64,000 nucleotides of DNA from Candidatus Acidiferrales bacterium. GTDB taxonomy: Bacteria > Acidobacteriota > Terriglobia > Acidiferrales > UBA7541. The stretch spans positions 21,543 to 85,542 of the forward strand of contig CAWADS010000046.1 of the NCBI GenBank assembly GCA_963780785.1. Direction: 5' to 3'. Shown here one piece after another: positions 1 to 64,000 of this stretch. The position numbers and the translations under genes were made by a program. The number at the start of each line of letters is the position of its first letter. Positions within the stretch are counted from its first letter, which is position 1. The notes below the pieces were generated by a model that saw only the letters and a list, made by a program, of their open reading frames with translations, searched no databases and was not told where the DNA came from.

Positions 1-137
1 AATGGAGATTCAATGCAGGGGCGAATCCCTAACTCGCCTGTTGGGAATTGTGTCCGTTTGCTACTTTGCCGAACAATTTCTTCCACTTCCTGAGATTTTG
101 AGAGGTTGTGCCTTGGATCAGGGTCTGATAACCGATT

Positions 138-383
138 CTAGAAAGCAGTCTTATTGCGGGTTGCGTTCCCGCCCACACGATCCGCATGGCCTCTGGGTCC
201 GACTCTCTTCGTGAGTTCCACTAGCGTCCCATAGACGGTCAAATGGGGTTCTGCATACGGCTTTTTCGGTCCCCGATTGCCGGGGGCTGCAGCCGCCTTG
301 ATGAGTTCCCGTCCCGTCCCACAAACGGTGAACTCGGGTTCTGCCTGTGGCTTTTTCGGCTCCCGTTTGACGAACTCACCCAT
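138..383 (-). CDS. Lasso-peptide-type RiPP precursor with duplicated leader
   Basis: 81 aa. Contains YAEPHLTVYGTLVELTK, matching the lasso leader YxxPxLxxxGxxxxxT. ATG overlaps the cyclase stop (8 nt overlap) with GGAGG upstream. Predicted core RVGPRGHADRVGGNATRNKTAF. Confidence 0.8.
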   Translation of the reverse strand: MGEFVKREPKKPQAEPEFTVCGTGRELIKAAAAPGNRGPKKPYAEPHLTVYGTLVELTKRVGPRGHADRVGGNATRNKTAF

Positions 384-2238
384 TACCAGCCTCCGCCTGC
401 TTGTTGTATCGAACTCTCTTCATAGACAGCAACCAGATGTTGAGGCAGTAGGGCCGTAGGCTGCCACCAATTTGCTGGGCGGTCATCTTACCATGCGGCG
501 GTGCCAGCGCGGAACGTTGAATATAGCGGTCCGCGTCGGAGCTCCAGGGCATTTGTTTCAGCTGGGCTGCCCCCGTTCGCCGGAACTGCTCAGATGCCGG
601 ATCGCCCTGCAGCGGCGTCTTCGGACGCACGCGAACCGGCTCCGGTAGCCGCCCCACCATGGCCTCTCGCAGCAGCAACTTGTTAAAGCACCAGGGAAAA
701 GGCGGCAGTGCCAAAAGGTAATTTACGATTCTTAAGTCTAGGAACGGGTAGCGCGTTTCCAGCGGGAAATGCGTCACGCCTGCGTTTTCCTGTTCAAACA
801 TACACGTCCAGTGGGGCAGGGCCATGGAGGCGTGGGCTCTAGGGCGAATTGGATGCTTGTAGGAACCCGCGGGATGCTCGCACCCGTCCTTCCACCGCGC
901 TTTCAAGTTGGCGCGGCCTACGAACTCCGCCGGCAGCCACTCTGGGAACACCGGTGCATCGGCATCTCTGCCCAGGATTTTCCTAACACGTGCTTGGGCA
1001 CCCCGCCATGGAAACGGCCGAACCCACAAAAAATTTGCCATCTCAGAAAACAGACGTTGCCATTCCCGGTTTCGCCACAACGCCTTCGCATACGGCCACA
1101 TCTGAAAGTCCATCAGGTTGTCGCTGCCCTCGCCTGACAAGAGCACCCGGCAATCCAGGGAAATGATGCGGCAGGATTCCAGAAAGTTGGCGATCAGAGG
1201 GCTGTCGACCGGTTCCGGCCAGCGCAACTCCGGATCGTCCCAGCCATCGAAGAGCCCCGCCTGATCCATCGGCAGAAACTTGACCGGAATGCGCAGAAAC
1301 TCCCCGACCGCGCGGGCTAAACGACCTTCCGCATCGGGAACCTGCGACTCATCAACGCACGTATAGCTTCTAATATCAGTGTCTTGAGCACGCTTTGCGG
1401 ACACCTCCTTGGCCGCCGCCGCCACCGAGGAGGAATCCAGTCCGCCGCTCAAGAGGATTCCGACGCGGTCTGTGCGCAGGCGGTCCGCAACCGCGCTTTC
1501 AAAAAGCGCCTGAAAATGTTCGATGTATTCTTCGGGCCTAACATAACGAATATGTCCGTCGGTGGGTAGCGTCCAGAAGCGCTTGATTTGTAAACCATTC
1601 GTCGAAAGGGTCAGGGAATGAGCTGGCGGCAGGCGCTGAATATCACGGAAGCTCGTCGTTGCGTTATCGTAGTTCAATCCGAAGAGCAGGAAATCCCCGA
1701 TGGCCGCTTCATTCAAGTCGTTCGGAACGCCCGGATGTAGCCGGATACAATTCAGCGTATTACTGAAAATAAAGAGGTCGCCCAGTTGCGCGTAGTAGAA
1801 CGGCTTGATTCCGAAGTGATCGCGCGCGCAGAACAGTTGTTTCTTTTTCACGTCCCACAGCGCAAACGAGAAATCGCCACGCAAGTGATCGAGGCACTGG
1901 GCGCCCCAGGCCGCATAAGCATGCAAAAGCAATTCCGAGTCTGGCAGATTGCCCCGGACCGCCCGGCGGGAGCGCTGCAGTTCGGCGACGAGCTCTGCCC
2001 GGCTATCGAGTCGCGCGTCCGCGACAATCCAGTACCGCTCCTCCAGGCTGGCCGGCTGCCGCTCGTTCAGCGATTCGTGCGTGGTCCGCAGCAGCGCATG
2101 CGCCATTCCCGTCGAACCATTCATCCAGATGGCTTGCGCATCCGGACCGCGGTAGGCCAAGAAATCTGCGAACGACTGCAACAGCGCACGCTCAATCGGC
2201 TTACCGTTTGGATGAACAATACCCGCGATGCCGCTCAA
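376..2238 (-). CDS. Asparagine synthetase-like protein, probable lasso peptide cyclase (isopeptide bond-forming)
   Basis: Likely TTG start giving MSGIAG (Ser rather than the catalytic Cys of AsnB). Motifs RDHFGIKPFYY, LSGGLDSS, LSGEGSD, RYPFLD, RPKTP. Directly upstream of a lasso-leader peptide. Confidence 0.85.
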   Translation of the reverse strand: MSGIAGIVHPNGKPIERALLQSFADFLAYRGPDAQAIWMNGSTGMAHALLRTTHESLNERQPASLEERYWIVADARLDSRAELVAELQRSRRAVRGNLPDSELLLHAYAAWGAQCLDHLRGDFSFALWDVKKKQLFCARDHFGIKPFYYAQLGDLFIFSNTLNCIRLHPGVPNDLNEAAIGDFLLFGLNYDNATTSFRDIQRLPPAHSLTLSTNGLQIKRFWTLPTDGHIRYVRPEEYIEHFQALFESAVADRLRTDRVGILLSGGLDSSSVAAAAKEVSAKRAQDTDIRSYTCVDESQVPDAEGRLARAVGEFLRIPVKFLPMDQAGLFDGWDDPELRWPEPVDSPLIANFLESCRIISLDCRVLLSGEGSDNLMDFQMWPYAKALWRNREWQRLFSEMANFLWVRPFPWRGAQARVRKILGRDADAPVFPEWLPAEFVGRANLKARWKDGCEHPAGSYKHPIRPRAHASMALPHWTCMFEQENAGVTHFPLETRYPFLDLRIVNYLLALPPFPWCFNKLLLREAMVGRLPEPVRVRPKTPLQGDPASEQFRRTGAAQLKQMPWSSDADRYIQRSALAPPHGKMTAQQIGGSLRPYCLNIWLLSMKRVRYNKQAEAGNG

Positions 2239-2592
2239 TCCGTTTGCCTCTCTGTCCAAGGGTTGCTACTTCGAATCTCACAACGAGGTGCTACGTGGCG
2301 TCATCCGCGCCCTGGGTGTGTTTCCCCGTTATCCGTAACTCGGTTTTGAATCGCTACTGGGCGGGAACCCCATTCTACTGGGGCGGCTCGGCAGCGGCAA
2401 CCGCGTCATGCTCACAGAATCTCGCAATCTATCATCCGTGATGCTCGCACCGTCCCCTGCGCCGGCATGCAGACCTTCCAAGGAATCGAGCATGCCTCGC
2501 ATTTAAGGCCGGGCAACGCCGGTAACCAGTGTCCGTTACCACATTTTTGCGAGAGGCGAACGAGTTTACTCTTGGAGGGAAAGGAATTTTTC

Positions 2593-2682
2593 TGGCGGAG
2601 GAGGAGGGATTCGAACCCCCGAGGCCCTTTCGAGCCCAACGGTTTTCAAGACCGCCGGTTTCAACCGCTCACCCACTCCTCC
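2593..2682 (-). tRNA. tRNA-Ser(TGA)
   Basis: GGAGGAG acceptor stem, anticodon loop CTTGAAA, long variable arm GGGCTCGAAAGGGCCT, GGTTCGAATCC T-arm, encoded CCA. TATAAT -10 at 2690-2695. Confidence 0.97.
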
Positions 2683-2794
2683 GCTTTTGATTATATCTTG
2701 CAACCACTCTTCGCGGGGTTCTCTCGAGAGACTGGCGGGCCGCGAAGTAACCGCGTCATATTTTGCCATGGGATCGCGCGGAGTCGTGATATTA

Positions 2795-2815
2795 TGCGTT
2801 ACAGTAAACGGTTTT
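2795..2815 (+). promoter_or_regulatory. Putative LacI-family operator (copy 1)
   Basis: TGCGTTACAGTAAACG is identical to 10692-10707. The AAACG core is typical of LacI operators. Lies upstream of GH27. Confidence 0.6.
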
Positions 2816-3061
2816 TGTGCCATTTTTCATGCAATTCTTGGCATAGCGTTTCCATCAAGTAAAACCTGCCGGAGGCTAACGGGGAGCAAAGATGGCTCTT
2901 GACTCACGATGTGAATCCCTGAAACGGGCTTCGGCTACGGGCCTTGCCATGTCCGCCAATCATCATGTTGGCGCCCTCCCTCCGAGAGCAAACAGACAGG
3001 GGGAATGGCCGTTCCCCGTTCAGACATGCAACCGCCTGGGCATGAAAGGATCTAGTCCAAG

Positions 3062-4528
3062 ATGAGAACCCGGCTTTACGTTTCAGTTTTGCTCTTCGCT
3101 TGCTTCTTAGGCATGGCTCGTGGGGCCGGCGTCGCTTCGCCTGCCACGTACAACGACGCAACCGGCCTTGCAAAACTTGCCACGCAAGCACCCGCTGCGG
3201 CCAAGTCACCAGACGCAAATTCCATCCTTGCTGCTACCCCCCCGCTGGGCTGGAATAGTTGGGATGGCTATGGCACGACAATCAACGAAGAGCAGGTGAA
3301 GGCCAACGCCGCCTGGTTCGCGGAGCATCTGAAACCTTTCGGTTGGGAATATATCGTTGTTGATATGGAGTGGTTCGTCACCAACCCCACGCCGGAAGGC
3401 AATTCGAAAAACTCCCTCTACGCGCTCGATGCCAATGGCCGGTACATTCCCGCGGAAAACCGTTTTCCCTCTTCGACAGGAGGAAAAGGTTTCAAGCCCA
3501 TCGGCGACTACATTCATTCGCTCGGCCTGAAGTTCGGTATCCACATCTTGCGGGGAATCCCAAAGAAGGCGGTTGAATCGAACGCCCCCATCGCAAGCAC
3601 TTCATTCCACGCATCCGAGGCGGCAGACACAGGGGAAATCTGTCCTTGGAACCCAGACAATTTCGGCGCGGACGCCACAAAGCCTGCCGCACAGGCCTAC
3701 TACGATTCCATCGCCTCTCTCTACGCCACTTGGGGAGTCGATTTGATCAAGGTCGATTGCATCAGCAGCCGTCCGTACCGCGGGGACGAAATTCGCATGT
3801 TGAGTGCCGCGCTCGCAAAAACAGGGCGCCCCATCGTGCTGAGCCTCTCGCCCGGACCAGCCCCGATCGAAAAAGCGGAAGAGATGCGCAAGTATGCCCA
3901 AATGTGGCGCATCTCCGACGATATCTGGGATTTGTGGCACAGCGATGTGCAGTACCCTCAGGGCCTCGGCGATCAATTTCAAAATGTCCTGAAATGGGCG
4001 GGACTCTCGCAACCCGGCCATTGGCCCGATGCGGACATGCTGCCTCTTGGCTATCTTGGCCCCGCTCCCGGCTGGGGCCAACCACGCCAGTCACGGCTGA
4101 GTCACGATGAACAGCGCACCCTCATGACTTTGTGGTCCATTTTCCGTTCGCCTTTGATGATTGGCGGGGAGCTGCCCAAAGCGGATGCCTGGACCGTTTC
4201 CTTGCTCACGAACCCGGAAGTCCTCGCGGTGGATCAGCATTCTTCCGAAAATCATCCCGTGATTGCCACCGATGCGGCCGTCATTTGGCTTGCCGAGCCT
4301 TCCTCGCATGACGGCTATTACCTTGCCGCATTCAATCGCGGGGAATCCGCGCTGGATCTCCATTACTCCTGGAAAGAACTCGGTCTCAAGGACAGCGAGT
4401 ACGTACTGAGAGATCTTTGGGAGCGGAAGGATCTGCCTTCCGCGAAATCTTTTGCTGTTAATCTGCCGGCTCACGCCAGCGTGCTTTACAAGCTGAGGCC
4501 GCTCGCGTACCCCGGCGCAATAATGTGA
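3062..4528 (+). CDS. Secreted glycoside hydrolase family 27 (alpha-galactosidase-like)
   Basis: Signal peptide; TPPLGWNSW, YIVVDMEW, HSLGLKFGI, WGVDLIKVD, MWRISDD, WPDADML; C-terminal LRDLW beta-domain. Confidence 0.9.
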   Translation: MRTRLYVSVLLFACFLGMARGAGVASPATYNDATGLAKLATQAPAAAKSPDANSILAATPPLGWNSWDGYGTTINEEQVKANAAWFAEHLKPFGWEYIVVDMEWFVTNPTPEGNSKNSLYALDANGRYIPAENRFPSSTGGKGFKPIGDYIHSLGLKFGIHILRGIPKKAVESNAPIASTSFHASEAADTGEICPWNPDNFGADATKPAAQAYYDSIASLYATWGVDLIKVDCISSRPYRGDEIRMLSAALAKTGRPIVLSLSPGPAPIEKAEEMRKYAQMWRISDDIWDLWHSDVQYPQGLGDQFQNVLKWAGLSQPGHWPDADMLPLGYLGPAPGWGQPRQSRLSHDEQRTLMTLWSIFRSPLMIGGELPKADAWTVSLLTNPEVLAVDQHSSENHPVIATDAAVIWLAEPSSHDGYYLAAFNRGESALDLHYSWKELGLKDSEYVLRDLWERKDLPSAKSFAVNLPAHASVLYKLRPLAYPGAIM

Positions 4529-4622
4529 TGACCTTTGCTTGGCAGTACACGGCGCGCGGCTTTTTCGCCGCAAAAACGTGCCATGAAAAACATTGGACTG
4601 TGGCGAGTATGAGAGAGAAATC

Positions 4623-5644
4623 ATGCCTGCCACGATGAAGAGTATCGCGCGAGACCTGGGCGTCTCGTCGTCACCGTCTCGAAAGTTCTGCACAATCATG
4701 CGGACATCAGCCCCGAAACGCGAAAACGCGTTCTGCAGCGCATGAAGGAAGTCAATTATCAGCCAAATCTCTCCGCCCGCGCGCTTTCTACCGGTCGCAC
4801 CAGCCTCGTCGGCCTGATTGTGCCGGACCTCGTTCATCCCTTCTTCGCCCAGGTCGCCAAGGGGATTTCGGCGCGCCTTGGTGCGCAGGGGTACAGCCTG
4901 ATCATCGCGTCTTCCGAGGAAGATCCTCAACTGGAACGCCGCGAAGTGGATCAAATGATGGCCCGCAGCGTGGATGCCCTGATTCTGGCGTCCACGGAAT
5001 CCGATTCCGCCAGCCTGGTGAAGCTGACGGATCGCGGCGTTCCGTTCGTTCTGCTCGATCGGAAGATTCCGGGCTTCCCGGCGCATTTCGTTGGAATTGA
5101 TGACGTGAAGGCGGGCTCGCTGGCGACCAAACATCTGATTGATATCGGCTGCAAAACGATTGCCCATATCGCCGGTTCCGAGGTCAGCACCGCGATTGAT
5201 CGCCAGGCTGGCTACGCGGCGACACTCGCGAAACATGGTTTGAGCCTTCCCGAAGGTTACATCGTCAGGCATGGAAGCGGCGACGACGCGGGAGACAAAA
5301 GCGGCTACGGTGCCATGAAGCAGCTTTTGCAGTTGCATCCTCGGCCCGACGGCGTGTTTTGCTGCAACGACCCATTGGCCATGGGGGCTTTCCGCGCCAT
5401 CCTCGAGGCTGGATTGGAAGTGCCCAACGACATTGCCGTAGTGGGCTGCGGAAACGTCCACTATGACGATCTTCTTCGCGTTCCTCTCACCAGCCTCGAT
5501 CAGGATGCTGCCGGCCTCGGAGAAAGCGTCGCCCGCCTTGCCTTGAACGTGATCAAGAAGAAAAGCGGCAGTACGCCCACGAACGTTCTCCTCCCCGCAC
5601 GATTGGTGGTGCGAGCCTCCACACAGAAACGGGGTACTGGCTGA
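4623..5644 (+). CDS. LacI-family transcriptional regulator (frameshift near 4666)
   Basis: N-terminal MPATMKSIARDLGVS..VTVSKVL HTH in another frame joins the ORF with YQPNLSARAL, sugar-binding domain and VPLTSLDQ. Confidence 0.88.
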
Positions 5645-5712
5645 ACGCTGGAAGAAGAGCTGCACCACTCAGGCGCCGAGGGAAGGGTAAAGTCTCCGAT
5701 GTTTTGCAGTGG

Positions 5713-5728
5713 AAAATCGTTTACTGTA
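5713..5728 (-). promoter_or_regulatory. Putative LacI-family operator (copy 2)
   Basis: Reverse complement TACAGTAAACGATTTT, upstream of the SDR-lactonase-fucP operon. Confidence 0.55.
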
Positions 5729-5788
5729 TCGGATAAATTAAAGCAGTGATGCTTCTCTCTTCGCTGCACGAAAGGTCTCCCTTTCCCC

Positions 5789-6567
5789 ATGGAACTCTCT
5801 CCGTTTAGCCTCGCTGACAAAACTGCGGTCGTACTCGGCGGCACCAGTGGATTGGGCCGCACGCTGGCTCTGGGACTGGCGGACGCCGGCGCGGATGTCG
5901 TTGTTTCGGCGCGCCGCCAGGAACTCGTCGATGCGACGGCTTCGGAAATCGAAGCCAAGGGCCAAAAGACACTCCGAGTGGTGTCTGACGTGCGCGACAA
6001 AGCAGTCGCTTGTCCGTCTCCGCGACGCCGTTTTGAGCGCTTTCGGCAAAGTGGACATTCTCGTGAACGCCGCCGGCATCACCCGCAAACTTCCCACCCT
6101 GGAAATGTCGGAGGACGACTGGAATGCCATCCTGGACACCAATCTTACCGGGACGGTGCGGGGCTGCCAGGTTTTCGGCGAGCCAATGCTGAAGCGTGGT
6201 TACGGCCGTGTGATCAACATCGCTTCTCTTGGAACGCTTCTCGGTCTTTACGAGGTGGCCGCCTACTGCGCCAGCAAAGCGGGTGTCGGCTCGCTCACAA
6301 AATCGCTTGGCCGTGGAATGGTCGCGGCATGGCGTCCTTGTCAACGCGATTATTCCGGGCGTCTTCCGTACGGATTTGAACGCCGCGCTGCTGGACGGAA
6401 CCGCGCGCGGACGCGAATTCCTGATGCGCACGCCCATGGGCCGTTACGGCAAAGCCGAGGAACTCGTGGGCGCCGCCGTGTTTCTTGCCTCGGACGCCTG
6501 CGCCTTTGTTACTGGGCAGCTTATCGCTGTGGATGGCGGCATCCTCGCCAGCGGTGTGAACCAATGA
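5789..6567 (+). CDS. Short-chain dehydrogenase/reductase (KduD/gluconate 5-dehydrogenase-like; two frameshifts)
   Basis: GGTSGLG, DILVNAAG, YCASK, VNAIIPG, RTPMGRYG and VDGG are spread over three frames (shifts near 6000 and 6310). Confidence 0.85.
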
Positions 6568-6678
6568 GCACGCCCGGCGGCGAACTGGCCACCGCCATTT
6601 CCAAGCCGCCGCGGGGGACGCCAGCCGGTGCCGCTTCCGTGTTCCATATCGACTGGCCTTCCGGGAAGCCTGAAAACA

Positions 6679-7542
6679 ATGCTTGAGCGAATTGATGCCC
6701 ACCATCACCTCTGGCGTTACGCAAAAGAAGAGTACGGCTGGATATCTGACGACATGGGCGTGCTCGCACGGGATTTTCTTCCCGAAGATCTGCGGCGAGA
6801 GCTTTTGGCTTCTGGAATTCATGGCAGCATCGCTGTTCAGGCAAGGCAGACTCTTGAGGAGACATCCTGGCTTCTGCGCCTCGCCGATGAGAATGACTTT
6901 ATTCGTGGAGTCGTGGGTTGGGCGCCCTTAGCTAGCCCGGAGTTCGCGGCGGTCCTCGATCGCCTGCAGGAGTCTGAAAAACTGAAGGGCCTCCGCCACA
7001 TGATTCAGGATGAACCCGACGATGACTTCATGCATCGGCCCGAGTTCAACGCGGGTGTTGCGCTGCTCAAGCAATACGGCCTTGTCTACGACATTCTTAT
7101 CTTTGAGCGTCATCTTCCGGCAGCCATCTCCTTCGTGGATCGTCATCCTGCGCAGGCATTCGTTTTGGATCATATTGCCAAGCCGCGCATTCGTGACCGC
7201 GAACTCGAACCCTGGCGGACGAACATTCGCGAGCTTGCGCGCCGGGAAAATGTTTATTGCAAGGTGTCCGGCATGGTAACGGAGGCGAACTGGAGGAACT
7301 GGCGCCCAGCGGACCTGCAACCCTATTTCGATGTCGTCCTGCAAGCCTTCGGTCCCAAACGTTTGATGGCCGGTTCGGATTGGCCCGTCTGCCTTCTGGC
7401 GACGACCTATCAAGCCTGGTTTTCCACGGTAGAGGATTTCATACGTCCCCTCTCCCTTGCGGAGCGCGAAATGATTCTTGGCGGTGTGGCAAGTGATGTG
7501 TACTCCCTGGCGCGCGGAAGTTCCGCAATCGGGAAAGGATAG
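6679..7542 (+). CDS. Amidohydrolase-2 family sugar lactonase (L-fucono/L-galactono-lactonase-like)
   Basis: IDAHHHLW, VQARQ, LDHIAKP, CKVSG, GSDWPVC; adjacent to fucP. Confidence 0.85.
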   Translation: MLERIDAHHHLWRYAKEEYGWISDDMGVLARDFLPEDLRRELLASGIHGSIAVQARQTLEETSWLLRLADENDFIRGVVGWAPLASPEFAAVLDRLQESEKLKGLRHMIQDEPDDDFMHRPEFNAGVALLKQYGLVYDILIFERHLPAAISFVDRHPAQAFVLDHIAKPRIRDRELEPWRTNIRELARRENVYCKVSGMVTEANWRNWRPADLQPYFDVVLQAFGPKRLMAGSDWPVCLLATTYQAWFSTVEDFIRPLSLAEREMILGGVASDVYSLARGSSAIGKG

Positions 7543-7545
7543 GCG

Positions 7546-8883
7546 ATGGCCAAACATCAAGTGGAGAGTGCCCCCGGCGCAACGGCATCGCCTGCCAGGC
7601 ATTCATTGTTTCCTGCAGGGCAGATCGTTCCCTTCATCCTCGTCACCGCACTTTTCTTCCTCTGGGGAATCCCCAACAACCTGAACGACGTCCTCATCCG
7701 GCAGTTTATGAAGTCCTTCGAGATTTCCCGTTTTCAGGCCGGCCTCATGCAATCCGCCTTCTATCTGGGGTATTTCCTTCTGGCGATTCCCGCGGCCCTC
7801 ATGATGAAGCGCGCGGGCTACAAAGCGGGATTCGTAGTGGGCTTGCTGCTTTATGCCGCCGGCGCATTCTTGTTCTGGCCGGCCGCTCTGACGGGCAGTT
7901 ACGCTTTTTTCTTTTTCGCGCTCTTTGTCATTGCCAGCGGGCTTTCCTTTTTGGAGACGGCTTCCAATCCCTTTATCGCCCAACTCGGCGATCCGGACAG
8001 TTCGGAGCGCCGTCTGAATTTCTCGCAGGCGTTCAATCCTTTCGGCGCAATCTCGGGGGCTCTGATCGGCACGGTCTTCATCTTTTCCGGTGTCGAGCTG
8101 AATCCACAGGAAATTGCGGCGCGCCAGGCGGCGCATACTTATCAGGCGTATCTTCGCTTTGAAACGTTGCGCGTTGTTCGTCCTTATCTGGTAATCGGTA
8201 TCGTCGCCGTGGTTTGGGCTTTGCTCATCATCCGGACAAAGTTTCCCGTGATTACCAGTGAAGACGAGGCCGACCACAGTGAGCATGGCAGCTTTCGCCA
8301 ATTGCTCAGCCAAAGGCATTTTCTCCTTGCCGTCATCGCGCAGTTCTTTTATGTGGGAGCCCAGGTCGGCACGTGGAGCTATTTCATTTCCTACGTTCAG
8401 GATTACGCGCACATGCCTGAAAAGATCGCCGGCTATCTGCTCGTTGGCACGCTCGCAGCCTTCGGCGTGGGCCGTTTCGGCTCTGCGTACTTAATGCGCT
8501 TCATCTCACCGGGCCGTCTGATGGGCGCCTTCGCCGCGGCGAATATTGTCCTGGTCTCCGTCGCAGTCCTCCACCCGAGTTGGATCGGCATCTGGTGCAT
8601 CTTTCTCACCAGCTTCTTCATGTCGCTCATGTTCCCCACAATTTTCGCCCTCGGCCTGAAAGGTCTCGGCCCAAACACGAAAATCGGCGGTTCCTTTCTG
8701 GTCATGGCGATTGTCGGCGGCGCGGTTCTCACTCCGGTCATGGGCCTGATCTCGGAGAAGTTCCACAGTTTGGCTTTGGCCTACTCAATTCCGCTGATCG
8801 CTTACATCTATATTTGTGCTTATTCGTTTTTGGGCTCGCGGCGAGTGGATATCTCCGCAACCGTTACCGAACTCGGGAGGTAA
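7546..8883 (+). CDS. fucP: L-fucose:H+ symporter family MFS permease
   Basis: LFFLWG, LETASNPF, RLNFSQAFN, QFFYVGAQV, MFPTIF, MAIVGGA. Confidence 0.9.
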   Translation: MAKHQVESAPGATASPARHSLFPAGQIVPFILVTALFFLWGIPNNLNDVLIRQFMKSFEISRFQAGLMQSAFYLGYFLLAIPAALMMKRAGYKAGFVVGLLLYAAGAFLFWPAALTGSYAFFFFALFVIASGLSFLETASNPFIAQLGDPDSSERRLNFSQAFNPFGAISGALIGTVFIFSGVELNPQEIAARQAAHTYQAYLRFETLRVVRPYLVIGIVAVVWALLIIRTKFPVITSEDEADHSEHGSFRQLLSQRHFLLAVIAQFFYVGAQVGTWSYFISYVQDYAHMPEKIAGYLLVGTLAAFGVGRFGSAYLMRFISPGRLMGAFAAANIVLVSVAVLHPSWIGIWCIFLTSFFMSLMFPTIFALGLKGLGPNTKIGGSFLVMAIVGGAVLTPVMGLISEKFHSLALAYSIPLIAYIYICAYSFLGSRRVDISATVTELGR

Positions 8884-8944
8884 AGCTGTGCAATCTCCAT
8901 TTAGTTTATCCACCAGAGAGACTACTGGCGCCCGAGGAGGGCAA

Positions 8945-10617
8945 ATGAAACCAAGTCGATTGCGAAATAACGTCTGGCGAACTCTTGGCTCCGCGGCGTG
9001 CTTGGGTCTTCTGCTTCTCGGCCCGGCTCGCGTCTTGCGCAAGACTCTTCCTCAAGTACAAAGCCGACTGCGTCTCAATCCCCGCAGGAAATGGATCAAG
9101 CCTGGCAGAAGGCCAGCGCCAAATACGATGCCGCGCGTAAAGCTCTGCTGACCAGCGTAGACCGGACCGCGAACGCCGGCCCTTATCGTCCCGATTGGGA
9201 ATCACTTCGCCACTACGAAACTCCGGACTGGTACAAGGACGCCAAGTTTGGCATCTTCATTCACTGGGGCGTCTATTCGGTCCCGGCTTTTGGCAACGAA
9301 TGGTATCCGCGCAATATGTATCAGGAAGGCTCCGACGAATACAAACACCACATCGCCACCTATGGCCCTCCCTCGAAGTTTGGTTACAAAGACTTCATTC
9401 CGCGTTTCAAGGCCGAGCATTTCGATCCCGTCCAGTGGGCTGAGCTCTTTAAGGCCTCAGGCGCCAGGTACGTCGTTCCAGTCTTTGAACACCACGATGG
9501 TTTCGCCATGTACGACAGCGGCCTCTCCGATTGGACCGCCGTAAAAATGGGCCCGCACCGCGACCTCTATAGCGAACTCGCAAAAGCCCTGCGTGAACGG
9601 GGCCTCCGCTTGGGCGCTTCCTCCCACCGCATCGAACACAATTTCTTCCTCGAGGGCGGCCGGAAGATCGATTCGGACGTGAATGATCCCAGGTACCTCG
9701 CATTCTACGGTCCCGCGCACACCTGGTTGGACGGAAAGAAGACCCTGCTCCAGGATTGGACCTATCTGAGCAACGAATACCTCGATGATTGGCTCGCGCG
9801 CGATGCGGAAATTGTGGAGAAGTACGAGCCGGACATTATGTACTTCGATTGGTGGATCGGGCAGCCCAATGCCCGCAGGCATGTTGCGAAGTTCGCCGCT
9901 TTCTACTACAACCACGCCGCAAGTCAGGGCAAAGTGCCCGTCATCAATTACAAGGACAGCGCCATCGAGGAACACTCCGCCGTCCTGGATATTGAACGCG
10001 GCCAGCTATCGGGCATTCGCCCGCTTTATTGGCAGACGGACACCTCCATCAGCAACAAATCCTGGGGCTACATCGAGAACGACAATTTCAAATCAGCCGA
10101 AACAGTGGTTCACCAGCTCGTTGACATCGTCAGCAAGAATGGCAATCTCCTCGTCAACGTTGGCCCGCGTTCAGACGGCACTATCCCCGAGGAAGTCCAA
10201 ACGATCCTCCGCGACATCGGTTCCTGGCTCAAGGTCAACGGAGAAGCCATCTATGGCACTCGTGCCTGGACCAAGTTCGGCGAAGGCCCCACGGCAATCG
10301 TCGAGGGCGCTTTTCACGATACAGACACGAAATCTTTCACCGCTCAGGATTTCCGCTTCACCACGAAGGGCAATTCTCTGTACGCCATCGAATTGGCTTG
10401 GCCCGACTCCGGCGAAGCCGTCATTCACTCTCTGAACGAGGCCGCGCTCTCCGGCCAAAACATTGTTTCTATCTCTCTCTTGGGTCAGGGATCTCCGCTG
10501 ACGTACCAACTCAAGCCTGACGGCTTGCACATTCAGTTGCCGCCGCAGAAAGCAGGTAACTACGCCTACTCGTTCAAAATCGAATTCCAGAAGCCGCCCG
10601 TCGTGCGCGTCCCCTAG
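8945..10617 (+). CDS. Secreted GH29 alpha-L-fucosidase (frameshift near 9045)
   Basis: GAGGAGG RBS and signal peptide in the upstream frame; WYKDAKFGIFIHWGVYSVP, EHHDGF, MYFDWW, VSKNGNLLVNVGP, NGEAIYGTR. Confidence 0.92.
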
Positions 10618-10691
10618 GACCGATGAAAGCAAGAATGCCCAACTCGTTCAACCGGCTCCGCAGGTCGGGAAGATTGATTTTTTGAACGAAG

Positions 10692-10718
10692 TGCGTTACA
10701 GTAAACGACCTGTATCGG
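10692..10718 (+). promoter_or_regulatory. Putative LacI-family operator (copy 3)
   Basis: TGCGTTACAGTAAACG identical to 2795-2810; downstream CTGTATCGG also matches 5724-5732. Confidence 0.6.
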
Positions 10719-10734
10719 TATCTGGAGGATCCAC

Positions 10735-11754
10735 ATGTCTCATGACGATCTCGTGCTTGTGACCGGCGCCGGTGGTTTTATCGGCGGCAATCTCGTTGCT
10801 TCCCTGCGGGCGCAGGGCTACAAGCGTATTCGCGCCGTTGACATCAAGCCCTTGCCTCATTGGTACCAGCGATTCGCGGACGTTGAGAATCTCTCTTTGG
10901 ATCTGAACGACAAGCAAAATTGCGAGACGTCGGCCAAGGGCGCCCGTGATATTTACAATCTGGCCGCCAACATGGGCGGCATGGGATTCATCGAGAAAAA
11001 CAAAGCCCTTTGTATGCTCTCGGTGCTGATCAACACGCACATGCTTCAAGCGGCCCTGAAGTATGGCGTGGCTCGCTACTTCTACTCATCGTCGGCCTGC
11101 GTCTACAACGGTGACAAGCAAACGAGCTTTGAAGCGCCCCCGCTGAAGGAAGCAGATGCCTATCCGGCGCTGGCCGAAGACGGCTACGGCTGGGAAAAGT
11201 TGTTTTCCGAGCGCATGTGCCGTCATTTCCGCGAGGACTTCGGCCTCTACACGCGAGTGGCGCGCTTCCACAATGTCTACGGCCCCTGGGGAACGTGGTT
11301 TGGTGGGCGAGAGAAAGCCCCGGCTGCCATCTGCCGGAAGGTCATTGAAGCCAAATTGACCAAAAAGCACGAAATCGAGATCTGGGGCACGGGAAACCAG
11401 ACGCGCAGCTTCATGTACATCGATGATTGTTTAGTGGGCATCCAGAAGATCATGGATTCGGCAATTCTGGAACCCATCAACCTGGGTTCGAGTGAGGCCG
11501 TCAGCATCAACCGGTTGGCAGATCTTGTGGAAGGGATTGCCGGCATCCACTTGGAGCGCAAACACGACCTGAACGCACCGCTGGGCGTAAATGGACGCAA
11601 CAGCGACAACACCCTGATCAAGAAATACCTGAACTGGGAGCCCAGCATCCCTTTGCAGGCTGGCCTGGAAAAGACCTACGCCTGGATTTACGACCAGTAT
11701 CTTGCTCGCGAAAAGGGTGCGGCGGGCGTCGTCCAGGAATTCACCAACACGTAA
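10735..11754 (+). CDS. GDP-mannose 3,5-epimerase-like extended SDR
   Basis: GAGGFIG, LAANMGGMGFI, SSSACVY, YGWEK and RFHNVYGPWGTWFGGREKAPAAICRK closely follow the plant GME signature, including the catalytic Cys and Lys. Confidence 0.88.
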   Translation: MSHDDLVLVTGAGGFIGGNLVASLRAQGYKRIRAVDIKPLPHWYQRFADVENLSLDLNDKQNCETSAKGARDIYNLAANMGGMGFIEKNKALCMLSVLINTHMLQAALKYGVARYFYSSSACVYNGDKQTSFEAPPLKEADAYPALAEDGYGWEKLFSERMCRHFREDFGLYTRVARFHNVYGPWGTWFGGREKAPAAICRKVIEAKLTKKHEIEIWGTGNQTRSFMYIDDCLVGIQKIMDSAILEPINLGSSEAVSINRLADLVEGIAGIHLERKHDLNAPLGVNGRNSDNTLIKKYLNWEPSIPLQAGLEKTYAWIYDQYLAREKGAAGVVQEFTNT

Positions 11755-11774
11755 TCCCGATCTCGGACCAGAGC

Positions 11775-13459
11775 GTGACGTTCATGCCGAACATGACGGG
11801 AAAGTGGGACTATCTGATCGTTACGGCCGCGAATGATCAGCAAGCCAAAGCTTACGACCATCAGATTCAGCGGCGTCAGGAAGCCGGCGAAATTCCCCAG
11901 GTTCGCCATTGTCTTGTAATTCCCGATATCGATGGCAAGCGCATTGGAAGCGGGGGAAGCACACTCCATTCGCTGGCCTGCGTCTTGCATCGCGAGCGGC
12001 CCGGCGTTGGTCCAGCCAGTTTCGAGGAAGCCGAGGCGATTCTGAGTGGTCTCCGTATTCTGATTGTCCATGCCGGTGGCGACTCCCGCCGACTTCCGGC
12101 GTACTCCCATTGCGGCAAGATGTTCGTTCCTATCCCGGCGAAGGGCCAACCCTCGGTTGCTTCCACACTCTTTGACCGGCTGGTGCCGGCATTTCTCAAG
12201 CTTCCGGAAGCATCTCGGGGGCAAGTGGTGGTTGCCTCCGGCGACGCTCTGATTCTGTTCGACGTTTCAGCCGTGGAGCTTGCTCGCCCAGGGATCACGG
12301 CGCTGGGTTCCTTTGCTTCCTCGAAAGAAGCAGCCCATCACGGTGTTTTTTGCACCGGCAAAGATGGCTCGGTAAGGCGCTATTTGCAGAAGCCGTCGCC
12401 TGACGCGCAACTCGCTGCCGGGGCGGTCAACGCGCAGGGTGAATCCGTACTTGATCTTGGCGTGATGAGTTTTGACGCCGGCGCGGCTGTTCAGTTGATG
12501 CGTGCCTTTTTTGTAAAAGGTTCTCCGGAACATGGCGAGCCTGCTTTGGATTGGAAAACCGAGGTGCGTGCGGCAGCTTTATTCCCACGGTATCGACCTG
12601 TACCGGGAGATTTGTTGTGCGCTTGGGACAGAAACGACTTTCGAGCAGTATGCAGACAACCTGCGAGCAAGCGGCTCAACCGTTGATCGCCGGCTCCTCG
12701 CGGAGTGGTTCAGTTCTCCTGCGGCAAATCCCCCTACATCTGGAGATTCTTCCGCGATGCAAGTTCCTCCATTTCGGCACCACTCGCGAGTTGATTGCCA
12801 GCGGAATGGCTCTGCTTGCAGAGGACTCAGGCGAACCTGCGCCGACCTCCTTGATCCTTAATAGCGATATTCAATCCGAAATAACCGCGGATCACGCGTG
12901 GCTTGAAGGTTGTTCTGTTCGCGGCACCTTGACCCTCGAAGGCTTCAATGCCATCGTCGGTGTCGACGTCGTTGAACCCCTCAGCCTCCCCAAGGGTGCC
13001 TGCTTGGATATTTCTGCTGGTATCAGCCGCAAAGACCAAAATGTTTGGTTCCTCCGCTATTACGGCATCGATGATACGTTTAAACATGCAGCCGAAGACG
13101 GAGACACATTTTGCGGCCAGCCTCTTCAGAATTGGCTGGCCACAATCGGTGCGGCCGCTTCCGATATCTGGCCGTTCGAGGCGCCGCAGGGCGAGCGGAC
13201 CCTGTGGAATGCTCGCGTGTTTCCGGCGTTGCGGCAGCACCAGGAATTCCGTGACTGGTTGTGGCTTTTGAATAGCAAGTCCGCAACCCCGGAACAAAAG
13301 AAGCGCTTCCTGGCCGCGGAGCGGTACAGTTCTTCTGAAATCGCGGGCCGGGTTGACCAAACCGAGTTTCAACTGCGGCGTTCGCGGATTCGATCGGCCC
13401 GGAGGTTGCAAGATGATCGCGGACACTCTCAGGCCCAGACTCGCGTGGTCGATGGTTGA
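11775..13459 (+). CDS. L-fucose-1-phosphate guanylyltransferase-like protein (Fkp N-terminal domain; frameshifts near 12580 and 12715)
   Basis: WDYLIVTA, KRIGSGGST, VHAGGDSRRLPAYSHCGK, HGVF, YLQKPS, FLHFGT, GIDDTFK, TLWNARVFP. Confidence 0.8.
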
Positions 13460-13507
13460 CAATAGTTGAAATGAACGCTGTTGCATGCTCTTGCAGGGAT
13501 GGTGACT

Positions 13508-13897
13508 ATGCTGAAAAATGGAATCCTCAATCCCGCCATTAATTCGTTGTTGAGCCGCGTCCGCCACACCAACACGCTGGTGATCGCGGACCGAGGTTTC
13601 CCCTTCTGGCCGCAAATCGAGACTGTCGATATTTCCCTCGTCGATGATCTTCCACGCGTTTTGGACGTTTTGCAGGCAATTCAAGCGAATTTCGTAATTG
13701 GGAAAATCGTGATGGCCGAAGAATTCCGCCGTGTCAACGATGTGCAGACGGTGCACAGCTTCGAGCAGTGTTTTGGCCAAATTCCGGTGACGTTTGAGCC
13801 GCACGTGCAATTCAAACAGCGCGTTCCCTTGGCCATCGGCTTAATCCGGACCGGGGACACCGTGCAATACGCAAACATGATTCTGGAGTCGGCGTGA
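13508..13897 (+). CDS. RbsD/FucU family mutarotase
   Basis: MLKNGILNP, RHTNTLVIADRGFP, IRTGDTVQYANMIL. Confidence 0.88.
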   Translation: MLKNGILNPAINSLLSRVRHTNTLVIADRGFPFWPQIETVDISLVDDLPRVLDVLQAIQANFVIGKIVMAEEFRRVNDVQTVHSFEQCFGQIPVTFEPHVQFKQRVPLAIGLIRTGDTVQYANMILESA

Positions 13898-13971
13898 TTC
13901 TGCGGTTTGCAGATGAACGGGAATCAGGATGCCCCTGTGAAGTCATTTAACTTAACAACTGAGCGCCAAAG

Positions 13972-14805
13972 ATGACCGACCCCATCGGAAGGATCCCCTA
14001 TCGCATGGCGCTGGCTGGTGGCTGGATTGACCAGCCCTTCGTATCCAGGCTCAACCCTGACCCGCCGGGTTCCATGGTGGTCGTCGGACTGAAGCCCACT
14101 TTCCGCTTCATGGACCGTGCCGGGATGGCGACCAGCACGCGAAGAATCGCCGAAGAGCTTTGGCATGGGGCCTTGCCAGACAAAGACCCAATGGCGTTGG
14201 TGCGGGAACTCTATGAGACGGAAAACACCGGGAAGGCAAACCCGTCCGGTTCCCAGGACATGGCCGGTCTGATACTGCCCGGCATTAACAGGCTTGACTA
14301 CGATTATGAGTTCGCCGGCGGGTTGTTTCCCGCGCACGTCGAATCCTGCAACGATCCTGAAGTTGGAGGCTGGCTGGAAGAAGTGATTCATCTTCTGCCG
14401 ATCGCACAGCGTCCCGATGGCTATAGCCCCCTTGACGTGCAACATTTGAGCGCCGACTGGGTGCGTCGCCTGGGGGAATCCGGCAAGGCCTGCTTCGCTG
14501 CAATCCTGGCTAAAGATACTGCAAAGCTGGGTGCCTCCCTGAACGAAAGCATGAGGTGCTGGGAGGCGCTTCTTCCGCACACCGTCGCTCATCCGCTCAT
14601 CACGGTAGACTTGCTTGGCTTGCTGGCTTATTACCAGGAACGCTACGCGGGCGCCATGTATTCGGGCTGTGGCGGCGGGTACCTCTACGTAGTCTCCGAA
14701 GAACCGGTGCCTGGTGCGATCAAGACGAAACTCAGGCTCGCAGCGAAGCACGAGCGGAATGGAAAGGCCGACGGCACTGCCCTAGGGTCCGCACGGACGC
14801 ACTAA
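13972..14805 (+). CDS. GHMP-family sugar kinase (resembles Fkp C-terminal kinase)
   Basis: PYRMALAGGWIDQP, GMATST, SGSQD, SGCGGG. Confidence 0.75.
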   Translation: MTDPIGRIPYRMALAGGWIDQPFVSRLNPDPPGSMVVVGLKPTFRFMDRAGMATSTRRIAEELWHGALPDKDPMALVRELYETENTGKANPSGSQDMAGLILPGINRLDYDYEFAGGLFPAHVESCNDPEVGGWLEEVIHLLPIAQRPDGYSPLDVQHLSADWVRRLGESGKACFAAILAKDTAKLGASLNESMRCWEALLPHTVAHPLITVDLLGLLAYYQERYAGAMYSGCGGGYLYVVSEEPVPGAIKTKLRLAAKHERNGKADGTALGSARTH

Positions 14806-14934
14806 TTTCACGGTTTCAACTGCTTGCCTGCTCCTCCGTTCCAATTCCGGCGTATTCTATGAATTACCGGCCAATTTGATTAAGGCTCCAGGCGTATCCG
14901 GAACGCCTTTGCGGGAATCCCAACAGGTGACGCC

Positions 14935-16432
14935 ATGAGCAAATTCCCCACCTCACGTCGTGAATTCTTAAAGCTGGCTGGTGTTGCGGGCGCCGGGTTG
15001 CTCCGGCCAGGCAGTGCACTCCTGGGGCACGCAATCGTTGAAGGTGCGGAGTCGCAAGCTCCAGAGCGGCCGGCTGATTACACTCTCCGCATCGCCAACA
15101 CTCCCATCGAACTGGCGCCCAACCGCATCGTGTCTGCAATTACCTACAACGGTCAATTCCCCGGCCCCTTGCTGCGTTTCAAGGAAGGGCAGCAGGCGGT
15201 GGTGGATATTTACAACGACACGGATGCCCCGGAGCAACTGCATTGGCACGGTCAGTTCCTCCCAACCGACGTAGATGGCTCGGCGGAAGAAGGCACGCCC
15301 TTCATTCCGGCGCATGGCAAACGTCGCATTGCGTTCACGCCGCGGCCCGCGGGTTTCCGTTTCTATCACACGCACAATCGCGCAGGAGCCGATCTTCACG
15401 CGGGGCAGTATAGCGGCCAAGTTGGACCGGTTTACATTGAGCCCAAGCGCGAGCCGGGGAATTACGACCGCGAGGTCTTCCTCGTCCTCAAGGAATTTGA
15501 GCCGTCGTTCAGTCAGGGCGGCGACATGGCCATGGATTTCCTCGCTCCCGCCACAAAGGTGAAGGAGCTGGAAACTTCCGGCGAGTCCGCGATGAAAGCG
15601 TCGCTCGCAAAAGGCATGCCGCATGGCTATGAAGTCGGCTACCGGTTTTTCACCATCAATGGACGAATGTCAGGCCACGGCGACCCGATTCGCGTGAAAC
15701 ACGGCGAGCGTGTGCTCTTCCACGTTCTGAATGGCAGCGCCACGGAAATTCGTAGCCTCGCGCTGCCCGGACACACCTTTCGGGTCGTGGCGCTCGACGG
15801 CAACCCGGCACCCACGCCTGCCGATGTTCCCGTTCTTTGGCTCGGGACTGCGGAGAGAGTCTCCGCCGTCGTCGAGATGAATCATCCGGGCGTGTGGGTG
15901 ATGGGTGATCTTGCGGACGATGACCGCGCTCACGGCATGGGCATTGTGGTCGAATACGCTGGACACAAGGGCAAACCGATATGGACGCCACCGAAGCCGT
16001 TTCATTGGAACTATGCGCGTTTCGCGAAGCAGAATGCTGCCGCCTCTGAACCGGATGAACTGATTGAAATGACCTTTGCCAAACAAAACGCCGCGGCGCA
16101 CGGCTTCAACCTGTGGTCCATTAACGACCAGGTGTTTTCCGAAGAGATGATGACCGCCGCCTATCATCTCCGACTTGGCCGGCGCTACCGCATCCGTATG
16201 CGCAACGCCAGCGACGATATTCATCCCATCCATCTTCATCGTCACTCCTTCGAACTCACCAAAATTGCAGGGAAACCCCTCGGCGGGGATAATGAAGGAT
16301 GTCGTGATGGTCGGCGGATACCAGGAAGTGGAAATCAGCTTCACGGCGGATAATCCCGGACTTACGCTTTTTCATTGCCACCAGCAACTCCATATGGACT
16401 TTGGATTCATGACCCTGTTCGACTACCTCTGA
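14935..16432 (+). CDS. Tat-exported multicopper oxidase (frameshift near 16285)
   Basis: SRREFLK Tat signal; HWHG, YHTH, HPIHLH, and HCHQQLH in the downstream frame. Confidence 0.9.
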
Positions 16433-16524
16433 GCAGGGGCGCGAGAAAAGAGACTTGGTGACTCTGCCGGGGGAATCCCTCTGCAACTTCGGATTTCAAG
16501 CTAAGATGTCAGTGGATTGCTACC

Positions 16525-17265
16525 TTGAAAACTCTCATTCAATCGCTTCTGCGGCCATTTGGGTTGCGCCTGAGCCGTCTGCGGAATGAACGCGGACCGG
16601 ATTATGGCGCAAGTGTGCTCTTTTCCACTTTGCAGCGCTTCGGTTTCTCCCCTCGACTCGTGCTCGACATTGGCGCCAACCACGGCAATTGGACGCGTAC
16701 GGCCCTCAAATACTTTCCCGAGGCTCAGTACGTGCTCATCGAGCCGCAGGACCAACTCAAGGTTTGCGTCCAGGATCTAATCGAGTCAGGGTGCAAGATT
16801 CGCTGGGTTAACGCAGGTGTGGCAGACCAGCCCGGGATCCTGCCTTTTTTTATTTCGGATCGCGATGACAGCAGCAGTTTTCTTTCCCGGGACGCTCAAT
16901 CGCAGGCCAGGGTAGCTTCGGAGACGATGGTAGCCGTCGAAACCCTGGACACCCTTCTTTCCAAATATCATCTCCCTGTCCCAGACATGGTCAAGATTGA
17001 CGCTGAAGGTTTCGATCTGAAGGCGATGCAGGGCGCTTCCAGTCTGATCGGCAAGACCGACGTGTTTCTCCTGGAAGCCGGTGTACTTTGCCCGTTTGAG
17101 AATTCCGTCACCCGCGTGGTCGGCGCGATGGCCGACTTCGGTTATCGCCTCGTGGATATTACCGAGCTGAACCGCAGCCCAAAGCACGGAGTCCTCTGGC
17201 TGACGGAGTTGGCATTTCTGCGCTCTTCAAGCCCTCTCCTCGCTTCCGTCACCTCTTACGAATAG
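16525..17265 (+). CDS. FkbM-family methyltransferase
   Basis: VLDIGANHG, IEP, ETLD, KIDAEGFD. Confidence 0.85.
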   Translation: MKTLIQSLLRPFGLRLSRLRNERGPDYGASVLFSTLQRFGFSPRLVLDIGANHGNWTRTALKYFPEAQYVLIEPQDQLKVCVQDLIESGCKIRWVNAGVADQPGILPFFISDRDDSSSFLSRDAQSQARVASETMVAVETLDTLLSKYHLPVPDMVKIDAEGFDLKAMQGASSLIGKTDVFLLEAGVLCPFENSVTRVVGAMADFGYRLVDITELNRSPKHGVLWLTELAFLRSSSPLLASVTSYE

Positions 17266-17417
17266 GCCCAGCCCGGCAAGAGCGTTCTCACTAGAAGCCG
17301 AGTTCTTTCGCGGCTTCCTTGCCTTGGGGGTGCGTCGATTCCTAATGGAATTTTGGAGGAGTTGCAATTGCAGAAGTGTTCTGAAGCTCGATCTCTTTCA
17401 GCGCAGCCGTTGCAGCC

Positions 17418-17780
17418 TCAATGCGTCTGGCCGTCCTCGCCCGAATGCGGCAGCGCCCGCGTGTCAAAATCGATGCCCCAGAAGTGCGGCGCCGGCGTCA
17501 GGAATTCCACTCCCACCCGTTGGCCGCGCTCTCCGCTTCCTCCCAGGAACACAATCCGGCATTCCTGCTCCTCCTGGGTCAGCGGGTTGACCAGCACCAG
17601 AATCTCGTTGCTGTTTACCTCGTGCTGCAGCATCAGCAGTGCCCCGTGGGCGTTCACTACCAGCGTCTCGCAGATTTCGCGAAACTTCCGCCCGTCCTGG
17701 CTACGGCCCTGGGCCTGCACCTTCACCTTGTGGAAGACGCGCAGGCTGCGCCGCGACGTCGTATAGAGCGCTTCGTTCAT
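17418..17780 (-). CDS. Small PilZ-like protein
   Basis: SRRSLRV...NAHGAL...GVEF..PAPHFW; paralog of 24193-24594. Confidence 0.7.
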   Translation of the reverse strand: MNEALYTTSRRSLRVFHKVKVQAQGRSQDGRKFREICETLVVNAHGALLMLQHEVNSNEILVLVNPLTQEEQECRIVFLGGSGERGQRVGVEFLTPAPHFWGIDFDTRALPHSGEDGQTH

Positions 17781-18014
17781 GCGCCCATCATGGGGTCCGC
17801 CCAGGGTCTCGTCAATTGCCCTTCCGGACGGGTGTTTCTCAAGTGCCAATTCGCTTCCTGGGGACTGGCTTGTACCCCGTTCCTGCAAGCTTTAGAATAA
17901 AACTAGCGGCTCCGGCCTCTTGTCTCGAACCTCACTTGCATCCCGCTGCCGCGCTTTTCTTGGAAATTCTTAAGGAATTATCTTGGCAAGCGAATTTTTG
18001 TGCCCGGGGGATTT

Positions 18015-19380
18015 ATGAGCCTTACTGAATTTATCGAAGGTCACCGCGACCAGCATCTCGCGGAACTCCTGGAATTCCTGCGCATTCCTTCCATTAGCGC
18101 CAAATCCGAAAACAAGCCCGATATCGAACGCGCCGCTCGCTGGGTTGCCGATCACCTGCGTGCTGCTGGCTTCAAAACCGTCGAAATCGTGCCCACCAAT
18201 CTTCATCCGCTGGTTTACGCAGAATCCCTTGAAGCTCCCGGAAAGCCCACTGTCCTTTTCTACGGCCATTATGACGTGCAGCCCCCCGAGCCCCTCGATC
18301 TTTGGACCTCGCCCGCCTTCGAGCCCCAATCGCGCGATGGCTATCTCTATGGCCGTGGCACCGCCGACGACAAGGGCCAGGTACACATCCACCTGAAGGC
18401 CCTTGAATCCCTTCATCAACTGAACGGAAGATTCCCCGTAAACATCAAGGTGCTCATCGAGGGCGAAGAGGAGGTTGGCAGTGTCAGCCTTTGGGATTAC
18501 GTCCAGAATCACAAGGAAAAGCTGAAGGCCGACGCGCTCCTTGTTTCCGATACCGCCATGCTCGGCAAGGGCGCGCCTTCCATCACTTACGGTCTCCGGG
18601 GCCTCAACTACTATCAGGTCGAGCTCACCGGTCCGGTCCGCGATCTGCACTCCGGTGTCTATGGCGGCGCGGTCCCCAACCCGCTGACCGTTCTCGCCGA
18701 ACTCTTCGCCAAGCTCCACGACAAAAACTTCCGCGTCACCGTTCCCGGCTTCTACGACGACGTCGCCAAGGTTTCCGCTGCGGAGCGCAAAGCCCTGAAC
18801 AAATTGCCCTGGAAGGCGAAGGATTTCGAGCGCGCCGTGGGGGCGCCCGCTTACGTCCGGCGAAAAGGGCTTCACCTCCGTCGAGCGCTTGTGGATTCGC
18901 CCAACGCTCGAATTGAATGGCATCTGGGGTGGCTACCAGGGTGAAGGCGCCAAGACCGTCATCCCCTCGAAAGCTTACGCCAAGTTTTCCACGCGGCTCG
19001 TTCCCAACCAGGATCCCAAGAAAATCGCCAAGCTCGTCGAGGCCCACGTTCGCAAGCTCTTGCCCAAGACCGTGCACTGCAAATTCGAGCTCCTGAGCTC
19101 CGGCAAGCCTTGGGTTGCCGCCTATCGCGCGCCGATTTTCCAGGTGGCCCAGGAGGCCCTGCAAAAGGGCTTCGGCAAGAAGGCCGTGTTCATCCGCGAG
19201 GGCGGTTCCATCCCTTTCGTCACGCAGATGCACGACACCTTTTAAGTTCCCTGTGTGCTGATTGGTTTCGGCTTGCCCGATGAAAACGCCCACGCGCCAG
19301 ACGAACACATCCTTCTGGAGAACTACTTCGGCGGCATCAAGGCCATTGCCTACTTCTACGAGGGCCTGGCGTCCTTGTAG
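18015..19380 (+). CDS. M20 family dipeptidase (frameshift near 18858, in-frame TAA at 19243)
   Basis: YGHYDVQP, GRGTADDKG, EGEEE, DLHSG, REGGSIP; ENAHAPDEH continues in frame after the stop. Confidence 0.88.
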
Positions 19381-19398
19381 GCAGTTCCGGCCGCTGTC

Positions 19399-20118
19399 TC
19401 ACAGAGTCGAGAGCTGTTCGCGGCGTCCCTTCGCATAGTCGCGCAACGCCACGTTTGCGCTCTCGATCGTCTTCAGCGCCTCCGCGACCTTCGCTATATC
19501 TTTTCCCCGCAGCACCACGTACAGCTCATCCTCACCCAGCTCCGTATACACGCGGTTTCCGATACATCCCAAACTGGTCATCGCCCCGTGCTGTATCGCA
19601 GCCGGCAGCGCCATGCACGTCGGCCGGCCCAGTGCGGGCGTGCCGCTGCCCACTCCTGCGCGGTTCGCGGCCTCTTGCAGCAGCATCGCCCCCGCTGGCT
19701 CGCACGCAAATAGCACCACATCCGGGGTCGCCGTAGCCTCTCCCAAAGGTGAATAGATCACCGCCTTGGGCCCTTTCGCTAGCCGTGGGATTTGCGGTAT
19801 TTCTTCCGGCCGCACATATCCCAGCTCAAACATCATTTTCAGCGTCTGCTCCGTCTCTTTCTCGCGCTCCGGCGAAAGCGGGATGTTGTGGGTATAGGCG
19901 CCCACTGCGCAGTTAAAGTGATTCTCTGGAACGGTATAGAAGGTGCTCCCCTCCGCCGCCAGACGCCAGAAACTGCAACCCGAAGGTTCCGAGCCTTTGA
20001 ACCTCTTGATCCCCGCGGGCTCCGCGTCCAGATAGGTGACCGCCACGGGCCGCCGCCCCAGTTTCGCGACCGCCGCGATTTCGCGTTCCACTTCCTGCCA
20101 CCTTGGACTATCGCTCAT
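19399..20118 (-). CDS. DUF169 family protein
   Basis: PVAV, GCSFW, CAVGA, PDVVLF, PTC, SLGCIGNR. Confidence 0.75.
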   Translation of the reverse strand: MSDSPRWQEVEREIAAVAKLGRRPVAVTYLDAEPAGIKRFKGSEPSGCSFWRLAAEGSTFYTVPENHFNCAVGAYTHNIPLSPEREKETEQTLKMMFELGYVRPEEIPQIPRLAKGPKAVIYSPLGEATATPDVVLFACEPAGAMLLQEAANRAGVGSGTPALGRPTCMALPAAIQHGAMTSLGCIGNRVYTELGEDELYVVLRGKDIAKVAEALKTIESANVALRDYAKGRREQLSTL

Positions 20119-20410
20119 CACCTTTTCTCCTTCATTAAGCGCAGTGCGCAAGGATAACATAACGCCCCTGGCCGCCAGTTTGGTTCTGAGCATTGTGCAT
20201 TACCGCATGAACGCTGGGCGTTTTGCACATGCCCTTGAAAAAAGTGCGTTTTTCCAGCGATTTTTGCTGTTTTCCCCTTGCGTTCCCCTCTGCCCTTCGC
20301 TATAGTTCCTCTCGGCCCGAGTTTTTCCTTGATAAACAGGGGTTTTCCGCTCGCGGCTGGCCTCGATACGTTCGGGGTGGATAGACAATTCAGGAGGATA
20401 AGCAAACGAA

Positions 20411-20704
20411 ATGGCAGCCAAGCCACTGAGCAAAACAAAGATTGTCGCGCACATTGCGGAAAAGGTCGGCACCGCCAAGAAGACCGTTGCTTCCTTTTTC
20501 GAAGAGCTCCACAAGCTCGCCGTTAAAGAGGCCAAGGGTAGCGCGGGCAAGTTCGTCATTCCCGGGATCGGCCGCGTTGTAAAGGCTCACCGCAAGGCGC
20601 GCCTCGGCCGCAACCCCCAGACCGGCGAGCAGATCAAGATCAAGGCCAAGACGGTTGTCCGTTTGCGCCCGGCGAAGGTGCTGAAGGATGCTGTTCTGAA
20701 GTAG
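20411..20704 (+). CDS. hup: HU family DNA-binding protein
   Basis: RKARLGRNPQTGEQIKIKAK; AGGAGG RBS. Confidence 0.93.
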   Translation: MAAKPLSKTKIVAHIAEKVGTAKKTVASFFEELHKLAVKEAKGSAGKFVIPGIGRVVKAHRKARLGRNPQTGEQIKIKAKTVVRLRPAKVLKDAVLK

Positions 20705-20737
20705 CTGCTTTCTCCCGCTCGGGAGAATGTGAAATCG

Positions 20738-20781
20738 AAAACCCCCGGCAGCCTGCGCCCGCAGGTCACCGGGGGTTTTTC
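20738..20781 (+). terminator. Rho-independent terminator (possibly bidirectional)
   Basis: AAAACCCCCGG...CCGGGGGTTTTT between convergent HU and cytochrome c genes. Confidence 0.75.
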
Positions 20782-20834
20782 TTCACTTCCGAATATTCAA
20801 GAAATCGCGGTGCTTTCGTTCTTCACCGCCCCGC

Positions 20835-21200
20835 TTACAACGTTTTCACGTACGCGATCACATCCTTGATCTGCGATGCTTCCAGGCTATCCTTGAGTCC
20901 CGGCATCAATTGGTCGCCGTTTTCGATCCACGTCTTCAACGTCTCGTCCGTAATCTTGTTGCCATTCACGCTGAAAGTGCCGCGCTTGGAAATGCCCTTC
21001 AGGCCGGGTCCGATCTTCTTTTGATCGCTCGTGTCGTAGTGGCACACGGTACATTTCTGCTGGAAAACGGTTTTGCCGCGCGCCACGGCTGCGGCATTGT
21101 TGCCCGGTTTCCTGCCGGAGTCCTGCCCCAGCACGGCGCTTCCCGCCAACAGCGCCACGCACCCTGCCAAAACTGCCAAGCTCAATGAGAACTTCCTCAC
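20835..21200 (-). CDS. Monoheme cytochrome c
   Basis: GTG start after GGAGG; signal peptide; CTVCH, GPGL, MP, IKDVIAYVKTL. Confidence 0.88.
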   Translation of the reverse strand: MRKFSLSLAVLAGCVALLAGSAVLGQDSGRKPGNNAAAVARGKTVFQQKCTVCHYDTSDQKKIGPGLKGISKRGTFSVNGNKITDETLKTWIENGDQLMPGLKDSLEASQIKDVIAYVKTL

Positions 21201-21357
21201 GGTTCCTCCTTGTCGCTCCGTTCAGGACTTCTCTATTCTCCACATTCCGGCGGCCAATTTCCACCCGCGACCCGTCAAAAGGGACAGTTTGCGGTTGTGC
21301 ACAGCTAGCACCTTCGTACCTTTGACGTTCCTCCAAATCTCCCTTCACAATAGCCTT

Positions 21358-21840
21358 ATGAGCCAGGAGACTTTGACCCGGGCGTGGGAGGTTCTCCAGG
21401 ACGCCTACCAGGCCCAGATGGAAGGCGATTACGACCGCGCCGCGGAACTCTATCAGTCTTCGCTGGAGCTTCATCCCACGGCCGAAGCGCACACCTTTCT
21501 TGGCTGGACCTACCATTTCCAGGGCCGCCTTCTCGAGGCCATCTCCGAATGCAAGCGCGCCATCGAGCTGGATCCCGATTTCGGCAATCCCTATAACGAT
21601 ATTGGCGCTTACCTGATCGAGTTGGGGCAGTTCGATGAAGCCATTCCCTGGCTGCAGCAGGCCGTTGAAGCGCGCCGCTACGAACCGCGACACTTCCCGC
21701 ACTACAACATGGGCCGCGCGTATCTCGGAAAAGAAATGTACGGCCGGGCCATGCGCTGCTTCCAGGAAGCCATCGACCTCGAACCTCGCTACACCCTCGC
21801 GCGCCAAGCCCTCGAATCCCTCCGCCGCATGGTCAACTAG
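21358..21840 (+). CDS. Tetratricopeptide repeat protein
   Basis: Repeated TPR helices (AHTFLGWTY, AIELDPDFGNPYNDIG, PHYNMGRAY). Confidence 0.85.
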   Translation: MSQETLTRAWEVLQDAYQAQMEGDYDRAAELYQSSLELHPTAEAHTFLGWTYHFQGRLLEAISECKRAIELDPDFGNPYNDIGAYLIELGQFDEAIPWLQQAVEARRYEPRHFPHYNMGRAYLGKEMYGRAMRCFQEAIDLEPRYTLARQALESLRRMVN

Positions 21841-22156
21841 TTCTCAGTGGTCAGTTTTCAGTTCGCAGTCAAACCCATCCCTGCGCAAGTCATCGTGAAT
21901 TTGTAGTGGCCGCTTTCTGAAGCGGGCGCTTTTCTCTCGGGGGTTCTCTTGAGGCTCTCTTGCGTAGGTAAGGTTCGCCTTCCGAGGCAAACCGCTCTTG
22001 GGTTTCTCCCAGCCTTGTGGCACAGCCGCCACTGGCACGCTCGCGGGTCTGCCCTTTCTTTAGGAGGTCAAAGCTTCAGTTTATCCTGAGTTTCCAAGGG
22101 CTCTGAAATAGGGGCGACGCTTTCAATGGCTTCAGCTCTGGAGGAAACTGCTTCCC

Positions 22157-23425
22157 CTATGCTGACTCTCTCCCTGGTTTCACCACGCGGTCGTAAATCC
22201 ACAGCAGCGCCGTCGTCGCCAATCCAATCCCCGTCAACGCCCACAAAAACCGCTCCGGCCGGTGCTGCACTTCGCCGAAATAATGCAGCAGCGCCCCGCC
22301 GATGCGCCCCGAAGCAAACGCCCCAATGCCCAGGGGCAAAAACGCAAATCCCATATACGTCCCCTGCTGCCCCGGCGGGGCCAGCCGCGAAATGTAATCG
22401 TAGTATCGCGGCTGCTGAATCAACTCTCCAACCGCGATCACCACCAAGGTGGCATAGACCGCGACGATGCTTGCATGCACCGCCAGAATCGCGAACGCCA
22501 CCATCGCAATCAACGTCCCCAGCAGCACCGCGCGAAACGCCGCGATTTTCTGCGTCAGCACGCTGAACAACACCGTGAACGCAATCACCACCAGCGGCCC
22601 CGTCGAGAGCATTCTTTCTGTGTCCGCTTTCCCATCCACGTACTCGTGCACATAAATCGGCAGCGTGATGAATTCCTGCCAGTACACGATCCAGTAGCCC
22701 GAAAAAATCAGCAGGAAAATCATGAATTTCGGATTCTTCACCACTTGGGCGAAATTGCGAATCGTCACGCCCAGGCTTTCCGTGCGCGCGTCTCCGGACT
22801 TCCGCGGCTCGCGATAAAACAGCAGCACCGCAAAGAACATCACGAACACGCTCAACGACGCAACGCGAAAAACATTTTCAACGCTTAGATTCTTGTGTAC
22901 CCAGGACGCCACAAACGGTCCCAGCGCCCCGCCAATATTCACCAGCGTGTAGTAGATGGAATAGCCAAGGGAACGCACGTTTTCATTCGACGCTCGCGCC
23001 GTCGTCCCCACCACCGAAGGTTTTACCAGCGCCACGCCCAAAGCCGGCAGCATCAACACAATGGTCACCAGCACTACGAGTGGCACGGCGCTGCGCACCG
23101 GCGCAAGCCACGGCGCTCCTAGCGAGCCCAGCAGGAAATATGATCCGGCAAGAATGAGGTACGCCAGCGAAAGCGCGCGCCGGAAACCCAGCCGGTCCGC
23201 AATCGCTCCCCCGAAGATCGCCAGAAACCATACCAGCCCGCCAAACAACCCTGAAAGATCCGCGGCCCGCTCCAGCGGAAAGCTCAGCGTTTCGTGCAGA
23301 TACCGCGCCAGGGAGGCAAACGCCGCGTAATAGGAGAGCCGCTCAAACAGCTCGCTGATATTGGCCACCCAGAACGGCCGCTCAAACCCCGTTCGTACCT
23401 CCTCCAGCCGCTGCGCCAGGCTCAT
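22157..23425 (-). CDS. MFS transporter (POT/peptide-like)
   Basis: ELFERLSYY (ExxER motif), GGAIADRLG, about 12 hydrophobic segments. Confidence 0.85.
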   Translation of the reverse strand: MSLAQRLEEVRTGFERPFWVANISELFERLSYYAAFASLARYLHETLSFPLERAADLSGLFGGLVWFLAIFGGAIADRLGFRRALSLAYLILAGSYFLLGSLGAPWLAPVRSAVPLVVLVTIVLMLPALGVALVKPSVVGTTARASNENVRSLGYSIYYTLVNIGGALGPFVASWVHKNLSVENVFRVASLSVFVMFFAVLLFYREPRKSGDARTESLGVTIRNFAQVVKNPKFMIFLLIFSGYWIVYWQEFITLPIYVHEYVDGKADTERMLSTGPLVVIAFTVLFSVLTQKIAAFRAVLLGTLIAMVAFAILAVHASIVAVYATLVVIAVGELIQQPRYYDYISRLAPPGQQGTYMGFAFLPLGIGAFASGRIGGALLHYFGEVQHRPERFLWALTGIGLATTALLWIYDRVVKPGRESA

Positions 23426-23588
23426 GCATCCTCCGTCGTCCGCAAGCCCGGAATGATAGCAGATAGCGGCCCGTGCCACGCGTCCTCGGCACACTTCCGC
23501 CAGAGCCTGAGGAAACAAACACAGAGACGTTTACATGTTGGATTTCAAACGCAGCCTGAGAAGCAAAGGCTTGGAATTTGCCGCGGCG

Positions 23589-23972
23589 CTAAACAGGGAT
23601 CGGCTTCTGCAGCGCGCGGAGCCGTAGGCGGGTCAGCAGCGCCGCAAGTTGCGCGCGATCCTGCTGATGCACGGCCGTGAACCGCATCCCGAGTCCTTTG
23701 CCAGGCGTGGAATGTCGCACCGCCGCTTCCGCGCGTATCTGTCCTTCATCCACAAGAAAGTGGAGTTTGGCCATCAGCCCCTTGGCGAACCGGTGCGGCG
23801 TTTCCAGGAACAATCCACCCATGCCCACATTGCGCACGCGCGACACGTCCTTCCGGTGGCTGCATTCCCAGTACACCCACACATCCGTCGCGGCTTCCAC
23901 GCGGCTGGTCAGCCTTCGCGATGGGGAGGAACCCATCCGGAAGAATTGCTCTTGCGGCGAATCGTCTGCCAT
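23589..23972 (-). CDS. PilZ domain protein
   Basis: RRLTSR...RNVGMGGLFL...GLGMRF. Confidence 0.75.
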   Translation of the reverse strand: MADDSPQEQFFRMGSSPSRRLTSRVEAATDVWVYWECSHRKDVSRVRNVGMGGLFLETPHRFAKGLMAKLHFLVDEGQIRAEAAVRHSTPGKGLGMRFTAVHQQDRAQLAALLTRLRLRALQKPIPV

Positions 23973-24192
23973 CTTAAATCTCCCGGGCGCGGGGGAAGCA
24001 TACTTGCAAAATGTTTTGCCAGTGTCAATACCTTGTTGCGGGAATTTGACGAAGACGCGCATTACGCGACGCTCCTGCTGCTTCCCCCGTCCAGTGGCGA
24101 GGAGCAGGTTAGTTTCCCCAACAAGGAGAACTCCGCAAATCATGTTTTTTCAGCGATTTGTCTTGAAATCTTCGGGCAACCGGCGAGAGGAG

Positions 24193-24594
24193 CTATTTCC
24201 TGGGTGAGCTGGTGGAGATGACTGTGCGGGCTTCGGGATGCTTCGGCGACCAATCCTCCGGAGGAAAGGCGACGCGCCAGAAAGTCGGGCAGGGAGAGGA
24301 AAACTCCAGTCCGATTTCCGCTCTACCGGAACGCACCGGGCCAAGGAACACCACCTGACATTCTTGTTCCTGCTTGGTGCCGTTGTGCTGCATGTGTACC
24401 GTGCTGCCGCTGGTGATACGCGCCTGCAGCAGTATCAAAGCTCCGTGCGCATTAATGGCCAGTGTGGAGGTTTCCTCTTCAAAAGAGGCGCCCTCCGCGC
24501 TCTCGCCGCGGATGCGAACACCGACCTGCATCAAGACTCGTTGGCTCCGGCGGCGTGGCCCCGCGTGACTCGGGGCATTCGGCGATTGGCCCAT
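24193..24594 (-). CDS. Small PilZ-like protein
   Basis: RRRSQRV...NAHGAL...GLEF..PCPTFW..FPPEDW. Confidence 0.7.
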   Translation of the reverse strand: MGQSPNAPSHAGPRRRSQRVLMQVGVRIRGESAEGASFEEETSTLAINAHGALILLQARITSGSTVHMQHNGTKQEQECQVVFLGPVRSGRAEIGLEFSSPCPTFWRVAFPPEDWSPKHPEARTVISTSSPRK

Positions 24595-24850
24595 AAAACC
24601 TCGCATCTTTAAATATACCGCGTGGGAAATGAAAGTCGAGTGCCAAGGCAAACGCCGTATGCAAAAAGGCTACGCTGCATAGACAACGCGCTCACATACC
24701 AATGAGTGAATCCCATGTTTTTGCGCGCGTCTGACCACAGGGCGTGGGCAACTCCTCATGGGTTCCAGCCTTCTCGCACAGGTGCGGAACGCTTCGGTTG
24801 CCAGCCACAGGCGCGCCCTCAGCAACCAAGGGTGACGCTGTCCCGCCCGT

Positions 24851-26194
24851 TCAGGAGCGCTGATCGATGGGCGCGTAGGGCCGTGTATCGTGGCCGAGAT
24901 AGATTTGCCGGGGCCGTGCAATCTTCTGTTCGGGGTCCAGCAGCATCTCTTCCCACTGCGCCAGCCAGCCAGACATGCGCGGAATGGCGAACAGCACCGG
25001 GAACATTGTCATGGGGAAGCCCATGGATTGGTAAATGAGCCCGGTATAAAAGTCCACGTTGGGATAGAGCTTGCGCTTCACGAAGTAATCGTCCTCAAGG
25101 GCAATACGCTCGCATTCCAAAGCAATCTCGAGCAGCGGATTCTTGCCCATCAGGTCGAAAACCTCATAGGCGATCTTCTTGATAATCCGGGCGCGCGGAT
25201 CGTAGTTCTTATACACGCGATGGCCGAAACCCATCAGCCGCGTCTCACCGCTCTTCACCCGCTTGATGAACTCCGGAACCCTTTCGATCGTGCCAATCTC
25301 ATTGAGCATCCGCAAAACTTCTTCATTCGCGCCGCCATGCAGCGGCCCGTAAAGAGCCGCAATCGCAGCCGCGGCCGCGCAGTATGGATCAACATGCGAG
25401 CTGCCCACGCCTCGGATGGTGTTCGTCGAGCAGTTCTGCTCGTGGTCCGCGTGCAGGATGAAAAGGATGTCCAGCGCATGCTCCAGCGTGGGATTCGGCC
25501 GGTAGCGCGTCTCGCTCGTCCGGAACAGCATGTTCAGGAAATTTCCGGGATAACTCAGTTCGTTGTCCGGGTACACGAACGGCATCCCCAGCGTATGCCG
25601 GTACGAAAACGCCGCGATCGTGGGCATCTTGCCGATCAGCCGGTACGTCTGCTTCTTGCGCGATTCCGCGTTAAACACGTCCTTCGCGTCGTGATAAAAG
25701 GTGGAGAGCGCCGCTATCGCCGAGACCAGCATCCCCATCGGATGCGCGTCGTAGTGAAACCCGTCCAGGAACTTCTTGATGCTTTCGTGAATGAACGTGT
25801 GATGTGTGACGTTATCGTGCCAATCTTTCAGCTGCGCCGCCGTCGGAAGCTCCCCGTGAAGCAGCAAATACGCGGTCTCCAGGTACGTGGACTTTTCCGC
25901 AAGCTCTTCGATGGGATACCCGCGGTACCGCAGAATCCCGGCGTCGCCGTCAATGTACGTGATGCGGCTGATGCACGAAGCCGTGTTGTTGTACGCCGGA
26001 TCGTAGCTGATCATGCCGAAGTCGGCGGGATCCACTCTGAGCTGCCGAAGGTCCACGGCGCGAATCGTGCCGTGGGTAACAGGCACTTCGTAGGCTTTCC
26101 CGGTGCGATTATCGGTGATGGTGATCGTGTCGCGGCGCGTCGAGGAGGAGGCGTCCTCGGCCTTCGCTTGCGTTGCCGGCAAGGCAGAATCCAT
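24851..26194 (-). CDS. gltA: Citrate synthase
   Basis: ITYIDGDAGILRYRGY, HADHEQNCST, GPLHGGANE, MGFGHRVYK, YPNVDFY. Confidence 0.95.
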   Translation of the reverse strand: MDSALPATQAKAEDASSSTRRDTITITDNRTGKAYEVPVTHGTIRAVDLRQLRVDPADFGMISYDPAYNNTASCISRITYIDGDAGILRYRGYPIEELAEKSTYLETAYLLLHGELPTAAQLKDWHDNVTHHTFIHESIKKFLDGFHYDAHPMGMLVSAIAALSTFYHDAKDVFNAESRKKQTYRLIGKMPTIAAFSYRHTLGMPFVYPDNELSYPGNFLNMLFRTSETRYRPNPTLEHALDILFILHADHEQNCSTNTIRGVGSSHVDPYCAAAAAIAALYGPLHGGANEEVLRMLNEIGTIERVPEFIKRVKSGETRLMGFGHRVYKNYDPRARIIKKIAYEVFDLMGKNPLLEIALECERIALEDDYFVKRKLYPNVDFYTGLIYQSMGFPMTMFPVLFAIPRMSGWLAQWEEMLLDPEQKIARPRQIYLGHDTRPYAPIDQRS

Positions 26195-26345
26195 GAACCT
26201 GCACCTCATCGATTGCGGGGAGCGGCCGCCTAGGAATATCACTCTACACCAAAGCGCGCGCGGGAGGAAATGGAGCGAAAAGAGGGGCTAAGGACCTGAA
26301 CGGAAAGGGAATAAGGGCGAATACGGCGTTGTACATACCATCCTC

Positions 26346-26374
26346 TTGACATTAGTCGTTATAACGCGTATTAT
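26346..26374 (+). promoter_or_regulatory. Sigma70-type promoter with palindromic operator in the spacer
   Basis: TTGACA-17 nt-TATTAT; spacer contains the palindrome CGTTATAACG. Confidence 0.7.
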
Positions 26375-26400
26375 TCCCCTGTCGTTGCCAGGAGGCCCCT

Positions 26401-27099
26401 ATGATTCACATTCGCAAGAGCGATGCCCGCGGCCATGCCAACCACGGCTGGCTCGATTCGCGCTTTACCTTTTCCTTCGCCGAGTATTTCGACCCCGCGC
26501 ATACGCAGTTTCGCACCCTGCGCGTCATGAACGATGACCGCGTCGCCGGCGGCGCGGGCTTTCCCACGCATCCGCACCGCGACATGGAAATCGTCACCTA
26601 CGTCCTGGAAGGCGCGCTCCAGCACCGCGACAGTATGGGCAATGGCTCCGTGATCCGCCCCGGTGATGTGCAATATATGAGCGCGGGAACGGGCGTTTCG
26701 CACAGCGAGTTCAACGCTTCCGAAACGGAAACCGTGCACCTTTACCAGATCTGGATGTTCCCGGACCACAAGGGCCACAAGCCCGCGTACGGCCAGAAAC
26801 ACTTTGCGGAAGCGGACAAGCGCGGCAAGCTGCGCTTGGTGGTTTCGCCGGACGGCCGCGAAGGCTCGGTGAAGATCCGCCAGGATAACGAACTCTTCGC
26901 CACCGTGCTGGCGCCGGGCGAAACGGTCAAGCACGAGCTGAAACCGCAGCGCCACGCGTATGTGCAAGTCGCGCGCGGCAGCGTCACGCTGAATGGCCAG
27001 ACGCTGGAAGCCGGAGACGGCGCGGCCATTTCCGAAGAGCATTCCATCGAATTAGCCGGTGTGCAGGACGCCGAAGTGCTCCTCTTCGATCTGGTTTAA
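26401..27099 (+). CDS. Pirin family protein (YhhW-like)
   Basis: [36 protein letters not shown]. Confidence 0.93.
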
Positions 27100-27144
27100 T
27101 TCGCGCGGTGCGCGCCGGAACGAGAAACGCGAAAATCGTCAAAC

Positions 27145-27169
27145 GGGCGGGAGCAATCCCGCCCTTTTT
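27145..27169 (+). terminator. Rho-independent terminator
   Basis: GGGCGGGA-GCAA-TCCCGCCC-TTTTT after pirin. Confidence 0.8.
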
Positions 27170-27239
27170 GTTTTTGCGAATGTCGGGGTTCGCGCAACGG
27201 CTCGTGCCCTGCCCCTGAAGGTTCTTTTGTTTCTCTACA

Positions 27240-27300
27240 GGAGGCCGGGGCTTCAGCCCCGGCGTAAAGCGTCTTCCTTCGAGGGGCTTTAGCCCCTGAA
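27240..27300. repeat. REP-like palindrome pair (GGGGCTKAAGCCCC family)
   Basis: GCCGGGGCTTCAGCCCCGGC and AGGGGCTTTAGCCCCT; related copies near 30180, 30345, 30860, 31690, 31723, 52070 and 52220. Confidence 0.75.
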
Positions 27301-27339
27301 GCCTGCCGAAGACTTTCAGCCTATTTCTGGAGCGGCACC

Positions 27340-27900
27340 CTACGCAGCTGCGCTCTTGGCCGACCCGCGCGACCACAACGTCACAGACAACAGAACGCCC
27401 AGCACCATCGACGCCACCAACACAATCACGGAAGCGCCAAGCGCCGGCTTCGCGGTCATCAGGTACACAATTCCCGCAGCCAGCAGCACGCGCACGCGAA
27501 TCAGCGTCGGCAGCACCGCGCTCTGCAATTGCAGCAGAGCCTCCGGCGTAAGCGGCAGGTTCCCTTCCGGCAGCGCCCCGCGCATTGCCTGCACGCGCGG
27601 TAATATCAGCGCGAAGCCGATCAGCAGCGCCACCACGATCCCCGCCACGGAAACGATCAGCCAGTCTTGTTTCATCCCGCCGGTCAGCGCAGCCAGCCAG
27701 CCGCCGGAAAGGATCAGCACCGCCAGCGCCGCCCCGGTCACGGGAGGCGAAACGCGGTACACGCGCAGCCACGCGCGCGCCTGATCCGTGGTGCTGGAAT
27801 GGTGCAGCAGCGCGCTCACGGTCCACTCCAGGCCGTAGCCGAGGAACAGCCCGAGGGCGCTGAGGATGTGCACGAACAGAACATTGGAGTAGAGGTTCAT
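27340..27900 (-). CDS. Membrane protein (DUF2269-like)
   Basis: LFVHILSA N-terminus, 4-5 TM helices, YLMTAKP; GGAGG RBS. Confidence 0.65.
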   Translation of the reverse strand: MNLYSNVLFVHILSALGLFLGYGLEWTVSALLHHSSTTDQARAWLRVYRVSPPVTGAALAVLILSGGWLAALTGGMKQDWLIVSVAGIVVALLIGFALILPRVQAMRGALPEGNLPLTPEALLQLQSAVLPTLIRVRVLLAAGIVYLMTAKPALGASVIVLVASMVLGVLLSVTLWSRGSAKSAAA

Positions 27901-27960
27901 CATTCCTCCGATCGGCTAGCGGCGGCAAAACGCGCGCGGATGAAAATCCGCGCGCCGGGA

Positions 27961-29076
27961 TTAAGCGCGGGTGCGCTGGAATTCGCGCATGAATTCCGTC
28001 AGGGCTTCGACGGCGTCGAGCCCCACGGCATTGTACAGCGAGATGCGCATGCCGCCCACCGAGCGATGTCCGGGCGTGCCGATCAGGCGCGCGGCGGTGG
28101 CGTCCTTGGCAAATTGTTTTTCGACGGCCTCATCGCCGCCCGCCACGCGGAACACCACGTTCATCAGCGAACGCGAAGCTTTCTCCACGGGGCAGCGGTA
28201 GAAGCCGTTGCTGTCCTCGATGGTGTGATAAAGAAGCTTGGCCTTGGCTTCGTTGCGTTTCTGCATCCCGGCCAGTCCGCCTTCGGCCGCGATCCATTCG
28301 GTCACCAGGCCCAGGACGTACACCGCGAACGTCGGCGGCGTGTGGTACAGCGATTTTTCCTTGATGTGCGTGCGGTACTGCAGCAGCGAAGGCAGATTCT
28401 TGTCCGCGCGCTCCGCCAGGTCCTTGCGCACGATGACCAGGGTCACGCCGCTGGGGCCAAGATTCTTCTGCGCCCCGGCGAAGATCAGCCCAAACTTGGA
28501 AACGTCCATGGGCCGCGAAGCGATGTCGCTGGACATGTCCGCCACCAGCGGCGCCGCCGTAGCGGGCAGCTCCGTGTACTGCGTGCCCTCGATGGTGTTG
28601 TTGCTGCAAATGTAAGTGTAGGAAGCGTCGGGCGAGAGCTTGATCTCTTCGCGCCGCGGCAGCCGCGCAAACTTCTCCGCTTCCGTGGACGCGGCGATAT
28701 TGTGCAGCACGCCCTTCTTCAATTCGCCGATGGCCTTCGCCGTCCACGCGCCCGTGTGCAGCACATCCACCGGCTTGCCCGGCAGGCACAGGTTCATCGG
28801 CACCATGGTGAACTGCATGCTGCCCCCGCCTTGCACGAAGATCACCGCGTACTCTTCGGGGATGGCCAGGAGCCTGCGCAGGTTCTGCTCAGCGGCGTTG
28901 TTGATGGCCTCAAATTCCGCGGAACGGTGCGAAAGTTCCATCACAGACATGCCGGTGCCGCGATAGTCCAGCAACTCCTCGCGGATACGCTCCAGCACGG
29001 GCAGCGGCAAAGCGGCGGGCCCGGCGTTGAAATTGAAAGCGCGCTTGACGGCGCGTATAGGTGCAGTTGTGCTCAT
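27961..29076 (-). CDS. serC: Phosphoserine aminotransferase
   Basis: FNFNAGPAALP, SVMELSHRS, GAQKNLGPSG, GHRSVGGMRIS. Confidence 0.95.
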   Translation of the reverse strand: MSTTAPIRAVKRAFNFNAGPAALPLPVLERIREELLDYRGTGMSVMELSHRSAEFEAINNAAEQNLRRLLAIPEEYAVIFVQGGGSMQFTMVPMNLCLPGKPVDVLHTGAWTAKAIGELKKGVLHNIAASTEAEKFARLPRREEIKLSPDASYTYICSNNTIEGTQYTELPATAAPLVADMSSDIASRPMDVSKFGLIFAGAQKNLGPSGVTLVIVRKDLAERADKNLPSLLQYRTHIKEKSLYHTPPTFAVYVLGLVTEWIAAEGGLAGMQKRNEAKAKLLYHTIEDSNGFYRCPVEKASRSLMNVVFRVAGGDEAVEKQFAKDATAARLIGTPGHRSVGGMRISLYNAVGLDAVEALTEFMREFQRTRA

Positions 29077-29314
29077 GGTTGGAATGGCCTTTCCATGAAA
29101 AATTTGCGGTGCTTCCGTGGGTGCGACCCCGCAGGACGCGCTCGGGGCAAGGGAGTGGACCGCCAGATAGCATAACAGATAACGGCAGTGGCGAGTGGCG
29201 AGCAGGGGCGGCGTCCCGAAGCGCGAAACTCGAAAAACGAAATTGAAAAACGGCTCCGGCGCGCGGTGGCCTACAGGGCGCAGAGACCCCCAATCTGTCG
29301 CCTGACCCACTTCC

Positions 29315-29475
29315 GTCATTCCGAGCGGAGTCCTCGCGCCGAGGAATCTCTCCGCAGTCTTTTCTTTTCCGCGCCGAACTGCGGTGGTCCTTTCCCGGAA
29401 CGAGAATGTCGGCGCGCCGACATTTTCACTTCGGAGCGCCGCGAAAGGGGATGGCCACCTGAAGGTGGCCGCTAC
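29315..29475. repeat. Cluster of REP-like palindromes
   Basis: GTCATTCCGAGCG...CGAGGAATCT; AATGTCGGCGCGCCGACATT; TGGCCACCTGAAGGTGGCCGCTAC (GTAG-type REP on the minus strand). Confidence 0.7.
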
Positions 29476-29640
29476 AAAGACAAGGAAAAACCGTGGCGCG
29501 CCTCTGGCGCTGAGACCGCGGGGCGGCCAGAAAGGCCATTCCCATTGACGGAAGATGATGCGGCATGTAGACTCGCGCCTGCCCTTCGGGGCCTAGACCT
29601 GGGCCAAACACAATCATCTTCAGAAAATTCAGGAGAATAC

Positions 29641-30081
29641 ATGAGAAAAGTTCTATGGGCCACTCTGTTTGTTGTGATGTTGCTGAGCGCGCTTCCTAGC
29701 TATGCGCAAAGTCCAAACTATGACGTCGGGCCGGTGTGGCGCGTCACCTACTACCACCTCAAGCCCGGTCAGGGCGACGCGTTCTGGAAAGATATTCGCG
29801 AGAACATGAAGCCGTTGTTTGAAGAGTACAAGAAGGCAGGGATGATCAGCGATTACAAAGTCTGGACGAACCTCACCACCGATCGCCCGGACGACTGGGA
29901 CGTTGCCGTTGGTATTCTTTTTCCAAACTATGCTGCGCTCGACCAGGTGGACGCCAAAGCCGCGACCATCTCCACAAAGCATTACGGCTCACGAGAGGCC
30001 ATGCTGGACGCGGCGAAGAAACGTAGTGAGATACGCGAAGTGGTGATGAGCAAGTTGGCGCGCGAAGTGATGCCAAAGTAA
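29641..30081 (+). CDS. Secreted hypothetical protein
   Basis: AGGAG RBS, signal peptide MRKVLWATLFVVMLLSALPSYA, coding-like composition. Confidence 0.7.
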   Translation: MRKVLWATLFVVMLLSALPSYAQSPNYDVGPVWRVTYYHLKPGQGDAFWKDIRENMKPLFEEYKKAGMISDYKVWTNLTTDRPDDWDVAVGILFPNYAALDQVDAKAATISTKHYGSREAMLDAAKKRSEIREVVMSKLAREVMPK

Positions 30082-30177
30082 AAGTTGTATCCGTGTGGCA
30101 AGCAAACCGGCGTGGCCCCGAATGCTTTGAGAAAGAGCGTTCGGGGCTTGCTGTTTTATGGGTGCGGAGAGGAGTCT

Positions 30178-30370
30178 TCAGGGGCCGAAGCCCGCTTTGT
30201 CGGCGGCGGATTGTCGGACATGAATGTCCGACCTCCTGGGGAGGCAGAGAGATCCCTCCACTCCGCGGCCCGACGCGCCATAATTCGGCGCGCAAGAGAA
30301 AATCGGGCCGCTCCGGTCGGGATGACGAATCTTGGGGTGTGTTTACGGCACGACTGAAGTCGTGCCCTCC
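30178..30370. repeat. Cluster of REP-like palindromes
   Basis: CAGGGGCCGAAGCCC, GTCGGACATGAATGTCCGAC, GAGATCCCTC...CGGGATGAC, GGCACGACTGAAGTCGTGCC. Confidence 0.7.
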
Positions 30371-30490
30371 AAGAGCGAGAAGAGGCGTGCACACAGGCGC
30401 GGGAAACATTTTGAGAGGGGGATGCGTATTATTGAGGAGAGGCGCGCAGGGGTGTCTGCCGCGCCGAGGTCGAAGCGAAAGGGGTGCACT

Positions 30491-30763
30491 GTGCTGACCC
30501 TGCTTTTCCTGGTTATTCTGTATTTCCTGCCGACCATCATTGGGCGAGATAAGCGCGACGCCGCGGGAATCATCCTGCTCAACGTGTTCCTGGGATGGAC
30601 GGTGATCGGCTGGGTGATTGCGCTGGTGTGGGCCTGCACGGCGGAGCCGTATAGTCCGTTGAGGCTGGTCGCGGTGCCGGCCGGCGGACGGTTCTGCTGC
30701 CAGTGCGGCACGTTTGCCTGTCCGGGCGCGCACTTCTGCACTGCGTGTGGCCGGACGGTTTGA
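30491..30763 (+). CDS. Superinfection immunity (T4 Imm-like) membrane protein fused to a double zinc ribbon
   Basis: LYFLPTIIG...LLNVFLGWTVIGWVIALVWA is the Imm_superinfect pattern; C-terminal FCCQCG...FCTACG. Confidence 0.8.
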   Translation: MLTLLFLVILYFLPTIIGRDKRDAAGIILLNVFLGWTVIGWVIALVWACTAEPYSPLRLVAVPAGGRFCCQCGTFACPGAHFCTACGRTV

Positions 30764-30948
30764 TACTCTGAGGTCATTGCAAGGCAGCTCGGAGAAGGAA
30801 TCGAGCGGGCCAAGCGAAGAGTTTCCTGCGGAAAGCGCTTCGGACTTGAGCGAAAGTCCCAGGGTCTAAAGCCCGAATCCTTCGAGGATCTACGAAGTGA
30901 GCTGAAGCTCCCACCTCCAAAGAAGCATTCATGAGACGCTGTAGGACG

Positions 30949-31638
30949 ATGACCGAATCCAACACACAAAATTTGCGCGACGAGTTTAACCGCTGGGCGG
31001 AAGCGGGGCGCGGCGACGGCATGGAAGAAGACCACCTGCCGATCACGCTGCCGGTGCTCGAGAAGATGCGGCTGGAGCCGGCGGACAACGTGCTCGACGT
31101 GGGCTGCGGCGCGGGCTGGCTTTCGCGGCGGCTCGCGCGGATGGTGCCGGAGGGGCGCGTCGTCGGAATGGATATTTCCGATGAGATGATCCGCGTGGCG
31201 CGGCGGGGCAGCGTGGAACACGACCACGTGCTGTACGTAACCGGCGAAGTGGGCGAGATTCCCTGGGAGCCGAACTTCTTCACGCACGCGATTTCGGTGG
31301 AGTCCGCGTATTACTGGCCCGAGCCCGGCAAGGGCGTGAAGGAGATGTTTCGCGTGCTGCGGCCCGGCGGCACGGCGTGGATTCTGATCAACTACTACCG
31401 CGATAACCCGCATTGCCACCAGTGGGGCCCGTTGCTGGCGGTGGCGACGAAGCTGCTTTCGGCGGAGGAGTGGAGCGGGCTGTTTGGCGAAGCCGGATTC
31501 GAGGAGATTGCGCACGAGCGCGTGGCCGATCCTTCGCCTTCACCCGAAACGTATACGGGCCGGTGGTTCCGCGACGCCGCGCAACTGAAGGCCTTCAAGG
31601 CCGAAGGGGCGTTGCTGGTTTACGGAAAGAAAAACTGA
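30949..31638 (+). CDS. Class I SAM-dependent methyltransferase
   Basis: VLDVGCGAG, GMDIS, RVLRPGG. Confidence 0.88.
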   Translation: MTESNTQNLRDEFNRWAEAGRGDGMEEDHLPITLPVLEKMRLEPADNVLDVGCGAGWLSRRLARMVPEGRVVGMDISDEMIRVARRGSVEHDHVLYVTGEVGEIPWEPNFFTHAISVESAYYWPEPGKGVKEMFRVLRPGGTAWILINYYRDNPHCHQWGPLLAVATKLLSAEEWSGLFGEAGFEEIAHERVADPSPSPETYTGRWFRDAAQLKAFKAEGALLVYGKKN

Positions 31639-31937
31639 GGCGAGAAGCCCCTTTGCGTAGATGATTCGAGCGACCTTCCCGCGGACCTCAGGGGTTAAAA
31701 CCCCGGAATTTGTGGAGCGTTTCGGCACGGCTGAAGCCGTGCCCTCCCAGGAGCCGCCTACGAGATGGCCCTAGAATTTGGCGGCCAACAAAAGCGCATT
31801 TGATATTGCCTCTTTCGCGCAAAACGCGCGGGCCATCACGCGCCGGTTGAAAACTCCCTGCTAAATTGGAAGGAAGCACGCTCCAGAGTAATCAGGTGAA
31901 CTTGCGCGCGGACGGAGCTTCGCGCGGCGAACATTGC

Positions 31938-32885
31938 ATGAGCGCCTTTGCCTCAAAATATCAAGTGCTGGTGGTTGACGATTCGCCGGTGTACCGGAAA
32001 CTCGTCGAGCAGGTGCTGTGCGACGAGCCGTATTCGCTGCTGTTTGCGCGCAACGGCGAAGAAGCGCTGCGCATGTTCGAGGAGCACGCGCCGTGTATCG
32101 TGATTACGGACTGGATGATGCCCGATATTTCGGGGCCGGAATTGTGCCAGCGCATTCGCGCGGATAAGACGCAACCGTACACTTACGTGATCCTGATGAC
32201 CAGCAAAACGGAAAAGGACAACGTGGTGAAAGGGCTGCAAGCGGGCGCGGACGATTACCTGACGAAGCCGTTCGATCCCGGGGAAATGCTGGCGCGGATC
32301 GGCGTGGGAAGACGGATCGTGGACCTGAACCGCGAGCTTGCGGCGAAGAACGAGAAGCTGGAACAGGCGGCGCGCACGGATCCCTTGACGGGTTTGCCGA
32401 ACCGGCGGGCCATCGAGGACTGGGCGTCCAAGCAATTGCGCGGGGCGGCGCGGCACGGCTACTCGCTGTGGGTGGTGATCGGCGACATCGATAACTTCAA
32501 GAACATCAACGACACGTTCGGGCACGACGCGGGCGACGCGGTGCTGAAGACATTCGCGGAAGGATTGAAGAAGAACACGCGCGCTTCGGACATTTCCGGG
32601 CGCCTGGGCGGCGACGAGTTTCTGCTGGTGGTCACGCACGTGGATCCAGAAGATGTGCAAGCGACGGTGAACCGCTTCCGGGAACAGTTTGCGGCGCTGT
32701 CGTTTCCGCTGGCGGGGCAGAGCGTGGGAGTGACGGCGAGTTTTGGCGTGGCGGGATTTCAGGGCAAGGATGTGCAGGATTTTTCGGTGCTGGTGCGCCA
32801 GGCGGACCAGATGCTGTACGAGGCAAAACGCGCCGGGCGAAATCAGGTGCGCGTGGCACATCCGATGGACGTTAAAGCAGGGTAA
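31938..32885 (+). CDS. Response regulator diguanylate cyclase (REC-GGDEF)
   Basis: VVDD, TDWMMP, DYLTKPF; DPLTGLPNRR, RASD I-site, GRLGGDEF. Confidence 0.92.
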   Translation: MSAFASKYQVLVVDDSPVYRKLVEQVLCDEPYSLLFARNGEEALRMFEEHAPCIVITDWMMPDISGPELCQRIRADKTQPYTYVILMTSKTEKDNVVKGLQAGADDYLTKPFDPGEMLARIGVGRRIVDLNRELAAKNEKLEQAARTDPLTGLPNRRAIEDWASKQLRGAARHGYSLWVVIGDIDNFKNINDTFGHDAGDAVLKTFAEGLKKNTRASDISGRLGGDEFLLVVTHVDPEDVQATVNRFREQFAALSFPLAGQSVGVTASFGVAGFQGKDVQDFSVLVRQADQMLYEAKRAGRNQVRVAHPMDVKAG

Positions 32886-32919
32886 GATTTGCGGCAAAGC
32901 AGGAGATGCAGGTGCGCGG

Positions 32920-33744
32920 ATGTCATTTTTGAGCGAAAGTGTGGCGGTGATTACGGGCGCGGGTTCGGGGATGGGGCGCTGCCTGGCGCAACAATTGGGG
33001 GCGATGGGAGCATCACTGGCGTTATCGGACGTAGACGAGAAAGGGCTGGCGGAGACGGCGGCGCTGCTGGGCAACGCTCGCGGAAAGGTAACGCAGCACC
33101 GCGTGGACGTGAGCGATACGGCGAGCGTGAAGGCGTTCGCGGAGGAAGTGGAGGCGCAGCACGGGCGAGCGTCGGTGGTGTTCAACAATGCAGGAGTGGC
33201 GCTGCTGGGAAACTTCGAGGAGCTTTCGCTGGAAGATTTCCGCTGGCTGATGGACGTGAATTTCTGGGGCGTGATTCACGGCGTGCACTTTTTCCTGCCG
33301 CTGCTGAAGAAGGAGAAACGCGCGCACATCGTGAACACGTCCAGCCTGCTGGGATTTGTGGGCGCGATCGGGCAAAGCGCGTACTGCGCGAGCAAGTTCG
33401 CGGTACGGGGATTTACGGAATCGCTGCAGCACGAACTGGCCGGCACAAACGTTTTTGTGACCACCGTGCATCCGGGGTTTGTGCGGACAGCGATTGCGAA
33501 TCAGGCGCGGCTGGGACAGAACGCGGGCGAGGGCCTGCGTCAGCAGAGTCTGAACCGGTTCCGTCGCATCACGCGAACGAGTCCGGAAGTGGCGGCGGCC
33601 AAGATACTGCGCGCCGTGGAGCGACGCCGCACGCGCGTGCTGATTGGCCCGGACGCGTATTTCGTGGAGATTTTGCAGCGGCTACGGCCCACAGGGTACT
33701 GGCCGACGCTTGCCAGACAATTTAAAGACCCATCGGCGAAGTGA
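32920..33744 (+). CDS. Short-chain dehydrogenase/reductase
   Basis: TGAGSGMG, NNAGV, YCASK. Confidence 0.88.
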   Translation: MSFLSESVAVITGAGSGMGRCLAQQLGAMGASLALSDVDEKGLAETAALLGNARGKVTQHRVDVSDTASVKAFAEEVEAQHGRASVVFNNAGVALLGNFEELSLEDFRWLMDVNFWGVIHGVHFFLPLLKKEKRAHIVNTSSLLGFVGAIGQSAYCASKFAVRGFTESLQHELAGTNVFVTTVHPGFVRTAIANQARLGQNAGEGLRQQSLNRFRRITRTSPEVAAAKILRAVERRRTRVLIGPDAYFVEILQRLRPTGYWPTLARQFKDPSAK

Positions 33745-33822
33745 GCCTACGATCGTGCGCCATGTTGCCCTCAGTGGTTGAAACCCCGGCCGCCTAAGTA
33801 GAAAAGATTTTTCAGCGGGCTG

Positions 33823-34917
33823 TTAGAGTGAAGCAGAGGAGCGGGTGGAGGCGGAGCGTTTCTTGGGAATGCCTTTGGGATGGCAATCGAGGCATTTGAC
33901 GAAGTGAATGTTGTGAGGGCTCTTGGTAGAGGCAAAGGTGGTGTCCATTTTTTCGACATCGAGGCCGCAATTGGAGAGGCGCGGATGGCAGGTGGAGCAG
34001 GACGCGCGGGTGTGCTGGCCGTGTTTCTGATGACACGCTAAACAACTGAGACCTTCATGGACGCCGACGGGCGTGCGGTCGTCGCCAGAATGCACTTCCA
34101 TGCTGGCGAGGGGCGCGTGGCACTGATAACAGAGAGACTGGCGGGGATCGGGGCTGATCTTCACAGGGCGGCCAGAATCAAACATCACAGGCAACGGTAA
34201 GAGAGCGACGGAGAAATTGGCGCGTTCGCGGCGATCGAAGAAGCCGAGGGAAGGTCGATAGAGTTCTTCGCGGCCGGCCGATTTGGCGTTGGAATCACTG
34301 TCGTCATCTTTGTAAAGCAGGTCGCCGCTGCGGTGCATGGCGTGGCACGTGAGGCAAGGGATGACTGGTTGATGAACGACGGAAGCTGGCAAGAGCTTCC
34401 AGGGACCTTCGATATTCAGCGGCGCGACGAGTTCGCGGATGCCGCCATCAAAAAACATGCCGTGGCAGCGAAGACAATCGTCCATCAAAAGGCGGCTGCG
34501 GTTGTGCTTTTGATCGAGGAAAACAGTTTCGTAGGTGATGCCGTGCGGGCCGTTCCGCCACTGCGCGGCTTCCTGCTGATGGCATTTCTGGCAGCGGCCG
34601 ACCATAGCGTTGACATCCAAATTGCGGAGACGAATGGGATCACGGTAAGCACCGCGAATGTGCTGGACGAGGCGGCGAGCGTTGCCCAAGTGGAAGCCGG
34701 GATCAAATGTGAGAATCTCGCCATGGCACGCGCCGCATGCGACGGCGCGGTGACTCGAGGTTTGCCAGGAAGAGTGTTCCGAGCGGATTTCGTGACACCG
34801 GGCGCAGGATTCTCCGGCGGAATATTCATAGTATAGGCTGGCAGCGGGAATGCCGAGAACAATCAGAACGCCGATGGCGACAGCAAGAAGAGCCAGGCGG
34901 GAGCGGAGAAAAGCCAT
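33823..34917 (-). CDS. Membrane-anchored multiheme cytochrome c (9 CxxCH)
   Basis: N-terminal TM helix; CARCH, CGACH, CQKCH, CLRCH, CLTCH, CYQCH, CLACH, CSTCH, CLDCH. Confidence 0.88.
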   Translation of the reverse strand: MAFLRSRLALLAVAIGVLIVLGIPAASLYYEYSAGESCARCHEIRSEHSSWQTSSHRAVACGACHGEILTFDPGFHLGNARRLVQHIRGAYRDPIRLRNLDVNAMVGRCQKCHQQEAAQWRNGPHGITYETVFLDQKHNRSRLLMDDCLRCHGMFFDGGIRELVAPLNIEGPWKLLPASVVHQPVIPCLTCHAMHRSGDLLYKDDDSDSNAKSAGREELYRPSLGFFDRRERANFSVALLPLPVMFDSGRPVKISPDPRQSLCYQCHAPLASMEVHSGDDRTPVGVHEGLSCLACHQKHGQHTRASCSTCHPRLSNCGLDVEKMDTTFASTKSPHNIHFVKCLDCHPKGIPKKRSASTRSSASL

Positions 34918-34919
34918 GG

Positions 34920-36562
34920 CTAGACTTTTCCTTTCCAGGATTGCACAAGGTGCGCGGAAGCGCGGTAAGCGTTGGCAAGAATGGTGAGGACGGGATTGAA
35001 ACCGCCGTTGGTGATATGGACGCTGCCGTCAATCACGTACAGATTGTCGGTATCGTGGACGCGGCACCAGGAATCAACCACGGAGGTTTTGGGATCGCTG
35101 CCCATGCGGCAGGTCCCCGCCTGATGCTGGCCGCCGCTGATGCCGTTGCCAGGAACATTCGCCAGGTCTGGATGGCCCCGGCCTCCTTGAGCCAGGCCTC
35201 CGCCTTCGTGGCCATGACGCCAGCAATTTCCAAGGTGTGCGGGTGCTGGTAGCCGGAGAGCTGCGCCACCGGCATGCCCCAAAAATCCTTGACCGAGGGA
35301 TCGAGTTGCACGCGGGAATCGAAGACCGGCATTTCCTGCGTGGGTCCCATGATTTTGATGGTGCGGCGATAAGCCTTGCGCATGAAATCCTTGTGGGCTT
35401 TGCCCCAACGAATGCCATTCGGCGGCATGTCCACGGCCTGGTAAGGCAGGCGAATGAATTCATTGGCGAGCATGGCGCCGCCGCGCAGACCAGGATTGCC
35501 GTGGTTGTAATCGCAGATGGCGATGTTGGCGCCGGGACCGACGTCGTCGTAAGTGTCGAAATCAAACAGGCCTGTTGCACCGGAATAGGCGTGGCCTTGA
35601 AGATTGCGGCCGACCCAATCGAAGCGGTTGCCCAGGCCGTTGGGGAAGAGTTTGCTTTTGGAATTGAGCAGGAGACGCGCGGATTCGATGGCGGCGCCGG
35701 ACACGATGACGAGATCGGCAGGCTGCTCCTGAAGACGGTCGTGCGCGTCGAAATACGAAACACCGGTGATTTTGCCCTGATCGGTGGTGAGGATTTCCTT
35801 AACCATGCAGCCGAGCCGCAAATCGCAAAGGCCGGTGGCGAGGGCGCGAGGAATGACGGTATTGTGAGTGCCGCACTTGGCGTCCACTTCACAAACGAAA
35901 CCCACGCACCAGCGGCAACGCATGCAGGGAGGGCGGCCGTTGTAAGGAACGCTGTTGCGGAGCATGGGCAGATCGAAAGGATGGAGGCCGAGTCGCAGCG
36001 CGGCGGGCTTGAGGATTTCATACTCGCGCGTGGGAGAGAGAGGCGGCATCGGGAGCGGCCTGGCGCGCGGACCTTTGAAGGGATCGTTGGTGACATCGCC
36101 GGACACGCCGATTTCATATTCGGCTTTTTCGTAGAACGGCGCGAGATCGTCGTAGCTGATGGGCCAATCGTCGAGGGTGCTGCCTTCTGGCGCGCCGTAG
36201 GTGGAGCGCATGCGGAAATCTTTCGGCTGGTAACGCCAGGCCATGGCGCCGTAGGTGAGCGTGCCGCCGCCGATGCAAGCGGCGTTGTTGCTGTAGCCGC
36301 CTTCGCTGGGAAGAACGACGTGGCGGTGGGCGTCGCGGTCCACGAAGACGCGGGGGTTGCGCTCGTCGTCGGGCCCGGAGTTGTTGCCAAGGATGGAGGT
36401 GCGCTGGTTGCGGAGATCATCCTTGCGGCAATCGTTGGCGGTGTACCGGCGGCCGCGCTCGAGGAGCGCAACACGAAGGCCCGCTTCGCAGAGTTCCTTG
36501 GCGACAACGCCGCCCCCGGCTCCCGCTCCGATCACGACGGCGTTCACGCGTGGCAAAGACAT
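34920..36562 (-). CDS. GMC-family flavoprotein dehydrogenase (frameshift near 35155)
   Basis: GAGAGG FAD motif, GGGT, WPISY, CxxCxxC..C cluster motif; HQAGTCRMG and NPVLT in the next frame. Confidence 0.88.
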
Positions 36563-36571
36563 GGGGCGGCG

Positions 36572-37102
36572 TCAGCCTTTCCTGGGGAATTCGTAGTGGT
36601 CGCGGCCGCGGATGGGAATCACGGGAATACCGAGCATGCGCCAACTGACGGCATCGCGATTTCCGTTGTGGCGGGCATCGCCGTAGAAGCCTTGCATGGT
36701 GTGTGCGATGACCATGTCGAAGAAGGGCTGCAGTGAAGCGGGGAGTCGATTGAGGAAGGTGGTTTGCGTATCGAAAGGAAGATCAGCGAACGGCTGGCCA
36801 TGTGCGGCACGGCATGCAGTATCGAGTGCCGCGACACCGCTGCGGTAGGCGGATTGGAGTTTGCGGAAGTGGCTGACGAGTTGGGAATCAATGTAGTAGA
36901 TCGTGCCAGCCCACGCGGCACCGGGATCCTGATCGGCGGGAATAATCTGTTCGCAGAGAGCTTCGATGCTGTGCGCCTCGCCGGGGGTAAAGAAGCGCCA
37001 CGGACCGGCGTGGCGACCGCAGGAGATCAACACGGAAGAAGCAGCAGCGGTGGCTGCGACTTGCAGGAAGCGGCGTCGCGTGAGGGCACTGCGTTTGGAC
37101 AT
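36572..37102 (-). CDS. Gluconate 2-dehydrogenase subunit 3 family, Tat-signal chaperone subunit
   Basis: TRRRFLQ, CEQIIPADQDPGA, HTMQGFYGD..HNGNRD.VSW. Confidence 0.85.
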   Translation of the reverse strand: MSKRSALTRRRFLQVAATAAASSVLISCGRHAGPWRFFTPGEAHSIEALCEQIIPADQDPGAAWAGTIYYIDSQLVSHFRKLQSAYRSGVAALDTACRAAHGQPFADLPFDTQTTFLNRLPASLQPFFDMVIAHTMQGFYGDARHNGNRDAVSWRMLGIPVIPIRGRDHYEFPRKG

Positions 37103-37513
37103 GGCCTGAACCTCAGGTGAAGCGCGCCGAGGCAGGGCACGCCTCACAGAAAGGCGCCCGAAGGTGATGGAACGGATCCAGAAGCCGGCAAATGAGAAAA
37201 AAACAAAAAGACAGGCCAACCGACGCCTGAGATCTTGCGGGAATCGTAGTGAAGAGCGGGCGGAGAAGATGTGACAGGAATCACGCGAATGGGGCAGCTT
37301 TGCACGCAAGAGAGGCCGGGAACGGGGCATCAAAGAGGCAAGAGGGCACCCTGGCAGCAGGGGGAGCGTAATCGATTGCGACAAGACTAAAGGGTGTTAG
37401 GCTTAAGCCGTAAGGGGTCGTCTGGAATCCGGTTTCCACTGCCGGCAGGACAGCCACGAGGTGAACAACCTGCAAGGTTGGGCTGCGCTTGCAGGACGCA
37501 AATGGAGGTGCCC

Positions 37514-38164
37514 ATGACCTCAGCGACACGATTCACTGTCAGCCTGATTCTCGCCACGTTTTTTCTGATGCTCCGCACTTCGGCAGCGGGACAAGATCCG
37601 AAACCAAAACCTGAAAACACGATCAGCGTGCGCCTGGGTGATCCGGTGCCGGCACAGAAGTTTGCGAACCCGCCGAAGTTCTGGATCAGCGATGTGATCG
37701 ACCGTTCCGGGAATCCACAGCCGATGCTGGTGCTGAAGGAGCGCGGCGGAATTTTTCTGGACCGGCAGCCCACGGCAATCGTCCGCGAGGCGCTGGAAGA
37801 GTCGTTGCGGGCAGCGAACCTGCTGGCCACGGATGCGAATTCGGCGGATCTGGTGCTGAAGGTTTACTTGTTCCAATTCGGACTGGCGCAAGGATCGCAG
37901 CTCGATTTTTTTGGCAAGGTGGAATTCACGGCGATGGTGAAGAATCTCAAAAGTGGAGAGTCGCAGGAAGTGAAGGCGGCAGGTACCTCGATCGCCAAAG
38001 CGGCGGTACTGAAGAAAAACATCCAGAAGAATGTGCAAGACGACGTGGAGGAGTCATTGAGGGATGCGGTGCGGAATTTTCTGCGCGGGCAGCAGTTGAA
38101 AGATGCGGTCGGAGCGCTGCGGAAGATGACGGACGCTGCGCCGGCGGCTACACCCAGTCCGTAA
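37514..38164 (+). CDS. Secreted hypothetical protein (YajG-like fold possible)
   Basis: GGAGG RBS, signal peptide, VIDR and 'VREALEESL' pattern. Confidence 0.6.
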   Translation: MTSATRFTVSLILATFFLMLRTSAAGQDPKPKPENTISVRLGDPVPAQKFANPPKFWISDVIDRSGNPQPMLVLKERGGIFLDRQPTAIVREALEESLRAANLLATDANSADLVLKVYLFQFGLAQGSQLDFFGKVEFTAMVKNLKSGESQEVKAAGTSIAKAAVLKKNIQKNVQDDVEESLRDAVRNFLRGQQLKDAVGALRKMTDAAPAATPSP

Positions 38165-38235
38165 GCAGCCGCGCGAGGCGAAAGAGCTTCATCCATGGGC
38201 CACTGAAGAGTTCACGTGGATAAGGAGGGTACCCA

Positions 38236-38748
38236 ATGCGAAACCGGATCGGTTTGCTGATGATTGCGTTGCTGCTGGCTTGTTCGGCCGCAGCGGCGAA
38301 AGAGAAAGATGGGACGCCGCAGTTCAAGACGGCGGAGGCCAAGCATTTTACGCAGGCGGAGGGTGTTGAGCTGTCACCGGCGTTTGGCGATTATTTTTAT
38401 GCGGAACTCCGCGAGGAGCTGAAGAAAGCAAAGCTGGCAGGCGAAGTGATCGGGGAGGGAGAAACAGTGGACGACGCCGACGCGCCGCAATCCATCGTGA
38501 TCACCGGAACATTCACGGAATACAAAAAAGGCAGCGTGGTGAAAAGCGCGCTGATTGGGTTTGGAGCGGGAATGCGCAGCCTGAAAATGGACGCGGATGT
38601 GTTGAGGAGGAGCGACAATCAACACCTGGGCGTAGTGCACCTCCGGGTGAAGATTGACCCGAGGTGGGACGAGAAGACCATGGCGAAATTTGCCGCGCAA
38701 CAGATCGTTAAGGACATGAAAGGGGCGCTGAAAGCCCAGGCAAAGTAG
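38236..38748 (+). CDS. Secreted DUF4410-like protein
   Basis: AAGGAGG RBS, signal peptide, ITGTFTEYKKGS..KSALIGFGAG. Confidence 0.7.
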   Translation: MRNRIGLLMIALLLACSAAAAKEKDGTPQFKTAEAKHFTQAEGVELSPAFGDYFYAELREELKKAKLAGEVIGEGETVDDADAPQSIVITGTFTEYKKGSVVKSALIGFGAGMRSLKMDADVLRRSDNQHLGVVHLRVKIDPRWDEKTMAKFAAQQIVKDMKGALKAQAK

Positions 38749-38761
38749 AGCGGAGCGGGGT

Positions 38762-40174
38762 ATGGAAGAGGATAGGGCACGGCGGGCCAGACGAAAAAAT
38801 GCGGCAGGAGCGAGGCTGGTGGCGATATTTGTGCTGGCGGCGCTGGCGATGCTGTGGCCGAAGGCGCTGATGGCGGGATCGAAGGTGAAGCTGCGTGGGT
38901 ACGTCACGGGCAGAGCAGTTGACGGTACGTTGTTGATCCTCGATGACCGGCTGGAAATAACGCCGGCGAGCCGCATACTGGGGCAGGATGCCACGGGCGA
39001 GCACCCCATGAAGGCGGAAGAAATCACCGTCGGCACGTTGGTTGACACCGAGGGGCAATGGCTGGACAAGCACAAATTCTTTGCGGAAAAGATCACCATT
39101 GATCTGCGGGAAAGCGGAAAGAAAATACACGGCAAGGCCTATTTGCAGGAGGAGCCGGCGGACGCGAGCAAGATCGCCGCGGGAGAGGCGGGCGAACTCA
39201 AGCTGGATGGTTACTGGCTGGAAGTGAGCCCCACCGCGAAGCGGGAGTGGGACCCGGACAAGGCGGCAGGAGCGAAAACGGCGGCAGTAAACGGAAAACT
39301 TGCGGCATGCCACGTCAATTACACAGGTATTCAAAGGAAAGACGGGAAGCTGGAAGCAGAGCAACTGGAGCTGGGACCGCCCGCCGCGGCAGATGCGTAC
39401 AAAATGCCGCATGACCTGGAAGTGGCGCGGGCGAAAGATCCGCAGACGGGGATTGATATTCTGGAGTTCCGGGAGGGCAAAAAGGTACGCGGGCGATTGA
39501 AGCTGCTGGCCGAAAGGAGCGTGCAGGAGTATGTCTCGCACATGGGGGATTCGTTGTTGCCGGCAGGCGCGGAAGGCACGAGCCGGCCGATTGAGTTTCG
39601 GTTTTTCGTGATTGAAGATCCATCCATCAACGCAGCTTCCCTGCCGGACGGCACACTCTTGATCAACACGGGCCTGCTGGGGGTGGTGGAAAATGAGGCG
39701 CAACTTGCGTTTGTGCTGAGCCACGAAATGGCGCACGTGCTGCAGGCTCACTATAAACGGGAGATGGACGAGACGCGGGGTTCGCGCGTGGGATTGACGA
39801 TTGCGGGAATCGCCGCCGGAGCGTTCATCGGCAACCTGGGGATCTTTATGGCGGAAGTGGGAATCGCTTCCGCGGTGAATGGCCACCAGCGGGAACTGGA
39901 AAACCAGGCCGACCGGCTGGGGCTGCAGAACATGATTGAGCACGGGTACGATCCGCGGGAGGCGCCGAATTTTTCGCGGATCATCATCGACCGATACGGG
40001 GATCGCAGCACCAGCAAGTTGTGGTCGAATCATGATTCGAGCCTGATCCGCGGCAGCTTCCTGACGATTCAGTTGATGCGGGAATATCCGGACAATTCAT
40101 GGGGGGACATGAAAAAGACAACGAAGGCGTTCCAGACAATGAAGGAAGATCTGGGGCCGGTGAAGATTATGTGA
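38762..40174 (+). CDS. M48 family metalloprotease with N-terminal beta-domains
   Basis: INAASLPDG, EAQLAFVLSHEMAH (HExxH), ENQADRLG, GYDP. Confidence 0.85.
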   Translation: MEEDRARRARRKNAAGARLVAIFVLAALAMLWPKALMAGSKVKLRGYVTGRAVDGTLLILDDRLEITPASRILGQDATGEHPMKAEEITVGTLVDTEGQWLDKHKFFAEKITIDLRESGKKIHGKAYLQEEPADASKIAAGEAGELKLDGYWLEVSPTAKREWDPDKAAGAKTAAVNGKLAACHVNYTGIQRKDGKLEAEQLELGPPAAADAYKMPHDLEVARAKDPQTGIDILEFREGKKVRGRLKLLAERSVQEYVSHMGDSLLPAGAEGTSRPIEFRFFVIEDPSINAASLPDGTLLINTGLLGVVENEAQLAFVLSHEMAHVLQAHYKREMDETRGSRVGLTIAGIAAGAFIGNLGIFMAEVGIASAVNGHQRELENQADRLGLQNMIEHGYDPREAPNFSRIIIDRYGDRSTSKLWSNHDSSLIRGSFLTIQLMREYPDNSWGDMKKTTKAFQTMKEDLGPVKIM

Positions 40175-40297
40175 GGGAACGCAGCGGGAGGTTGCGCGAA
40201 TGGCCTTCCAATCAAAGAGCGCAAAAACTGGAACAATCCCATCCCTCCAAGTCTCTCCGACTCAGCAATTCTCGACAATTTTTCCCGGCAAGGGGCC

Positions 40298-40735
40298 CTA
40301 AAGTTTGCGGAGGGCTGGGGGAAGAATGCCAGCCAGGGAGTAGGAGCCCCCGCCGGTGATAAAAAGGCCGAGGGCGAGCAGGAATTCCGTAAGAGCGTAC
40401 TCCATACCATTGGCCGCAAGGTTGAAGCCGTGGGGAAGATGGACCAGGAAGATCGCGCCGGCCATCACGATCATGATGCAGACAGCGCCGACGCGGACAA
40501 GGGCGCCCGTGAGCAAAGCGAGTCCACCCGCGAATTGCGCCAGACCTACAAGGAAACCGACGATTAACGGAGTGTGCATGAAGCCCGCGAAACCATGAAT
40601 GCCGGGGCCCCCAAAGGCGCCAAAGAGGATGGCACTGCCGTGGTAGAGAAAGACAAGTGCGCCGGCGATGCGGAAGATGAGCAGGGCGAGATCGAGTTTA
40701 CCGGGAGCCGCAGAAGACAATGTGGGCGAAGCCAT
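40298..40735 (-). CDS. DoxX family membrane protein
   Basis: LLIFRI, HG, FAGGL, VHL.HGF, GMEY, GGGSYSL. Confidence 0.85.
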   Translation of the reverse strand: MASPTLSSAAPGKLDLALLIFRIAGALVFLYHGSAILFGAFGGPGIHGFAGFMHTPLIVGFLVGLAQFAGGLALLTGALVRVGAVCIMIVMAGAIFLVHLPHGFNLAANGMEYALTEFLLALGLFITGGGSYSLAGILPPALRKL

Positions 40736-40902
40736 CGGGATCTCCTTTCGATTGGCGAATTGCGGGAAATGTAACAAAGGGGCGAGGCAATAGCAATGCG
40801 GATTGGGAAACAACGCGAAAGAAACGGGAAAGAGAGAGTTTTTGACGGGGTGAGAAGCGGGGAGATATACTCCGCGATGAGAGGTTGAGAACGGAGAGGC
40901 CC

Positions 40903-41469
40903 GTGGGTGTTATAGACCAAAGGTTTGAGAAGAACGTCCTGATCACGTCGGTGGACTACGTCTTTAATTGGGCGAGAAAGAGTTCGCTGTGGCCGCTGAC
41001 GTTTGGGTTGGCATGCTGCGCCATTGAGATGATTGCGTCGACGACGTCACGGTTTGACATGGCGCGCTTCGGGGCGGAGGTGTTCCGGCCATCACCGCGG
41101 CAGGCGGACTTGATGATTGTGTCGGGAACGGTAACGCTGAAGATGGCGCAGGTGATCCAGCGGGTGTGGCAGCAGATGCCGGACCCCAAGTGGTGCATCT
41201 CGATGGGCGCGTGCTCGAGCGTAGGCGGGCCGTTCAACGCGTATTCGGTGTTGCAGGGAGTGGACCGGATTGTGCCGGTGGATGTGTACGTGGTGGGATG
41301 TCCGCCGCGGCCGGAAGCACTGTTTTACGCGTTGTTGAAGCTGCAAGACAAAATCGATGATATGACTCTGGCGAAGAGGCCCACGGAAGTGCGGCTGCGG
41401 CCGGAGATGGTGGAGGATTTCAAGAAGAGCGTGATGGTGGCGCAGGTGCCGGAGCCGGCTGAGAAGTGA
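40903..41469 (+). CDS. nuoB: NADH-quinone oxidoreductase subunit B
   Basis: [34 protein letters not shown]. Confidence 0.95.
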
Positions 41470-41591
41470 GCGGGGAGACGTTATTGGCGACCAGCGATCC
41501 GTAATCAGCGATCAGGAAGCAAGACCGGAGGATTAGGTACGTTGGCCAGCGGTCAGGGGAGCTTTGAAGAGTAGAGAGGGACGAGGCGGAG

Positions 41592-41894
41592 ATGGGATTC
41601 GTGAGGACGGCAAAGGTGGCGGAGTTACCGGCGGGGACGGTGCGGGAATTCCACGTCGAAGGGAAAGCGATTGCGCTGGCGAATGTCGGCGGAAGGATTT
41701 ATGCGATTAACAATACTTGCCTGCACCGCGGCGGGCCGCTGGGACAAGGAGTGCTGGAGGGCAAGGAACTGACCTGCCCATGGCACGGGTGGCAGTTTGA
41801 CGTGACCAACGGAAAAGCGGTGCAGAATCCAGCAGTCGGCGTGGACTGCTACCGCACGGAAGTTCGCGGAGAAGACATCTTCGTTGAGGTGTAG
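41592..41894 (+). CDS. Small Rieske 2Fe-2S ferredoxin
   Basis: CLHRGGPL...CPWHGWQF. Confidence 0.9.
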   Translation: MGFVRTAKVAELPAGTVREFHVEGKAIALANVGGRIYAINNTCLHRGGPLGQGVLEGKELTCPWHGWQFDVTNGKAVQNPAVGVDCYRTEVRGEDIFVEV

Positions 41895-42101
41895 TGGAGC
41901 AAAAGGGCGTGAGGGGGAGCAAGAAGGCTCCTCGATGGTCCTCCCCAGCTGCTAAATTTAAGAAAATAAAAGAGTTAGCGTCGACATCTTGGCCGAAATT
42001 CCAAGCCATTGGCGTTTTAGGTGTGAAAAATCCCTCTATCCCTCATATTTTGTTTGGTTTTCGCCCTGCACACGTGTATATTTCAGCCGAATCTGGTGCC
42101 G

Positions 42102-42563
42102 ATGGCAACTGTAACTTCGCAGACCCGACAATACTGGATCTTCAGCGCCGACCCGCATCACTATCACTGGGACACGTTATTCGTTAAAGGCAAAGAGATG
42201 TGGCAGGGGGCGGAATCAAAGCCCGATGCGATACGTGCCCTGAAACACGTGAAGAAGGGGGACCGCGTGCTGTGCTACCACTCCACGCCGGAGCGCTCCT
42301 TGTATTCGATCGCGGAGGTTACGCGCGATCCCTATCCCGATCCGCACGATCCCAAGGGGAAAAACCTGGTGGCGGACTTGCGCGCGTACGAGAAGCTGCC
42401 GCGGCCGGTGACGCTGGCGGAAATGCGAGCGAACCCCGCAGTGAGGAAGATGAAGCTGCTGAAGAACGTGCGGCTGCTGATTTCGGCGATCAGTGACGAC
42501 GAGTATCAGGAGTTGTTGAGGATGGCGGGAATCGTGGCCATGCCGGGAGTGCCGCTGCTGTAA
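42102..42563 (+). CDS. EVE domain protein
   Basis: YWIF, W.G, VKKGDRVLCYHS, PYPDP, PVTLAEMR. Confidence 0.8.
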   Translation: MATVTSQTRQYWIFSADPHHYHWDTLFVKGKEMWQGAESKPDAIRALKHVKKGDRVLCYHSTPERSLYSIAEVTRDPYPDPHDPKGKNLVADLRAYEKLPRPVTLAEMRANPAVRKMKLLKNVRLLISAISDDEYQELLRMAGIVAMPGVPLL

Positions 42564-42688
42564 AGCGTCGCGGCGGGGATGCCCACCGAAAAGTGACCTG
42601 TTCCAGAAACATTCAGAGCCCGAGTGCGTCTCCAGGCAAAGCATCGGGTGTGCGGAATTTCAGAAGAAAAGCTGTTCTTCGGGCTGCG

Positions 42689-43471
42689 CTAAAGAGACTT
42701 GGAAAATAGCCAGGTCATGAGCTCGGGATCGGCGTAGGCTTTGTCCCAGGAGTTGTGGCCGACCCCGGGGTACTCGGTGTAGCGAACGTCGGCGCCGGCA
42801 GCCTTGAGGGCTTCGACCATGTGGCGGGATTCGGAGACGGGAACGGCCGGATCCGCATCGCCGTGGAAGACCCAGATGGGGAGCTTCGTGCCGATTTTCT
42901 TTGCGGCTTCGAGATAGGGAATGCGGTCGGAGTCGGGATGTTTGCGGGAGTCATCGGGAGTAAGAATGCCGCCGCAGATGGGGACGACTGCGGCAAACTT
43001 GTGGGGATGATCCGCGGCGAGCGCCCAGCTACCGTAGCCGCCCATGGAAAGACCGGTGAGATAGGTGCGTTTGGGATCGCCTTTGAATTCCTTCGAAGTG
43101 GCGGCGAGAGCGGCAAGCGCGACCTCTTCCATATCCGGCTTATTCCAACTATGTTCCTTCAGGCACTGCGGCATGACAACGAGGGCAGGGAAACGCGAGC
43201 GGTCGTTGCGGATGGCCGTGGCGATGCCGACCTGGGTTTGTATGAGGCCATCGGTGCCGCGTTCGCCGGCGCCGTGAAGGAAGAGGATAATGGGCCACTT
43301 CTGATTGGGGGACCAGTTGTCCGGCACAAAGACCTGATACTTATAGGTGGCGCCACGAACGGCGAGGGTACGGTCCAGGAAACCGGTTTCGTGTTTGCGT
43401 GCGAAAGTGGGAGAGCCAAGAGCAAAAACAAGGGCGAGAAGCAAAAGAAAGCGGAAGCGAGAGATGGGCAC
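42689..43471 (-). CDS. Secreted alpha/beta hydrolase (predicted peptidase/esterase)
   Basis: FLHGAGERG, GLSMGG, FHGDAD, GVGHNSW. Confidence 0.85.
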   Translation of the reverse strand: MPISRFRFLLLLALVFALGSPTFARKHETGFLDRTLAVRGATYKYQVFVPDNWSPNQKWPIILFLHGAGERGTDGLIQTQVGIATAIRNDRSRFPALVVMPQCLKEHSWNKPDMEEVALAALAATSKEFKGDPKRTYLTGLSMGGYGSWALAADHPHKFAAVVPICGGILTPDDSRKHPDSDRIPYLEAAKKIGTKLPIWVFHGDADPAVPVSESRHMVEALKAAGADVRYTEYPGVGHNSWDKAYADPELMTWLFSKSL

Positions 43472-43568
43472 AGGGACCTCCAAACTACGAAATGTATCAC
43501 GATTGAATGGAGAGCGGAGAAAGACAGGCAGATAGCGCGGTGTGATAGTTTAAGTGATCGAGAGGTCG

Positions 43569-44471
43569 ATGCCGGAACTTCCTGAAGTCGAAACCGTGGC
43601 GCGGGGCTTGCAGCGGCAAATCGCGGGCCGGCGAATCTTGAGCATCACGCTGGGGAAGACAGATTTTATTGATAATCCGGAGGAGATTGAAAAAGAATTG
43701 CCGGGACGCGCCATTCACGGCGTGGTGCGGTACGGCAAATTCCTGCTGCTGCGGCTGACGCCGAAGGAAGACGCAGAAGAAACGGACCGCGAATCCGCGC
43801 TGCTGGTCCACCTGGGGATGACCGGCATGTTGAGGCCGCAGCCCACGGGCGAGCCATACGCGAAGCACACGCACGTGGTGGCGCTGCTGGACGATGGGCG
43901 CGAATTGCGGTACACGGACCCGAGGCGATTTGGCAGGATGGCGTATTTTGCGGGCGAATCGTTGCAGGAGGAACTGCGGCGATTCGGCGCGGATCCGCTG
44001 GAAGCGGGGCTCGAGGAATTCACGTCGAAAATTCGTGGAAAGCGCGCGAGAATCAAGGCGCTGCTGCTGGATCAGAGCGTTTTGCGCGGCGTGGGAAACA
44101 TTTACGCGGACGAGAGCTTGTGGAGAGCAAAGATTCACCCGAAGCGATTGGGAACGCGGTTGCGAAAGGAGCAGGTGAAAGAATTGTACCGCGCGCTGCA
44201 AGGCATCCTGGAGCGGGCGATTGTGATGCGGGGATCCTCGATCGCGGACTTTCTTGACGCGGAGGGCCAGCCGGGAGAATATCAGCGGCATCATCGGGCG
44301 TATGGAAGAGAGGGGAAACCTTGCTTCCGCTGCAGGACGCGGATCAAACGCTTGACCGTGGCGGGGCGCAGCAGCTATTTTTGCCCGCAATGCCAAAAGG
44401 CGCCGCGGGGCGGGAAAGAACATGGCAGAGAAACACGAAAGCACGTGGAAGGGCGTCTGAAGAAGAGATGA
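43569..44471 (+). CDS. mutM: Formamidopyrimidine-DNA glycosylase
   Basis: MPELPEVET, HLGMTG, DPRRFG, GVGNIYADE, CFRC...CPQCQ zinc finger. Confidence 0.95.
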   Translation: MPELPEVETVARGLQRQIAGRRILSITLGKTDFIDNPEEIEKELPGRAIHGVVRYGKFLLLRLTPKEDAEETDRESALLVHLGMTGMLRPQPTGEPYAKHTHVVALLDDGRELRYTDPRRFGRMAYFAGESLQEELRRFGADPLEAGLEEFTSKIRGKRARIKALLLDQSVLRGVGNIYADESLWRAKIHPKRLGTRLRKEQVKELYRALQGILERAIVMRGSSIADFLDAEGQPGEYQRHHRAYGREGKPCFRCRTRIKRLTVAGRSSYFCPQCQKAPRGGKEHGRETRKHVEGRLKKR

Positions 44472-44522
44472 GAGCCGGATGCTGCTAAGAGTTTCGCGAA
44501 TGAAAGGTTTGGGAGGATAGGG

Positions 44523-47480
44523 ATGAGGATGAAGCGGAAGACGTTGGTTGTGGCGGGATTGCTGCTGGTGCTGGCCGGGATGAGGGTATGGACGGCTCGG
44601 GCGGCGGGGGACGACGCGAGTTCTTTGGCGGCGACGGACCAGCAGATCCTGAGCGAAATCAGGGATCACAGCGAAGTGATGGACAACCTGGAGTACCTGT
44701 CAGACCGCATCGGCCCGAGGTTGACGGGCACGCCACAACTGAAGCAGGCCAACGATTGGACCGTGGAGATGTTCCAGAAGTACGGGCTGACGAACGTACA
44801 CCTGGAGGCGTACTCGATTCCGCATGCCTGGGTGCGCGGGACAGCGACGGCGCGGATCGTGGCGCCCACGGAGCATCCGCTGACGATCGCCGCCTCGGCA
44901 TGGGCACCGGACACAAAAGGCAGAGTGCACGGTCCGGTGGTGTATTTCGATGCGAAGAAGCCGGAAGATTTCGCGAAATTTAAGGGGAAGCTGAGGGGAG
45001 CGATCGTAATTGCACAGGAACCACGGCCGCTTTCGCCGACGAAACCAATTGACCGGAACGCGGAAGTCTATCACCCCATGGAAGAACCTCCTGCGCCGGT
45101 GGGGCAGCCGATAGGACCCGACCCGTATGAAAAATACCTTGCCAACATCCGCGCGCAGATGAAGTTCCTGGTGGAAGAAGGGGCCGTTGCGGTGCTGCGA
45201 GATTCCAGCAAGCCGCACGGGCTGCTGAATATGACGAGCGGCACCACCGTGCCATTCGAGTTGGGGCCGCTGCCGTCGGCGTTTGTGACCGGGGAAGGCT
45301 ACCGGATGATCTTTCGGATGCTGAAGAAGGGACCGGTGGAGGTAGAGCTGGATATCAAGAACACTTTGAGCAAAAACCCCGTGGAGGTTTACAACACGGT
45401 TGCGGAATTGAAGGGGACAGAGAGGCCGGATGAAGTGGTGATCCTCGGCGGGCACCTGGACTCCTGGGACTTGGGAACGGGCACGACCGACAACGGAACG
45501 GGGTCAATGGTCGTGCTGGAAGCGGCGCGCGCGCTGGCAAAACTCAATTTGAAACCGAAGCGCACGATCCGGTTTGTGTTGTTTACGGGGGAGGAGCAGG
45601 GACTGATCGGATCAAAGGAATACGTGAAGGCGCACAAGAACGAGTTGGACAAAATATCGGCCGCGTTGATTCACGACAGCGGAACGGGGCGGGTGCTGGC
45701 GCTGGGCTTGCATGACAACTACCAGGCGCGGGAAACCGTGGATCAGGAGATTGCGCCGCTGCACGATTTGAAACTGCTGGAAACGACCATGGCGCGGGAA
45801 TACGGCACGGACAGCGCGTCGTTTGACGAGGTGGGAGTGCCGGGATTCTGGTGCGCACAGGACCTGGCGGAATATCCGCGGACACATCATAGCCAGTCGG
45901 ACACATTCGACAAAGCGTGGAAAGACGACCTAATCCAAGGAGCGCAGGTGTTGGCCTCCTGGGCTTACAACACCGCGGAGTTGCCGGGGATGATGTCGCG
46001 GAGGCCCATGCCACCGCCCGCACTGGCAGAAGCGGCGAAAGCCGAAACGCCGAAGGAAGAGGTGGCGAAGACCGATCCCACGACGGAGATGGACAAGAAA
46101 ATCGTGGAGCAGGTGAAAGCAGACAAGGAGCAACTTAAGTCCGACTTGACGTTCCTGACGTCGCAGATCGGGCCGAGACTTACAGGATCGCCGCAATTGG
46201 AGCGGGCGAATCATTGGACGGAGGAACAGTTCCGAGGGCTAGGGCTAGCGAATGTGCACCTGGAACCTTGGAGCATCGCGAACTCGTGGACACGGGGACC
46301 GGCAAGCGGGCGAGTGACGTCGCCAACACTGCACGAATTGACGATGGCGACATTTGGATGGTCGCCAAGCACAAACGGAACGGTGAAAGGTTTTTTGGTC
46401 GCGATTGAAGCGGAAAAACCGGAGGACCTGGAGAAGTACAAGGGAATGCTGGGCGGGAAGATTGTGCTGCTTGGAAAGCCGCGCGAAATGGAGCCGCCCC
46501 TTGACCCGATGCTGACGCCGTGGGGAGAAGGGACACTGCCGCTGATGCACGCGAAACAAGACAAGCCGGTGGATTTCCGGACGTCTATGGCGACGCGGAG
46601 AGCGGCGATTAAGTTGCTTCAGGATGAAAAGGCCCTGGCGCTACTGTTTGGTTCGGAGAAGATGTACGGGCTGCTGAACATGACGACGCTCAGCCGGGAT
46701 TACCAGGCGGGGGCTTTGCCCGCGGCGTTTCTGGCGCGCGAGGACTACTTGCTGCTCTGGCAGTTGCAAGCGGCGGGGCCCGTGGAGATGGAATTGAACA
46801 TCCAAGGCACGTTGAGCGGGAAATCCGTGGAGGTGTACAACACCGTGGCGGAAATCCGCGGAACGGAAAAGCCGGACGAAATGGTGATCCTGGGCGCGCA
46901 TCTGGACTCGTGGGACTTGGGTACGGGAGCGACGGACGACGGCACAGGATCAGCGGCGGTGCTGGAGGCGGCGCGCGCGCTGCAGAAACTAGGAGTGAAG
47001 CCGAAGCGCACGATCCGGTTTGTGTTGTTCACCGGCGAGGAGCAGGGCTTGAACGGCTCACGGGCGTACGTGGCGGCGCACAAGGAGGAACTCCCGAAAG
47101 TTTCCGGGATGCTGGTGCACGACACGGGCACCGGAAAGGTGCTCACGATCGGATTGATGGGAAATTACAGTGTGAGAGAAACGATTGATCGCGTAATGTA
47201 TCCTCTGGCGGAAACCGCGGGCTTAATGGAACCCACACTGCGGAGTGAGGGAGGACAAGACCACGTGCCGTTTGATGAGGCGGGGGTGCCGGGGTTCTGG
47301 TGTGTGCAGGATCCGGCGGACTACGATAAGACGCACCACTCCCAGGCGGATACGCTGGACCGCGTGAGGTGGGATGAATTGACGCAGGGCGCGGAAGTGC
47401 TGGCGGTGTTTGGCTATAACGTGGCGCAATTGCCGGAGTTGCTGCCGAGAAAGCCGGCGAAGCAGGAAGTGAAGAAGTAA
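44523..47480 (+). CDS. Secreted tandem double M28 metallopeptidase (carboxypeptidase Q-like)
   Basis: Signal peptide, then two full modules each with IGPRLTG, HLDSWD, D(N/D)GTG, GEEQG and HHSQ.D. Confidence 0.9.
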   Translation: MRMKRKTLVVAGLLLVLAGMRVWTARAAGDDASSLAATDQQILSEIRDHSEVMDNLEYLSDRIGPRLTGTPQLKQANDWTVEMFQKYGLTNVHLEAYSIPHAWVRGTATARIVAPTEHPLTIAASAWAPDTKGRVHGPVVYFDAKKPEDFAKFKGKLRGAIVIAQEPRPLSPTKPIDRNAEVYHPMEEPPAPVGQPIGPDPYEKYLANIRAQMKFLVEEGAVAVLRDSSKPHGLLNMTSGTTVPFELGPLPSAFVTGEGYRMIFRMLKKGPVEVELDIKNTLSKNPVEVYNTVAELKGTERPDEVVILGGHLDSWDLGTGTTDNGTGSMVVLEAARALAKLNLKPKRTIRFVLFTGEEQGLIGSKEYVKAHKNELDKISAALIHDSGTGRVLALGLHDNYQARETVDQEIAPLHDLKLLETTMAREYGTDSASFDEVGVPGFWCAQDLAEYPRTHHSQSDTFDKAWKDDLIQGAQVLASWAYNTAELPGMMSRRPMPPPALAEAAKAETPKEEVAKTDPTTEMDKKIVEQVKADKEQLKSDLTFLTSQIGPRLTGSPQLERANHWTEEQFRGLGLANVHLEPWSIANSWTRGPASGRVTSPTLHELTMATFGWSPSTNGTVKGFLVAIEAEKPEDLEKYKGMLGGKIVLLGKPREMEPPLDPMLTPWGEGTLPLMHAKQDKPVDFRTSMATRRAAIKLLQDEKALALLFGSEKMYGLLNMTTLSRDYQAGALPAAFLAREDYLLLWQLQAAGPVEMELNIQGTLSGKSVEVYNTVAEIRGTEKPDEMVILGAHLDSWDLGTGATDDGTGSAAVLEAARALQKLGVKPKRTIRFVLFTGEEQGLNGSRAYVAAHKEELPKVSGMLVHDTGTGKVLTIGLMGNYSVRETIDRVMYPLAETAGLMEPTLRSEGGQDHVPFDEAGVPGFWCVQDPADYDKTHHSQADTLDRVRWDELTQGAEVLAVFGYNVAQLPELLPRKPAKQEVKK

Positions 47481-47515
47481 GAGAGATAGATTTGAGGTAG
47501 AAACCTAGCCAACAA

Positions 47516-47540
47516 GGGTGCAGCAGTGCTGCACCCCTAC
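47516..47540 (-). repeat. GTAG-type REP palindrome
   Basis: Reverse complement GTAGGGGTGCAGCACTGCTGCACCC. Confidence 0.7.
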
Positions 47541-47549
47541 GAGAGTAAT

Positions 47550-47999
47550 ATGCGCATGGTGGTGCAGAGGGTAAGCCGGGCGAAGGTGACCATGGAAGGC
47601 CGGGTTACCGGAGAAATTGGCGCGGGGCTGATGATCCTGCTGGGGGTGGGGAAAAAAGACACCTCGGCCGTCGCGGCGGCGATGGCGGAAAAAGCGAGCA
47701 ACTTGCGGATCTTCGAAGACGAGCAGGGAAAGATGAACCGATCGCTGCTGGACGTGAAAGGCGAGGCGTTGGTGGTGTCGCAATTCACGCTTTACGGCGA
47801 CGCGCGGGGACAGCGGCGGCCTAGTTTTATCTCGGCCGCACCGCCGGAGTTAGCCAAGAAATTGTACGAAGAGTTTTGCGAAGCGTTGCGGGGCCTGGGA
47901 GTGAACGTGGGGACGGGCATCTTTCAGGCAATGATGTCGGTGGAGCTGGTGAATGAAGGACCGGTCACAATCCTCATCGATTCAGACAAAGCGTTCTAG
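47550..47999 (+). CDS. dtd: D-aminoacyl-tRNA deacylase
   Basis: [23 protein letters not shown]. Confidence 0.95.
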
Positions 48000-48042
48000 T
48001 ATCCTAAATCAGAATTATTTTCAAAATATCGCAGCCCATCAT

Positions 48043-48140
48043 GTCATCCCGAGGGCCACGCGCTGCGCAGGGCCTGAGCAACCTGCTTTTGTTTTCAACA
48101 GTCAGGAGAAAAGCAGATTCCTCGCTTCGCTCGGAATGAC
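48043..48140. repeat. GTCAT(T/C)CCGAG...GGAATGAC composite palindrome
   Basis: GTCATCCCGAG...GCAGATTCCTCGCTTCGCTCGGAATGAC; relatives at 29315, 30250-30326 and 49396-49482. Confidence 0.7.
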
Positions 48141-48163
48141 AATTTCTCTTTTTCGGCGAATTT

Positions 48164-48901
48164 ATGAGTCAGGAAACTAGCAGCAACAGGAAGCTGGCCC
48201 GGGTCGGGGTGAAGTGGACTGCCGCAAAGGCCGTAGCGGCATTGAAGCGGCTGGGCGAAAAGAAAAACGTCGCAGGCATGGCGCGGTTCGGCATACGCGC
48301 CAAGAAAGTGTTTGGCGTATCCAAACCCAAGTTGGATGAGCTCACAAAAAAGATCGGCAAGAACCATCCGCTGGGGAAGGAATTGTGGGAAACGGGGATT
48401 CACGACGCGCGGCTTCTGGGTGTTCTGATCTCGGAGCCGGCGAAGGTCAGCGCAAAGCAGATGGACCGCTTGGTGAAGGACTTTGACAACTGGGACGTCT
48501 GCGACGGCAGCTGCTGCCACCTGTTTGTATTTGCGGCCCCGGCCTGGAAGAAGGCGTTCGAGTGGACGCGGAGAAAGAAGGAGTTTGAGAAGCGCGCGGG
48601 ATTCGCCCTGGCGGCATTTTTGGCGGTGCACGACAAAGGCGCGGGAGACGCGATTTACAGGAAGTTCCTGCTGGCGATCGAACGTGAAGCCTGGGACGAA
48701 CGGAATTTCGTGCGCAAGGCGGTGAACTGGGCTTTGCGTTGCATCGGGAAGCGGAACCTGCGGTTGAACCGCGCGGCAATCGCAAGTGCGGAGCGGATTC
48801 GCCGGCAAGACACGCGGGCGGCGCGTTGGATCGCGGCGGATGCCCTGAGGGAACTTCGAAGCGACGCGGTGCAGAGGCGATTGCACCCCAAGACCGCGTG
48901 A
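48164..48901 (+). CDS. DNA alkylation repair protein (AlkD family)
   Basis: FDNWDVCD, DERNFVRKAVNWALR.IGKR, ARWIAADALREL. Confidence 0.88.
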   Translation: MSQETSSNRKLARVGVKWTAAKAVAALKRLGEKKNVAGMARFGIRAKKVFGVSKPKLDELTKKIGKNHPLGKELWETGIHDARLLGVLISEPAKVSAKQMDRLVKDFDNWDVCDGSCCHLFVFAAPAWKKAFEWTRRKKEFEKRAGFALAAFLAVHDKGAGDAIYRKFLLAIEREAWDERNFVRKAVNWALRCIGKRNLRLNRAAIASAERIRRQDTRAARWIAADALRELRSDAVQRRLHPKTA

Positions 48902-48907
48902 AGAACC

Positions 48908-49369
48908 ATGTCGAGGCAAGAGAATACCGTGAAGATCAGGCGGGCCCGCCAAGACGATGCCGCGCGCATCGCGGAGTTGTCCGGCCAGCTCGGCTATCCC
49001 ACCACTGCGCGCGAGATGGCCGTGCGGTTGAAATCGGCGCTGCGGGAGAAAAATGGGGCGTGCTTCGTGGTGGAGACGAGTGCGAATGGAGTGGTGGGTT
49101 GGGCGCACGTGAGCGTGACGCCGTTGTTGGAAGTGGAGCGGCGCGCCGAATTGAATGGGCTGGTGGTGGACGAAAGGGTCCGCAGCCGGGGAGCGGGTTG
49201 GAGCCTGCTGCAGGCAGCGGAAGAGTGGGCGAGGAAGAAGCGCTGCAAGGGGATGTCCGTAAGGTCGAACGTCCTCCGGGAACGCGCGCACGGATTTTAC
49301 GAACGGCACGGCTACGAGCATTACAAAATGCAGAAGGCTTTCCGGAAGAAGCTCCAAGCGGAGCGTTGA
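48908..49369 (+). CDS. GNAT family N-acetyltransferase
   Basis: IRRA, LVVDERVRSRGAG, AHGFYERHGY. Confidence 0.88.
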   Translation: MSRQENTVKIRRARQDDAARIAELSGQLGYPTTAREMAVRLKSALREKNGACFVVETSANGVVGWAHVSVTPLLEVERRAELNGLVVDERVRSRGAGWSLLQAAEEWARKKRCKGMSVRSNVLRERAHGFYERHGYEHYKMQKAFRKKLQAER

Positions 49370-49681
49370 AGTTGCGGAGGCAGTGGCTTGACTCTTCATT
49401 CCGAACGAAGCGAGGAATTTCTTTTCGGCGGAAACCCAAGAGAAGAGGGATTCCTCACTTCGCAGACTCCGTTCGGAATGACGGGATGCTACTTTTCCAG
49501 TAGCCCGTTCAGCGGTGCCCTTCCAAGCCGTCAGGTTCCACACCCTTAGCAACCCGCGATTCTCACCGGCAATACCACACAGAGAATCTCCATAGAAAGC
49601 CCGCCGCCTTACAAGACGAATCTGGGGTCAAGGAGGGTTGCGTTCAGGCCAAGCCAGGGTGAGGGAACGACTGGAAACATA

Positions 49682-49696
49682 TATCGTGATACGATA
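49682..49696. promoter_or_regulatory. Palindromic operator, probably MarR autoregulation
   Basis: TATCGT-GAT-ACGATA ending 10 nt before the MarR start. Confidence 0.6.
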
Positions 49697-49706
49697 GAAT
49701 GAATCC

Positions 49707-50171
49707 ATGGCGGCGAAGATCACAGACGGGGAATACCGGGCGCTGGCGGAGCTGCGCCACCGGATACGGCGATTTTTGCAGGAAGGCGATGCCAAGGCGT
49801 TGCAGGCGGGCCTCGAGCCGCAACAGTACCTTCTGCTGCTGGCGATCCGGGGGATGCCCGAGGGGCAGGAAGCCACGATCCGGCCGCTGGCGGAGCGGCT
49901 TTCACTCCGCCATCACAGCACAGTGGAACTGATCGACCGCATGGAAGCGCGGGGCTACGTGCGGCGGACACGAGACCGGGAAGACCGGCGGCAAGTGCTG
50001 GTGTCGCTGCAACCGCGCGGGGAGAAACTGCTGGAACAAGTGGTGGAGCAGCGCATCATCGAGCTGCGATCGAATGGCCGGGCATTGGTGGAGGCCATTG
50101 ATGCGCTGCTGGAGGGCAAGCGAGCGGGGCGGAAGCGGCGAAGGGCGAAGAAATCAACCAGGCACAATTGA
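49707..50171 (+). CDS. MarR family regulator
   Basis: QQYLLLL, LAERL, HHSTVELIDRM, DRRQVLVSL. Confidence 0.88.
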   Translation: MAAKITDGEYRALAELRHRIRRFLQEGDAKALQAGLEPQQYLLLLAIRGMPEGQEATIRPLAERLSLRHHSTVELIDRMEARGYVRRTRDREDRRQVLVSLQPRGEKLLEQVVEQRIIELRSNGRALVEAIDALLEGKRAGRKRRRAKKSTRHN

Positions 50172-50178
50172 GGGCAAG

Positions 50179-52038
50179 GTGACGAGAGCAGTGGAAGCGG
50201 AATTGTCTCCCGGCAACGCACGACTGCGCCGACGCGAGCGCAATGAGGAACTGGGCGATTTCACCACGACACTGCGCGTGATTCCCATCTCGCTGCTGGC
50301 GATGGTGATTGGCGTGTTGTGCGCGTTTGTAGCGCTGGCGCTGCTGCGCCTGATCGGGCTGTTCACAAACCTGTTTTATTTTGGCCGCTGGAACACGGCG
50401 ATGATTTCGCCGGCGGGCAATCATCTGGGCTTGTTCAGCGTGCTGGTGCCGATTGGCGGCGCGTTGATTATTGGATTGATGGCGCGATACGGCTCCGAGC
50501 GAATCCGCGGCCACGGCATTCCAGAGGCCATCGAGGCGATTCTGATTAACGGGAGCCGCGTGGAGCCGAAGGTGGCGCTGCTGAAGCCGCTGTCGTCGGC
50601 GATTTCGATCGGGTCGGGCGGACCATTCGGCGCGGAAGGCCCGATCATCATGACGGGCGGCGCGTTCGGGTCCATGATCGCGCAACTGTTTCACTTGACC
50701 AGCGCGGAACGCAAGACGCTGCTGGTGGCGGGAGCCGCGGGAGGAATGTCGGCAACATTTGCGTCGCCGGTGGCGGCCGTGCTGTTGGCGGTGGAGCTGC
50801 TGCTGTTCGAGTGGAAACCGCGGAGCTTGATTCCCGTGGCACTGGCGAGCGCGGTGGCGGCGGTGGCGCGGCGGTACATCCTGGGATTCGGGCCGCTGTT
50901 TCCAGTGCCGGAACACCCGTTGTTCATCGGTCCGAGGGGACTCCTGGGCTGCGCGCTCGTAGGGATTTTGGCCGGGGGATTGTCGGCGTTGCTGACAATT
51001 TCCGTGTACGCGGCGGAAGACGCATTCCAGCGGCTAAAAATCCACTGGATGTGGTGGCCGGCGATGGGCGGGCTGGCGATTGGCCTGGGAGGATTGATTT
51101 TTCCGCAGGCGCTGGGCGTGGGTTACGACACGATTGGCGCGTTGCTGCAGGGAAATGTGACGACGAGCGTCATCCTGGGCGTTCTGCTGGTGAAATGGTT
51201 TATTTGGGCGGTGTCGCTGGGCTCAGGCACTTCGGGCGGGGTGTTGGCGCCGCTGCTGATGATGGGCGGAGCGCTGGGCGGGCTGGAAGCCATGTTCCTG
51301 CCGAACGAGGGGGCGGGCTTTTGGCCGTTGATCAGTATGGGAGCGATTTTAGGCGGCACGATGAGGTCGCCGTTCACGAGCGTGGTGTTTGCGTTTGAGT
51401 TGACGCACGACGCCAACGTGTTCCTGCCGCTGCTGGTGGGGAGCGTGATTGCGCACGGATTCACGGTGCTGACGCTGCGGCGGTCTATCCTGACGGAGAA
51501 AGTGGCGCGGCGCGGCTACCACCTGAGCCGGGAATACGCCGTGGATCCGCTGGAGTTGTTGTACGTGCGTGAAGTGATGCGCACCGACATCGTGGCGCTG
51601 CAGGCCAGCAGCACGCTACGGGAGGCGCAGGCGACGCTGGCGGGCAATCACAGGCCGGGGCAGGAGTTGGTGCCGGTGGTGGATCCGGATGTGGTCTTGC
51701 GCGGGGTATTGACGCTGAGAGAATTGTGCGAGCCGAAGGAAGGCGGCGATGGTGTGCTTGAGCAGAAGGTCGGTGAGATGGTGAAAGCGGATCCCTTCGA
51801 GGCGTTTCCCGACGAGACGCTACGCGAGGTGGTGTACCGCATGGCGGAAGACGGCGTGACGCGGCTGCCGGTGGTGGAACGGGAAACGGGAAAGCTGCTG
51901 GGCATGGTCTCGCTGGATGATTTGCTGAAGGCGCGAACGCGGCACATGGAAGAGGAACGCCGCCGGGAACAGACGATCAAGTTCCGATTCCGGGCGGCGC
52001 GAAACGAGTCCGCTGAGGAAACACCAACGGCGGTTTGA
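50179..52038 (+). CDS. ClC-family chloride channel/antiporter with CBS domains
   Basis: GHGIP, GPFGAEGP, GGVLAP; C-terminal CBS pair. Confidence 0.9.
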   Translation: MTRAVEAELSPGNARLRRRERNEELGDFTTTLRVIPISLLAMVIGVLCAFVALALLRLIGLFTNLFYFGRWNTAMISPAGNHLGLFSVLVPIGGALIIGLMARYGSERIRGHGIPEAIEAILINGSRVEPKVALLKPLSSAISIGSGGPFGAEGPIIMTGGAFGSMIAQLFHLTSAERKTLLVAGAAGGMSATFASPVAAVLLAVELLLFEWKPRSLIPVALASAVAAVARRYILGFGPLFPVPEHPLFIGPRGLLGCALVGILAGGLSALLTISVYAAEDAFQRLKIHWMWWPAMGGLAIGLGGLIFPQALGVGYDTIGALLQGNVTTSVILGVLLVKWFIWAVSLGSGTSGGVLAPLLMMGGALGGLEAMFLPNEGAGFWPLISMGAILGGTMRSPFTSVVFAFELTHDANVFLPLLVGSVIAHGFTVLTLRRSILTEKVARRGYHLSREYAVDPLELLYVREVMRTDIVALQASSTLREAQATLAGNHRPGQELVPVVDPDVVLRGVLTLRELCEPKEGGDGVLEQKVGEMVKADPFEAFPDETLREVVYRMAEDGVTRLPVVERETGKLLGMVSLDDLLKARTRHMEEERRREQTIKFRFRAARNESAEETPTAV

Positions 52039-52081
52039 GGCGCAGGCGATAAACGTCAGGCAGCATTCCTCAGGGGCTGAA

Positions 52082-52191
52082 GAGTCTGTGTGAGAACTCG
52101 TATTTTGCCACGACTGAATTGAAAGAGGTATTTCACTCTCTACAATATATTGTGGTCAAAGCATCGAAAAAGTGAGTCATCACACAGACTC
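52082..52191. mobile_element. 110-bp MITE inserted in a REP loop
   Basis: 18-bp terminal inverted repeats (16/18 match) flanked by a TGAA direct repeat (52078-52081 and 52192-52195). Removal restores CAGGGGCTGAAGCCC. Confidence 0.8.
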
Positions 52192-52291
52192 TGAAGCCCA
52201 CTGGTATGCAAGCACTTAATGTCGGAGCTAAAGCTCCCGACCCACTCAGACTGCGGAGTTTTTCCGCAAGCTGTGAAGCCATGCCCTGACG

Positions 52292-54044
52292 CTAGAAGCC
52301 GCCGCCGCCACCGCCGCCGAAGCCGCCACCCGAGAAGCCGCCACCGCCTCCAAAACCGGAGCCTCCCGAACTGCGCGGCGCGGAGGCCATGGCGGAACCG
52401 GCGACCGAAGACATCGAATTCAGGCTACTGACAAACATGTAAGGATAGAAGCCTGGGCCGAAGTTGCCCTGGTACCACTGCGGCGGCTGGGTGTAAATGT
52501 TTTTGAAGGCGTTGCTCCAATTTTTCTCCACGCCAAGGGCCATAGCAAAGGGCAGAAACTTCTCAAACATTTCCGGCGTTTTGACCATGCGATTGAAGCG
52601 GTCTGCTTCCACGTGATTCAAGAAATCCTCGAAGCCCAGAACGCCCTCTAGAGCGCGAGCGCCCGTTTGCGTGTGCGCGGGCATGAACCAGCCAAAGCCG
52701 CAGATAATGACGCCGGTGAGAATGCCGGCGACGATGAATGAGAGCGGGGCCATGCCCATATTGCGGGCGATGGCGCTGCCGCCCCAGACGAGAATCACAC
52801 CAGCAACGACGCCGAAACCAAGATAGCCGGAACGAACGCTGTCTGGGCGGCGGTTGTAGTAACCATGCTCGACGAGAGAGTCGAAGAGGTCGTTCCGAAT
52901 GCCGGGAAGGCTGGTGTAGAAGCGATTGTGCAGCTCGGAAAGGGAGACGGAATCGCCGGCATTGCCCCCAGAGAAAAGTCCGCTCAGAAGCGCCTGCTCG
53001 TGTGGTTGCAGCGTGCTCCATTCGGTTCGGGATTTCTTCAGGTGGAAGACGTATTCCTTGCTGTGGGTCAGGCCCAGCAAGTGGTCTTTCTGCTGCTCTT
53101 CGATGACCAGATAGCCGCGCACGGCGAGATCGACGATGGAGGCGGTGATGTCCCGCATATCCACGGAATTATCAACCAGCGTGCCGACTTCGCCCGGAGT
53201 GAGCTTATCGGGAGGCTCATATTGCGCGGCGATAGGTCGGAGGCGCGGATCGCGACCCTTGTTCCACCACAACCAGAACATCAGGACGAAGGCCACGATA
53301 GGCAGGAAGAGCGCCCAATTGCTGCGGAGATAAAGAGAAAGCTTGTCCGCGGCGGTGGGCTCGTGAACGGCGCCCTTGTCGAAAGCAACGGCGACGGTGA
53401 GGCCCTCGTGAATGCCCAGCGGCGCGGTGGTGGTCACGTCCACGCCGGTACCAGCGACTTCCGCGGCGGCCTCGCGCCCCTTCGAGCGAAATGAGCCGGT
53501 GAAGACGTTGGCGCGAATACCGGAGGCGCCGGGAGGAAGAACGATGTGCGCGCCGGCGGCGTCAATGGGGATCTCCCATTCATCTCCGGTCACATTCCAG
53601 TAGAACTCGTCGTATTCGTCGAAGAAGCGCAAAGCATCGCTCGACGACGTAGTCGATGATGACGGTTTGGGTGGAATTGTCGGCGTCGGGGATAAAGATT
53701 TTGAGTTTGCGGTTTTGGCGCTCGCGGCTGGACTCGAATTTCAGTTTATTGCCGTTGCCGTCGGTGATGCTCCTGACGTCGAGAAACAAGCTGTAGTTCA
53801 AGCCGCTCGGGCCGACATATTCGACAGGGATGGTGCGGTAGACGCCGTGCCAGGGACCACCCTTGAATTGGAAGGTGATGTTTTCGGTGACATCGACCTT
53901 GGCGTCCGGCGTGACGGTGATTTCCGCATCGAATTTCCGGATGCGAAGCTGCCTGCCCTGCGCGAATAAATGAGCAGGCACGAAAACGAAGAGCAGCAAA
54001 GCGAGCGCGCAAAGCCTGCGTAGGGAGATAGCACGCGTCATCAT
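52292..54044 (-). CDS. DUF2207 membrane protein (frameshift near 53640)
   Basis: Signal peptide, VTENI, EFYWNVTG, IVDLAVRGYL, LPFAMALGVE, Gly-rich tail GGGGFSGGGFGGGGGGGF; follows lemA. Confidence 0.85.
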
Positions 54045-54063
54045 GTGTGAACTTTCCTAGTGC

Positions 54064-54639
54064 TCAGGCCGTTGGCGCGGCCGGATTGCCGAAACTGACC
54101 TTGGGCGCTTCGCGCTCGGCGGCGGCGGAGACTTCAAAGAACTCGCGCTGCTTGAGACTCATCATTCCCGCAATGATGTTGGTTGGAAACTGCAGGATCT
54201 TGGTGTTGAGATCGCGAACGACGGCATTGTAATAGCGGCGCGCGTTCTGGACGGTTTCTTCAATCTGCGAGAGCGAATTCTGGAGCGAGGTGAAGCTCTC
54301 AATGGCGCGGAGCTGCGGGTAAGCCTCGGCGAGAGCAAAAAGGCTTTTCAGCGCGCCGGTGAGCATGTTTTCCGCCGCGGCCTTATCGGCGGGGCCGGTG
54401 GCGGTCATGGCGCGATTGCGCGCGTTAACGACGGCTTCAAAGGTGCCCTTTTCGTGGGCGGCATAACCCTTCACGGTTTCGACGAGATTGGGGATGAGAT
54501 CGTAGCGGCGCTTGAGCTGCACATCGATGTCCGCCCAAGCGTTGTCGCAGGTGACCTTCAGCCGGACGAGGCTGTTGTACATCGAGATGCCAAGGATCAC
54601 CAGGAGAACGAGGATGCCCAGAACGATGAGACCAAACAT
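54064..54639 (-). CDS. lemA: LemA family protein
   Basis: YNSLV, AWADIDVQLKRRYDLIPNLVETVKGYAAHE, EAYPQL, RRYYN. Confidence 0.93.
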   Translation of the reverse strand: MFGLIVLGILVLLVILGISMYNSLVRLKVTCDNAWADIDVQLKRRYDLIPNLVETVKGYAAHEKGTFEAVVNARNRAMTATGPADKAAAENMLTGALKSLFALAEAYPQLRAIESFTSLQNSLSQIEETVQNARRYYNAVVRDLNTKILQFPTNIIAGMMSLKQREFFEVSAAAEREAPKVSFGNPAAPTA

Positions 54640-54872
54640 AGGTCAACCTCTTTTCGAAAGAGATGGCAAAGCGGGAACAACCTCACTATAAGGGCACGGG
54701 GAAGCGGAGTAAAGGAGAGTTGCAGCGGGGAAGTGCAAAAGAGCAGCAGAATTAACGCCATGTTCATGAAGCGCAGGGATTTGCGCGCGGGTCGCCACGG
54801 CCGCTCAGTATCGCTGGCATATCGTTAGTAATTAATATATGCTCAGGCTGGAACGTCCCTCCAGGTCAAAGC

Positions 54873-56415
54873 ATGCTCTTCAAGACAGTCAGCGCGTCGG
54901 TGTATGGGATTGACGCCTACCTCGTGGAAGTCGAGGTGGACGTGGGCTCGGCGCGCATGCAGGACTTCAACGTGGTGGGCCTGCCGGACAACGCGGTGAA
55001 GGAGAGCCGCGAGCGCATCAAGTCCGCGCTGCGGAATTGCGGGTACGAGTTTCCTTATGGGCAGGGCGTGACCATCAACCTGGCGCCGGCGGACCTGCGG
55101 AAAGAAGGATCGGCGTTTGATTTGCCGATGGCGCTGGGGCTGGCGGGCTGCCAGGGACAGTTTTTCGGAAAGACCCTGGACAAGATGATGTTCCTGGGCG
55201 AGTTGTCGCTGGACGGCAGCGTGCGATCGGTGCGCGGGAGCGCTTTCGGCGGCGATTACGGCGCGGGACAACGGGATGACGGCGGTGGCCGTGCCGGAAA
55301 CGAACGCGCGGGAAGCGGCCGTGGTGGACGGGATTGACGTGTACGCGCTGAAGTCGCTGCCGCAAGCCGTGGACCTGGTGAATTCGCCGGAGTCGTTCAA
55401 GGCCGTAAAGGTGGATGCGCGGCAGATGCTGAACGAGGCGGCGCAGTATCCCGTGGACTTGCGGGATGTGCACGGGCAGCAGGCGGCCAAGCGAGCGCTG
55501 GAAGTGGCGTGCGCGGGCGGGCACAACATTTTGTTTATCGGGCCGCCGGGCGCGGGAAAGACGATGCTGGCCAAACGCATCCCGACGATCCTGCCGCCGA
55601 TGTCGCTGGAAGAGGCGATCGAAACGACGCGGATTCACAGCGTGGCGGGAACGCTGGAAAACAGCCAGGGGCTGATCGGGACGCGGCCGTTCCGCTCGCC
55701 GCACCACACGATCAGCGATGCGGGGCTGATCGGGGGCGGCGCGATGCCGCGGCCGGGGGAAGTATCGCTCGGGCACAACGGGGTGCTGTTCCTGGACGAA
55801 CTGCCGGAGTTCCAGCGCAATGTGCTGGAAGTGATGCGGCAGCCGCTGGAAGACGGCTCGGTAACGATCGCGCGGGCGGCGATATCGGTGACGTTTCCTT
55901 CGCGGTTCATGCTGGCGGCGGCGATGAATCCGTGCCCTTGCGGGTATTTTGGGGATCCCACGCGCGAATGCCACTGCACGCCGCCGATGATCCAGCGCTA
56001 CGTCTCGAAGATTTCCGGGCCGCTGCTGGACCGCATTGACATTCACATCGAAGTGCCGGCGGTGAAGTACAAGGAATTGCGGGCGCCATCGTCTTCGGAG
56101 GATTCCGCCGCGGTGCGTGCGCGGGTGATTGCCGCTGGGGCGCGTCAACTGGAAAGATTCAAGGGAGAGAAGAAGACCTATTGCAACGCGCAGATGGCGC
56201 CGAAGATGATTCGCAAGCACTGCGCGATTTCGCCCGAGGGAGAAAAGCTGCTGGAGAATGCGGTGGTTAAGTTGGGGCTTTCCGCGCGGGCGCACGACCG
56301 CATCTTGAAGGTGTCGCGGACGATCGCGGATCTGGATGGGGCGGCAAACATCGAGGCGAAGCACCTCAGCGAGGCAATCCAGTACCGCACGCTGGACCGT
56401 AACTACTGGGCGTAG
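54873..56415 (+). CDS. comM: YifB/ComM Mg-chelatase-like AAA ATPase (frameshift near 55240)
   Basis: [63 protein letters not shown]. Confidence 0.92.
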
Positions 56416-56445
56416 CAGCGCCGCTGCCCTGGAGAAGAAAAGTCA

Positions 56446-56628
56446 AAACTCGCACCCTTTGAAAAACCAAGTGCCAAAGGATGCGGCACCCAGGGCTTGC
56501 TCTACCCGTCAACCTGTTTGCCACCCGCCATGAAGTTGACTCTAAACCCGCACCTTTCAAAAACCAAATCCGAAAGGTGCGGCACCCAGTCAAAACCGTC
56601 TCACTGCTCAATCTGTGGCCCACCCGTC
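56446..56628. repeat. Two tandem ~98-bp hairpin units
   Basis: CGCACC(C)TTT...AAAGG(A)TGCGGCACCCAG...CCACCCG(C/T)C at 56446-56529 and 56544-56628. Confidence 0.75.
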
Positions 56629-57467
56629 TGAGGTTCCCTAGGGAATAGGAATCTCCTATTACCTGGGACAGACGAATACCAAACAGACCTCTCCTTCCAC
56701 ACATTGCCGATAATCATCTTGTCTTCGATCGATACAAAAACGACGACATAGTCAACTTCCTCTAAACTTTCATAGCCTCTCAGCGTACTGCCTCTCAGAG
56801 TACCGGCAACGTCTTCAAGCAGGAGCGCGGTTTTGAAACGCTGCTCCTTGTACTTCGTCAGTTTAGGAACCTTAGTTTCTACTGCCCGCCTAAGTCTTTC
56901 GCTTTGTAGAGCTTTCTGGTCCTCTGGTTCTTGAGGCATGCACCAGACGTTTCCATTCAAATGCGCGTGGTCTCCACTACATATGAGCGTTATCTTGTGC
57001 CCTTCGTATTCACTCTGTATGTAACTGTCCACCTGTAGCAGCTTCGGGGCGGTCTCCGCTACCCGGGAAGAGAGATCGCTGACAAACTGCTCCCTCCTTT
57101 TCCCCACAAGGGAATCCACTATTATTGGAGGAGCAGCAAGAAAATAATAACGATCAGGCGGAATTCGCTGTCTACAGCCAGCATTGACCGAACAGACGAT
57201 ATCGCGCCACCTTTTCACATACTTAATCTCCTCATTGAAAGATTCAACTCTGGTATGCTCAACCGCAATCCTGCCATTTTCATTGCTGCTGGAGAACAGA
57301 AGGAAGTCAACGTCAGGAGTGCGTCGATTTACCTCATCAGGCGATTCAGACTTCACGTATTCTATGTCCGTGAGCGACCTCAGAATAGTAATAAAAGCGT
57401 CGCGTGCGTTCAGTTCATTCGGTCTCTTCTCGTTCGGTTTCTTCATCAGCTTGACCGGAATTTCCAT
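56601..57467 (-). CDS. Hypothetical protein, putative PD-(D/E)xK-like nuclease
   Basis: Lower-GC ORF with AGGA RBS before ATG; PDEVNRRTPDVDF...IAVEHT resembles a restriction-endonuclease-fold core. In frame with the upstream ORF. Confidence 0.55.
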   Translation of the reverse strand: MEIPVKLMKKPNEKRPNELNARDAFITILRSLTDIEYVKSESPDEVNRRTPDVDFLLFSSSNENGRIAVEHTRVESFNEEIKYVKRWRDIVCSVNAGCRQRIPPDRYYFLAAPPIIVDSLVGKRREQFVSDLSSRVAETAPKLLQVDSYIQSEYEGHKITLICSGDHAHLNGNVWCMPQEPEDQKALQSERLRRAVETKVPKLTKYKEQRFKTALLLEDVAGTLRGSTLRGYESLEEVDYVVVFVSIEDKMIIGNVWKERSVWYSSVPGNRRFLFPREPQTGGPQIEQ

Positions 57468-58169
57468 TTTGCTTTCCTGGGGACGATAGTACACCGCCAG
57501 TTGCCGCCTACCGCCACTTCCGTCATTGTGGCTTCGCCCGATGCGCCTCCAACCACTCCCGCGCCCAAACGAACTCCTCTGGTAAATCCCAGGTATACGC
57601 CACAGCCCAAGCCCGGGCCCGCATATCCGCGGTACGTAAGACGCTGGATCCTCAATTAGCGGGTTGACCAGCCAGCCGCCGTCGGCTAGAGGCCACTCCC
57701 CAAGCAGCTCGTGCATCCGATACACTATTGCCTCTGGAAAGTGCTCTTTGAGAACGGCGCGAGCCTGGCAGACGTGGCAGTAACCTTTTCCGGCTGGTTT
57801 GCCGACGAGTTCCGGCTCCATAGTGGCATCGATGATGATGGCATTGGGATCGCAACGGCATTTCTGAAAAGCCATGTCGAGCAGCACGTTGCGAACATCA
57901 AGGAGTTTTTTATCCCTCCACAGTATTCCCTTTACCAAAGATGCCATCATCAAACCTAGCACCAAGGTTTCAACGATCAGTACGGAGATTGCGCCGAACG
58001 CGTCCGCGTTCGCGCTCGCGCTCGCCATGGCGAAGAGAGCTGCAAACACCAGAGTTGCGACGGCAATGACAAGGTACTCCTGAGAGGTGCTCCCATCCGG
58101 CTGCAGCCAGCGCGACTGCACCCACGACCTTACGCGCGCCACCACTCCTTTTCTGTCTTTGGAGTTCAC
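57468..58169 (-). CDS. Hypothetical membrane protein with Cys motifs (reads through in frame into the downstream ORF)
   Basis: GGAGG plus GTG start; two hydrophobic helices; CRC and CHVC motifs; true 3' end uncertain. Confidence 0.45.
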
Positions 58170-58354
58170 ATGCTGCCTCCCTTGATCTTTTGTGCTGGCG
58201 CTACCTCGCTCTGGCAACAGGAGACAAAATCCTTTCCTGGATTGCGACCTTAATCCAGAGCAGGCGGGTGGAGCAGAGAATTGTCATGATTCATGGGGCA
58301 CGGGGCGAGTATATCATTCACGCACTACCCTTTGTAGCTAGCGGATGTACACGT

Positions 58355-58406
58355 GGGTGCCGCACCTAGGGATTGCTCTACGCGTAAACCTGTTCGCCAC
58401 TCGCCA
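58355..58406. repeat. Right-hand direct repeat of 56479-56530
   Basis: 44/52 identity by manual alignment at offset 1876. Confidence 0.75.
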
Positions 58407-58501
58407 CTCCCCCAAAGGCTCCATTGACTTGGGTTTAGGCGGTGTGTTACGAGTAAGTACGCTTTTTTTCGCGCAGAGAGCGGCCGCAGAACCGACCGGG
58501 A

Positions 58502-58996
58502 ATGGCGCCAGACACCAAACACCTGGAAGTCACCTTGGACACCCACGTCGAGAGCGTAAATCTCGCAGAGGAAATGTGTCTGCGGGTGGCGGAGGCAGCG
58601 GGTTTCGCTGAGGACGAGTGTTACCGGATCGGGATGTCCGTGCGGGAAGGCGTCATCAACGCCTTTCACTATGGGAACCAGGAAAAGCCCGACAAGAAGA
58701 TCCATTTGGGGATCGACCTCACCGGCGAGAAGATGGTCATCCATGTGATGGATGAAGGAAAGGGCTTCCGGCTGGCGGATGTGCCGGACCCGCTGGCGGA
58801 GGAAAATCTGTTGAGCACGTCGGGGCGCGGGATATTCTTGATGCGCTCCTTCATGGATGAGTTCGACGTCGTGCCGGGACGCACGGGGGGCGCGGAGATT
58901 ATCATGTCAAAGAAGTTGCCGCTGCCAGAAAGCGCATCGGGCAACGGCGACCGCAGGCCGTCAAATTCGGATGCCACACCACATCAGGAAGCGTAG
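58502..58996 (+). CDS. RsbW-like anti-sigma factor (HATPase_c)
   Basis: EGVINAFHYGN, DEGKGF, SGRGIFLM. Confidence 0.88.
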   Translation: MAPDTKHLEVTLDTHVESVNLAEEMCLRVAEAAGFAEDECYRIGMSVREGVINAFHYGNQEKPDKKIHLGIDLTGEKMVIHVMDEGKGFRLADVPDPLAEENLLSTSGRGIFLMRSFMDEFDVVPGRTGGAEIIMSKKLPLPESASGNGDRRPSNSDATPHQEA

Positions 58997-59004
58997 GAAC
59001 GATT

Positions 59005-59352
59005 ATGCCAGCCTTATATGCCACCACTCGCGAAGTTGGAGTCATCACCCTCATCGACCTTAGCGGACGCATCGCCCTGGGCGAGGGCAGCGCGCTGCTT
59101 CGCAAGACCATTCGCGATCTGCTCGACAACGGAAACAACAAAATCCTGTTGAATCTGGGCGACGTCAACTATATCGACAGTTCAGGCATCGGCGAGCTCG
59201 TCAGCGGGTTTACCGCGGTGCGCAGCCGCGGGGGAGAGTTGAAGTTGCTGCACCTGACAAAGAAGGTGCACGACCTCTTGCAGATCACCAAGTTGTTCAC
59301 CGTGTTTGATGTCTACACGGATGAACCGACGGCGGTTCGCAGCTTTCAGTAA
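59005..59352 (+). CDS. STAS-domain anti-anti-sigma factor
   Basis: LLNLGDVNYIDSSGIGEL, ITKL. Confidence 0.92.
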   Translation: MPALYATTREVGVITLIDLSGRIALGEGSALLRKTIRDLLDNGNNKILLNLGDVNYIDSSGIGELVSGFTAVRSRGGELKLLHLTKKVHDLLQITKLFTVFDVYTDEPTAVRSFQ

Positions 59353-59724
59353 GATCCTTCGCTCGCAGGGAGATGTCCCCCTAATCTGGTCCTAGAACCA
59401 GATGCGTCAAATTCAGCAGAGTCTGGAAATTCACTCAACCGTGATGCGGACAGCCAGGAATTCCACCGAACGGACGGTGGAAAGTCTTTTCCTGTCATTC
59501 AACCATTGACAATTCATTCACTTACAGCGGGCCACCCCCGGAGTGACGACCGGCAGGGACTCGGGCGCCGATGCACCGCTGGACCGTGACGTGCAACTGT
59601 TGACGTATATACTCGCGTATTGTCGGCAGTACTAGGCCCTTTCGGTCCAGTTCCCTCTGCCGACTCACTTTCCCGTGACGGCATTCTGGTTCCGCGCCGT
59701 CAGCATCGTTTGGGGGGATCGCTA

Positions 59725-62700
59725 ATGGCTGTCTTCGTCGGCTTGGATGTCGGAAGTGTCAGCGCCAAGCTCGCAGCAGTGTGGGTGCCGGGCGACACTG
59801 CCAGCGGCACGCCTGCCCACAGAAACGGGCATTTTCTCAGGGCCAGTCATGAAGCGGAGCAACTCTGCGGCGCGCCCGTGCTGCTCTCGGGGTACCGCCG
59901 TACGTACGGAAATCCCATCCAAACAGTCAAGGATCTTCTCGCCGAATTTCATGCTTTGCTGCCGGACGAAGAAATTCGCGGCATGCGTGTGACCGGTTCC
60001 GGCGGGCGGCTTGTAGCGGAAGCGTTGGACGCCAACACCGAAAACGAATTCAAGGCCATAGCCTGCGCGGTCGGCCAACTCTATCCGGAGGTCCGAACAG
60101 TTTTCGAGATTGGCGGCGAAAGCTCGAAATACCTGCGGCTGGCCGAAGACGGCAACCCGCAGCACGCCACGGGATCCAACGCGCACACCTATGCGACAGG
60201 TATTACGGACTATTCCACCAGCGGGGAATGCGCGGCGGGAACGGGGTCGTTTCTGGACCAGCAGGCTTCGCGTCTGAAATATCGCGTGGAAGAAATAGGA
60301 GACGTGGTCGCGCAGGCGAAATGTGCGGCGCGCATCGCAGGGCGCTGCTCCGTTTTCGCGAAGTCCGACATGATTCACGCGCAGCAGAAAGGCTACTCGA
60401 CGGAGGAAGTGCTGAAGGGGCTGTGCGAAGCGGTGTCGCGCAATTTCAAGAGCAACATCGTCCGCGGGAAGGCGGTGAAACCGCGGGTCGCGCTGATTGG
60501 AGCGGTGTCGCAAAATCGCGGCGTGGTGCAGGCGCTTGCAGAAGCGTTTCGTCTGGGACCGGATGGGTTGTTCGTGCCGGAAGAATATGCCTGGATAGGC
60601 GCACTGGGTTGCGCGCTGCTGGAGCGCAACCAGCAAAACGATCGAGCGCGCAGGAAAAGCAATGGCCACTTCCGGCCGCATCTGCAGCTTGCCGGGGAGA
60701 AGGAACGCGACCTGCCGCCGTTGTCCCTTGCGAACGTGCTCTTGCTGCGCGATCATCCCGACGCTTCGCGTACGGAAGCCCTTCCGCAAGACGGCGAGCA
60801 GACTTCCGCGTTCCTGGGAATCGATGTGGGATCCGTCAGCACCAATCTGGCGCTGCTCGATGAAGGAGGGCGCCTGCTGCACGGTATCTACCTGCGAACG
60901 TCCGGCCGGCCGATTGAAGTGGTTCAGGAAGGCCTGCAGGAAATCGATCGCCTGTTCCGGGACCGGATTGTGGTGCGAGGCGTGGGCACCACGGGTTCGG
61001 GGCGCGAGCTCATCGGCGAATTGGTTGGCGCGGACACGATCAACGACGAAATCACGGCGCACAAAACCGGCGCGATCTACGTGCACGAGAAACTTGTGAA
61101 GAACCGCGCTGGCTCAGCGTTGGAAGACGGTGAGGAGCCGGGCGAGGTTGATACGATCTTTGAAATCGGCGGCCAGGATTCGAAGTTCATTTCCATTGAC
61201 CATGGCGTGGTTGTGGATTTCGCCATGAACGAAGCCTGTGCCGCGGGCACGGGTTCCTTCCTTGAAGAACAAGCCGAACGCATGGACATCCAGATCAAGG
61301 ATGAATTCGCGGAGAAGGCCATGGCTTCGACGGCCCCGGCGCGTCTCGGAGAGCGCTGCACCGTGTTCATGGAGCGCGACGTCACCGGTTGGATGTCGCG
61401 CGGCAGCCGGGTAGGTGATCTCGCGGCCGGCCTGGCTTATTCGGTGGCCATGAACTATCTGAACCGCGTTGTCCGGGACCGCAAGATCGGCAAGGTGATC
61501 TATTTTCAGGGCGGCACGGCATACAACGATGCGGTAGCGGCGGCGTTTTCGCAGTTGCTGGGGAAACGCATCATCGTGCCCCCGCACAACGGGATCATCG
61601 GAGCCATCGGCATGGCCCTGATCGCGCAGCAAGTGATTCGTGCGAAAGAACGCGTGCACGAGCACCTGCACGTGGGAGCCTTCGCGGCGGCGGCAGCATC
61701 GGCAAGCGCGTCCGTGGGCACACTAACGTTGACGAAACCCACCGAATCGATTTCGACGTTTCGTGGATTTGATTTAAACCGCGCCAGTTTCGAGACGCGC
61801 GAGTTTGTGTGCAAAGCCTGCTCCAACTATTGCGACATGAAGGAGATTACCGTCGAGGGGCGGAAGACCTACTGGGGCGACAAGTGCTCCGACAAATTCC
61901 GCAAACGCGCGCGCACCGAACGGCGGCCGGTGATCGACGACCTGATGGCGCTGTACGACCGGTTGCTGCGCGAGGGCTATCGCGAGCCGGCGGCCGGCGA
62001 GGCGAATGGCAGACCCCGGGTGGGCGTCCCACAAGCGATGTATTTTCACGACCGCTTTCCTTTCTGGCAAGCCTACCTCAAGGGGATTGGCGTCGAGGTG
62101 GTACTTTCCGGCGTGACGGATTCGCGCATTGCCACGCGCGGCGCGGAACTCAGCATTGCGGAACCGTGTTTTCCCGTGCAGATCGCGCATGGGCACGTGC
62201 ACTCTTTGCTGCACGGCACGCAGGAGCGCCCGGCGGTGGATTTTGTACTCCTGCCGAACGTGATGGACATGGAGGCGCCGGATTCCTCAGTCGCTTCGCA
62301 CCTTTGCCCCTGGAGCCAGACGCTGCCCTACGTGGTGCGTTCCGCGCCGGAATTCGAGGGCTTCGCGGAGCGATTTCTTGCGCCCACGCTCTATTTTCGA
62401 GCCGGCCGCAAACACGTGAAACGCCAGCTCGCGCAGTGCTTCGAGCGTCTCGGTGTCAGCCGGCGGCAGAGTGACGGCGCAGCCGAAGCGGCTTACCACG
62501 CACAAGCCCGCTTCACCGAGAGGCTGATCGAGGAGGGCCACAAGGCGCGCGCCACGCTACGCGCCACAGGCGAGCCTGCGGTCCTGCTGATCGGGCGCGC
62601 CTACAACATTTATGACCGCAACGGAAATTGCGATATTCCGAGGAAATTGCGGGATCTTTACGGTGTGAATGTCCTGCCGCTCGATTTTCTGCCGCTGGAT

Positions 62701-62985
62701 GAGCACGCTGCGGACGATCTCCACCCCAACATGTTCTGGCATTCCGGGCGGCGCATCCTGGAGGCGGGGCGCTTCGCCAGCGAGAATCCGCAGATGCACA
62801 TCATTTACATCACAAACTTCAAGTGCGGGCCGGACTCCTTTATCAAACACTACCTGCGGGACGTGGCCAAGGTGCCGATCCTGGTGCTTCAGTTTGACGG
62901 CCACGGCAACGACGCCGGGTATCTGACGCGATGCGAAGCGTATCTCGACAGCAAGGGGCTCCTGCGATGCACGAACACCCAGTAG
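59725..62985 (+). CDS. 2-hydroxyacyl-CoA dehydratase activase (double BadF/BadG/BcrA/BcrD ATPase plus C-terminal DUF2229-like region)
   Basis: Two G(L/I)DVGSVS, EIGG, CAAGTGSFL and RC(S/T)VF sets; CKACSNYC; NFKCGPDS. Confidence 0.9.
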   Translation: MAVFVGLDVGSVSAKLAAVWVPGDTASGTPAHRNGHFLRASHEAEQLCGAPVLLSGYRRTYGNPIQTVKDLLAEFHALLPDEEIRGMRVTGSGGRLVAEALDANTENEFKAIACAVGQLYPEVRTVFEIGGESSKYLRLAEDGNPQHATGSNAHTYATGITDYSTSGECAAGTGSFLDQQASRLKYRVEEIGDVVAQAKCAARIAGRCSVFAKSDMIHAQQKGYSTEEVLKGLCEAVSRNFKSNIVRGKAVKPRVALIGAVSQNRGVVQALAEAFRLGPDGLFVPEEYAWIGALGCALLERNQQNDRARRKSNGHFRPHLQLAGEKERDLPPLSLANVLLLRDHPDASRTEALPQDGEQTSAFLGIDVGSVSTNLALLDEGGRLLHGIYLRTSGRPIEVVQEGLQEIDRLFRDRIVVRGVGTTGSGRELIGELVGADTINDEITAHKTGAIYVHEKLVKNRAGSALEDGEEPGEVDTIFEIGGQDSKFISIDHGVVVDFAMNEACAAGTGSFLEEQAERMDIQIKDEFAEKAMASTAPARLGERCTVFMERDVTGWMSRGSRVGDLAAGLAYSVAMNYLNRVVRDRKIGKVIYFQGGTAYNDAVAAAFSQLLGKRIIVPPHNGIIGAIGMALIAQQVIRAKERVHEHLHVGAFAAAAASASASVGTLTLTKPTESISTFRGFDLNRASFETREFVCKACSNYCDMKEITVEGRKTYWGDKCSDKFRKRARTERRPVIDDLMALYDRLLREGYREPAAGEANGRPRVGVPQAMYFHDRFPFWQAYLKGIGVEVVLSGVTDSRIATRGAELSIAEPCFPVQIAHGHVHSLLHGTQERPAVDFVLLPNVMDMEAPDSSVASHLCPWSQTLPYVVRSAPEFEGFAERFLAPTLYFRAGRKHVKRQLAQCFERLGVSRRQSDGAAEAAYHAQARFTERLIEEGHKARATLRATGEPAVLLIGRAYNIYDRNGNCDIPRKLRDLYGVNVLPLDFLPLDEHAADDLHPNMFWHSGRRILEAGRFASENPQMHIIYITNFKCGPDSFIKHYLRDVAKVPILVLQFDGHGNDAGYLTRCEAYLDSKGLLRCTNTQ

Positions 62986-64000
62986 AAAATTCGCGGACGA
63001 TTTCGCGCTCGCATCCGCTCTTCGGAAAGAAGACCTATGTGCCGCGGATGGTGGAAGGCACGGCGCGGGCGCTGGCGGCGGTGCTGCGCTCGCTGGGTGT
63101 CGATGCGGAAGTCACGCCGCACTCAAATGCGCGGACGCTGGATATGGGAGCAAAGTTCTCGAGCGGGGATGAGTGCTACCCGCTGAAGGTAACGCTGGGA
63201 GATTTCCTACAGATTGCGGAACAGCCGGGGTTCGATCCAAAAAAGAGCGCGTTCTTCATGGTCACGGGGCACGGGCCGTGCCGCTTCGGGCAATATGCCC
63301 CGTTTCTGAAGGGCGTCCTGACGCAGATCGGTTATTCCGATGTGACGATCTTTCAGCCCAGCACGGAGAAAGGCTACAGCGACTTCGGAGAGTCTTCGAC
63401 GCTGTTTACGCGGGGAGTGTGGCGCGCGGTTGTCGCGGCCGATATTTTGCTGAAGCTCCTCCTGAAGTCGCGGCCGTATGAAGTCACGCCGGGATCGGCG
63501 GATGCCGCCTTCGAGGAGAGCCTTCGGGCCCTTTGCAGAGTTTTAGAAATTACCTACGCCAGTTTTGGCAAGCAAATGGAGGCGCTTTGCCGGTGCCTCT
63601 TGGAGGCGCGCGCGAGATTCCGTAAATTGCCCGTGGAATTTGACGGCAGCAAACCGCTGATCGGAGTTGTGGGCGAAATCTTTTGCCGCTTGAACGAATT
63701 CAGCAATAACGAACTTGTCCGGCGCCTGGAAGTTGCAGGCGCGGAAGTATGGATGAACGACTTTTCCGAATGGATCTGGTACACGAACGCCGACCAGCAC
63801 CGCCGATTACAGATCTTTGGCCGGCGCTTTTCCATGGAAGCAGCCGAGGCGCACATCCGTAATTACGTACAGCGCAAAGACGAGCACATCTTGCTGGCGA
63901 TGTTCAAGGAAGATTTCCGCGGGTACGAAGAGCCGCATGAGATTCAGGTGGTGCTGGATGGCGCGGAGCCCTACCTGCCGGCCCTGGGCGCAAACGGCGA
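62967..64000 (+). CDS. Activase-associated DUF2229-like protein (truncated at window end)
   Basis: Open frame from ATG 62967: GDECYP, GPCRFGQY, LIGVVGEIFCR. Confidence 0.8.
   Translation, partial: MHEHPVENSRTISRSHPLFGKKTYVPRMVEGTARALAAVLRSLGVDAEVTPHSNARTLDMGAKFSSGDECYPLKVTLGDFLQIAEQPGFDPKKSAFFMVTGHGPCRFGQYAPFLKGVLTQIGYSDVTIFQPSTEKGYSDFGESSTLFTRGVWRAVVAADILLKLLLKSRPYEVTPGSADAAFEESLRALCRVLEITYASFGKQMEALCRCLLEARARFRKLPVEFDGSKPLIGVVGEIFCRLNEFSNNELVRRLEVAGAEVWMNDFSEWIWYTNADQHRRLQIFGRRFSMEAAEAHIRNYVQRKDEHILLAMFKEDFRGYEEPHEIQVVLDGAEPYLPALGANG

Follow-up and report, generated by a model that had tools for sequence, protein, structure and literature searches.

A candidate GDP-linked, Leloir-like route for L-galactose in an operon of an uncultured acidobacterium

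Main finding

We analysed a 64 000-nucleotide stretch of DNA from a Candidatus Acidiferrales bacterium (the window) and lean towards the reading that one of its operons serves L-galactose assimilation, with GDP-sugars as intermediates and GDP-D-mannose as product, in a manner resembling the Leloir pathway. A GH29 glycosidase would release alpha-L-galactose from glycans, FucP would take it up, an RbsD-type protein would supply the beta-pyranose, and a small GHMP kinase would form beta-L-galactose 1-phosphate, from which, with GTP, an Fkp-type enzyme would make GDP-L-galactose. A GDP-mannose 3,5-epimerase (GME) would then turn this into GDP-D-mannose, towards which its equilibrium lies, and the GDP-mannose would enter cell glycans or pass via ManC, PMM and PMI to fructose 6-phosphate. 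This conversion, proposed in the initial annotation, is one that we infer from context: the conserved trio of genes in five phyla, ManC, PMM and PMI in the same operons, recurring regulators, importers, GH29 and GH95, the lack of a recurring glycosyltransferase, a GH29 resembling BpGH29, and the equilibrium. We found no published description of such a route; the published bacterial L-galactose routes that we found are oxidative, and the literature describes GME solely as a biosynthetic enzyme.

The pyrophosphorylase form of the Leloir pathway comprises a mutarotase, a GHMP galactokinase, a sugar-1-phosphate pyrophosphorylase and an extended-SDR epimerase. The operon shares its logic, the superfamilies of its kinase (GHMP) and epimerase (NAD-dependent extended SDR), and a repressor and permease in the operon. 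It differs in using an L-sugar, GDP instead of UDP, a 3,5-double instead of a 4-epimerisation, an RbsD-type protein instead of GalM, and in yielding mannose instead of glucose. With GME in place of GalE, a GTP-type transferase and a kinase unlike GalK, it would by analogy work like the Leloir pathway without being a member of it.

Gene content of the operon

The GME, pyrophosphorylase, RbsD_FucU and kinase genes all lie on the + strand where the initial annotation had placed them, with GH29 and fucP directly upstream (Table 1). The LacI gene lacks one base near 4667 relative to related locus L012, which moves the start called by the ORF finder to 4742; the SDR gene has two frameshifts, near 6003 and 6307, and its intact L012 copy scores under the specific NCBIfam cut-offs. 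The main frame of GH29 covers 8998-10617, with one base missing near 9033. The GH27 gene was also found in two of the seven Fkp-type loci (L012, L072). A promoter and terminator scan gave nothing exceeding chance. In two RNA runs, contigs of relatives span the operon, such contigs being no measure of transcription.

Table 1. Genes of the operon and its upstream neighbour, with positions in the window.
Feature	Position	Strand	Basis
GH27 alpha-galactosidase-family glycosidase (upstream neighbour)	3062..4528	+	PF16499/PF17801
LacI-family repressor	4623..5644	+	profile matches; comparison with L012
SDR dehydrogenase, KduD/gluconate 5-dehydrogenase-like	5789..6567	+	sequence matches
Amidohydrolase, L-fucono-1,5-lactonase-like (oxidative branch)	6628..7542	+	NF052480 294 bits (cut-off 400); PDB 4dlf 229 bits
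FucP-type sugar:H+ symporter	7546..8883	+	TIGR00885 404 bits, above cut-off 280
GH29 glycosidase, nearest exo-alpha-L-galactosidase BpGH29	8945..10617	+	452 bits to 7LJJ/7SNK; active-site residues
GDP-mannose 3,5-epimerase (GME), 339 aa	10735..11754	+	structure-family scores; catalytic residues
Predicted stand-alone Fkp-N-type GDP-L-sugar pyrophosphorylase	11775..13459	+	PF07959; key residues
RbsD-type pyranase/mutarotase, RbsD_FucU	13490..13897	+	profile and structure-sequence matches
Uncatalogued small GHMP-fold kinase, predicted sugar 1-kinase	13972..14805	+	fold model; relation to Fkp fucokinase domain

The enzymes of the module

The epimerase scores 300 bits to solved GMEs (about 290-300 overall) and 85 bits to the next family. 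The SSAC and GGREKAP motifs noticed on first reading are present, and all eight catalytic residues named in PMC8787198 are kept: the Ser/Tyr/Lys triad (S120, Y151 and K155 for reference S143, Y174 and K178), the acid-base pair C145/K217 (C122/K194), the acidifying Arg306 (R288), and N180 and R224. The last five of these are identical across all 58 aligned GMEs, and the pair together with Arg306 sets GME apart from GalE and GDP-fucose synthase (PMC8787198). Judged by sequence the protein is a GME, predicted to interconvert GDP-D-mannose and GDP-L-galactose; the published equilibrium, 80:15:5, favours GDP-mannose (PMC6678494). All defining residues are common to it and the known GMEs (Arabidopsis 2C54/2C59, 8SG0; Methylacidiphilum MfGM35E; PMC8787198, PMC6678494). 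Those have biosynthetic roles (ascorbate, cell wall, LPS, antibiotics), whereas the window's GME sits within an uptake operon, and a published review of GME makes no mention of catabolism.

The pyrophosphorylase has the PF07959 domain and keeps all eight key residues defined for Fkp (D31, H73, R80, K89, D136, H168, K187 and H272; PMC11982464). Fkp produces GDP-L-galactose and refuses Man-1-P and Glc-1-P; the Fkp-type form ties the module to GTP and an L-galacto sugar; the Bacteroides fragilis enzyme prefers L-fucose 100-fold and is poor for GDP-L-galactose (Km 3.3 mM versus 0.034 mM for fucose; PMC11982464). Two extra bases, near 12574 and 12714, split the gene over three frames. Errors of the assembly are their most likely cause, because the extra bases are absent from three relatives, each with a single intact ORF of 551-573 aa, short-read contigs of run X1 (about 97% identical) have one base fewer at both sites, and further, unrelated genes of the assembly carry frameshifts too. 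Six relatives at 55-87% identity likewise keep the gene intact with every motif; a real pseudogene is unlikely on these grounds.

The kinase (about 260-277 aa) represents a separate family of over 7,000 clusters, with no Pfam match and no Pfam or NCBIfam cut-off reached. Its predicted structure has the GHMP fold: the best-ranked entries of Foldseek and VIA are GHMP proteins throughout (Z 8.0-9.4, rmsd 2.8-5.2 across 115-191 residues, for a model of modest pLDDT, 63), and its atlas neighbours bear GHMP Pfams. Profile comparison by hhalign gives 96.5% to the Fkp kinase and 1.6% to GalK, while plain sequence comparison with Fkp finds barely any similarity (E 0.21). The Fkp sugar-site residues R592, W599, D601, Q761 and D762 align with R11, W18, D20, Q95 and D96; Gln stands at the position of T602, and E751 corresponds to E84 by spacing only. 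The model thus places the kinase in the GHMP superfamily, probably on the same branch as the Fkp fucokinase domain, as a predicted sugar 1-kinase.

The initial annotation had called the pair a split Fkp, which suits the transferase, an Fkp-N-like enzyme, and fails for the kinase, which comes from another family. We rejected the kinase as a detached half of Fkp, whose kinase domains have about 380 aa and a similarity to it that only profiles detect. Bifunctional Fkp joins both activities in a single polypeptide of some 950 aa (NF009948 cut-off 721); the stand-alone pyrophosphorylase of L006 has 560 aa and scores 191 bits. Fkp, described solely as salvage for fucosylated glycans, shares the eight pyrophosphorylase residues and, by alignment, five of its sugar-site residues with the window's enzymes, which are two separate genes coupled to GME, RbsD, FucP and LacI.

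The gene first read as FucU/RbsD belongs to the RbsD_FucU family, a single Pfam family for both, and is of the RbsD type: RbsD structures were its sole matches, with no FucU structure at E 0.01, and it reaches the D-ribose pyranase model NF008761 marginally (93.4 bits, cut-off 93).

The best solved match of GH29 is BpGH29, an exo-alpha-L-galactosidase of Bacteroides plebeius (7LJJ, 7LK7, 7SNK) that works in a porphyran locus; the next fucosidase reaches 287 bits. Six BpGH29 active-site residues are kept (H68, E80, V141, the O6-binding D327, W335 and N366) in a protein that has the catalytic part only, about 480 aa. The residues are also found in fungal fucosidases of the same cluster, the O6-binding Asp among them (Fusarium; 4NI3 and 9LXL), so this Asp is not diagnostic of an alpha-L-galactosidase, and the cluster is not isofunctional (PMC11189522). 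A preference for alpha-L-galactosides is putative, drawn from the closest solved match.

Recurrence and part swaps

Neighbour counts were taken from the closest 80 of 568 kinase loci, which are not a random sample, using tblastn markers and 94 of 116 selected ORFs; heuristic gene calls in related loci missed genes. Among these 80, GME was found in 59 and a nucleotidyltransferase in 71 (a tandem HIGH-fold protein in 64, an Fkp-type enzyme in seven, both in none), with ManC in 24, RbsD in 18, GH29 in 14, GH95 in three, a LacI-like regulator in 27 and AraC in nine; the lactonase gene was present in one. PMM or PMM/PMI joins ManC in two loci, one reading GME-kinase-ManC-PMM/PMI (L066) and the other adding PMM (L029), and ManC was found in none of eight Fkp-type operons; in the window's genome ManC, PMM and PMI form an unlinked cluster on contig C20. 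These three enzymes are direction-neutral and work both ways; this and the missing ManC count against the L-galactose reading. The combination of GME, kinase and nucleotidyltransferase recurs in five phyla, so that the co-occurrence on which the initial annotation relied is not chance. In a random phylum sample GME adjoins the kinase in five of eight kinase genomes, and such a GME occurs in 48 of 392 others, kin not being independent. The operon is patchy, since only two of 36 same-genus genomes have the kinase.

A heptose pathway (HddA plus HldC) was rejected as a reading of the module: with 67 bits the HIGH-fold partner stays far from the cut-off of 181 for RfaE domain II, and it is replaced here by the Fkp-type enzyme. 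HddA/GmhA-like genes lie in a separate cluster on contig C57.

In the kinase tree the eight Fkp-type kinases cluster on a single branch (SH-aLRT 96) nested within the HIGH-type kinases, and the GME of Fkp-type loci derives from a different clade than that of HIGH-type loci. The window's lineage retained the kinase and acquired GME and transferase from other clades. Full-length Fkp genes have a GME within 2 kb in six of seven cases, a third build of the module. The builds would be small kinase, HIGH-fold transferase and GME clade A; small kinase, Fkp-N and GME clade B, as here; and full Fkp with GME clade C. That these represent a widespread GDP-based, Leloir-type catabolism of L-galactose, put together from differing parts on three or more occasions, with this window the key to assigning the others, is a tentative proposal that we put at somewhat under even. 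On this proposal the tandem cytidylyltransferase-like protein, whose place an Fkp-type enzyme can take, would represent a new sugar-1-phosphate guanylyltransferase class, and the kinase a first L-galactokinase family.

Alternative roles and other routes

The main rival, rather unlikely in our judgement, is that the operon makes GDP-L-sugars to be built into the cell's own glycans, kinase and pyrophosphorylase salvaging L-fucose, L-galactose or both and GME running forward from GDP-mannose as a de novo arm. Bacteroides Fkp does such salvage, ManC-PMM-PMI could feed GME, and the window's GME clade lies elsewhere mostly within glycosyltransferase clusters (seven of ten fetched loci by Pfam, two more weakly). 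Some GME and Fkp pairs adjoin gmd or glycosyltransferases (L120, L122, L123). The 100% complete genome G127 (locus L072) has GH29-FucP-pyrophosphorylase-RbsD-kinase intact with no match to GME, gmd, fcl or fucI; there the module survives with the epimerase missing, which also counts against the L-galactose reading. Salvage could also be the sole source of GDP-fucose, as neither gmd nor fcl was above cut-off in the window's 82%-complete genome and gmd occurs in only two of eight relatives. Against this, a polysaccharide cluster on C57 already has a second GME; the operon is linked to LacI, importer, glycosidase and mutarotase; glycosyltransferases make up three of 94 scanned neighbours of GME and kinase loci, none recurring; and a de novo arm under a sugar-responsive repressor would be odd. 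A GT10/GT11 search, with no match in five genomes or in any control genome, was uninformative.

Another sugar of the same or a related ring, namely D-arabinose (to GDP-D-lyxose), L-gulose or D-altrose, is an improbable substrate, since the recurring GH29 and GH95 free L-galacto sugars and no D-arabinan enzymes recur among the clusters. Fkp does accept D-arabinose as well as L-galactose (PMC11982464), the mutarotase is closer to RbsD than to FucU, the kinase has Gln in place of Fkp Thr602, and GDP-L-gulose and GDP-D-altrose are among the GME products; Fkp tolerates change at the C5 substituent only, however, so that L-gulose and D-altrose are excluded as substrates of a pyrophosphorylase of this type.

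The branch from L-fucose via GDP-L-fucose and GME to GDP-D-rhamnose for glycans, also suggested in the initial annotation, found little support and seems quite improbable. PMM and PMI require a C6 hydroxyl and so fit a hexose, not fucose; ManC-PMM-PMI within such operons would be senseless for a 6-deoxy sugar. We came across no publication in which GME acts on a 6-deoxy GDP-sugar, a GME review assigning the 6-deoxy epimers to other enzymes, and rhamnan genes do not recur in the neighbourhood. In favour of this branch, fucose is the classical substrate of Fkp-type enzymes, FucP and GH29, and FucI is enriched among holders of the kinase (in a sample of Anaerolineae, six of 11 against 36 of 240), an enrichment also compatible with fucose salvage. 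FucI occurs in 26 of 33 HIGH-type genomes, and an L-fucose dehydrogenase in the window's genome and four of eight Fkp-type relatives, so that in most holders L-fucose is already served by a known route, a point in favour of the L-galactose reading.

The locus has no isomerase, aldolase or dehydratase, as first noted; the lactonase and SDR genes nevertheless belong to the same run of genes, a short way upstream, and an L-fucose dehydrogenase (above cut-off) and a UxaA/GarD-family dehydratase lie on contig C34. L-galactonate dehydratases are among the members of the UxaA family (PMC6336799). The implication that no other route exists thus falls, and L-galactose could be oxidised instead. No enolase-type L-fuconate dehydratase was found among the genome's four candidates, and the tagaturonate-reductase family had no match in the genome or four relatives. 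Phocaeicola (Bacteroides) vulgatus (Hobbs 2014, cited by PMC12632266) and Luteolibacter LG18 (PMC12632266) have oxidative L-galactose pathways; these and the non-phosphorylative L-fucose pathway (PMC11199699, PMC6336799) handle the same sugar class, and the window's lactonase, FucP and LacI with the C34 genes resemble their loci; they run via sugar acids without a nucleotide sugar, unlike the proposed route. That these oxidative genes do the work here, the GDP module being a decaying or idle remnant, is very improbable: the frameshifted pyrophosphorylase and a transposon-broken copy of a related operon in genome G368 would fit, but the intact relatives, the X1 contigs and the frameshifts in unrelated genes argue otherwise.

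Implications

If the L-galactose reading is true, GME gains a catabolic role, and two large unannotated families, the over 7,000 kinase clusters and the tandem HIGH-fold protein, acquire functions. An L-galactose-preferring kinase and pyrophosphorylase would help the production of GDP-L-galactose. The route would also account for the use of L-galactose from plant and algal walls by uncultured Acidobacteriota, Chloroflexota, Planctomycetota and Verrucomicrobiota.

Enzymes of the sugar operon

The sugar genes of the window form a single run on the + strand, and the closest named relatives in the scan of species genomes are Candidatus Acidoferrum/Acidoferrales. The neighbouring tRNA gene, taken with the patchy distribution of the operon (2/36 in the genus), may mark an insertion site.

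Genes of the sugar cluster and its flanks (window positions)
Feature	Position	Strand	Remark
Asparagine-synthetase-like	376-2259	-	upstream of cluster; assigned by eye
tRNA-Ser(TGA)	2593-2682	-	just 5' of cluster
GH27	3062-4528	+	
LacI	4623-5644	+	
SDR	5789-6567	+	frameshifted
Lactonase	6628-7542	+	
FucP	7546-8883	+	
GH29	about 8945-10617	+	
GME (GDP-mannose 3,5-epimerase)	10735-11754	+	
Fucose pyrophosphorylase	11775-13459	+	split over three frames
RbsD	13490-13897	+	
Kinase	13972-14805	+	
Multicopper oxidase	14935-16353	+	TAT signal; downstream; frameshifted in assembly
M20 peptidase	18000-19245	-	downstream; frameshifted in assembly

The epimerase scores 290-300 bits against solved GMEs (next family, 85 bits) and has all eight residues (S120, C122, Y151, K155, N180, K194, R224, R288) that separate GME from GalE and GDP-fucose synthase in the available text of PMC8787198. 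The pyrophosphorylase matched only Fkp structures and retains eight of eight Fkp residues (D31, H73, R80, K89, D136, H168, K187, H272). The initial annotation had called these a GME-like epimerase with intact catalytic motifs and an Fkp-type GDP-pyrophosphorylase, and both assignments stand; its ‘FucU/RbsD’ mutarotase is RbsD-type. The pyrophosphorylase frame is broken by two additional bases, one near 12574 and the other near 12714. Because both are absent from three relatives (L006, L007, L012), short-read contigs of sequencing run X1 (5-6 other letters per about 200) have one base fewer at each site, and SDR, multicopper oxidase, peptidase, UxaA and ManC genes of the assembly are also frameshifted, we treated them as probable assembly errors.

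The kinase had no match in Pfam, and 7,369 of 7,999 candidates were its relatives. Its structure model is modest (pLDDT 63), and the leading structural matches are all GHMP, with Fkp, heptose kinases and mevalonate kinases tied among them, in keeping with its earlier designation as a GHMP kinase. A kinase profile scored 96.5% against five Fkp kinase domains and, against single sequences, 91% for Fkp, 81% for HddA-like proteins and 1.6% for GalK. Five Fkp residues, R592, W599, D601, Q761 and D762, have aligned counterparts in R11, W18, D20, Q95 and D96, and Gln takes the place of Fkp T602. Separately, at L052:17128-18270 and L062 the stand-alone module is accompanied by an additional copy, a fused CTP_transf_like and kinase protein (380 aa; family of at least 8,000 clusters), which at L052 is followed by a Nudix hydrolase.

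The best solved match of the GH29 is BpGH29 of Bacteroides plebeius (452 bits; next enzyme, 287), identified as an exo-alpha-L-galactosidase (available text of bioRxiv 2023.03.30.534863). All six residues listed in the available text of PMC9774334 are retained, including the O6-binding Asp, which was found in 14 of 15 related GH29 ORFs aligned. Since this Asp occurs in two fungal fucosidases too, and the cluster of BpGH29-like enzymes is not isofunctional (PMC11189522, in part), we take these features as a pointer only to alpha-L-galactosidase activity.

A conserved epimerase and kinase module

The operon module is real and conserved. Kinase relatives numbered at least 568 in the scanned part of the species genomes, and neighbours of the best 80 of these 568 loci were counted by tblastn. 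GME was present in 59 of these 80 (directly upstream in 51); 64 have a CTP_transf_like (HIGH-fold) tandem protein and seven an Fkp-type enzyme, the latter two never in one locus (0/80). The same best 80 of 568 included ManC (24), RbsD (18), GH29 (14), GH95 (3), FucP (9), ABC ATPase (13), LacI-like (27), AraC (9), FucI (5) and lactonase (1) genes. The neighbourhood search that the initial annotation had proposed finds GME with the kinase in five phyla (Acidobacteriota, Chloroflexota, Planctomycetota, Verrucomicrobiota and Spirochaetota, per records), with gene orders such as GME-kinase-ManC-PMM/PMI (L066) and GME-kinase-transferase-ManC-PMM (L029). Further neighbours (94 scanned of 116 selected) included three glycosyltransferases and one O-antigen ligase, and none of these recurred. 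Where GME was missing (21 loci), 16 genomes carry one elsewhere, and 11 of these GMEs belong to the operon-type clade.

Among 400 evenly sampled Acidobacteriota (five candidates scored per genome; kin not independent), eight had the kinase, five with GME beside it; the other three comprised a transposon-broken operon, a fused type and genome G127. GME occurred at the same threshold in 48 of the 392 without the kinase.

Several loci depart from this arrangement. Ten in a Terriglobia branch (L020, L022, L026, L038, L040, L043, L044, L048, L050, L073) have the kinase and HIGH-fold protein apart from GME, with a GT21 gene near them in 4/10 and an operon-type GME elsewhere in 7/10 genomes. At L155 (genome G368) a transposase interrupts a ManC-FucP-GME-kinase operon and the kinase is split. 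Seven operon-clade GMEs (L151, L153, L098, L148-L150, L152) have no kinase nearby; the HIGH-fold protein alone stands beside three and four are solitary.

Exchange of parts between lineages

In a quick IQ-TREE analysis of 83 kinases (midpoint root, fused kinases on the opposite side), the eight kinases from loci with the stand-alone pyrophosphorylase (Fkp-type) form one branch (SH-aLRT 96) within those from loci with the HIGH-fold protein (HIGH-type), adjoining the kinases of two Terriglobia loci that also contain GH29, LacI and FucP. The GMEs of Fkp-type loci fall outside the 62-member clade that accompanies the HIGH-fold protein; the rest of their clade stands beside glycosyltransferases or GalK-ManC, and the kinase was absent from all 16 genomes in the sample whose GME is 66-71% identical. 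The pyrophosphorylase of the Fkp-type loci clusters with two stand-alone copies sharing an operon with ManC and is 45-48% identical to the N-halves of full Fkp. The Fkp-type lineage therefore appears to have retained kinase and RbsD, with the GME and transferase slots filled by different proteins. In a third build, a GME of yet another clade lies at most 2 kb from six of seven full-length Fkp genes; one of these pairs belongs to a catabolic cluster that also encodes a GH130 phosphorylase, and others are near gmd or glycosyltransferases. From these swaps we infer that selection acts on a three-step function, with GDP as carrier and an L-galacto-configured sugar.

Related arrangements were also seen. 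Three Thermoguttaceae loci (L090, L091, L092) encode a GME with 72% identity to that of the window immediately 5' of ManC; two of them have GalK upstream, and kinase and HIGH-fold protein lie elsewhere. A stand-alone pyrophosphorylase directly precedes ManC at L124:8046-11621 and L125:7910-10631; in this set, G416 has GME and kinase on another contig and G332 neither at the thresholds used. One run at L128:4264-11511 encodes a GFO oxidoreductase, GME, full-length Fkp, GH130 phosphorylase and sugar isomerase, where GDP-mannose or Man-1-P could feed the phosphorylase.

Fucose and mannose genes elsewhere in the genome

The genome (82% complete) had no gmd, fcl or fucI over the cut-off, and PMI-ManC-PMM-like genes lie on contig C20. 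Its second GME (54% identical) is in a polysaccharide cluster on contig C57 (C57:110000-124731, L087) with GT4, sugar transferase, transaldolase-like, SDR, GalU and HddA-, GmhB- and GmhA-like genes, possibly making an unusual heptose or L-sugar glycan. Contig C34 (C34:30351-36080, L166) carries a GH29, a frameshifted UxaA/GarD-family dehydratase, an L-fucose dehydrogenase over the cut-off and an MFS transporter, a set conserved in G482, G127 and G481. With the window's lactonase these genes likely form an oxidative route for L-fucose, possibly taking L-galactose too (compare the available text of PMC11199699 and PMC6336799).

A predicted GDP-linked route for L-galactose

We lean modestly towards reading the operon as a path from alpha-L-galactoside through L-galactose and GDP-L-Gal to GDP-D-Man. 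GH29 would release L-galactose, FucP would import it, RbsD would supply the beta-pyranose, the kinase with ATP would give beta-L-Gal-1-P, the pyrophosphorylase with GTP would convert this to GDP-L-Gal, and GME would yield GDP-D-Man for glycans or for Man-1-P, Man-6-P and Fru-6-P. Fkp products include GDP-L-fucose, GDP-L-galactose and GDP-D-arabinose, Man-1-P and Glc-1-P are not accepted, and affinity for L-galactose is about 100-fold below that for fucose (available text of PMC11982464); the GME equilibrium of 80:15:5 favours GDP-mannose (PMC6678494, in part). Against the pathway, the 100% complete G127 retains GH27-LacI-FucP-GH29-pyrophosphorylase-RbsD-kinase and gave no match for GME, gmd, fcl or fucI, and Fkp-type operons contained no ManC.

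A supply of GDP-L-sugars for the cell's own glycans, to be weighed with G127 on one side and the scanned glycosyltransferase neighbours on the other, is rather unlikely. The C34-type L-fucose dehydrogenase occurs in 4/8 Fkp-type relatives vs 0/33 HIGH-type genomes, FucI in 26/33 HIGH-type vs 1/9 Fkp-type genomes and, among 251 Anaerolineae, in 6/11 with the stand-alone kinase vs 36/240 others. Two readings fit this distribution: the GDP module may serve another sugar, fucose having a route of its own, or it may salvage fucose. That the operon handles a sugar other than L-galactose or L-fucose is improbable, and conversion of fucose into GDP-D-rhamnose, the initial annotation's second option, a shade more so. 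An idle GDP remnant is very improbable.

The literature searched (subscription papers and supplements mostly outside it) contained no description of a GDP-linked route for L-galactose use, as the initial annotation had supposed; the routes found are oxidative (available text of PMC12632266). The operon would, by analogy, be a variant of nucleotide-sugar (Leloir/Fkp) systems, its pathway a predicted one. The Leloir pathway in its pyrophosphorylase form offers the parallel for the GDP-linked module, and oxidative L-galactose routes are reportedly treated by Hobbs 2014, Robb 2022 and Watanabe 2019 (Mol Microbiol). ManC, PMM and PMI are reversible and ManC needs PPi to run backwards, so GDP-mannose in this organism may go to glycans and not be burned.
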